NCBI GenBank assembly: GCA_964581315.1
Contig: CAZONG010000001.1
Span: forward strand, 1 to 27,583
Length of the DNA: 27,583 nucleotides
Reading direction: 5' to 3'
Origin: Candidatus Woesearchaeota archaeon
GTDB lineage: Archaea; Nanobdellota; Nanobdellia; Pacearchaeales; GW2011-AR1
Shown here: one piece after another, positions 1 through 27,583 of the stretch
How positions within the stretch are numbered: position 1 is the stretch's first letter
Layout of the letters: each line of letters opens with the position of its first letter
Program-made: the position numbers and the translations under genes
The notes under the pieces: model-generated
The model's database searches: none
What the model was told of the DNA's origin: nothing
Seen by the model: only the letters and a program-made list of their open reading frames with translations

Positions 1-1226
1 GCTATTTTCATAATTGGTTCCCAATCTGGGTCAGTCATAGTTGTAACTAAAACTTCTCCTTTTTTGAAAGAATTTATTCCTGAAGCGTCTTTAATTACTC
101 TCACTTTTCCTGATCCAATTCTTGAACCAACACTTTTTCCTTTAACTAAAAGTTTTCCTTTTTCACTTAAAACATATTCTTCAAGAAGATTCAAGTCTTT
201 TCTACTTTGAACTGTTTCAGGTCTTGCCTGAACAATAAAAAGTTTGTTTAATTTTCCGTCTTTTGCCCATTCCATATCCATTGGTTTACCATAATGTTCT
301 TCAATAGTTACTGCCCATTTTGCTAATTTTAAAATTTCTTCGTCGTTAATTGAATAATTTAAAGCATCTTCATTTTTTACTGGAACATTTTTTACTGGAT
401 TACTTTTGTCTCCAGAATAAATCATTTTTATTTTTTTGTCTCCAACTTTTTTTGAGACTATTGACTTAAATCCTTTTTTCAAAGTTTCTTTGTGCACATA
501 AAATTCATCAGGATTTACTGCACCTTGAACAATATTTTCTCCTAATCCATAAATTGAAGTAATGTAAACTACATTCTTGAAACCGGATTCAGTGTCAATT
601 GAAAACATGACTCCGGAAGAAGCAAGGTCACTACGAACCATTTTTTGAATTCCAATTGAAAGTGCGACGTCAAAGTGGCTAAACCCTTTGTCAACTCTAT
701 ATGAAATTGCTCTATCTGTAAAAAGTGAAGCAAAAGATTTTTTACACGCTTCCAAAATTTTTTCTTCTCCACGAACATTCAAATAAGTGTCTTGTTGACC
801 AGCAAAAGAAGCGTCTGGCAAATCTTCAGCGGTTGCCGACGAACGAACTGCAACGTCAGTATTTTTTTCTTTATATTCATTAGACAATTTTTTATAGTGA
901 ACAATTATTTCTTTAGAAATTTCTTCAGGTATCTCCGCTTTCAAAATTGCTTCACGAACTTTTTTTCCGTGAGCCATTAAGTTCTTTGTACTTTTTGTGT
1001 TCAAGGTAGATAAAATTTCTTTTATTTTTTCTTTCAATCCCGTCGTACTCAAAAAATGCCTATAAGCAAAAGCAGTTACAGCAAATCCGTTTGGAACGTC
1101 AACACCTTTTCTTTTTAGTTCTCGATACATTTCTCCAAGAGAAGCATTTTTTCCTCCAGCGAGTGGAATGTCTTCAATTCCCAATTCATCAAAAGGAATC
1201 ACAAAAGCAGTTTCTTTATTTTTCAC
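1..1226 (-). CDS. ppsA: Phosphoenolpyruvate synthase (pyruvate, water dikinase); N-terminal ~408 codons, runs off the window edge
   Basis: Not in the ORF track. GTG start at 1226 with a GAGGTGA Shine-Dalgarno upstream. Reads FDELGIEDIPLAGGKNASLGEM at the N-terminus, AVRSSATAEDLPDASFAGQQDTYLN, and TMTDPDWEPIMK at the window edge; the two ends are in the same frame. Confidence 0.95.
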   Translation of the reverse strand, partial: MKNKETAFVIPFDELGIEDIPLAGGKNASLGEMYRELKRKGVDVPNGFAVTAFAYRHFLSTTGLKEKIKEILSTLNTKSTKNLMAHGKKVREAILKAEIPEEISKEIIVHYKKLSNEYKEKNTDVAVRSSATAEDLPDASFAGQQDTYLNVRGEEKILEACKKSFASLFTDRAISYRVDKGFSHFDVALSIGIQKMVRSDLASSGVMFSIDTESGFKNVVYITSIYGLGENIVQGAVNPDEFYVHKETLKKGFKSIVSKKVGDKKIKMIYSGDKSNPVKNVPVKNEDALNYSINDEEILKLAKWAVTIEEHYGKPMDMEWAKDGKLNKLFIVQARPETVQSRKDLNLLEEYVLSEKGKLLVKGKSVGSRIGSGKVRVIKDASGINSFKKGEVLVTTMTDPDWEPIMKI

Positions 1227-1229
1227 ATT

Positions 1230-1259
1230 AGTCACCTCTAGTTCAAATAAAGAGTGACT
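1230..1259 (-). promoter_or_regulatory. Hairpin overlapping the ppsA Shine-Dalgarno site
   Basis: Minus-strand AGTCACTCT-(11 nt)-AGAGGTGACT forms 9 bp with one bulged G; the 3' arm contains GAGGTGA. Confidence 0.45.
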
Positions 1260-1274
1260 GATTTATAAGGGTTT

Positions 1275-1709
1275 TTAGTTTTCTTTGGATCTTTTTAACT
1301 GTCCAGCTTTTTCATATTCTTCGTTTCTCAAAGCTTTTTCAAGTTTTTCTTCTAAGGAACCCTTCCCTTTTATCCTCTTTTTTATTATTCCTTTATGGTC
1401 CAATAATGCTATCCCTTTTTCTTCAATCAGTTCTAAATAATCTTCTTTTTCTATGAATGTTCTTTTTGCACAATAATCTTTTGATTTATTTAAATTTACA
1501 ATAAAATCATCTTTTCTCGGACCAATTCTTTTCACATGTAAAATATATTTTCCTTTTGGGTCGTAGTCTTCGGAAATTTCTTCATCGAGGAAGAGAAAGT
1601 GTTTATCATATTCGTAATGAATTTCTAGTGCTTCTTTGTACGCCCAGGCCTCTTCACCAATTCCTAAATCAAAAATTGTTCTGTTTAAATTTCCTTCTAG
1701 AGAACCCAT
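1275..1709 (-). CDS. Hypothetical protein with a C-terminal UvrB/UvrC (UVR) coiled-coil motif
   Basis: 144-aa ORF ending LEEKLEKALRNEEYEKAGQLK, which matches the UVR consensus; the N-terminal part is not recognised. Confidence 0.7.
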   Translation of the reverse strand: MGSLEGNLNRTIFDLGIGEEAWAYKEALEIHYEYDKHFLFLDEEISEDYDPKGKYILHVKRIGPRKDDFIVNLNKSKDYCAKRTFIEKEDYLELIEEKGIALLDHKGIIKKRIKGKGSLEEKLEKALRNEEYEKAGQLKRSKEN

Positions 1710-1789
1710 TATCTTTTGAATTCATCTTTGTTTTTAATCTTTATTGAGTTAAAGAAAACATTATAAAAGTCAATTTTTTTGTTTTTCCA

Positions 1790-2584
1790 ATGGAAAGTTA
1801 TGAACTTATTGCAGAAATGTTTGAAAAAATGAATGAAGGGAGTGATGAATCTGTTCATTTTATTAAGGACATTTCTAAAAATCATCCTTGTCCGATTGTT
1901 AGGCATGAAGCTGTTTTTTGTATTGGGGAAACGGCTTCAAAAGATTCTGTCAAATTCTTGAAAAAAGTTGTAGAGGAAGATTCTAATTATGTTGTAAAAC
2001 ATGAAGCACTCGTTGCTATTGGAACTCTTGGTTCAGTCGAAGACATTCCTTTTTTAGAAAAGTATATTTGGGATGAGATTCCTGAAATTTCTAATTCAGC
2101 ACTTGTTGGAATTCAAAGAATAAAAGATTCTGAAGAATTTTTGTCAGATGTGAAAAACAATAAAGAAAGATATATAGAAGATTTGAAAGATTTTTCTAAA
2201 GAAACTCAAAACAGAAGAATTCAGATTTTGTTTCAGCTGATGCTTACTCCCGACGAAGATTCAATTAATGCAATTAGTTTTTCTTTAAAGAATGACCCTT
2301 CAACTGTAGTTAGACATGAAGCCGGATTTGTTTTAGGCGAAATTGGAACTCTTTATGCTGTAGAAAAAATGAAAGAGGCCTTGGAAGAAGAAAAATCTCC
2401 AATTGTAATTCATGAAACTCTTTTTGCTCTTGGAACTAGTGGCAAAAAAGAAGCATTAGAAACTATTGAAAAATTTTTAGATAGTGAAGATTATGTTATA
2501 AGTGAATCAGCTAAAGTAGCAAGAGATAGATTAATTTATTTGAAGAACCCTTATTCTGGAGCAAGACATTTTAAAGAAAATTAG
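1790..2584 (+). CDS. HEAT-repeat protein with four His-Glu motifs, deoxyhypusine hydroxylase (DOHH)-like
   Basis: HE motifs at H39/E40, H71/E72, H176/E177 and H208/E209, in two pseudo-symmetric halves; C-terminal VISESAKVARD resembles the last DOHH repeat. Confidence 0.75.
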   Translation: MESYELIAEMFEKMNEGSDESVHFIKDISKNHPCPIVRHEAVFCIGETASKDSVKFLKKVVEEDSNYVVKHEALVAIGTLGSVEDIPFLEKYIWDEIPEISNSALVGIQRIKDSEEFLSDVKNNKERYIEDLKDFSKETQNRRIQILFQLMLTPDEDSINAISFSLKNDPSTVVRHEAGFVLGEIGTLYAVEKMKEALEEEKSPIVIHETLFALGTSGKKEALETIEKFLDSEDYVISESAKVARDRLIYLKNPYSGARHFKEN

Positions 2585-2590
2585 TGAGAT

Positions 2591-2899
2591 TTAATCTTTC
2601 ATCTCAATTTTGATATTAACTGATTTTGGAACTTTCATCCTCATAATGTGGTGAAGAACTTTTTCGTTTGCAGGGAGATCAATAAGTCTTTTATGAATTC
2701 TCATTTCGAATCTGTCAAAAGTTGCAGTTCCGTCTCCACATGGAGATTTTCTTGTTGTAACTTTTAACTTTTTAGTTGGAAGTGGAACTGGTCCAGAAAT
2801 TGCGATTCCAGAACTCTTTGACAAGTCTTTAATAGAGTTACAAATCTCGTTGAGCATTCCAATATCTGTTGAGTTTAATTTGATTCTTACTTTAGCCAT
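2591..2899 (-). CDS. rpsJ: 30S ribosomal protein uS10, archaeal type
   Basis: GPVPLPTKKLKVTTRKSPCGDGTATFDRFEMRIHKRLIDL. Confidence 0.98.
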   Translation of the reverse strand: MAKVRIKLNSTDIGMLNEICNSIKDLSKSSGIAISGPVPLPTKKLKVTTRKSPCGDGTATFDRFEMRIHKRLIDLPANEKVLHHIMRMKVPKSVNIKIEMKD

Positions 2900-2970
2900 A
2901 TTGAATAAATTACTGAATGGTTTAAAAAGCTTTTTATATCCTTTCTCATTAATATTTTAAAGAGGGGAAA

Positions 2971-4674
2971 ATGGACAGCACTTTTATTCAATTAGCAGTG
3001 ATTCTTTTGGCTGCATTTGTGGTTTCGTATATCATTCGGGCGTTAAATCAGCCTTTGATAATTGGGTATATTATTGCTGGAATGATTATAAGTCCTTTTT
3101 TGGTTGGAATTGGGACTTCAACGGAGGCAATTAAAATTTTTAGTGAAATTGGTATTTCTTTTCTTCTTTTCATTGTTGGGCTTCACTTAAACCCGAAAGT
3201 AATAAAAGAGATAGGTGGGGCGTCACTAATAATCGGTCTTGGTCAAATGGTTTTAACTTTTGGTGCAACTTTTTTAGTTTCTAATTATTTATTGGATGTA
3301 GGAATTATTCCCTCAATTTATTATGGAATTGCAATTTCATTTTCTTCAACAATTATTGTAATGAAAATTTTGTCAGATGAAAAACAACTTGATTCACTTT
3401 CTTCAAAAATTTCTATTGGAATTTTAATTGTTCAAGATTTAATTGCTGTTGCGGTTTTAATTTTTATTTCTTCAATTTCAGGAATTGACAACTCTAGTAC
3501 ATTAACAAGTTTCCTTGCCGGAGGAATTTTAGTTGTTGTTCTTTTTTTAGCAGGATATTTCATTTTACCTAAGATAACTAAAAAAATTGCAAAGTCTCAA
3601 GAACTTCTTTTCTTGTTTTCAATTTGTTGGTGTTTTGTCCTTGCTGCACTTTTCTTGTATGTAGGGTTTTCAATGGAAATTGGTTCACTTTTAGCAGGGG
3701 TTATTCTTTCAACTAGTCCATATGCAACAGAAATCTCTTCTAAAATCAGACCCTTAAGAGATTTCTTTTTAATAATTTTCTTTATAATTCTTGGACTTAA
3801 GATGCAAATTTCAGAAGTTTCAACTGTTTTAATTCCTGCAATTATTCTTTCTGGAATTGCTTTAGTTTTCAAACCTTTTGTTTTGATGACTCTTGGAAGA
3901 TGGTTTAAGTACACTAAGAGAACAAACTTCCTTGTTGGTTCAACACTTGCACAAATTTCAGAGTTTTCTTTAATTGTTGCGGCACTTGGGCTTTCCGTTG
4001 GACAAATAAATTCAACTGTGTTTAATACAATTGTTTTAACTTTGATAATAACAATTTTCTTGTCAAGTTATTCAATTACTTATTCAGGACAAATTTATAA
4101 CAAATTTTCTAATATGCTCTCCATCTTTGAAAGTAAGAAAATAAGAAAAGAGAATAAAATAAAAAAGCAATATGACACAATTCTTTTTGGATATAATCGA
4201 ATAGGATTTAGTATTTTAAATGCATTGAAGAGTTTGAAAAGAAAATATCTTGTAGTTGATTTTAACCCGGACACAATAAACAGTTTGAAAAAATTTGGAA
4301 TTCCTGCTCTTTATGGAGATGTTTATGATATGGATTTTTTGGATGAATTAAATCTTGAGGGACTAACTTTAGTTGTTTCAACAATTCCAGATATAGAAAC
4401 AAATGAACTTTTGATTGAAACAGTCAGGGCAATTAACAAGAAAGCTGTTATTGTTTTAAGGGCTCACACAATTGAAGACGCTTTGAAACTTTATGAAGAA
4501 GGAGCAAATTATGTTTTAACTCCACACTTTTTAGGAGGAGAATACGTTGCGAAGATGATTCAACATTCTAAAAGTAAAGACAAAGACTATCGGGATGAAA
4601 AAGGAAAGCACTTGAAAATGCTAAAGGAAATGCTTTCTAAAGGTGCAGAGCATCCCGAAGTTGAGAAGAATTAA
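2971..4674 (+). CDS. CPA2/Kef-type cation:proton antiporter with a C-terminal TrkA-N (KTN) domain
   Basis: About 12-13 hydrophobic segments; motifs EIGISFLLFIVGLHL, IGILIVQD and LAQISEFS; cytoplasmic GYNRIG...VVDFNP...YGD domain. Confidence 0.92.
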   Translation: MDSTFIQLAVILLAAFVVSYIIRALNQPLIIGYIIAGMIISPFLVGIGTSTEAIKIFSEIGISFLLFIVGLHLNPKVIKEIGGASLIIGLGQMVLTFGATFLVSNYLLDVGIIPSIYYGIAISFSSTIIVMKILSDEKQLDSLSSKISIGILIVQDLIAVAVLIFISSISGIDNSSTLTSFLAGGILVVVLFLAGYFILPKITKKIAKSQELLFLFSICWCFVLAALFLYVGFSMEIGSLLAGVILSTSPYATEISSKIRPLRDFFLIIFFIILGLKMQISEVSTVLIPAIILSGIALVFKPFVLMTLGRWFKYTKRTNFLVGSTLAQISEFSLIVAALGLSVGQINSTVFNTIVLTLIITIFLSSYSITYSGQIYNKFSNMLSIFESKKIRKENKIKKQYDTILFGYNRIGFSILNALKSLKRKYLVVDFNPDTINSLKKFGIPALYGDVYDMDFLDELNLEGLTLVVSTIPDIETNELLIETVRAINKKAVIVLRAHTIEDALKLYEEGANYVLTPHFLGGEYVAKMIQHSKSKDKDYRDEKGKHLKMLKEMLSKGAEHPEVEKN

Positions 4675-5357
4675 TTCTTTTTTTCGTCTTCCTCTTCTTC
4701 CTTAATTGTGTCTTCGGCTTTGATTTCTCTTTCGTCATAAATTCCAAAAGCCATAAAGATTATATCTAAGATTCTTAAGAAAAATTCAAGAATTACAATG
4801 AAAATTAAATAAGTCCATATTTCAGAAAAGAAAGTTGGGATTAATTGGATTTGTTCTATTATTTTATTAAAATCGAAAAGTCCTTGGGAAATTGCAACTG
4901 TTAAAAGTGTGAAAGGGATAAGTTTTGCAAGGTCTCTTGCCAACTCTTCTTTGTAATAGGAAGTCATTCTTATTGCTGCGACAATTGTAACTGAAATTAT
5001 CAAAATTGTTTGAAGTTCAAGTGCTTTAGTTAAAAGCATTAAAAAGAAAGTAAAAACTCCAAACCACAAAAATACAACTGCTGGAAGAATAATTAAATAT
5101 TCTAAAAAGTAAATTCCTCCCCCGATTATCTTTGAAAAAACTATGTGCTCTGAATGATTAAACCTGGACAAATTAAGTTTAAGGATGTCTTTACGGGCAA
5201 TCCACCTATAAAACTTCCAAATGAATATAGAATAAATTACTAAGAGTATTGACCATAAAAAAAGGCTTACATAATTTTGGGACCAGGAAGGCAACATTTG
5301 GACAAAACCAGAATAAAGATTTCCAAGAGAACCTGCTAACCCCGTTTCTATCACCAT
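4671..5357 (-). CDS. Hypothetical integral membrane protein
   Basis: 228-aa ORF with about 5 hydrophobic segments and an acidic tail; has its own start divergent from serS. Confidence 0.8.
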   Translation of the reverse strand: MVIETGLAGSLGNLYSGFVQMLPSWSQNYVSLFLWSILLVIYSIFIWKFYRWIARKDILKLNLSRFNHSEHIVFSKIIGGGIYFLEYLIILPAVVFLWFGVFTFFLMLLTKALELQTILIISVTIVAAIRMTSYYKEELARDLAKLIPFTLLTVAISQGLFDFNKIIEQIQLIPTFFSEIWTYLIFIVILEFFLRILDIIFMAFGIYDEREIKAEDTIKEEEEDEKKN

Positions 5358-5432
5358 GTTTCAACTAGGAACTTCTTACTTTTAAATTTATTGAGTGCTA
5401 AAATTTAAATATGTGGTTCTTCTTTTGTTTTA

Positions 5433-6719
5433 ATGATTGATATAAACGTTTTAAGGGAAAATCCAAAAAGAGTAAGAGAAAACATAAAAAAGAAGTTTCA
5501 AGATTCTAAACTTCCTCTGGTTGACGAAATTCTAAAAATTGATGAAAAGTGGAGAAAATTAAAATATGACGAAGACGAGTTAAGGTCAAAAAGAAACAAG
5601 GTTTCTAAAAGTATTGCTGAACTTGTCAAAAAGGGTGAGAAAAAAGAAGTTGAAAAATTAAAAAAAGAAGCTAAAAAAATTCCTGAAGAAATTGAAAAAA
5701 TTGGTGTGAAAAGAAAAAAGTTTGAAGAAGAAATTAAAGTTATTTTGATGAAAATTCCTAATTTCATTCATGATTCGGTTCCAATTGGAAAAGATGAAAA
5801 TGAGAATAAAGAAATTAAAAAAATTGGAGAACCGAAAGTTCCAGATTACAAAATTTTTAATCATGCGGAGTTAGCTGAGAAACTTCATGCTGTTGACTTT
5901 GACACTGCAAGAAAAGTTTCTGGAAATGGTTTTTATTACCTTAAAGGAGATTTGTCAAGACTTCATTCAGCATTGATTTCTTTTGGTAAAGATTATATGA
6001 TTCAGAAAGGGTTTGAATTTGTAATTCCACCATTTATGATAAGAAGTGAAGTTGTCGACGGAGTTATGAGTTTTGAAGAGAAAGACAACATGATGTATAA
6101 AGTTGAAGGAGAAGATTTGTATTTAATTGGAACAAGTGAACACTCTTTAATTGGAATGTTTATGAATGAAAAACTTAATGGAAAAAATTTACCAATTAAA
6201 ATTACTGGGGTTTCCCCTTGCTTCAGAAAAGAAGTTGGAGCTCACGGAATTGAAGAAAAAGGGTTTTACAGAGTTCATCAGTTTGAAAAACAAGAGATGA
6301 TTGTTGTTTGTGACCCGGAAGAATCTTTTGAATGGTATCAAAAAATGTTGGATTTTTCGGTTGATGTTTTTAAACAAATTGGAATTCCAGTTAGAATTTT
6401 AGAATGTTGCAGTGGAGACTTAGCAGACTTAAAAGCAAAATCTGCTGACGTTGAAGCTTGGAGTCCAAGGCAAAAGAAATATTTTGAAGTTGGAAGTTGT
6501 TCAAATTTAACAGATGCACAAGCACGTAGACTTAACATTCGTGCAGAAAAAAATGGGGAAATTTACTTTGTTCACACTCTTAACAACACAGTCCTTGCTT
6601 CTCCAAGGGCTTTAATTGCATTAATGGAAAACTTTCAACAGAAAGATGGGACAATTTTAATTCCAAAAGTTTTACAACCTTACATGTCTGGAATGAAAAA
6701 AATAGAAGTTAAAAATTAA
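5433..6719 (+). CDS. serS: Serine--tRNA ligase (standard type)
   Basis: N-terminal coiled-coil arm, GTSEHSL, motif 2 FRKE...RVHQFEKQE, motif 3 HTLNNT...RALIALMEN. Confidence 0.98.
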   Translation: MIDINVLRENPKRVRENIKKKFQDSKLPLVDEILKIDEKWRKLKYDEDELRSKRNKVSKSIAELVKKGEKKEVEKLKKEAKKIPEEIEKIGVKRKKFEEEIKVILMKIPNFIHDSVPIGKDENENKEIKKIGEPKVPDYKIFNHAELAEKLHAVDFDTARKVSGNGFYYLKGDLSRLHSALISFGKDYMIQKGFEFVIPPFMIRSEVVDGVMSFEEKDNMMYKVEGEDLYLIGTSEHSLIGMFMNEKLNGKNLPIKITGVSPCFRKEVGAHGIEEKGFYRVHQFEKQEMIVVCDPEESFEWYQKMLDFSVDVFKQIGIPVRILECCSGDLADLKAKSADVEAWSPRQKKYFEVGSCSNLTDAQARRLNIRAEKNGEIYFVHTLNNTVLASPRALIALMENFQQKDGTILIPKVLQPYMSGMKKIEVKN

Positions 6720-7129
6720 ATTGATAAATGTTTTTTTATTCCTGTTAAATAATTATCATTTCCATCATGAATCCCATTAATTTTTTGTTCATGTATGATG
6801 GAATATTCTTTTTTTGAAAGGACATTCTCCATCCCACTTCTTAGACTAAAAAAAAATCTAGAAGTATCTGAAGAAGAGTCTGTTCTTATTCCTGCTTCAG
6901 CAGCATATTTTATTAAATTGGTTAACTTTTCTGCAATAAAATTAACCCCTTCATCATAAGCAGTTATTTTTGGTCTCATTACTCTTATTTTTTCTAATTC
7001 GGCAATGTTTCTTAAGAAGAGATTTTCTTTTTTAGATTCTTTAGAGTCTTCACTAAACAATTCTTTTCCTAAATTTTCTATATCTTTTTCTAAGTTTTTT
7101 ATTACCATTTTGATTGTTTTTTCTTTCAT
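6716..7129 (-). CDS. Hypothetical protein
   Basis: 137-aa ORF with a TATA-like element (GAAACTCTTTTAAAT) upstream; no family recognised. Confidence 0.7.
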   Translation of the reverse strand: MKEKTIKMVIKNLEKDIENLGKELFSEDSKESKKENLFLRNIAELEKIRVMRPKITAYDEGVNFIAEKLTNLIKYAAEAGIRTDSSSDTSRFFFSLRSGMENVLSKKEYSIIHEQKINGIHDGNDNYLTGIKKHLSI

Positions 7130-7205
7130 ATCACTTCAGTAAGTCTATTTTGAGTCCATTTAAAAGAGTTTCTATTCAGGAAATAAACACTTTTTTTAAA
7201 TTTTC

Positions 7206-7246
7206 AAAAAAAAGGTGGGAGCAAAAATCCGAAGATTTATACTCCC
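7206..7246 (-). terminator. Intrinsic-terminator-like hairpin with a cUUCGg loop and U8 tract
   Basis: Minus strand GGGAGtatAAATC-TTCG-GATTTttgCTCCC acc TTTTTTTT. Confidence 0.65.
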
Positions 7247-7254
7247 GTGCTTAA

Positions 7255-7290
7255 TTAAAATTTAACCGAAGTCAAACTAAAATTAAACAT
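7255..7290 (-). CDS. Candidate 11-aa micropeptide (MFNFSLTSVKF) or short sRNA
   Basis: ATG 25 nt downstream of the start of the TATA-like CTTAAA in CGAAAATTACTTAAACCC, followed directly by the terminator-like hairpin. Confidence 0.3.
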   Translation of the reverse strand: MFNFSLTSVKF

Positions 7291-7388
7291 TAATTTATAG
7301 TAAAGAGGGTTTAAGTAATTTTCGGTTTCCGACGGATTTTGATTGGGTTAAAATTGTGAGGATATCATTTTATCGACGACAAAATTAT

Positions 7389-7640
7389 TTAATCAAACCA
7401 GCCCAATTTTTGATTTCTTGGAAGTTGTTTTATTTCGTATTCGCATTTGCATGCGTCTGACTTATTTTTGCATTCTTTTGCCTTGAGAAGTTCTTTAAAA
7501 CCTTTTTTAGCGACGTATTTACTTCCCTTTCCTGACGCATGAGCTTTCATTCTTTTATCAATCTCATTTGTAACTCCTGTATAAAATGAGCCGTCAGAAC
7601 ATTCTAAAATATAAACAAACCATGGTTTAGATTTTTCCAT
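7389..7640 (-). CDS. GIY-YIG nuclease family protein (UPF0213-like, stand-alone)
   Basis: WFVYILECSDGSFYTGVTNEIDKRMKAHASGKGSKY...CEYEIKQL. Confidence 0.92.
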   Translation of the reverse strand: MEKSKPWFVYILECSDGSFYTGVTNEIDKRMKAHASGKGSKYVAKKGFKELLKAKECKNKSDACKCEYEIKQLPRNQKLGWFD

Positions 7641-7702
7641 AACTTAAACAAGGAGATAGAAGTTAAAAAATAATTGGTAGGATTTATCCTTTTGATTTGG
7701 GA

Positions 7703-7773
7703 CGAGGACAGGGGGAATCGAACCCCCTCCGAGCGGTCTGGAGCCGCTAATTCTACCTTTAAACTATGTCCCC
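7703..7773 (-). tRNA. tRNA-Trp (CCA), 71 nt, no intron, 3' CCA not encoded
   Basis: Cloverleaf: GGGGACA/TGTCCTC acceptor, AGCGG-CT CCA GA-CCGCT anticodon arm, GGGGG-TTCGATT-CCCCC T arm, discriminator G. Confidence 0.95.
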
Positions 7774-7836
7774 TTTAGTATTAATATTTAAAAAGTTTAA
7801 TTTAAATATCTAACTATAATCAAAGGATTAATTAAA

Positions 7837-8844
7837 ATGGGCCTTGAAAATTTACTAAAACAAAAAGGGCTTGTTTTACAAAGCCCGAATGTAGAGGATT
7901 TGTTAGCAAGAGCCAATTCTAAAAAAGAACCTTTGAAAATATTTTATGGTGAAACTTATGACAATTATGGAAATACTGTTGATAGCATGAAATATTATTT
8001 TTTTGTCTCTGAAATCTCTAAAACCTTGGAAAAAAATGGAATAAAAACAGACCCCATGATTTTGGTTGCAGATACTGCAGCATGTAGAAATGTTTCTTTT
8101 GATTTAGAAAGAAAATATATGGGTCTGGGAGACGAAAGAGTTGAGTTTATTGAAAAAATTAATGAAGAATATGGGTTAGGACTTAGAATCGTGAGGATGA
8201 GTGATTACATAAATTCAAAAGAATTTATTGATGAAAGAAAAAGAATTATTGAAATTTGTAAACCAGATTTAAAATTAATGGAATCTATTGAAAAAACAGT
8301 TCCAGAATCTAAAATTGAAGAAGAGAGAAAAAAAGGATTCATGTATTCTTTTGATGAAATTACAACAATTATGGATTTGGATATAAAAGTTGGTCCTCCA
8401 AGAGAAGATTTATATGACAATATTGCAAGAGAACTTGCAAAAAGGGAAGGAAAACTTCCCCTCATTTCAATATTTTTAACTCCAACTTTTCCACTTGGGA
8501 AAAATTGGGCTTACTTTTTTTCACAAGAAGGAATTGAAGACCATGGAATAACTGCATATAAGGCTGGAAGTAAAAGACTTCAAGACTTTAGAATTCTTCC
8601 GGGAAAAACAACTTCTGAAGAATCAAAAGATTTAATTTATAATTCTTTTTTAAGTTTGGATGATTCTCTTCCAAACCCGGTTTTAGATGTTGGCATTATT
8701 TCTCAAATGGCTGAGAGAAATCTTAAAAAAGATTTTTCTGAAATTGACCTATATGACAAATTTTATTCTGGAAAATTAAATCAAAGTGAACTTAAAGAAG
8801 AAGTTTATAACAAATTAAATAAATTTATTTTGGAGAAATTTTAA
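7837..8844 (+). CDS. Class Ic aminoacyl-tRNA-synthetase-like protein (TyrRS-like, HIGH and KMSKS degenerate)
   Basis: Colinear similarity, from memory, to archaeal TyrRS: KIFYG, ILVADTAACRN, DIKVGPPRE..NIAREL, NPVLD, and DKFYSGKLNQSELKEEVYNKLNKFI; no HxGH or KMSxS. Confidence 0.7.
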   Translation: MGLENLLKQKGLVLQSPNVEDLLARANSKKEPLKIFYGETYDNYGNTVDSMKYYFFVSEISKTLEKNGIKTDPMILVADTAACRNVSFDLERKYMGLGDERVEFIEKINEEYGLGLRIVRMSDYINSKEFIDERKRIIEICKPDLKLMESIEKTVPESKIEEERKKGFMYSFDEITTIMDLDIKVGPPREDLYDNIARELAKREGKLPLISIFLTPTFPLGKNWAYFFSQEGIEDHGITAYKAGSKRLQDFRILPGKTTSEESKDLIYNSFLSLDDSLPNPVLDVGIISQMAERNLKKDFSEIDLYDKFYSGKLNQSELKEEVYNKLNKFILEKF

Positions 8845-8845
8845 G

Positions 8846-10012
8846 ATGGAAAATAATTTAGATTTAGAAAAATTGGTTAATTCAGATTACCAAAATAAAT
8901 TAGAGTTAAAAGAAAAAGAATTAAAATATTACCCAGATAAAATGAAGGAATTTGGTTTAAAATCTATGGAGAGATTCTTGAAATATTGTCCCGATCCAAG
9001 TAAATATATGAATCTTGGAATCACTTTTGCACATAAGGATCTTGAAAAAGTTGCAGCAGCAATTGCAGAGAATAAACCTTGGGCAGTTGTTTCTGGATTG
9101 AATCCATCTGGACCATTACATTTAGGACATAAAGCAATTTTTGATGAACTTTTGTGGATGCAACAACATGGGGCAGATGTTTACATTCCATTAACAAATG
9201 ATGAGAGTTATACCGTCGGAAAAACCAAAAGTTTAGCTGAGTCAAGAAAAATTGCTTACGAGCAAGTAATTCCAAGTATTATTGCAATGGGCTTTGATTC
9301 CAAAAAAACCCACATATTTGTAGATTCAGATTATCCAGATATTTATAATGTTGCAATGGACCTTTCAAACAAAATAACTCTTAACAAAGCTTTTGGGGTT
9401 TTTGGGTTCGACAAAAAAGAAGAAGGAGAAAATCCGGGAACAATGTTTTACAGGTCAGCAGTCCAAGTGGCCCAAATACTTCTTCCACAATATGAAGAAT
9501 TTGGAGGACCAAAACCAACAATAATTCCTGTTGGAATTGACCAACACCCTTACATACTTCTTGCAAGAGATATTGCAGAAAAAAAAGGTTTTATTCCTCC
9601 TGCTGAGATTGTGACTAAATTTTTATGGGGCATTGATGGAAAAGGAAAAATGTCTGCAAGTAGACCAGAATCTGCGATTTTTTTAAATGATGATATTAAA
9701 TCTGTTATAAAAAAATTAAAATCTTCTTACACTGGTGGAAGCCCAACTGCAAAATTTCAAAAAGAACATGGGGGAATTCCAGAAATTTGTCCTATTTGGT
9801 CTTTAAGAACTTATAATTTTGAGTTGGATAACAATGTTGCAACATCCTGTTCTTCTGGGGAAGTTTTGTGCGGAGAATGTAAAAAAAAGGGAATAGACTC
9901 TACTGTTAAATATTTAGAAGACTTCCAATCTAAATTTGAAGATGCAAAAAAAAGAGTAGATGAATTTATTCTTAAAACCCCCATAAGGTCTTTTTTGAAA
10001 TATAAAATTTAA
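8846..10012 (+). CDS. trpS: Tryptophan--tRNA ligase, archaeal type
   Basis: SGLNPSGPLHLGH (HIGH), PVGIDQHPY, GKMSAS (KMSKS), YTGG...GGIPEIC and CGECKK in the anticodon domain. Confidence 0.9.
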   Translation: MENNLDLEKLVNSDYQNKLELKEKELKYYPDKMKEFGLKSMERFLKYCPDPSKYMNLGITFAHKDLEKVAAAIAENKPWAVVSGLNPSGPLHLGHKAIFDELLWMQQHGADVYIPLTNDESYTVGKTKSLAESRKIAYEQVIPSIIAMGFDSKKTHIFVDSDYPDIYNVAMDLSNKITLNKAFGVFGFDKKEEGENPGTMFYRSAVQVAQILLPQYEEFGGPKPTIIPVGIDQHPYILLARDIAEKKGFIPPAEIVTKFLWGIDGKGKMSASRPESAIFLNDDIKSVIKKLKSSYTGGSPTAKFQKEHGGIPEICPIWSLRTYNFELDNNVATSCSSGEVLCGECKKKGIDSTVKYLEDFQSKFEDAKKRVDEFILKTPIRSFLKYKI

Positions 10013-10016
10013 TTTT

Positions 10017-10523
10017 TTATAGATTATTCTCCAAATTTTTTCTTGCTTTTTTTGGAGCAGAATCTATTTCGAATAATTTTCTAAGCCCTTCCATATATAA
10101 TCCGCAAGTTGGTCCAATTAGGGGGGAGACGAGGGTTAAAATTTCAACACCGTCCTTAACTTTTTCGAAGTCAATTCTAAACTCTCCTTTTGACAGATTA
10201 GATGTTAAACTTCCCACGCTAAGAACTGTTGCATAAAGTGGGACTTGGAAAGTATCAAAGGCCAATAATTCTACCCCATACTTTCTTTTTTTTGAACTTT
10301 TATCTGTTGTTTTTGTTTTTTTGTATAAAAAATTTCTCCATTTACCATAAAAAGTAGCTGTTGGAAAGTTAATTGTTCCTCCATATATCCTTGAAGCAAT
10401 AATTCCTATTCCTCTTAGCCCAGAAGCGTAATCTGTCGCAATTCCCGTAAGAAAGGAGTATGTAAAAAGCCCCAAAGTATCTGAAAAACCCTCTTTCAAG
10501 TCCACTTTTTTGATTTTTTCCAT
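10017..10523 (-). CDS. L-alanine exporter AlaE-like membrane protein
   Basis: DTLGLFTY...SR...YGKWRNFL and LAFDTFQVPLYATVL resemble AlaE/YgaW. The start is moved to ATG 10523 because the longer ORF runs into tRNA-Asp; a TTTATAAA element lies upstream. Confidence 0.65.
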   Translation of the reverse strand: MEKIKKVDLKEGFSDTLGLFTYSFLTGIATDYASGLRGIGIIASRIYGGTINFPTATFYGKWRNFLYKKTKTTDKSSKKRKYGVELLAFDTFQVPLYATVLSVGSLTSNLSKGEFRIDFEKVKDGVEILTLVSPLIGPTCGLYMEGLRKLFEIDSAPKKARKNLENNL

Positions 10524-10573
10524 GGAAAAATTACAAAGATAGTATTTATAAATTTGAAGTTTCAGAAGTAGAA

Positions 10574-10645
10574 CGCCCACACCGGGAGTCGAACCCGGGT
10601 TTCCAGCGCGACAGGCTAGTGTCATAACCGTTAGACCATGTGAGC
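10574..10645 (-). tRNA. tRNA-Asp (GTC), 72 nt
   Basis: GCTCACA/TGTGGGC acceptor, CTAGC-CT GTC GC-GCTGG anticodon arm, CCGGG-TTCGACT-CCCGG T arm, G73. Confidence 0.95.
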
Positions 10646-10710
10646 ACGTAAGTAGTCCTTCATATCAATTTTTATTTTTAAACCTTGTGATGGTTGAGAA
10701 ATTTGTTAAT

Positions 10711-11085
10711 TTATTCTTTTTTCTTAAAGCCTAAACAAATTGAATTTACGCAGTATCTCTTTCCCGTTTTTGTTGGACCATCATTGAAAAGGTGACCTAA
10801 ATGAGCTCCGCAATTTTTACAGAGAACTTCAGTCCTTACCGTTCCATGAGATAAATCCGTTTTTAATTCAACATTTTTAGCGTTGTCAAAACTTGGCCAA
10901 CCAGTTCCAGAATCAAACTTTGCGTCTGAACTAAAAAGTTCGGCTCCACAATTTTTACACGTATAACTTCCTTTTTCCTTATTCTCAAGGAGTTTTCCTG
11001 TAAAAGCTCTTTCTGTTCCTTTTTCAAATAAAACTTGTTTCTTCTCCTTCGTTAAATTTTTATTTATTTCTTTAATTTTTTCCAT
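10711..11085 (-). CDS. msrB: Peptide-methionine (R)-S-oxide reductase
   Basis: YTCKNCG...[11 protein letters not shown]...[16 protein letters not shown]...RYCVNS. Start placed at 11085 (TAATG overlap with the msrA stop). Confidence 0.97.
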
Positions 11086-11537
11086 TAATAACAAACCATC
11101 CCTGTTTTTTTAACATAATCTTGATGATAATCTTCAGCTTTGTAAAATTCTTTAGCTGGGAGAATTTCAGTTACAACTTTTTTGCCGATTTTCTTTTCAA
11201 CTTCTTTTTTACTTTTTTCAGCGAGTTTCTTTTGATTTTCGTCTGTGTAAAAGATAACTGAACGATCTTGGCTTCCAACATCAGGACCTTGCCGATTTAG
11301 GGTAGTCGGATTGTGTTTTTCCCAGAAAATTTTTAATAAATCCGAATAACTAACTTTCTTTTCATCATAAATTAACTTCACAACTTCTGCGTGTCCAGTT
11401 TTTCCTGAACAAACTTCTTTGTAATTTGCTTCTTTTTCTCCACCCATATAACCTACTTGGGTTTTTACATTAGAAATTTGAGAAAACAAATACTGCGGTT
11501 TCCAAAAACACCCCATTCCAAAATATGCTTCTTTCAC
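11085..11537 (-). CDS. msrA: Peptide-methionine (S)-S-oxide reductase
   Basis: [35 protein letters not shown]. Confidence 0.97.
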
Positions 11538-11589
11538 ATAACAACTAAAAAAATCTACTTAAATAACCTTTTCCTAAATTGTACCCAAT

Positions 11590-11760
11590 TTATTTCTTTT
11601 TCTTGTTTGAGTTAGAAAAGCTTTGTTCAGCGAAGAACAAAAGAGCAATTATTGCAATCACTGTTGAAACAAGGTAGTTTCCCCATATTGCTGTTATAAG
11701 AACAACAATAGCTGCAATGGCTCCAAAAATTCCTTCCTCTTTTTCGGTTTTTTGTCCCAT
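11590..11760 (-). CDS. Small 2-TM membrane protein, 56 aa (below the ORF-track cutoff)
   Basis: MGQKTEKEEGIFGAIAAIVVLITAIWGNYLVSTVIAIIALLFFAEQSFSNSNKKKK; TTTTTATA element upstream; fills the intergenic gap. Confidence 0.7.
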   Translation of the reverse strand: MGQKTEKEEGIFGAIAAIVVLITAIWGNYLVSTVIAIIALLFFAEQSFSNSNKKKK

Positions 11761-11836
11761 CTTTATACTAATCTTTAGGGGTATAAAAATCTAACTTAAA
11801 CAATACTTTTTTATATTAAAAATTATTAATTCAAAC

Positions 11837-12046
11837 ATGGAATCAAATCAAAGGAGGTGTTGGGGATATTTTCTTTTTGGATTAAGTATTTTCCTTTTAA
11901 TTTTAGGAACAAATGTTTCTCCTGCCCACAGTTCAACTTTCAACACGCAAGACTTTTTTACGTCTATAAGTGTTCTTGGTTGGTACTTGTGGATATCTTT
12001 GGCATCTTTAATTGCTGGAAGTTATTTACTTTCTTTAAAAGAATAG
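11837..12046 (+). CDS. Small 2-TM membrane protein
   Basis: 69-aa ORF with two hydrophobic segments, divergent from the 11760 ORF. Confidence 0.65.
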   Translation: MESNQRRCWGYFLFGLSIFLLILGTNVSPAHSSTFNTQDFFTSISVLGWYLWISLASLIAGSYLLSLKE

Positions 12047-12096
12047 ATGAATAAAATTAAGAAAGAATTATAAATTGTATTTTATTATTTTTAATT

Positions 12097-12321
12097 ATGA
12101 TAGAGAGGTTAATTAGGCGTTCTACTAACATGGATGTCTTTTTGGTTTTTGTTGCTTCCATTGCAGTGGTTGGTTTTTGGCGTGGTGTTTGGAATTTAAT
12201 GGACCATTATATCCTTACAAATAATTTTCTCTGGAGCCAAATTGCAACAATTCTCGGAGGAATTGTTCTTCTACTTTTACTTGCACAACTTAAAGACAAA
12301 GACGAAGAAAAGAAAAAATGA
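12097..12321 (+). CDS. Small 2-TM membrane protein with a WRGVWNLMD motif
   Basis: FWRGVWNLMDHY resembles the repeat motif of Fuseless-like membrane proteins (from memory); ATGA overlap with the next gene. Confidence 0.75.
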   Translation: MIERLIRRSTNMDVFLVFVASIAVVGFWRGVWNLMDHYILTNNFLWSQIATILGGIVLLLLLAQLKDKDEEKKK

Positions 12322-12836
12322 GAAAGAAAGTCATTGTTAATGACAAAATGCAAAAAGGTTATGTCTATTTTTTAACTGAACCTCCTGGTAAAAATTTTGA
12401 CAAGGATTTCAAACCAGAATTAAGTCCAAAGGAAATGCTTGAACTCGGAGTTTTTGGGGGAGTTTATATGAGAGATTGCGTTAGAGAATTTCCTAAGAAT
12501 TGGTTTACTAAAGCGAAATTTGCACCTCTTTCAACAAAAAAACATTTGGCAGAACTAAATTTCTTTAAAGTTAATGCTTCTCAACCTTTAAGTGTATGGA
12601 GAAAAAAGGGTTGGATAAATGAACACGATGACCCGCGTGGATGGTTTCAATGGTTCTGTCGGTATTATATGGGTCGAAGAATTCCCGAATATGACCAAAT
12701 TCAAATAAAACGTTGGAAAGCAATTAAAAGACATATTGCTCAAATAAAAAAGAATTGCAACAAAGGGCAACTAAATTGTCGTCCAAAACAGCGTCAAGCA
12801 GTTCTCCATTGGGCGTATGACTCTAGAAAGATTTAA
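12318..12836 (+). CDS. Conserved hypothetical protein (Trp/Arg-rich)
   Basis: Motif-dense: LSPKEMLELGVFGG, ASQPLSVW, DPRGWFQWFCRYYMGRR, QIKRWKAI, QRQAVLHWAYDSRKI; function not known to me. Confidence 0.85.
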   Translation: MRKKVIVNDKMQKGYVYFLTEPPGKNFDKDFKPELSPKEMLELGVFGGVYMRDCVREFPKNWFTKAKFAPLSTKKHLAELNFFKVNASQPLSVWRKKGWINEHDDPRGWFQWFCRYYMGRRIPEYDQIQIKRWKAIKRHIAQIKKNCNKGQLNCRPKQRQAVLHWAYDSRKI

Positions 12837-12909
12837 AGAAGAGAATTAATTTTTAAAAGATAGCTTTAAAGATATAAATTATTATAAATGAAAGATAAAA
12901 ATTAATGGT

Positions 12910-13386
12910 ATGAAACTTAAAAACATCCTAACTAAAATTGTATTCCCATTAGTTATTGTTGGAGGTATTGGGAGGTTTGTTTATTTCACAAATCACAATA
13001 ATGAGATAGATAATAAAATTAAAAATAAAAAGATAGAAATTGGATTAAATGAGAAAATGATTAAAAAATTAAATTCTACCTTTATAGATTCTTATTCTTC
13101 CCCCGAATATAGAGAATATACCTCACAACAAAGCGATACTTCCTTTTGGAAAAGACAAATAAATTTTTTAAATAAAGAAAGAGAATCCTTTAGTTTGAAA
13201 AAACATTTAACAGAGTTTGAAAAAGAGTACACGAGATTTTATCTTCCTTTAAAATATTACATGGCAACAACTTCTCTTGATGAATTGAGAGGTATAAACA
13301 AAAAAGTTGAGGGGTATCATCAGGTCAACAAAACGCTCCAATCAAAAATTGATTCTTTAAAAAATGAAAAGAGTTCTTTCTTCTAA
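12910..13386 (+). CDS. Membrane-anchored coiled-coil protein, paralogue of 21023..21352
   Basis: N-terminal hydrophobic anchor ending GGIGR; C-terminal KIDSLKNEKSSFF. Confidence 0.75.
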   Translation: MKLKNILTKIVFPLVIVGGIGRFVYFTNHNNEIDNKIKNKKIEIGLNEKMIKKLNSTFIDSYSSPEYREYTSQQSDTSFWKRQINFLNKERESFSLKKHLTEFEKEYTRFYLPLKYYMATTSLDELRGINKKVEGYHQVNKTLQSKIDSLKNEKSSFF

Positions 13387-13444
13387 ACCATTTAAAATTT
13401 TTTATTACCATAAAGTTTAAATCTTAATCTTTTTCATTAATTGT

Positions 13445-14536
13445 ATGAAAAAATTAAACCCCTTAAAATTATTTTTTATCGCAGGACTTTCTTTATTTTT
13501 AAATACTAACGTCAGTGAGAAAACCTTGCCCCCTTTAGATGTAAAATTTTACGATTTAGATGCCTTAAAAATAGAAAGACTTGAAGCAATAAATAATCTG
13601 CAGGAGGATACAGTAACTTCTAACTTTTTGAAAAACCTTGAGGAGGATAAAAATTATTCAAATTTTAAAGATTCAGTAATAAAAGAAGACAAAAAGGATT
13701 TAGAGCATTTAATTAAAAAGTATGAAAAAATAAAACTATCCCAAAAAAGGTATATCTCAAAAGGAATTTATCAAGAGTTCATCGAATCTAATGAAAAAAT
13801 TTCAGAATCAAAATCAAAAGTAGATAATTACCAAATTGTTTCAATTGGAGGCCTTTTGCATTTAAAAAATTTGAATTCTTATACACAAAATGACAACCTC
13901 AACCTTATTTTAAAAGACCTGAAAAAAGTACAAAAGTTGGAAGAAATTTCAAAAAATTCTGAAAGCCAAATTGAAAGATCAATGGGTTCAACAATTTTGA
14001 ATGTTTCTGAATATATCCCATTCATAAATGAACTTTCAAAAAAAGAAAACCTACCCTTAGAATCTAATTTAACAATTATTTCCAATGAATCTTCTGGTTA
14101 CCCTTATATTGTTGGAAGAACTGGCGACCTTAATTTATTTCAAATAAATCCCCTAATGATTCCAAATCTCTATAAAAAAATGAAAAATGAGAAGGACACT
14201 TTTTTTCAAAACTATGTTAATAAGATTTCTCTTGAAGAATTTGAAAAAGAAATAAAATTTAATCCAAAAACAAATATTGTTACTGGAATTTATTTGTTAA
14301 AACTTCTAAACAAAGAATCTAAAAATGAAGCTCAAAGAATTATTCTATATCACCTTGGTGAACCAAGTTATAAGGAAATTCCCCTTCATGTTCGAAAAAA
14401 AATTGAATCTGGTTATTTTAATTCGGAAGAAAAAATAAAAGAATCTGATGAAAAATATCCTGGACTAGGTTACTTAAAATATTATTTTTCTAAAAAAAAG
14501 GCTCTTTGTGAACTAGAAAAAACTCTCCTCGACTGA
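13445..14536 (+). CDS. Secreted protein with a C-terminal lytic transglycosylase (SLT/lysozyme-like) domain
   Basis: Signal-like N-terminus; IISNESSG (catalytic Glu-Ser), GDLNLFQINP, FNPKTNIVTGIYLL, LYHLG. Confidence 0.7.
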   Translation: MKKLNPLKLFFIAGLSLFLNTNVSEKTLPPLDVKFYDLDALKIERLEAINNLQEDTVTSNFLKNLEEDKNYSNFKDSVIKEDKKDLEHLIKKYEKIKLSQKRYISKGIYQEFIESNEKISESKSKVDNYQIVSIGGLLHLKNLNSYTQNDNLNLILKDLKKVQKLEEISKNSESQIERSMGSTILNVSEYIPFINELSKKENLPLESNLTIISNESSGYPYIVGRTGDLNLFQINPLMIPNLYKKMKNEKDTFFQNYVNKISLEEFEKEIKFNPKTNIVTGIYLLKLLNKESKNEAQRIILYHLGEPSYKEIPLHVRKKIESGYFNSEEKIKESDEKYPGLGYLKYYFSKKKALCELEKTLLD

Positions 14537-14583
14537 TTTTCCCTGAAAACTAAAATAAAAAAATAAAAATTAAATTATTGACT

Positions 14584-14775
14584 TTATTCTTGGAAGAATA
14601 CGAATGCTCCGTAAATTGCAGAGATTCCGACCAAAATGTAAACGATCATTGAAACAATACCGCCTACACCGAAAATTGTGTCAACTAAGTTGAAATTAAA
14701 AGCTCCAACTAGTCCCCAATTTAGGCCACCTATTAAGACAAGAATCATTGCAATCATGTCTAAAACGCTTTTCAT
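14584..14775 (-). CDS. DUF378 (YuzA-like) small membrane protein
   Basis: LVLIGGLNWGLVGAFNFNLVDTIFG...IVYILVGISA; strong AGGAGGTG SD before ATG 14775. Confidence 0.9.
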   Translation of the reverse strand: MKSVLDMIAMILVLIGGLNWGLVGAFNFNLVDTIFGVGGIVSMIVYILVGISAIYGAFVFFQE

Positions 14776-14889
14776 GATACACCTCCTTATTGAAATTATC
14801 AAGTAAAAGGGTTTTATTAATCTATCTGGAAAGGGCTTTTTCCCCTTTAATAAGGCAAATATTAAAAATGCTCTTTCACTGAATTACTT

Positions 14890-15609
14890 ATGCAAAAAAA
14901 AGGTGAGCACAATAGTTTACATTCAAGTTCTGGAGGAAAATATTTGAAAAGTTGGGTTTATGGTGGACTTGATGGTGTTGTCACAACTTTTGCGGTCGTT
15001 GCAGGGGTCGTTGGTGCAAGCCTTGCTCCTTCGATTATCCTTATTATGGGTTTTGCAAATTTAATTGGTGACGGGATTTCTATGGCAGTTGGAGATTATT
15101 TATCTACAAAGTCACAAGGAGAATATTACAAAACTGAAAAAGAAATTGAAGAAAGGGAAGCTAAAAAAAATCCACGTAAAGAAGAAAACGAAATGGAATC
15201 TGTTCTTATTAAGAAAGGATTTCAAAAAGCAGATGCAAAGAAAATTTCCTTTTTAATTTCAAAAAATAAAAATTATCAAGCTGACACCATGCTTCACGAT
15301 GAATTGGGAATTGTTTATGACCGGGTTCACCCAGAACGAAACGCTCTTGCAACTTTTGCTTCTTTTTTGATTTTTGGAATGATTCCTCTTGTTCTTTTTA
15401 TATTTAGTTTAATTTTTAATGTCCCAATAAAAAATGCTTTCTTTTGGGCTTGTGTTTTGTCTGGACTTTCAATGTTTTTACTTGGAGTCTTTAAGTCAAA
15501 GATAACAAAAAAGAATTGGTTAAAGTCTGGATTAATAACTCTTTTAGTTGGTGGAGTTGCAGCAACTGCGGCATATTTTGTCGGGGAGATTTTGTCAAGA
15601 ATAGTATAA
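14890..15609 (+). CDS. VIT1/CCC1 family iron/manganese transporter
   Basis: VYGGLDGVVTTFAVVAG, GFANLIGDGISMAVGDYLS, ASFLIFGMIPL. Confidence 0.95.
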   Translation: MQKKGEHNSLHSSSGGKYLKSWVYGGLDGVVTTFAVVAGVVGASLAPSIILIMGFANLIGDGISMAVGDYLSTKSQGEYYKTEKEIEEREAKKNPRKEENEMESVLIKKGFQKADAKKISFLISKNKNYQADTMLHDELGIVYDRVHPERNALATFASFLIFGMIPLVLFIFSLIFNVPIKNAFFWACVLSGLSMFLLGVFKSKITKKNWLKSGLITLLVGGVAATAAYFVGEILSRIV

Positions 15610-15611
15610 AA

Positions 15612-15941
15612 ATGGTAAATAAGAAAATAAAAAGAAAAGTTTTGAAAAAGGAAGTTTCTAAAAAGAAATTTTCAAGAGACTACAGAAGCGAAGGAAAAAA
15701 TATCCTCGTTGGTCTTTTGGGATTTTTTTTAACTGTTTTCTTGGTTCAGTTTTCATATAAAGGTCCAGATGAAGGGATAAGTCTGAATGTTGTTCAGGTT
15801 GTTGATTTTTTTAGTGCACAAATGTTATTCCTTGTTAGTTTGCCGAGATTTATTGCAACAATTTTTGGAGTAATTATCGCAATAATTCCTTTTGTATTTT
15901 TTTACTTTTTAAGTAAAGAAATTTTTGGGAGAAGGGGCTAG
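15612..15941 (+). CDS. Small membrane protein with a basic N-terminus
   Basis: Start moved to ATG 15612, just after the VIT1 stop; 109 aa with 2-3 hydrophobic segments. Confidence 0.7.
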   Translation: MVNKKIKRKVLKKEVSKKKFSRDYRSEGKNILVGLLGFFLTVFLVQFSYKGPDEGISLNVVQVVDFFSAQMLFLVSLPRFIATIFGVIIAIIPFVFFYFLSKEIFGRRG

Positions 15942-16621
15942 TCCTCTCCGTGATAGTCCCATTCATCACAATCAATCATTCTTATATCATTAATTTTTGG
16001 GACCCAAAATGCATTTGTTTCTTTATAATCAATCTTTGAAAACCCTTTTAATTCCGCCTCGAACTTAGCTTTGTCATATCCTTCAAGCGCTTTTTGATAT
16101 GCTTTTTGAGTTTCAACACAAGAATATTCCAACTCTTCTTTTAAATTTGAATACCCTTTATCTGAAGATGCTTCACAAATATCTTCTGAAAGTTTTCTCA
16201 ATTCATTTAAAGGCAGCATTCCTAGGTGCTCCATAACAAAACCAGAGTAAAATTTTTTATTATTTAAATCAAATATCTTGTATAATCCTTCTGGTTTTGC
16301 AACTTTTACTTCAAGGTCATATGCTTTTTTTTGCATAACTTCTCCCCTTTCAACCTTGTGCCAATTTTGAGGAATTTTTGGAAATTTACTCACTAAATCT
16401 TTTCCTTTTCCAGCAAGAGAAAAAACTACTGAATGGACTCCTACCCTTCCACTAATTAAATCATCTCTTGAAAAAGCATATTTATGAGGGTAATTTCCAT
16501 GGTTATCTCCTTCGGAACCGATTGAATATGCTTCCTCTTTAGATAATGTTTCTCCCGCTAATAGTTTGTTATAAATATCCCTTTTCTTTCCTTCTCTTGG
16601 TAAAAAATCTTCTAAGCACAT
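15938..16621 (-). CDS. Protein-kinase-like fold protein (RIO/Bud32/Kdo-kinase-like, minimal C-lobe)
   Basis: Gly-rich SGRVGVHSVVF, LVSK, hinge GFVMEHL, catalytic loop DYKETN (DxKxxN), and IRMID (DFG equivalent) in the correct order. Confidence 0.6.
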   Translation of the reverse strand: MCLEDFLPREGKKRDIYNKLLAGETLSKEEAYSIGSEGDNHGNYPHKYAFSRDDLISGRVGVHSVVFSLAGKGKDLVSKFPKIPQNWHKVERGEVMQKKAYDLEVKVAKPEGLYKIFDLNNKKFYSGFVMEHLGMLPLNELRKLSEDICEASSDKGYSNLKEELEYSCVETQKAYQKALEGYDKAKFEAELKGFSKIDYKETNAFWVPKINDIRMIDCDEWDYHGED

Positions 16622-16740
16622 ATTCTTCTTATTTAATTTTACTTTATAAATATTTCTATTTTGTTGTTACTAGTTAGTGAACATTTATCTATATCCAAAA
16701 AAGTGATTAATAATTTAAACCCCTCTTTTCTTAATTTTTT

Positions 16741-18618
16741 ATGGTAGAGATTCCGGAATACAAGAGAGATGGTTCAAGAGATTATTTGTTTGTTTTAAGA
16801 GCATTAAATCAAATTCCTTTTCCCGTTGGAAAAAAGTTACTTGTTGACTTTTTATATGGAGATGAAAGTAATCCGTCAGTTGAAAAAAATAAGTTGTACG
16901 AATTGGAAACTTTTGGTCTTATGTCTTTTATTTCAAAAGAAGAGATTTTAGAAGTAATTGAAAACCTAATTATTAACAATTTAATTGAAGTTTCTAGTTC
17001 AGTCTTTAATAAATTTGTTAAAGTTTTGTCAATTGGAAGAAATGGTCAAGCTGAACTTATTCACCCTAAACTTTATTCAAAAAAGGTTTCTGAAAATCTT
17101 GATGAAATTGAAACTAAAATAAGTGAAAGAGAAATGGAGCACTTCAAGGAACTTGAAGAATTTTTAACTGGATTTAATTTGGAACAAAAAAAGGCAATTG
17201 TAAGCCCAAAGGAAAAAATTCTTTGTGTTGCAGGAGCTGGCTCTGGGAAAACTTCTGTTTTAACTAAAAGGATAGAATTTTTAAATAAAATGAAAAAAAT
17301 TAAAGGGGACAGAATTCTTGCTATAACTTTTACTCGTAAAGCAAAAGAAGAAATGGAAAAAAGATTGAATGAACTTGGAGTTCAAGCAGTTGTTGAAACG
17401 TTTAATTCATTTTCAGAAAAAATTTTATTAAAATATGGGGGGAAAATTTATGGAAGAAAAGTTAGGGTTGCAAGTTTTCAGGATAAAATGTTTGCAGTTT
17501 TAAGAGCGCTTGACAACTTAAACCTTGACATTGAAAGTGCAGTTCAAAAGTATTTCTCGTCGATTAAAAATAAAAATAAATCAATTTACCAACTACAAAA
17601 TATGTTTATCTCTGACTGTTTTCAAGTTTTTGAATATTTTAAGTCAACACACTTAAGTTTTGAAAATTTTGAAAAGAAATACAACGATGAAACCTTGAAA
17701 AATTCTAAAATGATTTTTGAAATTGTAAAATATTTGGATAAATATATGGCAAGTAATGGATTCAGAACCTATGGAGACCAAGTTAGAGACGCAATTAGTT
17801 TTTTTAAAATTTACAAAAAATTTATTCCAATTTTTGAACACGTTTTAGTTGATGAATTTCAGGATGTAAACTTTGAGCAAATTGAACTTTTGGAAATTCT
17901 TAATCCAAAAAACCTTTTTTGTGTTGGAGACCCCAGGCAATCAATTTTTGGTTGGAGGGGTTCAGAGGTTAAACATATTTTAAAATTTAAAGAAAGATAT
18001 CCCGATTCAGAAATAATTAATCTAAGCAAAAATTACCGAAGTAACAACCACATTGTAAAAGTAATGAATAAGGTCATTAAAAAAATGGGGGTTTCTCCAT
18101 TGGAATCTACTTTTGAAAATAAAAAAAGTTTGAAAATTTTAAAGTTTGATGATGAAAAAGCAGAGTTTAATTTTGTTAAAGCAAAAGTTTTGTCAAGTGA
18201 AATTCCAAAAGAAGAAATTTTTGTTTTGTCTAGAACTAACAGGCAAATTGAAGAACTTTCAAAAATTTTTAAGGAAGCAGGGATACCCCATGCTTTAAGG
18301 GAAGAAGGAATAAAAGAATTTAATACAAAAAAAGGGGAAGTTACACTTGCAACGGTCCATTCGATAAAAGGCTTGGAAGCCGAAACCGTTTTTGTTGTTG
18401 GTTGTACTCCCGCCAACTTCCCTTGTAAAACAAGTGACCACCCAGTAATCGAAAGCATAAACATGTATAACTACGACAAGGAAGAAGAGGAACTTCGACT
18501 TTTTTACGTCGTGATAAGTCGAGCAAAAAACAATTTATATTTAACTTATTCAGGAAAAAACCACACTTATTTTTTGAATAAAGAAGTTAAAGAAGACTTT
18601 GTTGAAGAAGAGTTTTAA
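16741..18618 (+). CDS. SF1 UvrD/Rep-type helicase with an N-terminal RQC-like winged helix
   Basis: AGAGSGKT, LVDEFQD, VGDPRQSIFGWRG, KNYRSN, TVHSIKGLE, EELRLFYVVISRAK; N-terminal GKKLLVDFLYG...FGLM resembles the RecQ RQC domain. Confidence 0.9.
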   Translation: MVEIPEYKRDGSRDYLFVLRALNQIPFPVGKKLLVDFLYGDESNPSVEKNKLYELETFGLMSFISKEEILEVIENLIINNLIEVSSSVFNKFVKVLSIGRNGQAELIHPKLYSKKVSENLDEIETKISEREMEHFKELEEFLTGFNLEQKKAIVSPKEKILCVAGAGSGKTSVLTKRIEFLNKMKKIKGDRILAITFTRKAKEEMEKRLNELGVQAVVETFNSFSEKILLKYGGKIYGRKVRVASFQDKMFAVLRALDNLNLDIESAVQKYFSSIKNKNKSIYQLQNMFISDCFQVFEYFKSTHLSFENFEKKYNDETLKNSKMIFEIVKYLDKYMASNGFRTYGDQVRDAISFFKIYKKFIPIFEHVLVDEFQDVNFEQIELLEILNPKNLFCVGDPRQSIFGWRGSEVKHILKFKERYPDSEIINLSKNYRSNNHIVKVMNKVIKKMGVSPLESTFENKKSLKILKFDDEKAEFNFVKAKVLSSEIPKEEIFVLSRTNRQIEELSKIFKEAGIPHALREEGIKEFNTKKGEVTLATVHSIKGLEAETVFVVGCTPANFPCKTSDHPVIESINMYNYDKEEEELRLFYVVISRAKNNLYLTYSGKNHTYFLNKEVKEDFVEEEF

Positions 18619-19763
18619 TTTTCAAAAACTCCTTGTAAAACATTTCCTTGCATTTCTTTTCGGTAGCAATTTTCACAAATTTCCGCGTTTGTTTTTTTAC
18701 TAACTTTAAACGTAAAAGGGTCTTTCATTTCTTCACACCTTTCGCATCTTTTTGAGCAATTGTTACAATAGTTTCTTCCTGTAACGGGGTCTTTTCTTGT
18801 ATGTTTTTCACAAATTAATCTTGAACACCTGAAACACCTTACTGAGCAAGTTCTACAAATTTTTTTTGAACAAATTTCACAAGTATTTTTTAAACATTTT
18901 TTACAAAATTTTTTCCCGCATGATTCACAATTCGTTGAGCAGTTTTTACAAGTTGCGTGCCCGCCTGAACAAATAAAGATTTCTTTAACTTTATTTGCAC
19001 AACTTTCACAAGTTACTCCAGAAACTTCTTTTGCTAAAGGATCAAACTCAACCATGAATGACTTTTTTAGGGGTTCAGCTTTGACGTCTATTGTAAAAAC
19101 ATAAATTGGGTAATAAATTATCGTTGTTTTTTCTAATTTATTTTCGACATTCAAAAAATGTTTTTGGTTTTCAAGTTGAATCTCCCTAACTTTGTCTTCT
19201 TCTAAAGCTAAGAAGTTTGACTTTTCTTTAAGAGAATTAATTAATTTTTTTTGTTCTGAAATTTTTTCTACTTCTCCTTTTCTTGCAAATTCCATTAACT
19301 TTTCAGTTATTTCTTCAAGTTCTTTTTGGAATTGTTTTGTTTCTGACTCAAACTTTTGTTCGATATGTTCCTTTTCTTTTTCAAACCTTGCCCCTAAACT
19401 TCTTGAAATTTTGTTTGTTTTTTCTTGAATTCTTTTTTTAACTTCTTCTTTTGCGATAAAATATGAGTTTTTGAAATTTGGAACTTTACTTTTATCAAAA
19501 TCTCCTTCAAGAATCAAGTATTCAGACAAATCTCCTTCTATTGGCTTTGAATTAAAGACATAAATTTCATTTGAAATACTTTCTTTTTTATCTAAGTACT
19601 CAAAAACCGTGTTAAATGTGAATTTGTAAAAGAAACCGGGTTTTTCTCTTGAAGTTATCTTTTTAATTTCAGAATTTGGAAAAAAAATTCTTTTTTTTAT
19701 TTCTTCAGTCGGATTAATATTGAAGTCTATTTTCAGGTAGCTTGTTGACTCTTCTTTTTCCAT
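18615..19763 (-). CDS. Coiled-coil protein with a C-terminal multi-zinc-finger region
   Basis: Ten CxxC, one CxxH and one CxxxH in the last ~120 aa. Start placed at ATG 19763, after TTTATATAAA, rather than TTG 19823. Confidence 0.8.
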   Translation of the reverse strand: MEKEESTSYLKIDFNINPTEEIKKRIFFPNSEIKKITSREKPGFFYKFTFNTVFEYLDKKESISNEIYVFNSKPIEGDLSEYLILEGDFDKSKVPNFKNSYFIAKEEVKKRIQEKTNKISRSLGARFEKEKEHIEQKFESETKQFQKELEEITEKLMEFARKGEVEKISEQKKLINSLKEKSNFLALEEDKVREIQLENQKHFLNVENKLEKTTIIYYPIYVFTIDVKAEPLKKSFMVEFDPLAKEVSGVTCESCANKVKEIFICSGGHATCKNCSTNCESCGKKFCKKCLKNTCEICSKKICRTCSVRCFRCSRLICEKHTRKDPVTGRNYCNNCSKRCERCEEMKDPFTFKVSKKTNAEICENCYRKEMQGNVLQGVFEN

Positions 19764-19857
19764 ACTTTTCCAAGGGTTAAAATCTTTATATAAATTGTTA
19801 GGTTTAGCTTTTACCTTTTTCAAGAGGTTTTATATAATTAATTTTGCTTATTGTGTT

Positions 19858-20775
19858 ATGTCATGGAAAGGTTTTTTAGGGGGAATTTTAGCAGTTTTGT
19901 TAATTGGGCTCTTTTTCATTTATTGGTTTTTGCCATTTGACCAAGTTCAGTTTGGAGTAAATAAAAATCCTGAGTTTAGTGTTGGAAATATCTCAAGCAA
20001 TATGCAATTTTATCCAAATATGAGGTTTCCCAGCACCCGAATTTCATATTTAATTGAAGACAGTTGTAACTTGCAGAAAAAAAGTGAAATGATTGACGCA
20101 TTTAATTACCTTCAAAACAGGACTGTTTTAGAGTTTTACCCTGTTACAAATAACGAAGAAATTACTGTAAGTTGCCAAGAGGAATCAAAAACAACAGACA
20201 ATGGAATGTTTATTGCAGGAGAAGGTGGGCCTGTTAAAATTATCTCTAGTGAAAACTTTGACGTGATTTTTAGCGGGAAAATTCTTCTTTTAAGGGAATC
20301 AAATTGTGAAAGGCCCAACGTTGAAATTCACGAACTCCTTCACGTTCTTGGGTTTGTGCACTCAACAAATGTAAACAACATAATGTATCCAGTTAGTAAA
20401 TGCTCTCAAACCTTGGGAGAAGAAATTCCAACAAAAATAGACCAACTTTACAGTTATCCTGAGCTTACGGACTTAAAACTTGAAAATGTTTCTGCATCAA
20501 TTTCAGGGAGATACTTAGACCTTAATCTTTCAGTTCAAAATATTGGTCTTAAAGACTCTCCCAATGAAACTTTAAAGGTTTATGGAGACAATGAACTTTT
20601 GAAAGAAATGAATTTAAAGGAAATAAAAATTGGTTATGGATTAACAGTCTCTTTAACAAACATTTGGGTTACAAAAAGAACAACAAACGAAATAAAAATT
20701 GTTATAGAAGGTCCTAATGATGAGCTATCTCTACAGAATAATCAAGTTATTCTTACAACTTTGACAGGGAATTAA
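19858..20775 (+). CDS. Membrane-anchored matrixin/metzincin metalloprotease with a C-terminal CARDB-like domain
   Basis: HELLHVLGFVH zinc motif, Met-turn NIMYP, and DLKLENVS...LSVQNIGLKDS Ig-like domain; start moved to ATG 19858. Confidence 0.9.
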   Translation: MSWKGFLGGILAVLLIGLFFIYWFLPFDQVQFGVNKNPEFSVGNISSNMQFYPNMRFPSTRISYLIEDSCNLQKKSEMIDAFNYLQNRTVLEFYPVTNNEEITVSCQEESKTTDNGMFIAGEGGPVKIISSENFDVIFSGKILLLRESNCERPNVEIHELLHVLGFVHSTNVNNIMYPVSKCSQTLGEEIPTKIDQLYSYPELTDLKLENVSASISGRYLDLNLSVQNIGLKDSPNETLKVYGDNELLKEMNLKEIKIGYGLTVSLTNIWVTKRTTNEIKIVIEGPNDELSLQNNQVILTTLTGN

Positions 20776-20837
20776 TCTAAATCTAATTCATCAATTGCAG
20801 AGTCAAGGTCGTCGCCAAATGATTCGTTGTCACCCAT
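20772..20837 (-). CDS. Candidate 21-aa hyperacidic micropeptide MGDNESFGDDLDSAIDELDLD
   Basis: ATG to TAA; 9 D/E and no K/R; shares a TTAA stop overlap with the protease gene; TATA-like elements upstream. Confidence 0.5.
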   Translation of the reverse strand: MGDNESFGDDLDSAIDELDLD

Positions 20838-20850
20838 TTTTTAAGTAATT

Positions 20851-20867
20851 TGTGAGTCTTACTCACA
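20851..20867. promoter_or_regulatory. Palindrome TGTGAG-N5-CTCACA upstream of the acidic micro-ORF
   Basis: Perfect 6-bp inverted repeat; could be an operator or a 5' UTR hairpin. Confidence 0.35.
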
Positions 20868-21022
20868 TTTTATTTATACTTTTTTTAGAGCTAAATAGTA
20901 TATAAAGTCTTCTATTATTTTGAAGGCATTTTAAAATTTGTCGTCTATAAAAACATTTAAAAGGGTCTTTTTTAAAGAATTTTAAAATTTTTTGGAGTGG
21001 TTTGTCGACGGGAAGAAGGAAT

Positions 21023-21352
21023 TTATAAAAAATCAAAATAAGAAATTTTTTGAGTTACTAAAGAGTCTATTTCTGGTTGATAAGAATCAGCTTTTTTTTG
21101 GAATTCTTGTGCTTCTTTCATCAAATTTTTCATGTAGGGGGTGTCTCTAGAATTAAAATCTCTATGAAATTCATTAGCCCATTCCATATTACGCGAAACT
21201 GCTTCCAACCCATAATTTCTTTGTATTGTGGCAATTTGTTGTATTTTTTCATCTAATTTAGAATTATAATTATTCACATAAATTCCTCTGCCTACCCCTC
21301 CAAAAATAAAAATGGGCAAGAGTGTCTTTGCTAATGTTTTTCCGAATCCCAT
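21023..21352 (-). CDS. Membrane-anchored coiled-coil protein, paralogue of 12910..13386
   Basis: N-terminal anchor ending GGVGR; C-terminal EIDSLVTQKISYF. Confidence 0.75.
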   Translation of the reverse strand: MGFGKTLAKTLLPIFIFGGVGRGIYVNNYNSKLDEKIQQIATIQRNYGLEAVSRNMEWANEFHRDFNSRDTPYMKNLMKEAQEFQKKADSYQPEIDSLVTQKISYFDFL

Positions 21353-21414
21353 AATATTTATTTAAATATCGACTTTATAACTTTTTATGTACTCTGATTA
21401 GACATTTATTTAAC

Positions 21415-21452
21415 AAAAAACGAAGTGTGCTCCCGAAAGAGCACACTTTTTT
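21415..21452. terminator. Bidirectional intrinsic-terminator-like hairpin immediately 3' of tRNA-Tyr
   Basis: Perfect 10-bp stem AAGTGTGCTC (21423-21432) / GAGCACACTT (21439-21448), with T runs following on both strands. Confidence 0.7.
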
Positions 21453-21453
21453 A

Positions 21454-21622
21454 TCCACCCACCCAGAGTCGAACTGGGGATCTCCCGGGCACTGCTTGAT
21501 TTTATTCATAACGTGACCTACTGACTTTTGGGGTTTCATAGAATGTCGAATTGACTCGACTCTCCACCTTAGACATCTTTATTATCTACAGCCAGGCGCT
21601 CTAACCACTGAGCTATGGGTGG
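21454..21622 (-). tRNA. tRNA-Tyr (GTA) with a 96-nt intron at position 37/38
   Basis: 5' exon 21622-21586 (CCACCCA...CCTGG CT GTA G), 3' exon 21489-21454 (C CCGGG AGATC CCCAG TTCGACT CTGGG TGGGTGG A); C1-G72 and A73 are archaeal/eukaryotic Tyr identity elements. Confidence 0.93.
21490..21585 (-). other. tRNA-Tyr intron with a bulge-helix-bulge-type splice site
   Basis: Anticodon-loop CTGT (32-35) pairs with intron GCAG (-6..-3), flanked by 3-nt bulges AGA and TGC; the outer intron helix is weak. Confidence 0.85.
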
Positions 21623-21688
21623 TTATTAAAATTAAGGGGAAAATCTGTTTTTAAGTTTTTGGTATTGCCTTATTCAGATAATAAAATT

Positions 21689-22174
21689 TTAATCTACTTC
21701 ATTAACCCATCCTTTAAGTTCTTCCAAATTTTTATCAAAGTATTTTTCTGGAAGATTTTCTAAAAATTCTTTTGTTAGTCCTTTTATGTGTACATAACTT
21801 ACAAAGAAAAAGGAAAGTAATTGTGGTCCCGTCCCAGTCACCCTTTCATAACTTAAATGTGAAAGATAATCATTTATTCTTCCATAAAGTTCTCTTGAAT
21901 CTTTAGATGGTTTTAAATTCCAATTAGGAAGATAATGTATCGCACGAGGTTCTTTTGAAGGATTTTTATTCACTCCATAAAAAAATTCCCATAAATTTCG
22001 AATATGAGTAAAGAAAGCAACTGCAATAAAATCGGGAACTTGAATATAAGAAGAATTCGGATTTAGGTCTTTGGTAATCCTTATACATCCCCTTATCATC
22101 TTAAATTCATAATAGAAGTGACCATTTATTAAAGAAGTTTTAATCTCATCACTGGGTTCTTTTGATTTTGTCAT
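21689..22174 (-). CDS. Hypothetical protein, possibly HEPN-like
   Basis: FFTHIRNLWEFF and RINDYLSHLSYER; last gene of a three-gene unit with ATGA overlaps. The family call is weak. Confidence 0.65.
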   Translation of the reverse strand: MTKSKEPSDEIKTSLINGHFYYEFKMIRGCIRITKDLNPNSSYIQVPDFIAVAFFTHIRNLWEFFYGVNKNPSKEPRAIHYLPNWNLKPSKDSRELYGRINDYLSHLSYERVTGTGPQLLSFFFVSYVHIKGLTKEFLENLPEKYFDKNLEELKGWVNEVD

Positions 22175-22536
22175 TTTTTATTTTTATTTCCTTCATTTTT
22201 CATTGCCGAAAGAAGAAATTTAAAAAACCACCAGAGGATTGTGCCAAGAGTTACCCCTATAATAAAAGTCCAAACATAATTTATTGTGATTATTATTGGT
22301 TGTCCTTTCTTTTTTTCATTATTTAAATCGGCTTGACAATTAGATAAATTTCCTTGTGATTGATTATATAAACTCTCATAAAGGGTGGATTGATTTTGAA
22401 CTGCACTTAAAGTTTCTGGAGGAATACATGTTTGGTTTTTTTGATTTGAATTATTAATCCCTTGAAAAACATTTCCACCAATAGAAATTAAAAGTAAAAC
22501 GAGGATTCCTATAAAAACCCATCCTGGAATTTTCAT
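22171..22536 (-). CDS. 2-TM membrane protein with an N/Q-rich coiled-coil loop
   Basis: Two hydrophobic segments flank a loop with several NxS/T sequons and two Cys. Confidence 0.75.
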   Translation of the reverse strand: MKIPGWVFIGILVLLLISIGGNVFQGINNSNQKNQTCIPPETLSAVQNQSTLYESLYNQSQGNLSNCQADLNNEKKKGQPIIITINYVWTFIIGVTLGTILWWFFKFLLSAMKNEGNKNKK

Positions 22537-23081
22537 CTTTTAATTACCCCCAATATTTTTGCAAAAGTATCTGCACTACTTTTCCACCCTACAATTTTCT
22601 TGTAAATTATAAGGTCTTGTTTTGTTTGCTCACAAGGATAGTTGGGGGTATTTTGACAAAGAGAATTTATTGTTTCCTCTAAAACTTCATTTTGTATTTC
22701 AATTATTTTCTCACCGGTTAATATGCTTTGGATTTCCTGGTATGATTTTAATTGACTCTTTAGTTGAGCTTCTTTTTGAATTGCTTGATCACTATATCCT
22801 CCATTGTAAGCCCCAGAGATAGTTAAAATTGAGAAGAAGAGGAAAACAAGACAGACAACTATCCCAATAATGTAAGAGAGTTCATCCCATTCGTCATCCC
22901 ATGCAAGATATAAACAAATAAGAAATCCAATCAAAGATAAAGGAATTGCAATTAAATCAAACCAAAAAAGAAAACGATTAAATTGTATTATTGCTAATTG
23001 AATTTTTATCCAAATAATTATTAAAGAAATAACCAAAATTAATATGAATCCTGCAAGTGCTTCTTTCTCCTTGTCATTCAT
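22533..23081 (-). CDS. 3-TM membrane protein with a C-terminal helical domain
   Basis: Three N-terminal hydrophobic segments; ATGA overlap with the downstream gene. Confidence 0.75.
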   Translation of the reverse strand: MNDKEKEALAGFILILVISLIIIWIKIQLAIIQFNRFLFWFDLIAIPLSLIGFLICLYLAWDDEWDELSYIIGIVVCLVFLFFSILTISGAYNGGYSDQAIQKEAQLKSQLKSYQEIQSILTGEKIIEIQNEVLEETINSLCQNTPNYPCEQTKQDLIIYKKIVGWKSSADTFAKILGVIKR

Positions 23082-23190
23082 TCAAAATAAACTTCTTTAA
23101 TATTTATAAAATGTTCATAAAAGGGTTAATTTATGAAAACTACTTTAAAAGAAGTAAGGTTATAAATTAGAATTTTCAATGATTTTATGA

Positions 23191-23277
23191 ATGGAACCTA
23201 TTGAAAGGTTTTTTCATCACATCTTAAACATTTTTTCATTCTTGGGTAAGATAGCTAAGGTTTTTAATTTTTATTAA
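23191..23277 (+). CDS. Candidate 28-aa amphipathic peptide MEPIERFFHHILNIFSFLGKIAKVFNFY
   Basis: ATG about 30 nt after TTATAAA in an otherwise empty 200-nt gap; weak evidence. Confidence 0.3.
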   Translation: MEPIERFFHHILNIFSFLGKIAKVFNFY

Positions 23278-23288
23278 ATCTCTTTTAT

Positions 23289-23825
23289 TTAAATTACTCT
23301 ACAACAAAGTATAGAAATGTCTCCATTTCTCGCGAAAAAACCGTTTGAGGCAAAAAAGTTTTTGTCTGTTTCAAGATTTCCATTTTCATCCTGAGAAATC
23401 ACCACCTCTGACGTCCACCCATTTACCAAACTCCACCCTTCACTTTTGTTACAAATTAACCCATCATAAACTAAATAATAAGGTCCTCCAAGAGATCTTA
23501 GATATTCCAATCCATCAAAAGCAATCTTTTCTGTAGAACCCAAATTAGGAAGATTTTCAAAATTTGAAATTGAAACTTTTTTTGAAGATACTTTTTTGGT
23601 TGCTTGCAAACACTGAAAATCATATTTTTTTTGAGAGGAATAATTTATATAAGTGTTATTTAAAATATTAATTACAGAATTATTGTTTTGATTGTAATCT
23701 TCTTTTAAAGAACTCATGGTTTCTTCCTGAATTTTTATCTTAGTATTAAAATAAATAAAATTAAATATTAAAGCCAAGAGAACAAAAATTAAGAGAAATA
23801 GAAACCCTTTTTCTTGAATTTTCAT
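23289..23825 (-). CDS. Membrane-anchored or secreted protein with a Cys-containing C-terminal domain
   Basis: N-terminal TM segment, Asn-rich linker, C-terminus ending ILCCRVI. Confidence 0.75.
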   Translation of the reverse strand: MKIQEKGFLFLLIFVLLALIFNFIYFNTKIKIQEETMSSLKEDYNQNNNSVINILNNTYINYSSQKKYDFQCLQATKKVSSKKVSISNFENLPNLGSTEKIAFDGLEYLRSLGGPYYLVYDGLICNKSEGWSLVNGWTSEVVISQDENGNLETDKNFFASNGFFARNGDISILCCRVI

Positions 23826-23863
23826 TAGATTTTGAAAGAAAAGCCATTTTTATATTTTTTCAA

Positions 23864-25234
23864 TTAATCACTTCTTTGATCAGCTAAGAAGAAAGCCTTG
23901 TTTGATGAAACTTCTTTTGGTTTTCCTTCCCTGTCAAACAATGCGTAAGCTGCAGGAAGAGCAAAACGACCAAGAACTCCAACCTTTGAGTATATGACAT
24001 ATGAGAACATCCTTTTTTCTCCAGCTTCAAAACTTGGAATTTCCCATTCGAAAGTTCTCTTTGTCTTGTTGAATCTTTTTGGAAGGTCTCCACCAAACTT
24101 CTCATAAATTTTAACTAATGGAGGAAGCCTGTCGAAGATCTTTACATTTTCAATGAATCTTCTAGCTTCAATGTTAATCATCACTTTAAGGGCAAATTCT
24201 CCCCCTTTAGCGTTCATGAATGAAACTCTCTTTCTTAAAACCAAATCTGTCTTTGAATACTTTCTAGCAAAAATTACTGTTAAGACAATTAAAAGAATAA
24301 TCAAAAAGGGAATTAACCAATTTGTTCTAACTTCAACTTGGAAACTTTCTCCAGGATTTATTTGTTTATTCCAAATGTAACTAACTTGTGTTCCACTTCT
24401 TTCTACTAGGTTTGGCTCAGGAGAAAAACTTGTAAAAATTCTTGAAATTATATTCTTTTTAACAAGAACAGTTGAATCTTGAACTGTGTTTCCTTCGTTG
24501 GATTTTTTTATGACAGTAGTATAAATAATGAGTCCATAATCTTTTCTGTCTTCAGTTAAAATATTTTTTTCTTTGAAGTCAATACTTTCTTCAATGTGTG
24601 CAGAAACTCCGCCTGTTAACAAGTCAGAACTAAGAGTATAGAAACCTGCAGTTAATTTTGAAAAATCATCTTTATTTAATTGAATTTCAAAACTTTTCTT
24701 TTCATTTGGTAAAACATCTGTTACTTCATCTTTATCAAAAAATGGCGACGACAAATGTATTTTCAAGTCTTTAAATGGAAAATTAACTTTATTTTGTAAA
24801 AAAACATTAATTGAACTTGATTCTGGGTTTATAGAATCTGCACCTAAAGAGAAAGCATCTTTTAATTCAATAACTTTAACGTTTACTTTTTCCTCAACTT
24901 CTGTTTTGTCGCTTGCTTGAATAAAGTAACTAAAACTAACTACTCCTCTTAACTTTAAATCGCTTCTTGGAGTAATTTTCAAATCAACTAATTTTGATTC
25001 TCCAGAATTTATTTGTACATTTTGAGTTGGGCTTACTTGGGGGCCAAAGAAGGTATAAAATGAAAAAGTGTCTGAAGGACCGTTATTTGTTACGTTAAGA
25101 CTAAAAGTTGCGGGTTGATCTAAACCAGCAATCATTACTTCATTACTTGAAAGTTTTTGAACGTTCAAATTTATTGCTAAAACTGGTTGAATTAGAAAAA
25201 ATGCAAGGATAAAAAGTAAATATATCTTTTTCAT
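23864..25234 (-). CDS. Cell-surface protein with a signal peptide, beta-rich Ig-like domains, a TM helix and a cytoplasmic domain
   Basis: Signal MKKIYLLFILAFFLIQPVLA, beta-rich repeats, TM WLIPFLIILLIVLTVIF, and a C-terminal beta domain (VKIFDRLP...FEWEI...SYVI). Confidence 0.8.
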   Translation of the reverse strand: MKKIYLLFILAFFLIQPVLAINLNVQKLSSNEVMIAGLDQPATFSLNVTNNGPSDTFSFYTFFGPQVSPTQNVQINSGESKLVDLKITPRSDLKLRGVVSFSYFIQASDKTEVEEKVNVKVIELKDAFSLGADSINPESSSINVFLQNKVNFPFKDLKIHLSSPFFDKDEVTDVLPNEKKSFEIQLNKDDFSKLTAGFYTLSSDLLTGGVSAHIEESIDFKEKNILTEDRKDYGLIIYTTVIKKSNEGNTVQDSTVLVKKNIISRIFTSFSPEPNLVERSGTQVSYIWNKQINPGESFQVEVRTNWLIPFLIILLIVLTVIFARKYSKTDLVLRKRVSFMNAKGGEFALKVMINIEARRFIENVKIFDRLPPLVKIYEKFGGDLPKRFNKTKRTFEWEIPSFEAGEKRMFSYVIYSKVGVLGRFALPAAYALFDREGKPKEVSSNKAFFLADQRSD

Positions 25235-25301
25235 GATAAAAAATTGTGAATTTTCTATTTAAACATTTCTATATTGAAGTCCAAACGGAAAAGTTTTGAA
25301 T

Positions 25302-25808
25302 TTACTTTTCAGCGCTTTCTAAATCCAAGAAAGATTTGGCTTGGCTTAAAAATTCGTCTGCCATTCCAGAAAGTTTGTCTTCAAATTCAGCTACTCTTTG
25401 AGAAATAATCCACTTTTCATAAATTCCTCTCCAAAGTTTCATTCTTCCAGAAGTTTCAAATTTTCCGTCGTAATCTCGAACTAAAGAAGACTTTAATTTT
25501 ATTGTAACTGAACCACTGTTTGTTTTTACTTTAACTCCCCCCTTATTTATTTCAACTTCCGCTAATTGGTCTACTCTAAACTCTATTTTTATTTCAAACT
25601 GAAAATAATCCGTTACTTCTTTTGTGCAAACCCACTTAAATTTTACTTCTTTAGTTGGTCCAGCAATTTTCTCTCCATACTCACTTTCTTCAATATCAAG
25701 TCCTGCTTCTTCGCTTAACCAGTTGTAACAGAATTGATAAAAGTCCTTAAAATTGAAGTAACCCTTGTATGAAATCTTACTTGAATACACCTCATCTTGT
25801 TCTGACAT
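25302..25808 (-). CDS. Hypothetical protein
   Basis: 168-aa ORF divergent from the thermosome gene; no family I can name. Confidence 0.8.
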   Translation of the reverse strand: MSEQDEVYSSKISYKGYFNFKDFYQFCYNWLSEEAGLDIEESEYGEKIAGPTKEVKFKWVCTKEVTDYFQFEIKIEFRVDQLAEVEINKGGVKVKTNSGSVTIKLKSSLVRDYDGKFETSGRMKLWRGIYEKWIISQRVAEFEDKLSGMADEFLSQAKSFLDLESAEK

Positions 25809-25903
25809 GAAATATTTATGAATTTTTATTTTAAATATTCTTCTGTTGTATAAATCTTTAAATAATTGAGAAAAGTTCAGTCTATATGGGAAAAGGGGAC
25901 TTT

Positions 25904-27499
25904 ATGTCAGAGAACACAGAAAGGACAGTTGGACGTGATGCTCAACGGAATAATATTTTAGCAGCAAAGTTAGTTAGCGATGTAGTTAAGACGACTCTTG
26001 GCCCTAAGGGGATGGATAAAATGCTTGTTAGCCCAACTGGAGACATAATTGTGACAAATGATGGGGTTACAATTCTAGATGAAATGCAAATTGAACACCC
26101 TGCCGCAAAAATGATGGTTGAAATTGCTAAAACTCAAGAAAAAGAAGTAGGTGATGGGACAACTACTTCAGTAATGATATCCGGAAAACTTTTGGAAAAC
26201 GCTGAAAAACTACTTGACAAAAAAATTCATCCGACAGTGATTGTTAAAGGTTACAGAATGGCTCAGGAAAAAGCTCAAGAAATTTTAAAAGAAATTTCTC
26301 TGAAAATTACTCCAGAAAGTGAAGACATCTTAAAACAAATTGCGATGACTGCAATGACTGGAAAAGGTGCCGAAGAAGAAAAAGAAAAGTTTTCAGAAAT
26401 TCTTGTTAGAGCAGTAAAAATGGTTCAAGAAGGAAATAAAGTTGAACCTGAAGACATAAAAATTGAAAAAGTTGTGGGAGAGGGAGTTAAAGACACTAAT
26501 TTAGTAAAAGGAATTATTATTGACAAAGAAAAAATTTCTAAGGATATGCCTGAAAAAGTTTTTGGAGCTAAAATTTTGATTACCGACTTCCCACTTGAAA
26601 TAAAAACTCCCGAAGTGGATACAAAAATTTCAATTTCAAGTCATGCTGAAATGCAGAATTTTTTAGATGAAGAAGAAAAATCAATAAAAAAAATGGTCGA
26701 GAGCATTGTTTCAACTGGAGCAAACGTTTTATTTTGTCAAAAAGGAATTGATGACTTTGCTCGATACCTTTTAAGTAAAGCCGGCATATACTCTTGTCGA
26801 CGAGTTTCTAGAACTGATATTGAAAGAATTTCAAAAGCGACAAATGGAAAAATTGTTTCAAATTTGAATGAAATAAGTAATGATGTTTTAGGAGAAGCTG
26901 GAAAAATTGAAGAAATAAAAGTAAGTGGGGAAAGAATGACTTATCTCTCGGACTGCAAGAATTCCAAACTCGTTACAATTTTAGTTCATGGAGGAACAAA
27001 ACATGTTGTTGATGAAGTTGAAAGAGCCTTAACTGACGGACTTCTTGACGTTGCAAGCGCATTGGAAACGGGTTTAGTTGTTCCTGGTGGAGGAGCAATT
27101 GAAATTGAAATTGCAAAAAGATTAAGGGAATTTGGTCAAAGTCTTGCTGGGCGTGAACAACTTGCTGTTGAAGAATTTGCAAACGCGCTTGAATTTATTC
27201 CAACTACTTTAGCTGAAAATGCTGGAATGGACCCAATTGACGTCTTAACTGAACTCAAATCTCGACATGATTCTGGAGAAATGAATTTTGGTTTGAATCT
27301 TTTTACAAACAGAATTGAAAATGTTCTTGGTTCAAAAATAATTGAACCGGCTAAAATAAAAGTTCAGGCAATAAACTCTGCAACAGACGTAGCAACAATG
27401 ATATTAAGAATTGACGACGTTATATTATCAAAACCTTCACGAAGGGGAAAAATGAATGACCTTGGAAGTTTACCTAGCTATATGGAAGGGTTGAGTTAA
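25904..27499 (+). CDS. Thermosome subunit (group II chaperonin)
   Basis: [38 protein letters not shown]. The start could be 25886 or 25904; the alpha/beta subunit type cannot be assigned. Confidence 0.97.
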
Positions 27500-27501
27500 C
27501 A

Positions 27502-27583
27502 ATGAAAATTCCACAAATTTGGGGAAATGTTACTGAAAAAGATTCTAAAGTAATTCAAGTTTACTTCGAAGGCATTCCCTATC
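27502..27583 (+). CDS. N-terminus of an unidentified protein, truncated by the window edge
   Basis: ATG 2 nt after the thermosome stop; open to the end (MKIPQIWGNVTEKDSKVIQVYFEGIPY). Confidence 0.55.
   Translation, partial: MKIPQIWGNVTEKDSKVIQVYFEGIPY

Follow-up and report, generated by a model that had tools for sequence, protein, structure and literature searches.

The closest relatives of the locus analysed here were described bioinformatically by Mukai, Reynolds, Crnkovic and Soll, who reported 12 instances of a module composed of ORF1, a TrpRS of the A1, A2 or A-like type, and tRNATrp (Life 2017, 7:8; PMC5370408). The idea of a heterodimer or pseudo-dimer was already raised in that work, which also reported trpR or trpS adjoining the bacterial operons and cited auxiliary TrpRS genes that confer antibiotic resistance in bacteria (PMC5370408). 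The present locus is a member of the TrpRS-A2/ORF1/tRNATrp module. The first-pass annotation had presented it as a candidate new system, and this claim has to be withdrawn, as the same module appears in the 2017 description. In both cases, a BLAST-orphan ORF lies directly upstream of a non-canonical archaeal-type TrpRS with four cysteines, the host belongs to DPANN, a canonical TrpRS is found alongside, and a tRNA-Trp is linked (PMC5370408). What is new here is the modelled fold of the ORF1 protein with its retained amino-acid triad, the fusions, the 4-nt gene overlaps, the reversal of the discriminator base, the additional TyrRS, TrpRS and tRNA-Trp genes of the genome, and the rarity of the module. 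A preprint from 2025 about TrpRS:tRNA(UCA) pairs in metagenomes was set aside as unrelated, since it concerns phage code-change operons.

The window, that is, the whole stretch of DNA that was analysed, comprises 27,583 nucleotides from a Candidatus Woesearchaeota archaeon. The features of the locus are given below, where X stands for the ORF1 protein or its gene and W for the TrpRS paralogue.

7703..7773, minus strand: module-linked tRNA-Trp(CCA), 71 nt (ARAGORN and Rfam RF00005)
7774..7836, no strand: AT-rich intergenic region of 63 nt that separates the divergent tRNA and X genes
7837..8844, plus strand: X, "ORF1" of Mukai et al. 2017, a TyrRS-fold paralogue of 335 aa
8846..10012, plus strand: W, TrpRS-A2 paralogue of 388 aa with HLGH, KMSAS and the Cys motif
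10017..10523, minus strand: AlaE-like small amino-acid exporter (Pfam PF06610, E 1e-12)

The divergence of the tRNA-Trp(CCA) gene from the 335-aa frame across a 63-nt spacer, noted in the first-pass annotation, agrees with the coordinates and with ARAGORN and Rfam, and the gap of 1 nt between the stop of X and the W gene is equally borne out by an X end at 8844 and a W start at 8846. The spacer presumably carries the promoters of both the tRNA and X. RNA-seq runs holding the locus were searched for, and none were found. The AlaE-like gene is convergent with W, and the two stop codons are 4 nt apart. Its ORF as listed starts at 10625 and overlaps a tRNA-Asp, which makes Met35 (10523) the more probable start. 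The three-pair cluster of loci L005/L006 likewise begins with an AlaE gene, and the exporter is a possible accessory part of the module, although the link is weak.

The nature of X is hidden from ordinary searches. As a single sequence, it matched no Pfam or NCBIfam family, including PF00579, the NCBIfam tyrS model and PF16715, and no significant match was found in the PDB with either the single sequence or a profile of close homologues. The hhalign probability was 0.6% before a broader family profile was used. TyrRS and the cyclodipeptide synthase (CDPS) AlbC were reached only by this broad profile and not by the narrower searches: it matched the TyrRS of the same genome with an hhalign probability of 92.9% (E 4e-7) and, in hmmsearch, the Methanocaldococcus jannaschii TyrRS at E 1e-3. 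The AF2 model of X is of high confidence (pLDDT 90.8, pTM 0.91) and consists of a Rossmann catalytic fold followed by a C-terminal helical domain of the anticodon-binding type. It superimposes on Aeropyrum pernix TyrRS (2cya) with a Z of 23.4 across residues 1-335, and Foldseek returned E 3e-11 with TM values of 0.6-0.69. The second-best structural match is the N-terminal half of Leishmania TyrRS (Z 22.1), and CDPSs form the next fold class after TyrRS and TrpRS (Z 11-14.6). The first-pass claim that X follows archaeal TyrRS over its full length is thus upheld by the structure and the broad profile, but neither X by itself nor a set of its close homologues reveals the relationship. X is a class Ic protein descended from TyrRS, and its complete class Ic fold, as predicted by the model, is new relative to the earlier description.

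The catalytic motifs of X are altered. The HIGH position is occupied by D49-S50-M51-(K52)-Y53, which agrees with the earlier remark that HIGH is replaced; X is probably unable to form an aminoacyl-adenylate because HIGH is gone. The accompanying statement that KMSKS is absent was slightly overstated: the motif is degenerate, but a remnant, K242-A-G-S245-K246 (or A243-G-S-K-R), can still be recognized, with its second Lys kept in only 47% of the family. The pocket itself is well preserved. In an alignment of 56 sequences with identities to X as low as 18%, nine positions are invariant (D42, D79, Y170, G186, E190, D194, G237, Y241 and R252). The triad that holds the alpha-amine of the amino acid is retained as D79, Y170 and E174, the last being Glu in 105 of 125 family members (84%) and Ala or Gln in the other 20; Y170 and E174 align with Y151 and Q155 of M. 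jannaschii TyrRS. Residues E190, D194, K184, K242 and R252 are kept at the ribose and phosphate positions, where E190 aligns to the Gln of GGMEQ, and Y193 is kept in 98% of the family. The third residue of G38-x-T40 is Thr or Ser in 95% of the family, although hhalign places E39-T40 in an insertion. A passive scaffold would have no need of these conserved pocket residues.

By its sequence, W is an archaeal-type TrpRS paralogue that appears catalytically intact. It belongs to tRNA-synt_1b (E 9e-38), scores 237 bits against TIGR00233 trpS (cut-off 177), carries HLGH at 92-95 and KMSAS at 268-272, and has its own anticodon-binding domain; Cys315, 335, 342 and 345 form a C-x19-C-x6-C-x2-C motif. 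Its nearest counterpart is A. pernix TrpRS, with the alpha-amine ligands retained. Activation of a Trp analogue was also considered; it is unsupported, as the indole-pocket positions resemble those of A. pernix TrpRS and the alpha-amine ligands are kept. In an IQ-TREE analysis of 71 class Ic proteins, which recovered the A1, A2 and A-like clades, W falls into a 20-row A2 clade (support 100/99) that is sister to a 17-row, entirely bacterial clade, and the canonical TrpRSs of the same genome lie in a separate clade (100/100).

Canonical counterparts of the module's genes are already present elsewhere in the genome. A canonical TyrRS with HLGH and KMSKS is encoded on contig C2 (411 bits for NF006330, whose cut-off is 220), and so X is not the genome's TyrRS. 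The search for other copies that had been suggested in the first pass also found two canonical TrpRSs above the NF008927 cut-off, on contigs C9 and C13, and a second, canonical tRNA-Trp on contig C21; with the module-linked copy, the genome's tRNA-Trp genes number two. Bin contamination is an unlikely source of these genes, as the GC content is uniform across contigs (0.31 +/- 0.01).

The discriminator base is the main identity element separating bacterial from archaeal TrpRS recognition. The module tRNA scores 58.4 bits against the full-length RF00005 model and resembles an ordinary elongator tRNA; it has G1-C72, G2-U71 and discriminator G73, and its CCA end is not encoded. G73 is found in all five archaeal module tRNAs, namely, the one here and those of four related archaeal loci (L010, L015/L017, L016). 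Canonical tRNA-Trp, on the other hand, carries A73 in 10/10 cases in the family and 2/2 in the genus, as well as in the second copy of this genome. The pattern is reversed in bacteria, where all module tRNAs have A73 and the canonical copy in L043 is A1-U72/G73. A G73 module in an A73 host and A73 modules in G73 hosts suggest a naturally orthogonal TrpRS/tRNA pair. BLAST with the 71-nt tRNA was too insensitive for the tRNA-Trp of the more distant module-bearing genomes and was outperformed by a tRNA-Trp covariance model, which misses intron-containing genes in some genomes. The notion that each genome of the family holds two types of tRNA-Trp was dropped, as the secondary BLAST matches were tRNA-His, tRNA-Arg and tRNA-Phe. 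The tRNA-Trp of the window was not found to share any gene context with canonical tRNA-Trp loci in relatives. At many A2 loci no tRNA adjoins the gene pair, and in two genomes of this kind only A73 tRNA-Trp was found; therefore, the dedicated tRNA is not obligatory.

The link between X and W is conserved across archaea and bacteria, which settles the synteny check proposed in the first pass. W directly follows X in every full locus examined, in DPANN and CPR alike. The only tRNA that recurs immediately upstream of X is tRNA-Trp, which is seen there in about 20 of about 45 loci, from both domains. The adjacency of X and W is not due to chance. In 34 pairs, the most frequent distance from X to W is -4 nt (15 pairs), 21 pairs fall between -4 and +4 nt, and the distance matrices of the two proteins correlate with r = 0.90 in a mirror-tree comparison. 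Natural X-W fusions occur in three cases (L035, L049 and P0158). For the 731-aa fusion L049, AF2 with a block-diagonal alignment gave a mean pLDDT of 90.7 and a pTM of 0.60, with confident domains and a mutual arrangement that is not confident. Compared with Leishmania 3p0j, this low-confidence arrangement gave TM values of 0.32-0.35 and an rmsd of 27-29 A, and the model as it stands would count neither for nor against a heterodimer. Some clusters contain up to three tandem X/W pairs together with an opine-dehydrogenase-like gene, an M28 peptidase, a radical SAM gene and AlaE, and in 6 loci the gene after W encodes a CM_2-domain protein. The set assembled here comprises more than 230 proteins and 134 clusters at 50% identity, compared with the 12 instances of Mukai et al. 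Of the 151 genomes of the order, only 3 carry the module, and all 5 other genomes of the genus lack it; the module is rare and accessory and has spread horizontally between DPANN archaea and CPR bacteria. With such a distribution, a housekeeping role can be rejected.

The reading that we tentatively favour, while giving it somewhat less than an even chance, is a class Ic complex of X and W that works on its own tRNA-Trp, with W as the charging enzyme and X as the protein that binds or exploits the aminoacyl end. Overlapping or adjoining genes, which some lineages have fused, would ensure that the two proteins are produced jointly and at equal levels, and these would assemble into one hetero-complex on the linked tRNA-Trp. 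W would aminoacylate the G73 tRNA with Trp, and the pocket of X would then bind the aminoacyl-adenosine end. The likeliest role of this end would be that of an acyl donor, by the same logic as in CDPSs. At other loci, the tandem pairs with opine-dehydrogenase-like, M28, radical SAM and AlaE genes have a biosynthetic flavour. Both proposals of the first-pass annotation, a heterodimer with a non-adenylating subunit and an enzyme that uses Trp-tRNA supplied by a TrpRS and a tRNA of its own, are live hypotheses. A bolder form of the second is distinctly speculative and would place X, as a full-length descendant of TyrRS, at the origin of a new class of enzymes that depend on aminoacyl-tRNA; X would still grip the anticodon of the tRNA and, in a CDPS-like pocket, transfer or transform the Trp of Trp-tRNA. 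It would be fed by an insulated TrpRS/tRNATrp pair with a discriminator opposite to that of the host, i.e., a natural orthogonal pair for non-ribosomal chemistry.

The strongest competitor, possible but to be doubted, is a heterodimeric or X-assisted TrpRS that serves translation only. X would be its non-catalytic half, comparable with the C-terminal half of trypanosomatid TyrRS, and would provide anticodon binding, G73/A73 specificity or tuning of the affinity for Trp in a back-up or stress line under Trp limitation or TrpRS inhibitors. The full TyrRS fold of X, including the C-terminal domain, the fusions, whose order was taken to be that of the pseudo-dimer, the intact W and the elongator-like tRNA are all consistent with this possibility. 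The bacterial A1-type X, W and neighbouring bacterial TrpRS contain no Trp residues, as also reported by Mukai et al., who placed trpR or trpS beside the bacterial operons (PMC5370408); these two observations point to Trp-limited translation and argue against the acyl-donor reading. In addition, no canonical TrpRS was detected in the 91% complete genome of the relative G058, where no other TrpRS was seen and W may therefore serve translation. Against this stand the anticodon-binding domain of W itself, which leaves no obvious need for X, and the active-site pocket of X, which ranks with the best-conserved regions of the family where a mere scaffold should drift. Furthermore, a role in translation alone leaves unexplained the occurrence of up to three paralogous pairs per operon with tailoring-type enzymes and the TrpRS-A-like partners of X that have lost KMSKS. 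The pseudo-dimer geometry is also absent from the fusion model, although its domain arrangement is not confident at a pTM of 0.60.

HisZ is a precedent for an aaRS paralogue that has become a regulatory subunit. By analogy, X could be a ligand sensor that uses its preserved pocket and anticodon-binding domain to bind Trp or charged or uncharged tRNA-Trp and controls W or gene expression with no catalysis of its own, which we consider unlikely. The conservation of the amino-acid triad with loss of the ATP motifs fits such a sensor, as do the links to trp regulation drawn by Mukai et al. (PMC5370408), but the charged residues K184, E190, D194 and R252 at the ribose and phosphate positions suggest more than amino-acid sensing, and stoichiometric coupling and fusion to W are better suited to an enzyme subunit. 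It is very improbable that X and W are functionally unrelated and merely share an operon, W being an inhibitor-resistant auxiliary TrpRS and the tRNA adjacency incidental: resistance-conferring auxiliary TrpRS genes exist in bacteria (PMC5370408) and many A2 loci lack the tRNA, but X-W adjacency in every complete locus of DPANN and CPR, the 4-nt overlaps, fusions and correlated divergence, and the recurrence of tRNA-Trp alone upstream of X at about 20 loci in both domains argue otherwise.

Few systems of aaRS paralogues combine a clear and conserved anatomy with the lack of a known function; the module is one of these, and it has moved between DPANN and CPR. A heteromeric class Ic enzyme of X and W, if it exists, would be the first to unite members of two distinct synthetase families, and an X that consumed Trp-tRNA would represent a new tRNA-dependent enzyme class. 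A possible orthogonal TrpRS/tRNA pair is directly relevant to genetic-code engineering. What was an open annotation problem now has named residues and two defined tRNA substrates for assays.

Compared with the module of Mukai et al., the locus shows several differences. Their tRNATrp has A73 and the archaeal tRNAs here have G73, which marks a variant and does not exclude membership (PMC5370408). Their SWISS-MODEL results suggested that ORF1 lacks a Rossmann fold, whereas AF2 predicts a complete TyrRS-like fold (PMC5370408). The first spacing of their A2 motif, C-x22-C-x6-C-x2-C, is three residues longer than the x19 of W, and the x6 and x2 spacings match (PMC5370408). The pseudo-dimeric TyrRS of trypanosomatids (Leishmania major, 3p0h/3p0j) resembles X and W in having two class Ic bodies, one of them without functional HIGH and KMSKS, and the X-W fusions likewise form a chain of double length. 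Unlike its halves, X and W come from different families, one TyrRS-like and one TrpRS-like, and are normally separate polypeptides; moreover, the inactive part comes first in X-W, and its pocket is highly conserved.

Auxiliary TrpRSs, such as the indolmycin-resistant TrpRS of Streptomyces and TrpRS II of Deinococcus, share with W an intact extra TrpRS beside the housekeeping one and an accessory distribution. They act alone on normal tRNA-Trp, unlike W with X, and we know of no auxiliary TrpRS that has a TyrRS-like partner or is linked to a tRNA whose discriminator has changed. CDPSs (AlbC, Rv2275; PF16715) resemble X as Rossmann enzymes of class Ic origin without ATP motifs, and they use aminoacyl-tRNA. 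In X, Y170xxxE174 stands at the YxxxQ positions of TyrRS, and the change from Gln to Glu is the same as in CDPSs, for which we take the catalytic residues in AlbC numbering to be the Ser of GxS, Y178/E182 and a second Tyr, Y202. The broad X-family profile matches AlbC at E 1.4e-3, level with TyrRS, and look-alikes in the atlas include CDPS clusters, which serve as a lead only. The candidate nucleophile of X is Thr instead of the Ser of CDPSs; its placement is uncertain, and the alignment of T40 to the catalytic Ser is ambiguous. A CDPS consists of one Rossmann-like domain (about 230-300 aa), lacks an anticodon-binding domain and, to our knowledge, comes without its own synthetase and tRNA. X, in contrast, exceeds CDPSs by about 100 residues and has retained the anticodon-binding-type domain. 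CDPSs align only to residues ~10-218 of X, and no CDPS resembles X as closely as TyrRS does (Z 23).

The gene arrangement at this locus had been described exactly by Mukai, Reynolds, Crnkovic and Soll in Life in 2017 (PMC5370408). These authors named a new TrpRS clade with the subclades A1 (CPR), A2 (DPANN, 4-Cys) and "A-like", which they reported to occur always with an unknown "ORF1"; the bacterial operon includes tRNATrp(A73), and a canonical TrpRS coexists. They listed 12 instances, called the function unclear, and already raised the idea of a heterodimer and pseudo-dimer (PMC5370408). No later literature on the TrpRS-A/ORF1 module was found after 2017. In our tree, the A1, A2 and A-like clades were all recovered, and the TrpRS paralogue of the window (W) was placed in A2 (100/99), apart from the canonical TrpRS of its own genome. 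Since the same arrangement was published in 2017, the locus is a further member of a functionally uncharacterised module and not the candidate new system proposed in the first-pass annotation, although the joint action of W with its upstream partner X (ORF1) and the non-synthetase nature of X, also proposed there, are supported. What the window contributes is one more member of the module, whose tRNA is a G73 variant not reported before.

The module and its neighbours in the window
7703-7773, minus strand: tRNA-Trp(CCA) (ARAGORN; Rfam tRNA model, 58.4 bits, full length)
7837-8844, plus strand: X, 335 aa, starting 63 nt from tRNA-Trp on the opposite strand
8846-10012, plus strand: W, 388 aa, opening 1 nt past the X stop
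10017-10625, minus strand: AlaE-like exporter, 202-aa ORF (PF06610, E 1e-12), convergent with W and abutting it
10573-10646, minus strand: tRNA-Asp(GTC), overlapping the listed N-terminus of the AlaE-like ORF

The layout read from the sequence was thus confirmed by ARAGORN, Rfam and the ORF coordinates. Because its listed N-terminus runs into tRNA-Asp(GTC), the AlaE-like ORF probably starts at Met35 (10523). By eye, an 83-aa protein just past tRNA-Trp (7389-7640, minus strand) has the look of a small GIY-YIG (URI) domain. W belongs to the class Ic synthetases (PF00579, E 9e-38; TIGR00233 trpS, 237 bits, cut-off 177), does not reach the thresholds of the narrower archaeal trpS equivalogs, and retains both HLGH and KMSAS. 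Its likely substrate is Trp, as judged from its resemblance to a genuine TrpRS, that of A. pernix (E 1.5e-56), and the retained alpha-amine ligands.

The host assembly (596 kb, 71 contigs, 83% complete, GC uniform at 0.31) carries a canonical TyrRS on contig C2 (NF006330, 411 bits), so X is not the TyrRS of this genome. Two canonical archaeal TrpRSs are also present, 65% identical to each other; W is 34% identical to the C9 copy. Among the 28 tRNA genes, nearly all single-copy, tRNA-Trp(CCA) occurs twice (window and contig C21). ARAGORN, run with default settings, listed no tRNA-Tyr for the genome, the window included.

Canonical TrpRS paralogues of the host genome (NF008927, cut-off 478 bits)
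Contig C9, L003:1303-2415: 507 bits
Contig C13, L004:1294-2415: 493 bits

The C13 copy has VMSSS where KMSSS is expected. The TrpRS duplication seems genuine rather than produced by binning, since a complete relative (G020) has two TrpRS-type genes on a single contig. Among module-bearing relatives, the closest one, G058 (91% complete), yielded no canonical TrpRS.

X matched no family in Pfam or NCBIfam, and sequence searches of the PDB gave nothing significant. From 35 homologues, AF2 produced a confident model of X (pLDDT 90.8, pTM 0.91) that resembles archaeal TyrRS over the full length (Foldseek E 3e-11; VIA-align Z 23.4 against A. pernix TyrRS, residues 1-335), followed by the N-half of Leishmania TyrRS (Z 22.1) and archaeal and eukaryotic TrpRS (Z about 20). 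The homology comes into view at the sequence level with a broader family profile, A5 (56 sequences), which aligned with the TyrRS of the same genome (hhalign probability 92.9%, E 4e-7) and in hmmsearch matched both M. jannaschii TyrRS and the CDPS AlbC (E about 1e-3). In the TyrRS alignments, the HIGH position is occupied by D49-S-M-(K)-Y53 and the KMSKS position by A243-G-S-K-R. The A5 alignments and fold matches therefore bear out the earlier description of X as TyrRS-like along its whole length with HIGH replaced; the exception is its statement that KMSKS is absent, since a KMSKS-like remnant persists. In this model, ORF1 has the full fold of a TyrRS-like class Ic protein, which is new relative to 2017, when homology modelling pointed to a missing Rossmann fold (PMC5370408).

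Conservation among 125 X-family members, including divergent partners of A1 and A-like enzymes, is centred on the pocket. Y170, G186, E190, D194, Y241 and R252 are invariant; at least 96% of members retain D79, K184, P187, G38, Y193, D42, D49 and S122; Thr or Ser stands at T40 in 95%, and 84% have Glu at E174. In TyrRS alignments, Y170 and E174 correspond to M. jannaschii Y151 and Q155, D79 to the "LLAD"-strand Asp, and E190 to the GGMEQ Gln; in TyrRS, these residues serve as alpha-ammonium and ribose ligands. X has thus lost ATP activation, but apparently still binds an amino acid or an aminoacyl-adenosine. There is good support for X not being a synthetase, and how strongly X is conserved, and at which positions, speaks against a passive scaffold.

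At least 237 X homologues were found (134 clusters at 50% identity), none of them named; those with a named source are mostly Nanoarchaeota/Woesearchaeota, with some CPR bacteria. Wherever the contig allows (three looked-up contigs and 43 GTDB loci, from archaea and CPR bacteria), a W-type gene directly follows X, most commonly with a 4-nt overlap (15 of 34 pairs). The matrices of pairwise distances for X and for W correlate at r = 0.90, a value reached by none of 1000 permutations. The two are joined in a single chain in L035 (698 aa) and L049 (731 aa), both from Micrarchaeota, and in P0158 (778 aa). Joint action of X and W is well supported: they are obligately adjacent in archaea and bacteria alike, translationally coupled, sometimes fused, and co-divergent. 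In the AF2 model of a natural fusion, both halves are well folded and their mutual arrangement is unreliable (pTM 0.60; TM 0.33 against the Leishmania pseudo-dimer). The module is an accessory one, present in 3 of 151 sampled genomes of the order and missing from all five other genomes of the genus. A search for RNA-seq runs that cover the locus gave none.

The archaeal tRNAs linked to the module, five in all (the window, L010, L015/L017, L016), have G1-C72 and discriminator G73; A73 is found in the other tRNA-Trp of the genome, in ten canonical tRNA-Trp from genomes of the same family and in two from the same genus. All bacterial module tRNAs have G1-C72 and A73, and at L043 the canonical bacterial tRNA-Trp, 1.3 kb away, has A1-U72 and G73. 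Position 73 is the main discriminator of TrpRS recognition, G73 in bacteria and A73 in archaea and eukaryotes (PMC5370408). Consequently, in both domains the module tRNA bears the nucleotide that the host enzyme should disfavour. The archaeal G73 module tRNA is new relative to the 2017 description. Many A2 loci lack an adjacent tRNA, and two genomes of this kind yielded only an A73 tRNA-Trp. The BLAST and covariance-model searches applied can miss intron-containing tRNA-Trp genes. The canonical tRNA-Trp of a same-genus relative (L092, G076:C19:11156-11247) has a 19-nt intron.

Gene context at compared loci
L005/L006, 1-11005: AlaE, TrpRS-A-like, ORF1', opine-dehydrogenase-like, ORF1, M28 peptidase, TrpRS-A2, ORF1, TrpRS-A2, radical SAM
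L011:5808-6515, L016:8146-8844, L020:8939-9637, L031:8169-8861, L049:8163-8888, L050:8171-8893: protein following TrpRS-A2
L038:9215-10675, L047:8194-9639, L044:10089-12461, L051:2797-4587: TrpRS with editing-type domains
L007, L009/L024, L025, upstream: M15 D-Ala-D-Ala-dipeptidase-like, MR_MLE dipeptide-epimerase-like, unknown 209-aa protein, Asp/Glu racemase

Four-gene clusters (A-like/ORF1'/ORF1/A2) occur, in which the A-like enzymes keep HFGH and mostly lack KMSKS. The operon-like L005/L006 cluster, with three synthetase/ORF1 pairs and AlaE at its head, has the appearance of a biosynthetic gene cluster. Near module loci, racemases, aminotransferases and EamA or AlaE exporters are found repeatedly. 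In six loci, a protein of about 230-240 aa, absent from the window, directly follows TrpRS-A2, overlapping or abutting it; its N-terminal half has no known domain, its C-terminal domain is of chorismate-mutase type II, and it may be a further module component. At their N-termini, bacterial-type TrpRSs beside A1 modules carry YbaK-like editing domains (PF04073), either singly or in pairs, and one of these TrpRSs has a C-terminal tRNA_bind domain; to our knowledge, editing domains on TrpRS are unusual. The archaeal-type TrpRS at L051 has a weak, sub-threshold B3_4 (PheRS-editing-type) match. The genes recurring upstream of ORF1 and TrpRS-A2 in CPR Woesebacteria-type loci may reflect shared ancestry of related genomes without a functional link.

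We tentatively prefer a model in which X and W would form a class Ic hetero-complex: W would charge the linked tRNA-Trp, and the X pocket would receive the aminoacyl end, most plausibly for non-ribosomal acyl transfer. This model fits the insulated tRNA and the clusters in which several pairs stand with tailoring-type enzymes and exporters. Its main rival, a purely translational heterodimeric or X-assisted TrpRS serving as a back-up under Trp limitation, is somewhat less probable; in its favour are the ordinary appearance of the module tRNA, the absence of Trp from A1 proteins and the linkage to trpR/trpS described in 2017 (PMC5370408). Below both, X as a HisZ-like sensor is improbable, and independent functions of X and W are very unlikely. 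As for known systems, the match of X to cyclodipeptide synthases (CDPSs; Z 11-14.6) is confined to its Rossmann part, and the alignments did not confirm the placement of T40 at the CDPS serine position. The YxxxE motif of X has the same Gln-to-Glu change as the CDPSs.

Follow-up and report, generated by a model that had tools for sequence, protein, structure and literature searches.

ORF1, a gene in the 27,583-nt stretch of archaeal DNA that was analysed (the window), encodes a protein that the evidence supports as a full-length paralogue derived from TyrRS, minus the ATP-binding histidines. The source locus is a member of the ORF1/TrpRS-A cassette, as seen from the adjacency of ORF1 to a TrpRS-A gene (TrpRS-A2), the status of that gene as an extra TrpRS, the tRNA-Trp of the cassette, and the Cys motif of the synthetase. 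The features of the locus are collected in Table 1.

The ORF1 family and its association with TrpRS-A and tRNA-Trp were published in 2017 by Mukai et al., who reported that ORF1 is always found beside TrpRS-A, in DPANN and CPR, and that this TrpRS is extra to the canonical one (PMC5370408). In that study, a weak CysRS match was obtained for ORF1 and its Rossmann fold was described as 'missing', which is why a role like that of a cyclo(Trp-Trp) synthase was set aside (PMC5370408). What is new beyond the 2017 report is the TyrRS fold of ORF1, its 43/43 adjacency to TrpRS-A together with the fusions, the predicted docking of the two proteins, and the rule of opposite discriminator bases described below.

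A sample of 301 species genomes from the phylum gave strong matches to ORF1 in only 3, and none of the 13 genomes from the same family had one. The genomes that carry the cassette retain canonical TyrRS and TrpRS; the source genome holds two further TrpRS genes as well as a normal TyrRS (contig C2). The possibility that ORF1 is the organism's real TyrRS or TrpRS was rejected because canonical copies are present in the source genome and in other carrier genomes.

Table 1. Features of the ORF1 locus, with positions in the window
Feature	Position	Strand	Description
Cassette tRNA-Trp(CCA), 71 nt	7703..7773	-	ARAGORN; Rfam RF00005 58.4 bits; cloverleaf
ORF1	7837..8844	+	335-aa TyrRS-fold protein without HIGH histidines; translation of 7837-8841
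G38-E39-T40-Y41-D42-N43	7948..7965	+	End of beta1 and start of loop; DSSP strand 33-39, loop 40-47
T47-V-D49-S-M-K52-Y-Y54	7975..7998	+	HIGH replacement, without His; D49 and K52 conserved; hhalign against own-genome TyrRS
D79, Asp of 'AD' motif	8071..8073	+	Invariant; matches alpha-amino-binding TyrRS Asp by alignment
Y170-S-F-D-E174	8344..8358	+	Equals M. jannaschii TyrRS Y151...Q155 and AlbC Y178...E182; HMMER alignment to 2zp1; PMC3105412
D182-I-K184-V-G186-P-P-R-E190-D-L-Y193-D194	8380..8418	+	Top-conserved block; aligned to TyrRS D-V-A-x-G-G-M-E-Q
ORF1 residues 223-231	8503..8529	+	Predicted TrpRS-A2 contact surface, jointly with 271-278 (8647-8670)
G237-I-T-A-Y241-K242-A-G-S245-K...R252	8545..8592	+	Degenerate KMSKS-like loop; G237, Y241 and R252 invariant
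TrpRS-A2, 388 aa	8846..10012	+	PF00579 9e-38
TrpRS-A2 residues 43-75	8972..9070	+	N-terminal extension ahead of Rossmann fold; predicted ORF1 docking site
TrpRS-A2 HLGH	9119-9130	+	Intact
TrpRS-A2 KMSAS	9647-9661	+	Intact; G-x-D-Q also present
TrpRS-A2 C315-x19-C335-x6-C342-x2-C345	9788-9880	+	Four-Cys motif

Fold and active site of ORF1

The AF2 model of ORF1 has a pLDDT of 96.9, and Foldseek and VIA put full-length TyrRS from archaea or eukaryotes in all the top places (Z 22.5-25.1), with residues 1-335 covered, 270-302 aligned and an rmsd of ~3 A. More generally, class Ic synthetases, TyrRS in nearly every case, occupy the Foldseek, VIA and AlphaFold DB lists. By structure comparison, the Rossmann domain, CP1 and the C-terminal domain of ORF1 make up the overall fold of TyrRS. 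The ORF1 family profile also finds the genome's own TyrRS by hhalign (probability 94.8%, E 5e-8) and has no match to TrpRS-A by the same method. Searches of ORF1 against Pfam, NCBIfam and, as a single sequence, the PDB gave no match, and PF00579 matches none of 61 ORF1 relatives. An OrgC match at E 0.2 was discarded as noise; the 'NurA' labels in AlphaFold DB and the Atlas were assigned automatically and are unsupported, and the weak tail matches P0224 and P0233 are unrelated, being acyl-carrier repeats.

The likeness to archaeal and eukaryal TyrRS (A. fulgidus 2CYB, N. equitans 7FG6, M. jannaschii 1J1U) covers the whole fold, with Z ~25, and both sides have in common the alpha-amino-binding Asp and Tyr and the region of the G-G-x-E-Q block. 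ORF1 differs from these enzymes in its low identity (~15%), in having K-A-G-S-K for KMSSS, and in being acidic. The HIGH and KMSKS signatures are absent, with K52-Y-Y-F and K242-A-G-S-K in their place. The residues that bind the tyrosine hydroxyl in M. jannaschii, Y32 and D158, have become F36 (hydrophobic family-wide) and T177, respectively, while the holders of the alpha-amino group, D79, Y170, E174 and E190, are kept. In TyrRS, the Asp equivalent to D79 is established as a binder of the alpha-amino group.

An earlier note on this DNA described catalytic motifs in a protein that keeps an anticodon-binding domain, and as a fold this C-terminal domain is indeed there, the model aligning to TyrRS over residues 1-335. 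It is, however, acidic, with a net charge of -5, and conserved basic surface residues are absent. The pI of ORF1 is 5.1 (family median 6.05), as against 9.0 and 9.2 for the genome's real TyrRS and TrpRS. This acidity makes direct tRNA binding by ORF1 doubtful.

The two motifs from which the earlier note set out, G38-E-T40-Y-D-N43 and Y170-S-F-D-E174, are indeed found in the translation. As bare patterns they are at chance level, since G.[ST]..N followed 100-160 residues on by Y...E occurs in 5 of the genome's 333 ORFs of at least 200 aa; their weight comes from position and conservation. As to position, G38 falls on the place of G34 in M. jannaschii TyrRS (hhalign, with the own-genome TyrRS), Y170 falls on Y151, and E174 falls on Q155 (profile against M. 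jannaschii TyrRS). As to conservation, in a sample of 61 diverse relatives with a mean column identity of 24%, 9 columns are invariant and 8 near-invariant, and nearly all of them lie at TyrRS substrate-site or ATP-site positions. D42 and Y170 are found in 61/61 and G38 in 60/61, and position 40 is Thr in 57 sequences and Ser in 3. E174 is Glu in 51 relatives, Ala in 7 and Gln in 3, and among genome-derived copies the change to Ala (9/52) is confined to one bacterial clade. N43 proved variable across the family.

Invariant charged residues occupy the HIGH and KMSKS positions (D49, K52, K242, S245 and R252). Together with Y241, they are invariant and not degenerate, as would be expected if ORF1 were a nucleotide-dependent ligase with unorthodox motifs, in which K52 stands in for the first His and K242-A-G-S for KMSKS, and a second substrate is activated. 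Both HIGH histidines are gone, however, and we know of no class I enzyme that works with a replacement of HIGH like that in ORF1; we regard such a ligase as scarcely credible.

Pairing with TrpRS-A2 and the cassette tRNA-Trp

In the 43 loci collected with a closer ORF1 alignment, which come from MAGs of DPANN archaea and CPR bacteria, ORF1 is without exception adjacent to or fused with the TrpRS-A gene. The two genes frequently overlap by 4 nt; in the window, the ATG of TrpRS-A2 lies 1 nt beyond the ORF1 stop. An M28 peptidase gene sits between them in four loci (L031, L033, L034 and L036), and in L041 TrpRS-A is convergent to ORF1. Natural fusions of 698 and 731 aa are found in L048 and L061. 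Single-chain versions occur in Micrarchaeota.

TrpRS-A2 shares 34% identity with the genome's canonical TrpRS, and the solved structures nearest to it are the TrpRS of A. pernix and P. horikoshii, with whose cysteines its own four align, forming a putative 4Fe-4S motif. Because TrpRS-A2 keeps HLGH, KMSxS and GxDQ, it should be able to make the adenylate. The tie of ORF1 to a dedicated TrpRS and tRNA-Trp in turn makes an aminoacyl-tRNA a plausible substrate.

The predicted complex of ORF1 and TrpRS-A2 has an ipSAE of 0.82, compared with 0.00 for the best control, and ~35 contacts; the ipSAE mark is reached by 58 of 80 solved complexes versus 2 of 110 mismatched pairs. In the model, residues 223-231 and 271-278 of ORF1 contact residues 43-75 of TrpRS-A2, and this is not the classical CP1 dimer surface. 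In the predicted docking extension of TrpRS-A2, the TrpRS-A family conserves R43, Y47, P49, E67, I73 and A74. On the ORF1 side, conservation at the interface is no better than average in the broad family (0.29 vs 0.40). The ORF1 loop falls in a region (about 216-237) that aligns poorly to TyrRS and has no confident counterpart there by hhalign, and it carries an aromatic cluster (W224, Y226, F227 and F228) whose aromatic character is retained family-wide. The modelling supports the view that ORF1 binds TrpRS-A2 via a non-canonical interface.

Mukai et al. proposed, as one option, that ORF1 and TrpRS-A pair as a pseudo-dimer (PMC5370408). Here, the two would form a Leishmania-type pair through the classical class Ic interface, with the sole active site in TrpRS-A and the anticodon read by the C-terminal domain of ORF1. 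The natural single-chain fusions fit this reading, as does the presence of the double-length TyrRS of Leishmania major (3P0J; Larson et al. 2011) among the structural matches of ORF1 (Z 23.6), in which an intact and a motif-less class Ic module are likewise paired. In contrast to the Leishmania protein, the ORF1 and TrpRS-A halves come from different families, and their predicted contact does not use the CP1 dimer surfaces. Moreover, TrpRS-A has a complete C-terminal domain of its own with the four-Cys motif, that of ORF1 is acidic and lacks conserved basic residues, and the keeping of 17 active-site columns is unexpected of a dead subunit. We consider the pseudo-dimer very improbable.

The cassette tRNA-Trp has a G1-C72 pair, discriminator G73 and no encoded CCA, and is divergent from ORF1, with 63 nt between them. 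A tRNA-Trp stands directly upstream of ORF1 in 18 of the 43 loci. The source genome has a second tRNA-Trp, on contig C21, with A73. The second tRNA-Trp genes were located by pattern searches; BLAST with a canonical tRNA-Trp returned other tRNAs only. In all three archaeal genomes checked, the cassette tRNA-Trp has G73 and the housekeeping one A73, and in all four bacterial genomes checked the assignment is reversed (cassette A73, housekeeping G73). The bacterial side agrees with Mukai et al., who reported A73 cassette tRNA-Trp in bacterial operons (PMC5370408); their paper also speaks of A73 tRNAs in archaea, whereas the archaeal cassette tRNA has G73 here. A consistently opposite discriminator suggests separate Trp-tRNA pools, which simple back-up would not require.

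The last point bears on a reading in which ORF1 is a non-catalytic accessory or sensor that binds free Trp or stabilises TrpRS-A, so that the cassette serves back-up or starvation Trp charging for translation. In bacteria, the operon context includes, besides a trp repressor, a bacterial TrpRS and proteins free of Trp, and bacterial ORF1 and TrpRS-A1 themselves lack Trp (Mukai et al. 2017, PMC5370408), which favours such a role. So do neighbouring genes for aromatic amino acids and amino-acid salvage, with chorismate mutase next to the cassette in 9 loci and aminotransferase and racemase in 7 each, the acidity of ORF1, and a pocket that keeps amino-group binders, as a sensor would. On the other side, the archaeal proteins do contain Trp, the opposite discriminators suggest pools that are kept apart, and the invariant D42, D49, K52, K184, D194, K242, S245 and R252 exceed what an amino-acid sensor needs. 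An accessory or sensor role is a serious but rather doubtful alternative.

Comparison with cyclodipeptide synthases

The earlier note had likened ORF1 to the cyclodipeptide synthases (CDPS). ORF1 has in common with CDPS (AlbC 3OQV, Rv2275 and YvmC) a class Ic origin and the lack of HIGH histidines. There is further likeness in the hydrophobic aminoacyl pocket, whose corresponding positions hold Gly, Tyr and, for the most part, Glu, and in a hydroxyl two residues after the Gly. In the strict form of the comparison, T40 would take the tryptophanyl group from Trp-tRNA, holding it as a covalent ester, and a second aminoacyl-tRNA would attack to give a cyclodipeptide, for example cyclo(Trp-Trp), ORF1 being a full-length CDPS relative or an intermediate. 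Several observations are in line with this. G38, Y170 and E174 occupy the positions of AlbC G35, Y178 and E182 (PMC3105412). All but one of the 61 relatives have the hydroxyl at Gly+2, and by strand register T40 is the first residue of the loop that follows strand beta1, like S37 of AlbC. PF16715 weakly matches 3 of the 61 relatives (best E 0.0026), as against none for PF00579. A search of PDB sequences with the ORF1 profile brings up AlbC and BtCDPS at E 0.006-0.035, and the clusters nearest to ORF1 by language-model features include some labelled CDPS, which is a lead only. Finally, the cassette provides a dedicated aaRS and tRNA, and genes for dipeptide processing (MR/MLE epimerase, M28, M15 and S66) lie near some loci.

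Against the strict form, PF16715 (gathering threshold 27 bits) has no match to ORF1 at E up to 1, and none elsewhere in the genome even with the limit relaxed to E 10. ORF1 has a two-domain TyrRS architecture of 335 aa, whereas CDPS consist of a single Rossmann-fold domain of ~220-300 aa without an anticodon-binding domain. The replacement of E174 by Ala in one clade contrasts with the inactivity of AlbC E182A (PMC3105412). The hydroxyl is that of Thr and not Ser, and the Asn at N43 is variable. In the profile alignment, E39-T40 is a two-residue insertion, and D42, not T40, takes up the place common to AlbC S37 and M. jannaschii E36; equating T40 with S37 therefore depends on counting from the Gly alone. 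The residue two after E174, where AlbC has P184, is Thr or Ala in the ORF1 family. For AlbC Y202, E190+2 (equivalent to L200) is variable and the invariant Y193 lies one residue further, out of register, so that no clear counterpart exists, as the earlier note had observed. Residues 88-112, the equivalent of the basic tRNA-binding helix alpha4 of CDPS, carry a net charge of -4 by hand count. ORF1 also has conserved charged residues at the ATP site (HIGH/KMSKS), which CDPS chemistry does not need, and, unlike CDPS, an obligate synthetase partner. The dipeptide genes are present in just 3-7 of the 43 loci and are lineage-restricted; D-amino-acid and dipeptidase neighbours, each in just 3-9/43 loci, were dropped as function-defining.

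In short, membership of ORF1 in the CDPS fails on architecture, Pfam score and charge, and the strict cyclodipeptide route is unlikely. A CDPS-like reading in the looser sense is possible but only partly supported. The earlier proposal of a Thr-nucleophile transferase dependent on aminoacyl-tRNA fares similarly: the near-invariant Gly+2 hydroxyl and the dedicated TrpRS and tRNA speak for it, while the alignment of T40 and the acidity of ORF1 do not.

Proposed role and significance

Our preferred explanation, which we put forward tentatively and with some reserve, casts ORF1 as a subunit acting independently of ATP: it would take hold of the tryptophanyl-adenosine end produced by TrpRS-A2 and hand the aminoacyl group on. 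ORF1 would be the bound partner of the adjacent TrpRS-A2, its loop 223-231 and the start of its C-terminal domain docking, as predicted, on the N-terminal extension of the synthetase, and the two, with their own tRNA-Trp, constitute a mobile three-part cassette. The remodelled pocket keeps all the residues that hold the alpha-amino group, and has a hydrophobic floor and invariant charges at the expected sites of the nucleotide phosphates. We infer that the ligand is Trp-A76 of the cassette tRNA or Trp-AMP, supplied by TrpRS-A2, and that aminoacyl transfer may proceed independently of ATP, with T40 and D42 as the candidate catalytic pair.

Several points weigh against this explanation. ORF1 is acidic, and an internal Thr would be an uncommon acceptor for an acyl group; one bacterial clade does without E174; conservation on the ORF1 side of the interface is not above average; the complex, with its ~35 contacts, is a prediction; and the bacterial operon points to Trp charging under scarcity and not to a new reaction (Mukai et al. 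2017). A more far-reaching version, which we think improbable, is that the cassette is a natural mobile orthogonal trio of a TrpRS-A, a tRNA-Trp with a discriminator always opposite to the host's, and a full-length TyrRS-fold enzyme; docked on its own synthetase and keeping its C-terminal domain, this enzyme would take the tryptophanyl group from an insulated tRNA pool for non-ribosomal acyl transfer by CDPS-like chemistry.

Arrangements of a related kind are known. The TrpRS II of D. radiodurans works with a nitric-oxide synthase, and insect SLIMP with the mitochondrial SerRS (PMC9437257). As proposed for ORF1 and TrpRS-A2, an extra synthetase is there complexed with a partner that changes or uses the aminoacyl product. 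The partners in those systems are, however, unrelated proteins, and the systems have no discriminator-swapped tRNA.

Few other widespread families with a synthetase fold combine a plainly maintained active site with the lack of a known reaction, and ORF1 is accompanied by a synthetase and a tRNA of its own. Should ORF1 do no more than stabilise a back-up TrpRS, the finding is a modest one. The mirror-image discriminator rule suggests naturally insulated TrpRS/tRNA-Trp pairs, and such pairs have practical interest where the genetic code is to be expanded. If ORF1 consumes Trp-tRNA, it would represent a new class of aminoacyl-tRNA-dependent enzyme and would bear on the origin of CDPS from TyrRS-like ancestors.

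Identity and fold of ORF1

The gene under study is ORF1 of Mukai, Reynolds, Crnkovic and Soll (2017), who described the bacterial operon tRNA-Trp(A73)-ORF1-TrpRS-A1 (PMC5370408). Both motifs that led the earlier note to propose a likeness to cyclodipeptide synthases (CDPSs) are found in its translated sequence where they had been placed. As bare patterns they carry little meaning, since G.[ST]..N followed by Y...E 100-160 residues on occurs in 5 of the genome's 333 ORFs of at least 200 aa. The ORF1 sequence itself had zero matches in Pfam, NCBIfam or PDB sequence searches.

The AlphaFold2 model of ORF1, built from a 61-sequence alignment, is very confident (pLDDT 96.9, pTM 0.94). The best 50 matches listed by Foldseek against the PDB are all full-length TyrRS, archaeal or eukaryal, and VIA re-comparison gave Z 22.5-25.1 at an rmsd of ~3 A, with 270-302 aligned residues; matching AlphaFold DB clusters are mainly TyrRS. 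The family profile aligns with the genome's own TyrRS (probability 94.8%, E 5e-8, 230 columns) and gave no alignment with the neighbouring TrpRS. Searched against PDB sequences, it found M. jannaschii TyrRS (E 7e-4) and AlbC, a CDPS (E 6e-3). The CDPS Pfam matched 3 of 61 family members, weakly, and the TyrRS/TrpRS Pfam none. From these structure matches and profile alignments, ORF1 is therefore a full-length TyrRS-derived protein; the retained second domain suspected earlier is borne out, as the model aligns to TyrRS across residues 1-335, C-terminal domain included.

This fold assignment is new here, as are the complex model, the discriminator-base comparison and the acidity of ORF1 given below. 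On the ground that their predicted structure had no Rossmann fold, Mukai et al. discounted a role like that of a cyclo(Trp-Trp) synthase; they suggested that ORF1 either binds TrpRS-A homodimers or takes part in a pseudo-dimer (PMC5370408). No later paper was found naming both TrpRS-A and ORF1, and a 2026 review of aminoacyl-tRNA-dependent enzymes makes no mention of TyrRS, TrpRS or the anticodon-binding domain.

Coordinates of the cassette, its neighbours and the loci compared
Feature	Record	Positions	Strand	Remark
ORF1	window	7837-8844	+	335-aa ORF containing both motifs
G38-E-T40-Y-D42-N43	window	7948-7965	+	inside ORF1
Y170-S-F-D-E174	window	8344-8358	+	inside ORF1
tRNA-Trp(CCA)	window	7703-7773	-	63 nt upstream of ORF1, divergent
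TrpRS-A2	window	8846-10012		388 aa, archaeal-type TrpRS; starts 1 nt after ORF1 stop
GIY-YIG protein	window	7392-7640	-	83 aa; PF01541, 3.4e-16
AlaE-like exporter	window	10020-10523	-	PF06610, 5.6e-13
AlaE-like, longest ORF call	window	10017-10625
tRNA-Asp	window	10573-10646
MsrB (SelR) + MsrA (PMSR)	window	10714-11537	-	adjacent
ORF1 + TrpRS-A fusion	L048	7956-10052		698 aa
ORF1 + TrpRS-A fusion	L061	7956-10151		731 aa
Triple array	L021 (= L006)	6800-15489
AlaE-like gene	L021	6067-6585		genome G294
Canonical-type TrpRS	L003 (C9)	1303-2415
Canonical-type TrpRS	L004 (C13)	1294-2415
Short ORF1 relative	L012	1207-1962	-
Short ORF1 relative	L014	1444-2307	+
Short ORF1 relative	L018	1309-2436	-	376 aa
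Cassette tRNA-Trp	L029	7882-7952	-
tRNA-Trp compared	contig C21 (= L065 77-151)	8326-8400
tRNA-Trp compared	L088	1471-1541
tRNA-Trp compared	L086	1469-1542
tRNA-Trp compared	L102, L103, L110, L115

A conserved site of TyrRS origin

In M. jannaschii TyrRS, G38 corresponds to G34, Y170 to Y151, E174 to Q155 and T177 to D158; the profile alignment further places F36 on Y32, D79 on the Asp of 'AD' and E190 on Q173. At the HIGH site (H-x-G-H) ORF1 has K52-Y-Y-F, and at the KMSSS site K242-A-G-S-K; that it is a ligase still using ATP is scarcely credible.

In AlbC, G35, Y178 and E182 superimpose with G34, Y151 and Q155, the nucleophile that becomes acylated is S37, on the loop that follows the strand, and E182A is inactive (Sauguet et al., PMC3105412). 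The proposed mapping of G38, Y170 and E174 onto AlbC is therefore right. Equating T40 with S37 holds by counting and by the end of the model strand (33-39), but the profile alignment treats E39-T40 as an insertion and lays Y41-D42 on F-E of TyrRS, which is the S37 place if G-V-S-P of AlbC is laid on TyrRS G-F-E-P.

Conservation was assessed in 61 relatives, down to ~20% identity. D42, D79, Y170, G186, E190, D194, G237, Y241 and R252 occur in all 61, G38 and K184 in 60, Y193 in 59, D49 in 57, and K52, K242 and S245 in 54; N43 is variable. The conservation expected of the proposed catalytic residues holds for Y170 and for T40 (57 Thr, 3 Ser), but less so for E174 (51 Glu, 7 Ala, 3 Gln). Across 52 genome-derived copies these residues again hardly vary, except at E174, where nine copies, all belonging to a single CPR-bacterial clade, have Ala. 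Nearly every invariant column coincides with a TyrRS substrate- or ATP-site position, which, judged from the alignment, indicates a site under selection, in a ligand-binding or catalytic protein rather than a decayed copy.

Against a strict CDPS, with T40 as nucleophile and a cyclodipeptide as product, stand the E174-to-Ala clade, the ambiguous T40 register, the missing counterparts of AlbC Y202 and P184, negative CDPS membership tests and an acidic surface, so that this reading is improbable. The pI of ORF1 is 5.1 (family median 6.05), that of the organism's real TyrRS 9.0 and of its real TrpRS 9.2; the C-terminal domain has a net charge of -5.

Shorter ORF1 relatives, mostly ~286-299 aa, occur in ~7 of 301 sampled genomes. 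They keep Y-x-x-x-E and K-x-G-P-x-x-E-x-x-Y-D, without T40 and D42, and in two of three loci read (L012, L018) an Asp/Glu-type racemase gene lies immediately 3'.

The cassette and its tRNA

TrpRS-A2, the extra TrpRS beside ORF1, has HLGH, KMSAS and GxDQ, and a four-Cys motif also seen in A. pernix and P. horikoshii TrpRS; it shares 34% identity with the canonical TrpRS of the genome. The 596-kb genome also encodes a normal TyrRS, two canonical-type TrpRS and a second tRNA-Trp. The 42 other loci, drawn from DPANN archaea and CPR bacteria, without exception place ORF1 beside a gene of the TrpRS-A clade or fuse the two, often with a 4-nt overlap; the pair is separated by an M28 peptidase gene in L031, L033, L034 and L036, and in L041 the TrpRS-A gene is convergent. 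The single-ORF fusions, in two Micrarchaeota loci, retain every invariant ORF1 residue (L062 is the L061 region in pieces). Many archaeal loci hold a second, more distant pair, a ~460-aa TrpRS-like and a ~325-aa ORF1-like protein, the latter with the same invariant residues. The cassette is accessory, since strong ORF1 matches occur in just 3 of 301 sampled phylum genomes and 0 of 13 from the same family.

For tRNA-Trp, domain-specific identity lies mainly in the discriminator base. In 18 of 43 loci the gene immediately 5' of ORF1 is a tRNA-Trp. Archaeal cassette copies (n=5, from a small sample of partly related genomes) have G73, and the other tRNA-Trp has A73 in all three hosts where one was located; bacterial cassette copies (n=13) have A73, and the other tRNA-Trp in four genomes G73. 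Given the role of this base, the cassette tRNA would be of the 'wrong' type for the host enzyme in the three archaeal and four bacterial genomes compared. That role was the premise of Mukai et al., who mentioned A73 tRNAs alone for archaea (PMC5370408). In L029 the T-loop reads TTAAATT rather than TTCGATT, with the usual C56 replaced.

The two canonical-type TrpRS copies of the 0.6-Mb genome are 65% identical; that on C13 reads D-N-V-M-S-S-S in place of G-K-M-S-S-S, the Lys being lost, and could be a real paralogue or reflect a strain mixture in the bin, whose estimated contamination is 1.7%. A single archaeon has a run of three ORF1 genes and three TrpRS-A or TrpRS-A-like genes; an octopine-dehydrogenase-like gene and an M28 peptidase gene lie among them, and genes for a radical-SAM protein and an S66 LD-carboxypeptidase come next. 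Across the 43 loci, neighbours include type II chorismate mutase (9), class I/II aminotransferase (7), Asp/Glu racemase (7), MR/MLE enolase-superfamily (4) and M15 D-Ala-D-Ala dipeptidase (3) genes; none is universal.

In the window, a stand-alone GIY-YIG gene adjoins the tRNA-Trp, and an AlaE-like L-alanine exporter gene lies directly downstream of the cassette, as one also flanks the triple array. The true start of the window's exporter gene is probably an internal Met, because the longest ORF call overlaps tRNA-Asp. The methionine-sulfoxide reductase pair is ordinary.

Possible function of ORF1

Modelled together, TrpRS-A2 and ORF1 reach an ipSAE of 0.82, whereas none of three controls exceeded 0.00. 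Among solved complexes 58 of 80 attain the mark of the pair, and among mismatched pairs 2 of 110; these counts are approximate, as custom alignments were used. ORF1 223-231 and 271-278 contact TrpRS-A2 43-49 and 67-75; an aromatic loop and the start of the C-domain are thus predicted to dock on the TrpRS-A2 N-terminal extension, away from the CP1 dimer surface. Across the broad family, the interface is moderately conserved in TrpRS-A and poorly conserved in ORF1. Because it avoids CP1, the predicted interface favours ORF1 decorating TrpRS-A over a Leishmania-type pseudo-dimer, and a classical pseudo-dimer is very unlikely.

The ORF1 pocket keeps all alpha-amino binders; the tyrosine-OH binders are gone, the lining residues are smaller or hydrophobic, and invariant acidic and basic residues persist at the place expected for the nucleotide. 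Taken with the private tRNA and the synthetase that always accompanies ORF1, this suggests, as the most economical if tentative reading, that ORF1 would bind a tryptophanyl-adenosine moiety made by TrpRS-A2, either the charged 3' end of the cassette tRNA or the adenylate, and hand on the aminoacyl group without ATP. A non-catalytic sensor or stabiliser within a tryptophan-scarcity back-up system is somewhat less likely; it draws support from features of the bacterial operon that Mukai et al. described (PMC5370408) and from the genes for aromatic metabolism and amino-acid salvage found close to the cassette.

The earlier observation is confirmed, and its CDPS-like interpretation is supported in part. 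ORF1 adds a member to a published, uncharacterised family and does not belong to the CDPS family, although it may work in a CDPS-related way.

Follow-up and report, generated by a model that had tools for sequence, protein, structure and literature searches.

A tRNA-Tyr gene in the 27,583-nt stretch of DNA analysed here (the window) is interrupted by a 96-nt intron that is almost entirely spanned by a 24-codon open reading frame (ORF), and the question raised by this locus is what an intron of such a length contains. Three answers had been put forward in an earlier note on this DNA: a micropeptide translated from the excised intron, the remnant of a mobile or coding intron, and a structured RNA with its own function. 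Comparison with related genomes strongly supports the third, as the intron carries a kink-turn hairpin and two helices that pair with the exon, all of them with compensatory changes; the GTCGA/TCGAC hairpin that the note had listed is indeed present, while the function of the RNA is something that we infer. Our main reading, to which we assign a probability of roughly 0.4 on the basis of sequence and structure comparison, is that the intron is a self-contained, cis-acting, ACA-less H/ACA-type guide, which would be bound by L7Ae, present U35 of its own tRNA to Cbf5-Nop10 and then switch to the bulge-helix-bulge fold and be spliced. The coordinates of all features are collected in Table 1.

The intron itself is of a familiar kind. 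ARAGORN with its intron search places a 96-nt intron after position 37 of the tRNA, which confirms the boundaries 21490-21585 given by the earlier note. Neither standard ARAGORN, run without introns, nor the Rfam tRNA model calls the gene, because of the intron; with introns allowed, a single tRNA-Tyr gene is found by ARAGORN in the 596-kb assembly, which consists of 71 contigs, is 83% complete, has a G+C content of about 30% and encodes thermosome, EndA and RtcB, which points to a small-genome archaeon of DPANN type. Removal of the intron yields a cloverleaf that is backed by RNAalifold on 22 homologues, and the splice sites lie in a bulge-helix-bulge motif, with the anticodon stem as outer helix, a 4-bp central helix formed by C32-U35 and GCAG, and the 3-nt bulges AG/A and UG/C, in which the slash marks the exon-intron boundary. 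The 3′ strand of the central helix is GCAG in 38 and ACAG in 4 of the 45 homologues, and the inner helix h′ beyond the 5′ bulge comprises 0-5 bp in the homologues and a single pair in the window. An alternative is open to A36, G37 and intron base 1, which can pair in the helix P0 described below. The splicing endonuclease EndA (PF01974, E 5e-24) and the RtcB ligase (PF01139, E 1.5e-162) are both encoded by the window's own genome, and the intron is an ordinary archaeal protein-spliced 37/38 intron.

Table 1. Features of the tRNA-Tyr locus, in coordinates of the window
Feature	Position	Strand	Basis or remark
tRNA-Tyr(GUA) gene including intron	21454..21622	(-)	ARAGORN with intron search (-i)
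5′ exon, tRNA positions 1-37	21586..21622	(-)	
PS1 exon strand, positions 28-33 (CUGGCU)	21590..21595	(-)	pairing and covariation
Anticodon G34 U35 A36	21589-21587	(-)	inside 5′ exon
G34 and U35, sole unpaired bases between PS1 and P0	21588..21589	(-)	predicted from structure; U35 (21588) is the proposed target
P0 5′ strand (A36, G37, intron bases 1-3)	21583..21587	(-)	contains the 5′ splice site
Intron, 96 nt, canonical 37/38 position	21490..21585	(-)	ARAGORN -i
8-nt insertion (AAAGATGT), this genome only, in the P0 loop and P0 3′ strand	21573..21580	(-)	alignments A1 and A3
24-codon ORF (MSKVESRV...), not conserved	21502..21576	(-)	homologue comparison and shuffles
P0 3′ strand (UGUCU), directly 5′ of the kink-turn stem	21571..21575	(-)	covariation
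Kink-turn hairpin	21531..21569	(-)	compensatory change and covariance model R1
Non-bulged strand GGU-G-GA	GA at 21563-21564	(-)	
C-stem and hairpin	21541-21562	(-)	
Bulged strand, bulge UAU plus GA	21536-21540	(-)	continues as A-ACC-C
PS1 intron strand (AGUCAG), 11 nt after the bulged-strand GA	21521..21526	(-)	pairing and covariation
GCAG, 3′ strand of the 4-bp bulge-helix-bulge central helix, partner C32-U35 (21588-21591)	21492..21495	(-)	RNAalifold and homologues
3′ bulge UG/C	21489-21491	(-)	
3′ exon, positions 38-73	21454..21489	(-)	CCA not encoded

Homologous tRNA-Tyr introns, ranging from 62 to 131 nt in length, were compared in 45 genomes. In a DNA search of 40 relatives, about 21 genomes from the genus and family proved to have a homologous tRNA-Tyr gene with an intron, and the alignments span the entire intron at 69-83% identity. 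No family was assigned to the intron by an Rfam scan of the window at gathering thresholds or by a permissive scan of 21380-21700, and no RNA dataset is listed for the locus. Two metatranscriptome runs from the study that is the probable source of the DNA gave no coverage of 21300-21800; the region was covered by DNA contigs only, which has no bearing on expression, splicing or circles.

The ORF can be dealt with on the basis of these homologues. It exists as previously described, running from an ATG at 21576 to a TAA ending at 21502, encoding the 24 residues quoted and occupying 75 of the 96 nt, and an ATG-initiated ORF of at least 24 codons appears in only about 2% of intron shuffles on the sense strand (3.7% on either strand), which taken alone would favour a translated micropeptide. 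Its ATG, however, is supplied by an 8-nt insertion that is unique to this genome and absent from the closest relative (83% identity), start codon and frame are kept in none of the 44 homologous introns, and the next longest ORF among the 45 distinct homologues has 14 codons. Variation at the conserved bases of the intron takes the form of compensatory pairs and not of changes at third codon positions; the ATG is itself paired within P0, and the ORF crosses the kink-turn hairpin. Once the relatives are taken into account, the ORF does not exceed chance, and judged by these sequences it is almost certainly a non-coding, chance occurrence, which makes translation of the excised intron into a 24-residue micropeptide exceedingly improbable. 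For a remnant of a mobile or coding intron no support was found: the intron matches no family, and none of the relatives has a longer ORF. It is the embedded RNA module, and not coding, that explains the length of the intron, and ORFs within such tRNA introns should not be counted as genes in annotation. A Shine-Dalgarno role for the ribosome-binding-site-like motif AAGGUGGA was considered and rejected: the motif lies 25-30 nt from the only conserved AUG, this AUG belongs to the bulged strand of the kink-turn, and the bases of AAGGUGGA covary as a helix.

The most conserved element of the module is a hairpin with an invariant core, CUAAGG-Y-G-GA on one side, followed by the hairpin and then by N-A-U-GA-A-RCC-Y, which is an exact fit to a kink-turn. 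Both GA dinucleotides are invariant in the 45 sequences and form a tandem G.A next to a 3-nt bulge; this bulge reads NAU in all 45, with AU at L2-L3 throughout, and the 3n.3b position is G.A in 43 of the 45. The bulge adjoins a Watson-Crick C-stem, which runs into a variable hairpin, and a non-canonical stem continues in the opposite direction. The closing (-1) pair of the C-stem is G-C in 26, U-A in 15 and C-G in 4 of the 45 sequences, and pairs 4-6 covary. In alignment A2, 91% of the cells of the kink-turn are paired, compared with 70% after shuffling and 30-54% with slid partners, and a compensatory change on both sides is seen in seven of the nine pairs. The same arrangement of tandem sheared G.A pairs, 3-nt bulge, A.G at 3b.3n and a non-canonical stem of the GG(N)GGA / GA-A-CC type is found in Kt-7 of Haloarcula 23S rRNA, the reference kink-turn; unlike the intron hairpin, Kt-7 is an architectural element of the ribosome and not part of a tRNA intron. 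The hairpin is very probably a Kt-7-like kink-turn and, as such, a predicted L7Ae site.

A covariance model of the kink-turn hairpin (R1) gives a single match in the window's genome, at 21524-21572 (E 3.5e-12). Across the order, exactly one match per genome is obtained in 52 of 151 sampled genomes, and within the family 50 of the 105 scored members are matched; all 29 matches that were retrieved lie inside a tRNA-Tyr intron. Two more distant families (L024 and L026) have a recognisably similar hairpin in the tRNA-Tyr intron. Among the other tRNA introns of this genome, R1 recognizes none, matching the tRNA-Tyr site only, and quick inspection of the tRNA-Glu(CUC) and tRNA-Ile(UAU) precursor folds revealed no obvious kink-turn.

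An L7Ae-type motif within a tRNA intron recalls the box C/D guide in the euryarchaeal tRNA-Trp intron, where an L7Ae-binding guide for the tRNA's own anticodon arm is located in the intron, as proposed here, and where pairing of guide and target competes with the splicing fold, as predicted here (PMC4090602). In contrast to the present intron, the tRNA-Trp guide relies on C/D boxes, fibrillarin/Nop5 and 2′-O-methylation. The strand order of the kink-turn does correspond to that of an internal D′/C′ motif, and the AUGA of its bulged strand resembles the start of a C box. However, the intron has no terminal C or D boxes, with neither RUGAUGA nor CUGA being present, as the earlier note had correctly observed; only 4-15 nt separate the splice site from the kink-turn stem, which leaves no room for them, and Rfam gives no hit. 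Of 25 related genomes, a single one, from outside the genus, has fibrillarin above the cut-off, and a search of the window's own genome, at 83% completeness, did not find Nop5. With no boxes, and no fibrillarin/Nop5 found, a box C/D 2′-O-methylation guide was rejected, its probability being negligible.

On both sides of the kink-turn, the intron pairs with its own 5′ exon. A conserved intron segment, AGYCAG, pairs with exon positions 33-28 in a helix of 6-7 bp (PS1), 92.6% of whose cells are paired, compared with 16-54% when the partner is slid. Of the 25 sequences with C28, 17 have a G in the opposing position, and of the 20 with U28, 14 have an A there; further matched changes occur at positions 29 and 32. 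The second helix, P0, measures 2-6 bp: the partners of A36 and G37 are, respectively, a U that never varies and an almost constant C, and the helix is continued by pairing between the first intron bases and those immediately upstream of this CU. The third pair of P0 is A-U in 15 sequences, U-A in 12, G-C in 3 and C-G in 1, with 2 mismatches, and pairs 3-4 are paired in 86% of cases, against 60% after shuffling among species (a level reached in 0 of 2000 shuffles) and 21-58% with slid partners. RNAalifold recovered the first two P0 pairs independently. The P0 loop tolerates insertions, 8 nt in the window and entire extra hairpins in four relatives.

Together, kink-turn, PS1 and P0 define a fold of the precursor, fold M, which was evaluated as a whole in 41 sequences. 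It is paired at 86.5%, compared with 77.1% after shuffling (0 of 500 reach the observed value) and 22-50% with slid partners, and shows both-side changes in 11 of its 19 pairs; since the genomes are related and not independent, the shuffle statistics overstate the support, and more weight attaches to the controls with slid partners and to the variety of pair types. In fold M, the place of the anticodon stem is taken by PS1, which continues through C32 and U33; G34 and U35 stay unpaired, and P0 follows. A single invariant A links P0 to the kink-turn stem, and four bases, N-A-N-A, link this stem to the PS1 strand. G34 and U35, the only unpaired bases, lie at a three-way junction, with five pairs between them and the tandem G.A above. 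These five stacked pairs from the G.A tandem to the junction (3.3 to 7.7) are present in all 45 sequences and consist of the G.A at position 3, three Watson-Crick pairs and position 7, where the isosteric combinations A.C (29), G.U (11), A-U (4) and G-C (1) are found at 7n.7b among the 45 sequences.

Splicing calls for a different structure. Fold S requires pairing of 27-31 with 39-43 and of C32-U35 with GCAG, leaving A36, G37 and the first intron base bulged, and the two folds are mutually exclusive, as fold M precludes both the anticodon stem and the central helix of the splicing motif. They are also predicted to be near-isoenergetic, with a median difference of -0.3 kcal/mol by constrained folding, a procedure whose energies are approximate and which, in a few rows, gave forced pairs below the unconstrained minimum. 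For the window's own sequence, unconstrained folding gives fold M as the minimum (-26.5 vs -22.1 kcal/mol). Several relatives contain a second intron segment that mimics exon positions 27-32 and can swap partners between the folds, a segment absent from the window's intron. We consider it likely that fold M is real and selected.

The architecture of fold M is what suggests a link with pseudouridylation. A 5′ guide, a kink-turn upper stem and a 3′ guide that flank an unpaired uridine constitute the topology of an archaeal H/ACA pocket, and here the bipartite guide, formed by P0 and PS1 on both sides of the upper stem, pairs in cis. Archaeal H/ACA RNAs follow the rule that a kink-turn or K-loop lies 5-6 pairs above the pseudouridylation pocket (PMC7991803, PMC2651775), and the five-pair spacing in the intron agrees with it. 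The module may be a cis-acting H/ACA-like guide for pseudouridine 35, devoid of lower stem and ACA box; going by its conserved structure, we regard this tentatively as having a little less than an even chance, and pseudouridine 35 as the purpose of fold M is put forward with about the same reserve.

The closest parallels to such a guide are stand-alone H/ACA sRNAs. In Sulfolobales and Aeropyrum, which have a defective Pus7, an sRNA of this type directs the formation of pseudouridine 35 in pre-tRNA-Tyr through base pairing to both anticodon arm and intron, and its deletion abolishes pseudouridine 35 and slows growth; these guides include Sso1, Sto1, Sac1, Mse2, Ape7 and sR115 of S. islandicus (PMC2651775, PMC11077068). 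With the Sso1/sR115-type guides the putative intron guide shares the target tRNA and anticodon region, the upper-stem kink-turn fixed 5-6 pairs above the pocket, a 3′ guide directed at the 5′ half of the anticodon arm and a 5′ guide that spans the boundary of anticodon and intron; a working Pus7 is lacking there, as it appears to be here. Unlike them, the predicted guide is embedded in the target's own intron, is joined to the target by a hairpin loop, and has neither lower stem nor ACA.

Such reduced forms are known elsewhere. H/ACA RNAs without a lower stem or ACA box are active in vivo, and with the atypical H/ACA-like sRNAs, described in Pyrobaculum and in S. islandicus (sR109, sR136, sR148 and sR563), Cbf5 pseudouridylates the RNA's own 5′ flank in cis, aided by a short 3′-guide pairing (PMC11077068). 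By the definition given for that group, a kink-turn hairpin with guide flanks and nothing more, the intron module resembles them in form (PMC11077068), and the cis topology proposed for it would be the same; in contrast to the module, they are free-standing and target mainly rRNA, and their activity in vitro needed Gar1, which was not found in this lineage.

Several observations weigh against an H/ACA reading, beginning with the form that it could take. A classic box H/ACA guide was rejected, as both of its hallmarks fail: no lower stem follows the 3′ guide in the homologues, and the ACA/ANA box, which in the classic arrangement is found 14-16 nt 3′ of the target, is not conserved after PS1, where the next three bases are variable (UAG, UAA, ACA, AAG, AAA and others). 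The junction contains extra unpaired linkers, a single A 5′ of the stem and N-A-N-A 3′ of it. The Watson-Crick register leaves G34-U35 unpaired, whereas canonical pockets leave U35-A36. Opposite A36 there is always a U, and opposite G34 there is an A in 43 of 45 sequences, with which a G.A pair is possible; a G34.A pair combined with an opened A36-U pair would restore the canonical register. Gar1, finally, was found in none of the 25 related genomes, whereas atypical H/ACA RNPs needed it in vitro (PMC11077068).

Most of the protein components that such a guide would use are encoded in the lineage. Among 25 related genomes, genes for L7Ae and Cbf5 are found in all and a gene for Nop10 in 22, while Gar1 is found in none (0/25) by a Pfam model that also missed one of four archaeal controls. 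Pus7 is the usual enzyme for pseudouridine 35. A TruD/Pus7 gene was found in 1 of the 25, and the only member of the genus with TruD (G001) still carries the module. Some families of the order apparently have neither an R1-detectable module nor Pus7. Because TruD is almost absent everywhere, the correlation between the module and the loss of Pus7 across the order is without power. In eukaryotes, it is Pus7 that forms pseudouridine 35 in pre-tRNA-Tyr, in an intron-dependent manner (as summarised in PMC2651775). The tRNA and the nucleotide are the same as those considered here, and modification must precede splicing there, as it would here; the eukaryotic enzyme differs in acting as protein only and in reading a sequence motif.

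If the intron is a guide, its action could be ordered as follows. The nascent pre-tRNA would adopt fold M first, and since PS1 can form before the 3′ exon is transcribed, the module may act on the nascent precursor. L7Ae would bind the kink-turn and position Cbf5-Nop10, which would convert U35 to pseudouridine 35; with the substrate joined to the guide via the P0 loop, the pocket would act in cis. The RNA would then refold to fold S, EndA would cut and RtcB would ligate. The conserved structures and the gene content are observed; from them we infer that L7Ae binds, that Cbf5 is recruited, which base is the target and in what order the steps occur.

The main rival to self-guided modification is a role in folding or in the timing of splicing only, in which the L7Ae/kink-turn module and the exon-pairing strands would either hold the anticodon arm in a non-spliceable state or chaperone a long AU-rich intron into the bulge-helix-bulge, with no base being modified. 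The structural evidence for it is identical, namely the kink-turn, the covariation of PS1 and P0 and two exclusive folds of nearly equal energy, and the missing ACA box, lower stem and Gar1 would not be needed; the partner swapping that an intron copy of the exon strand allows in several species would be attenuator-like. Such a role gives no account, however, of why precisely G34-U35 is left unpaired, or of why the spacing of five pairs to the junction is fixed in all 45 sequences. It also leaves unexplained the confinement of the module to tRNA-Tyr, the sole tRNA with an intron-linked anticodon pseudouridine elsewhere (PMC2651775), and no device of this kind is needed for the splicing of most tRNA introns in archaea. 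We regard a pure folding or timing function as less likely than a guide function.

The excised intron, linear or circular, might alternatively persist as a stable L7Ae-bound small RNA that acts in trans on pre-tRNA-Tyr or on another RNA. Archaeal introns can remain stable after excision, and action in trans has been reported for the guide of the tRNA-Trp intron (PMC4090602); the guide strands are wholly or mostly intronic, and an L7Ae-bound kink-turn would protect the RNA. Half of P0 (A36 and G37) and the whole PS1 target strand, however, are exonic and covary with the intron of the same gene, so that any target in trans must still be pre-tRNA-Tyr, and the excised intron is without a lower stem as well. 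Action in trans appears distinctly improbable, and the cis-acting guide for pseudouridine 35 remains the reading that we favour.

Neither full-text literature searches nor a 2026 preprint on Asgard tRNA introns turned up any tRNA-Tyr intron described as carrying a kink-turn or H/ACA-like module, and a 2014 review refers to the tRNA-Trp box C/D intron as a “unique example” of an archaeal tRNA intron that encodes the modification unit for its own tRNA (PMC4090602). If the proposal is true, an intron-borne, cis-acting H/ACA-like pocket would be a second and mechanistically different class of intron-encoded tRNA modification guide, and it would tie the long tRNA-Tyr introns of small-genome archaea, so far unexplained, to intron-dependent pseudouridine 35 in eukaryotes and to the stand-alone pseudouridine-35 guides of Sulfolobales. 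The precursor would also be a compact natural example of an RNA alternating between one fold suited to modification and another suited to splicing. For the organisms themselves, it would show how a functionally important modification of the anticodon could be made from a minimal genome that lacks Pus7, and it would provide a selective reason for the persistence of the tRNA-Tyr intron.

The tRNA-Tyr gene of the window is bounded on both sides by putative expression signals (table below): an AT-rich, TATA-like stretch lies at its 5′ side, and a G+C-rich hairpin followed by a T run directly adjoins the discriminator base at its 3′ side, forming a terminator-like signal for ending the tRNA transcript.

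Features of the window, of other contigs (C) of the same genome and of a relative's tRNA-Tyr locus (L023)
Feature	Position	Strand	Remarks
G+C-rich hairpin (GUGUGCUC...GAGCACAC), then six-T run	window 21412-21450	minus	just 3′ of tRNA-Tyr
AT-rich TATA-like stretch	window ~21623-21640		just upstream of tRNA-Tyr
tRNA-Trp, copy within window	window 7703-7773
tRNA-Trp, other copy	C21:8326-8400
tRNA-Glu(CUC), 127-nt intron	C7:2635-2836	minus	outside window
tRNA-Ile(UAU), 115-nt intron	C25:2344-2536	minus	outside window
Cbf5 gene, two parts	C61:2639-2776 + C45:58-252		at two contig ends
tRNA-Tyr 5′ half, partial copy with acceptor and D arm	L023:1415-1500		upstream of tRNA-Tyr; also at L059

Among relatives with a homologous intron, three loci (L050, L054 and L064) carry an additional module, ~45 nt long (GUAAGGAACCAAGGUUCCUUGAC...) and containing hairpins of its own, in the loop of P0, the helix joining A36-G37 and the first intron bases to the bases just 5′ of the kink-turn stem. 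This module, which lies upstream of the kink-turn and brings the intron to 126-131 nt, is conserved in sequence across the three genomes, representing at least two genera; a fourth relative, L062, has a different hairpin at the same site. In two other relatives, L023 and L059, the complete tRNA-Tyr gene is preceded, at a distance of ~60-85 nt, by a partial copy of its 5′ half, resembling the scar of a duplication or the border of an inserted element.

Besides tRNA-Tyr, very long introns are found in two further tRNA genes of the window's own genome, tRNA-Glu(CUC) and tRNA-Ile(UAU). In yeast, the anticodon pseudouridines of one tRNA besides tRNA-Tyr depend on an intron: those of tRNA-Ile(UAU). 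The same genome also contains two tRNA-Trp genes.

L7Ae, Cbf5 and Nop10 are retained among the 25 genomes sampled from the order, fibrillarin scored above the cut-off in only one, and Gar1 was detected in none, using a profile model that also missed one of four archaeal controls. The split Cbf5 gene of the window's own genome looks like the product of a fragmented assembly rather than a broken gene. Although neither fibrillarin nor Nop5 genes were found in that genome, its tRNA-Glu(CUC) intron includes UGAUGA and two CUGA motifs. Box C/D methylation may have been lost entirely from the lineage.
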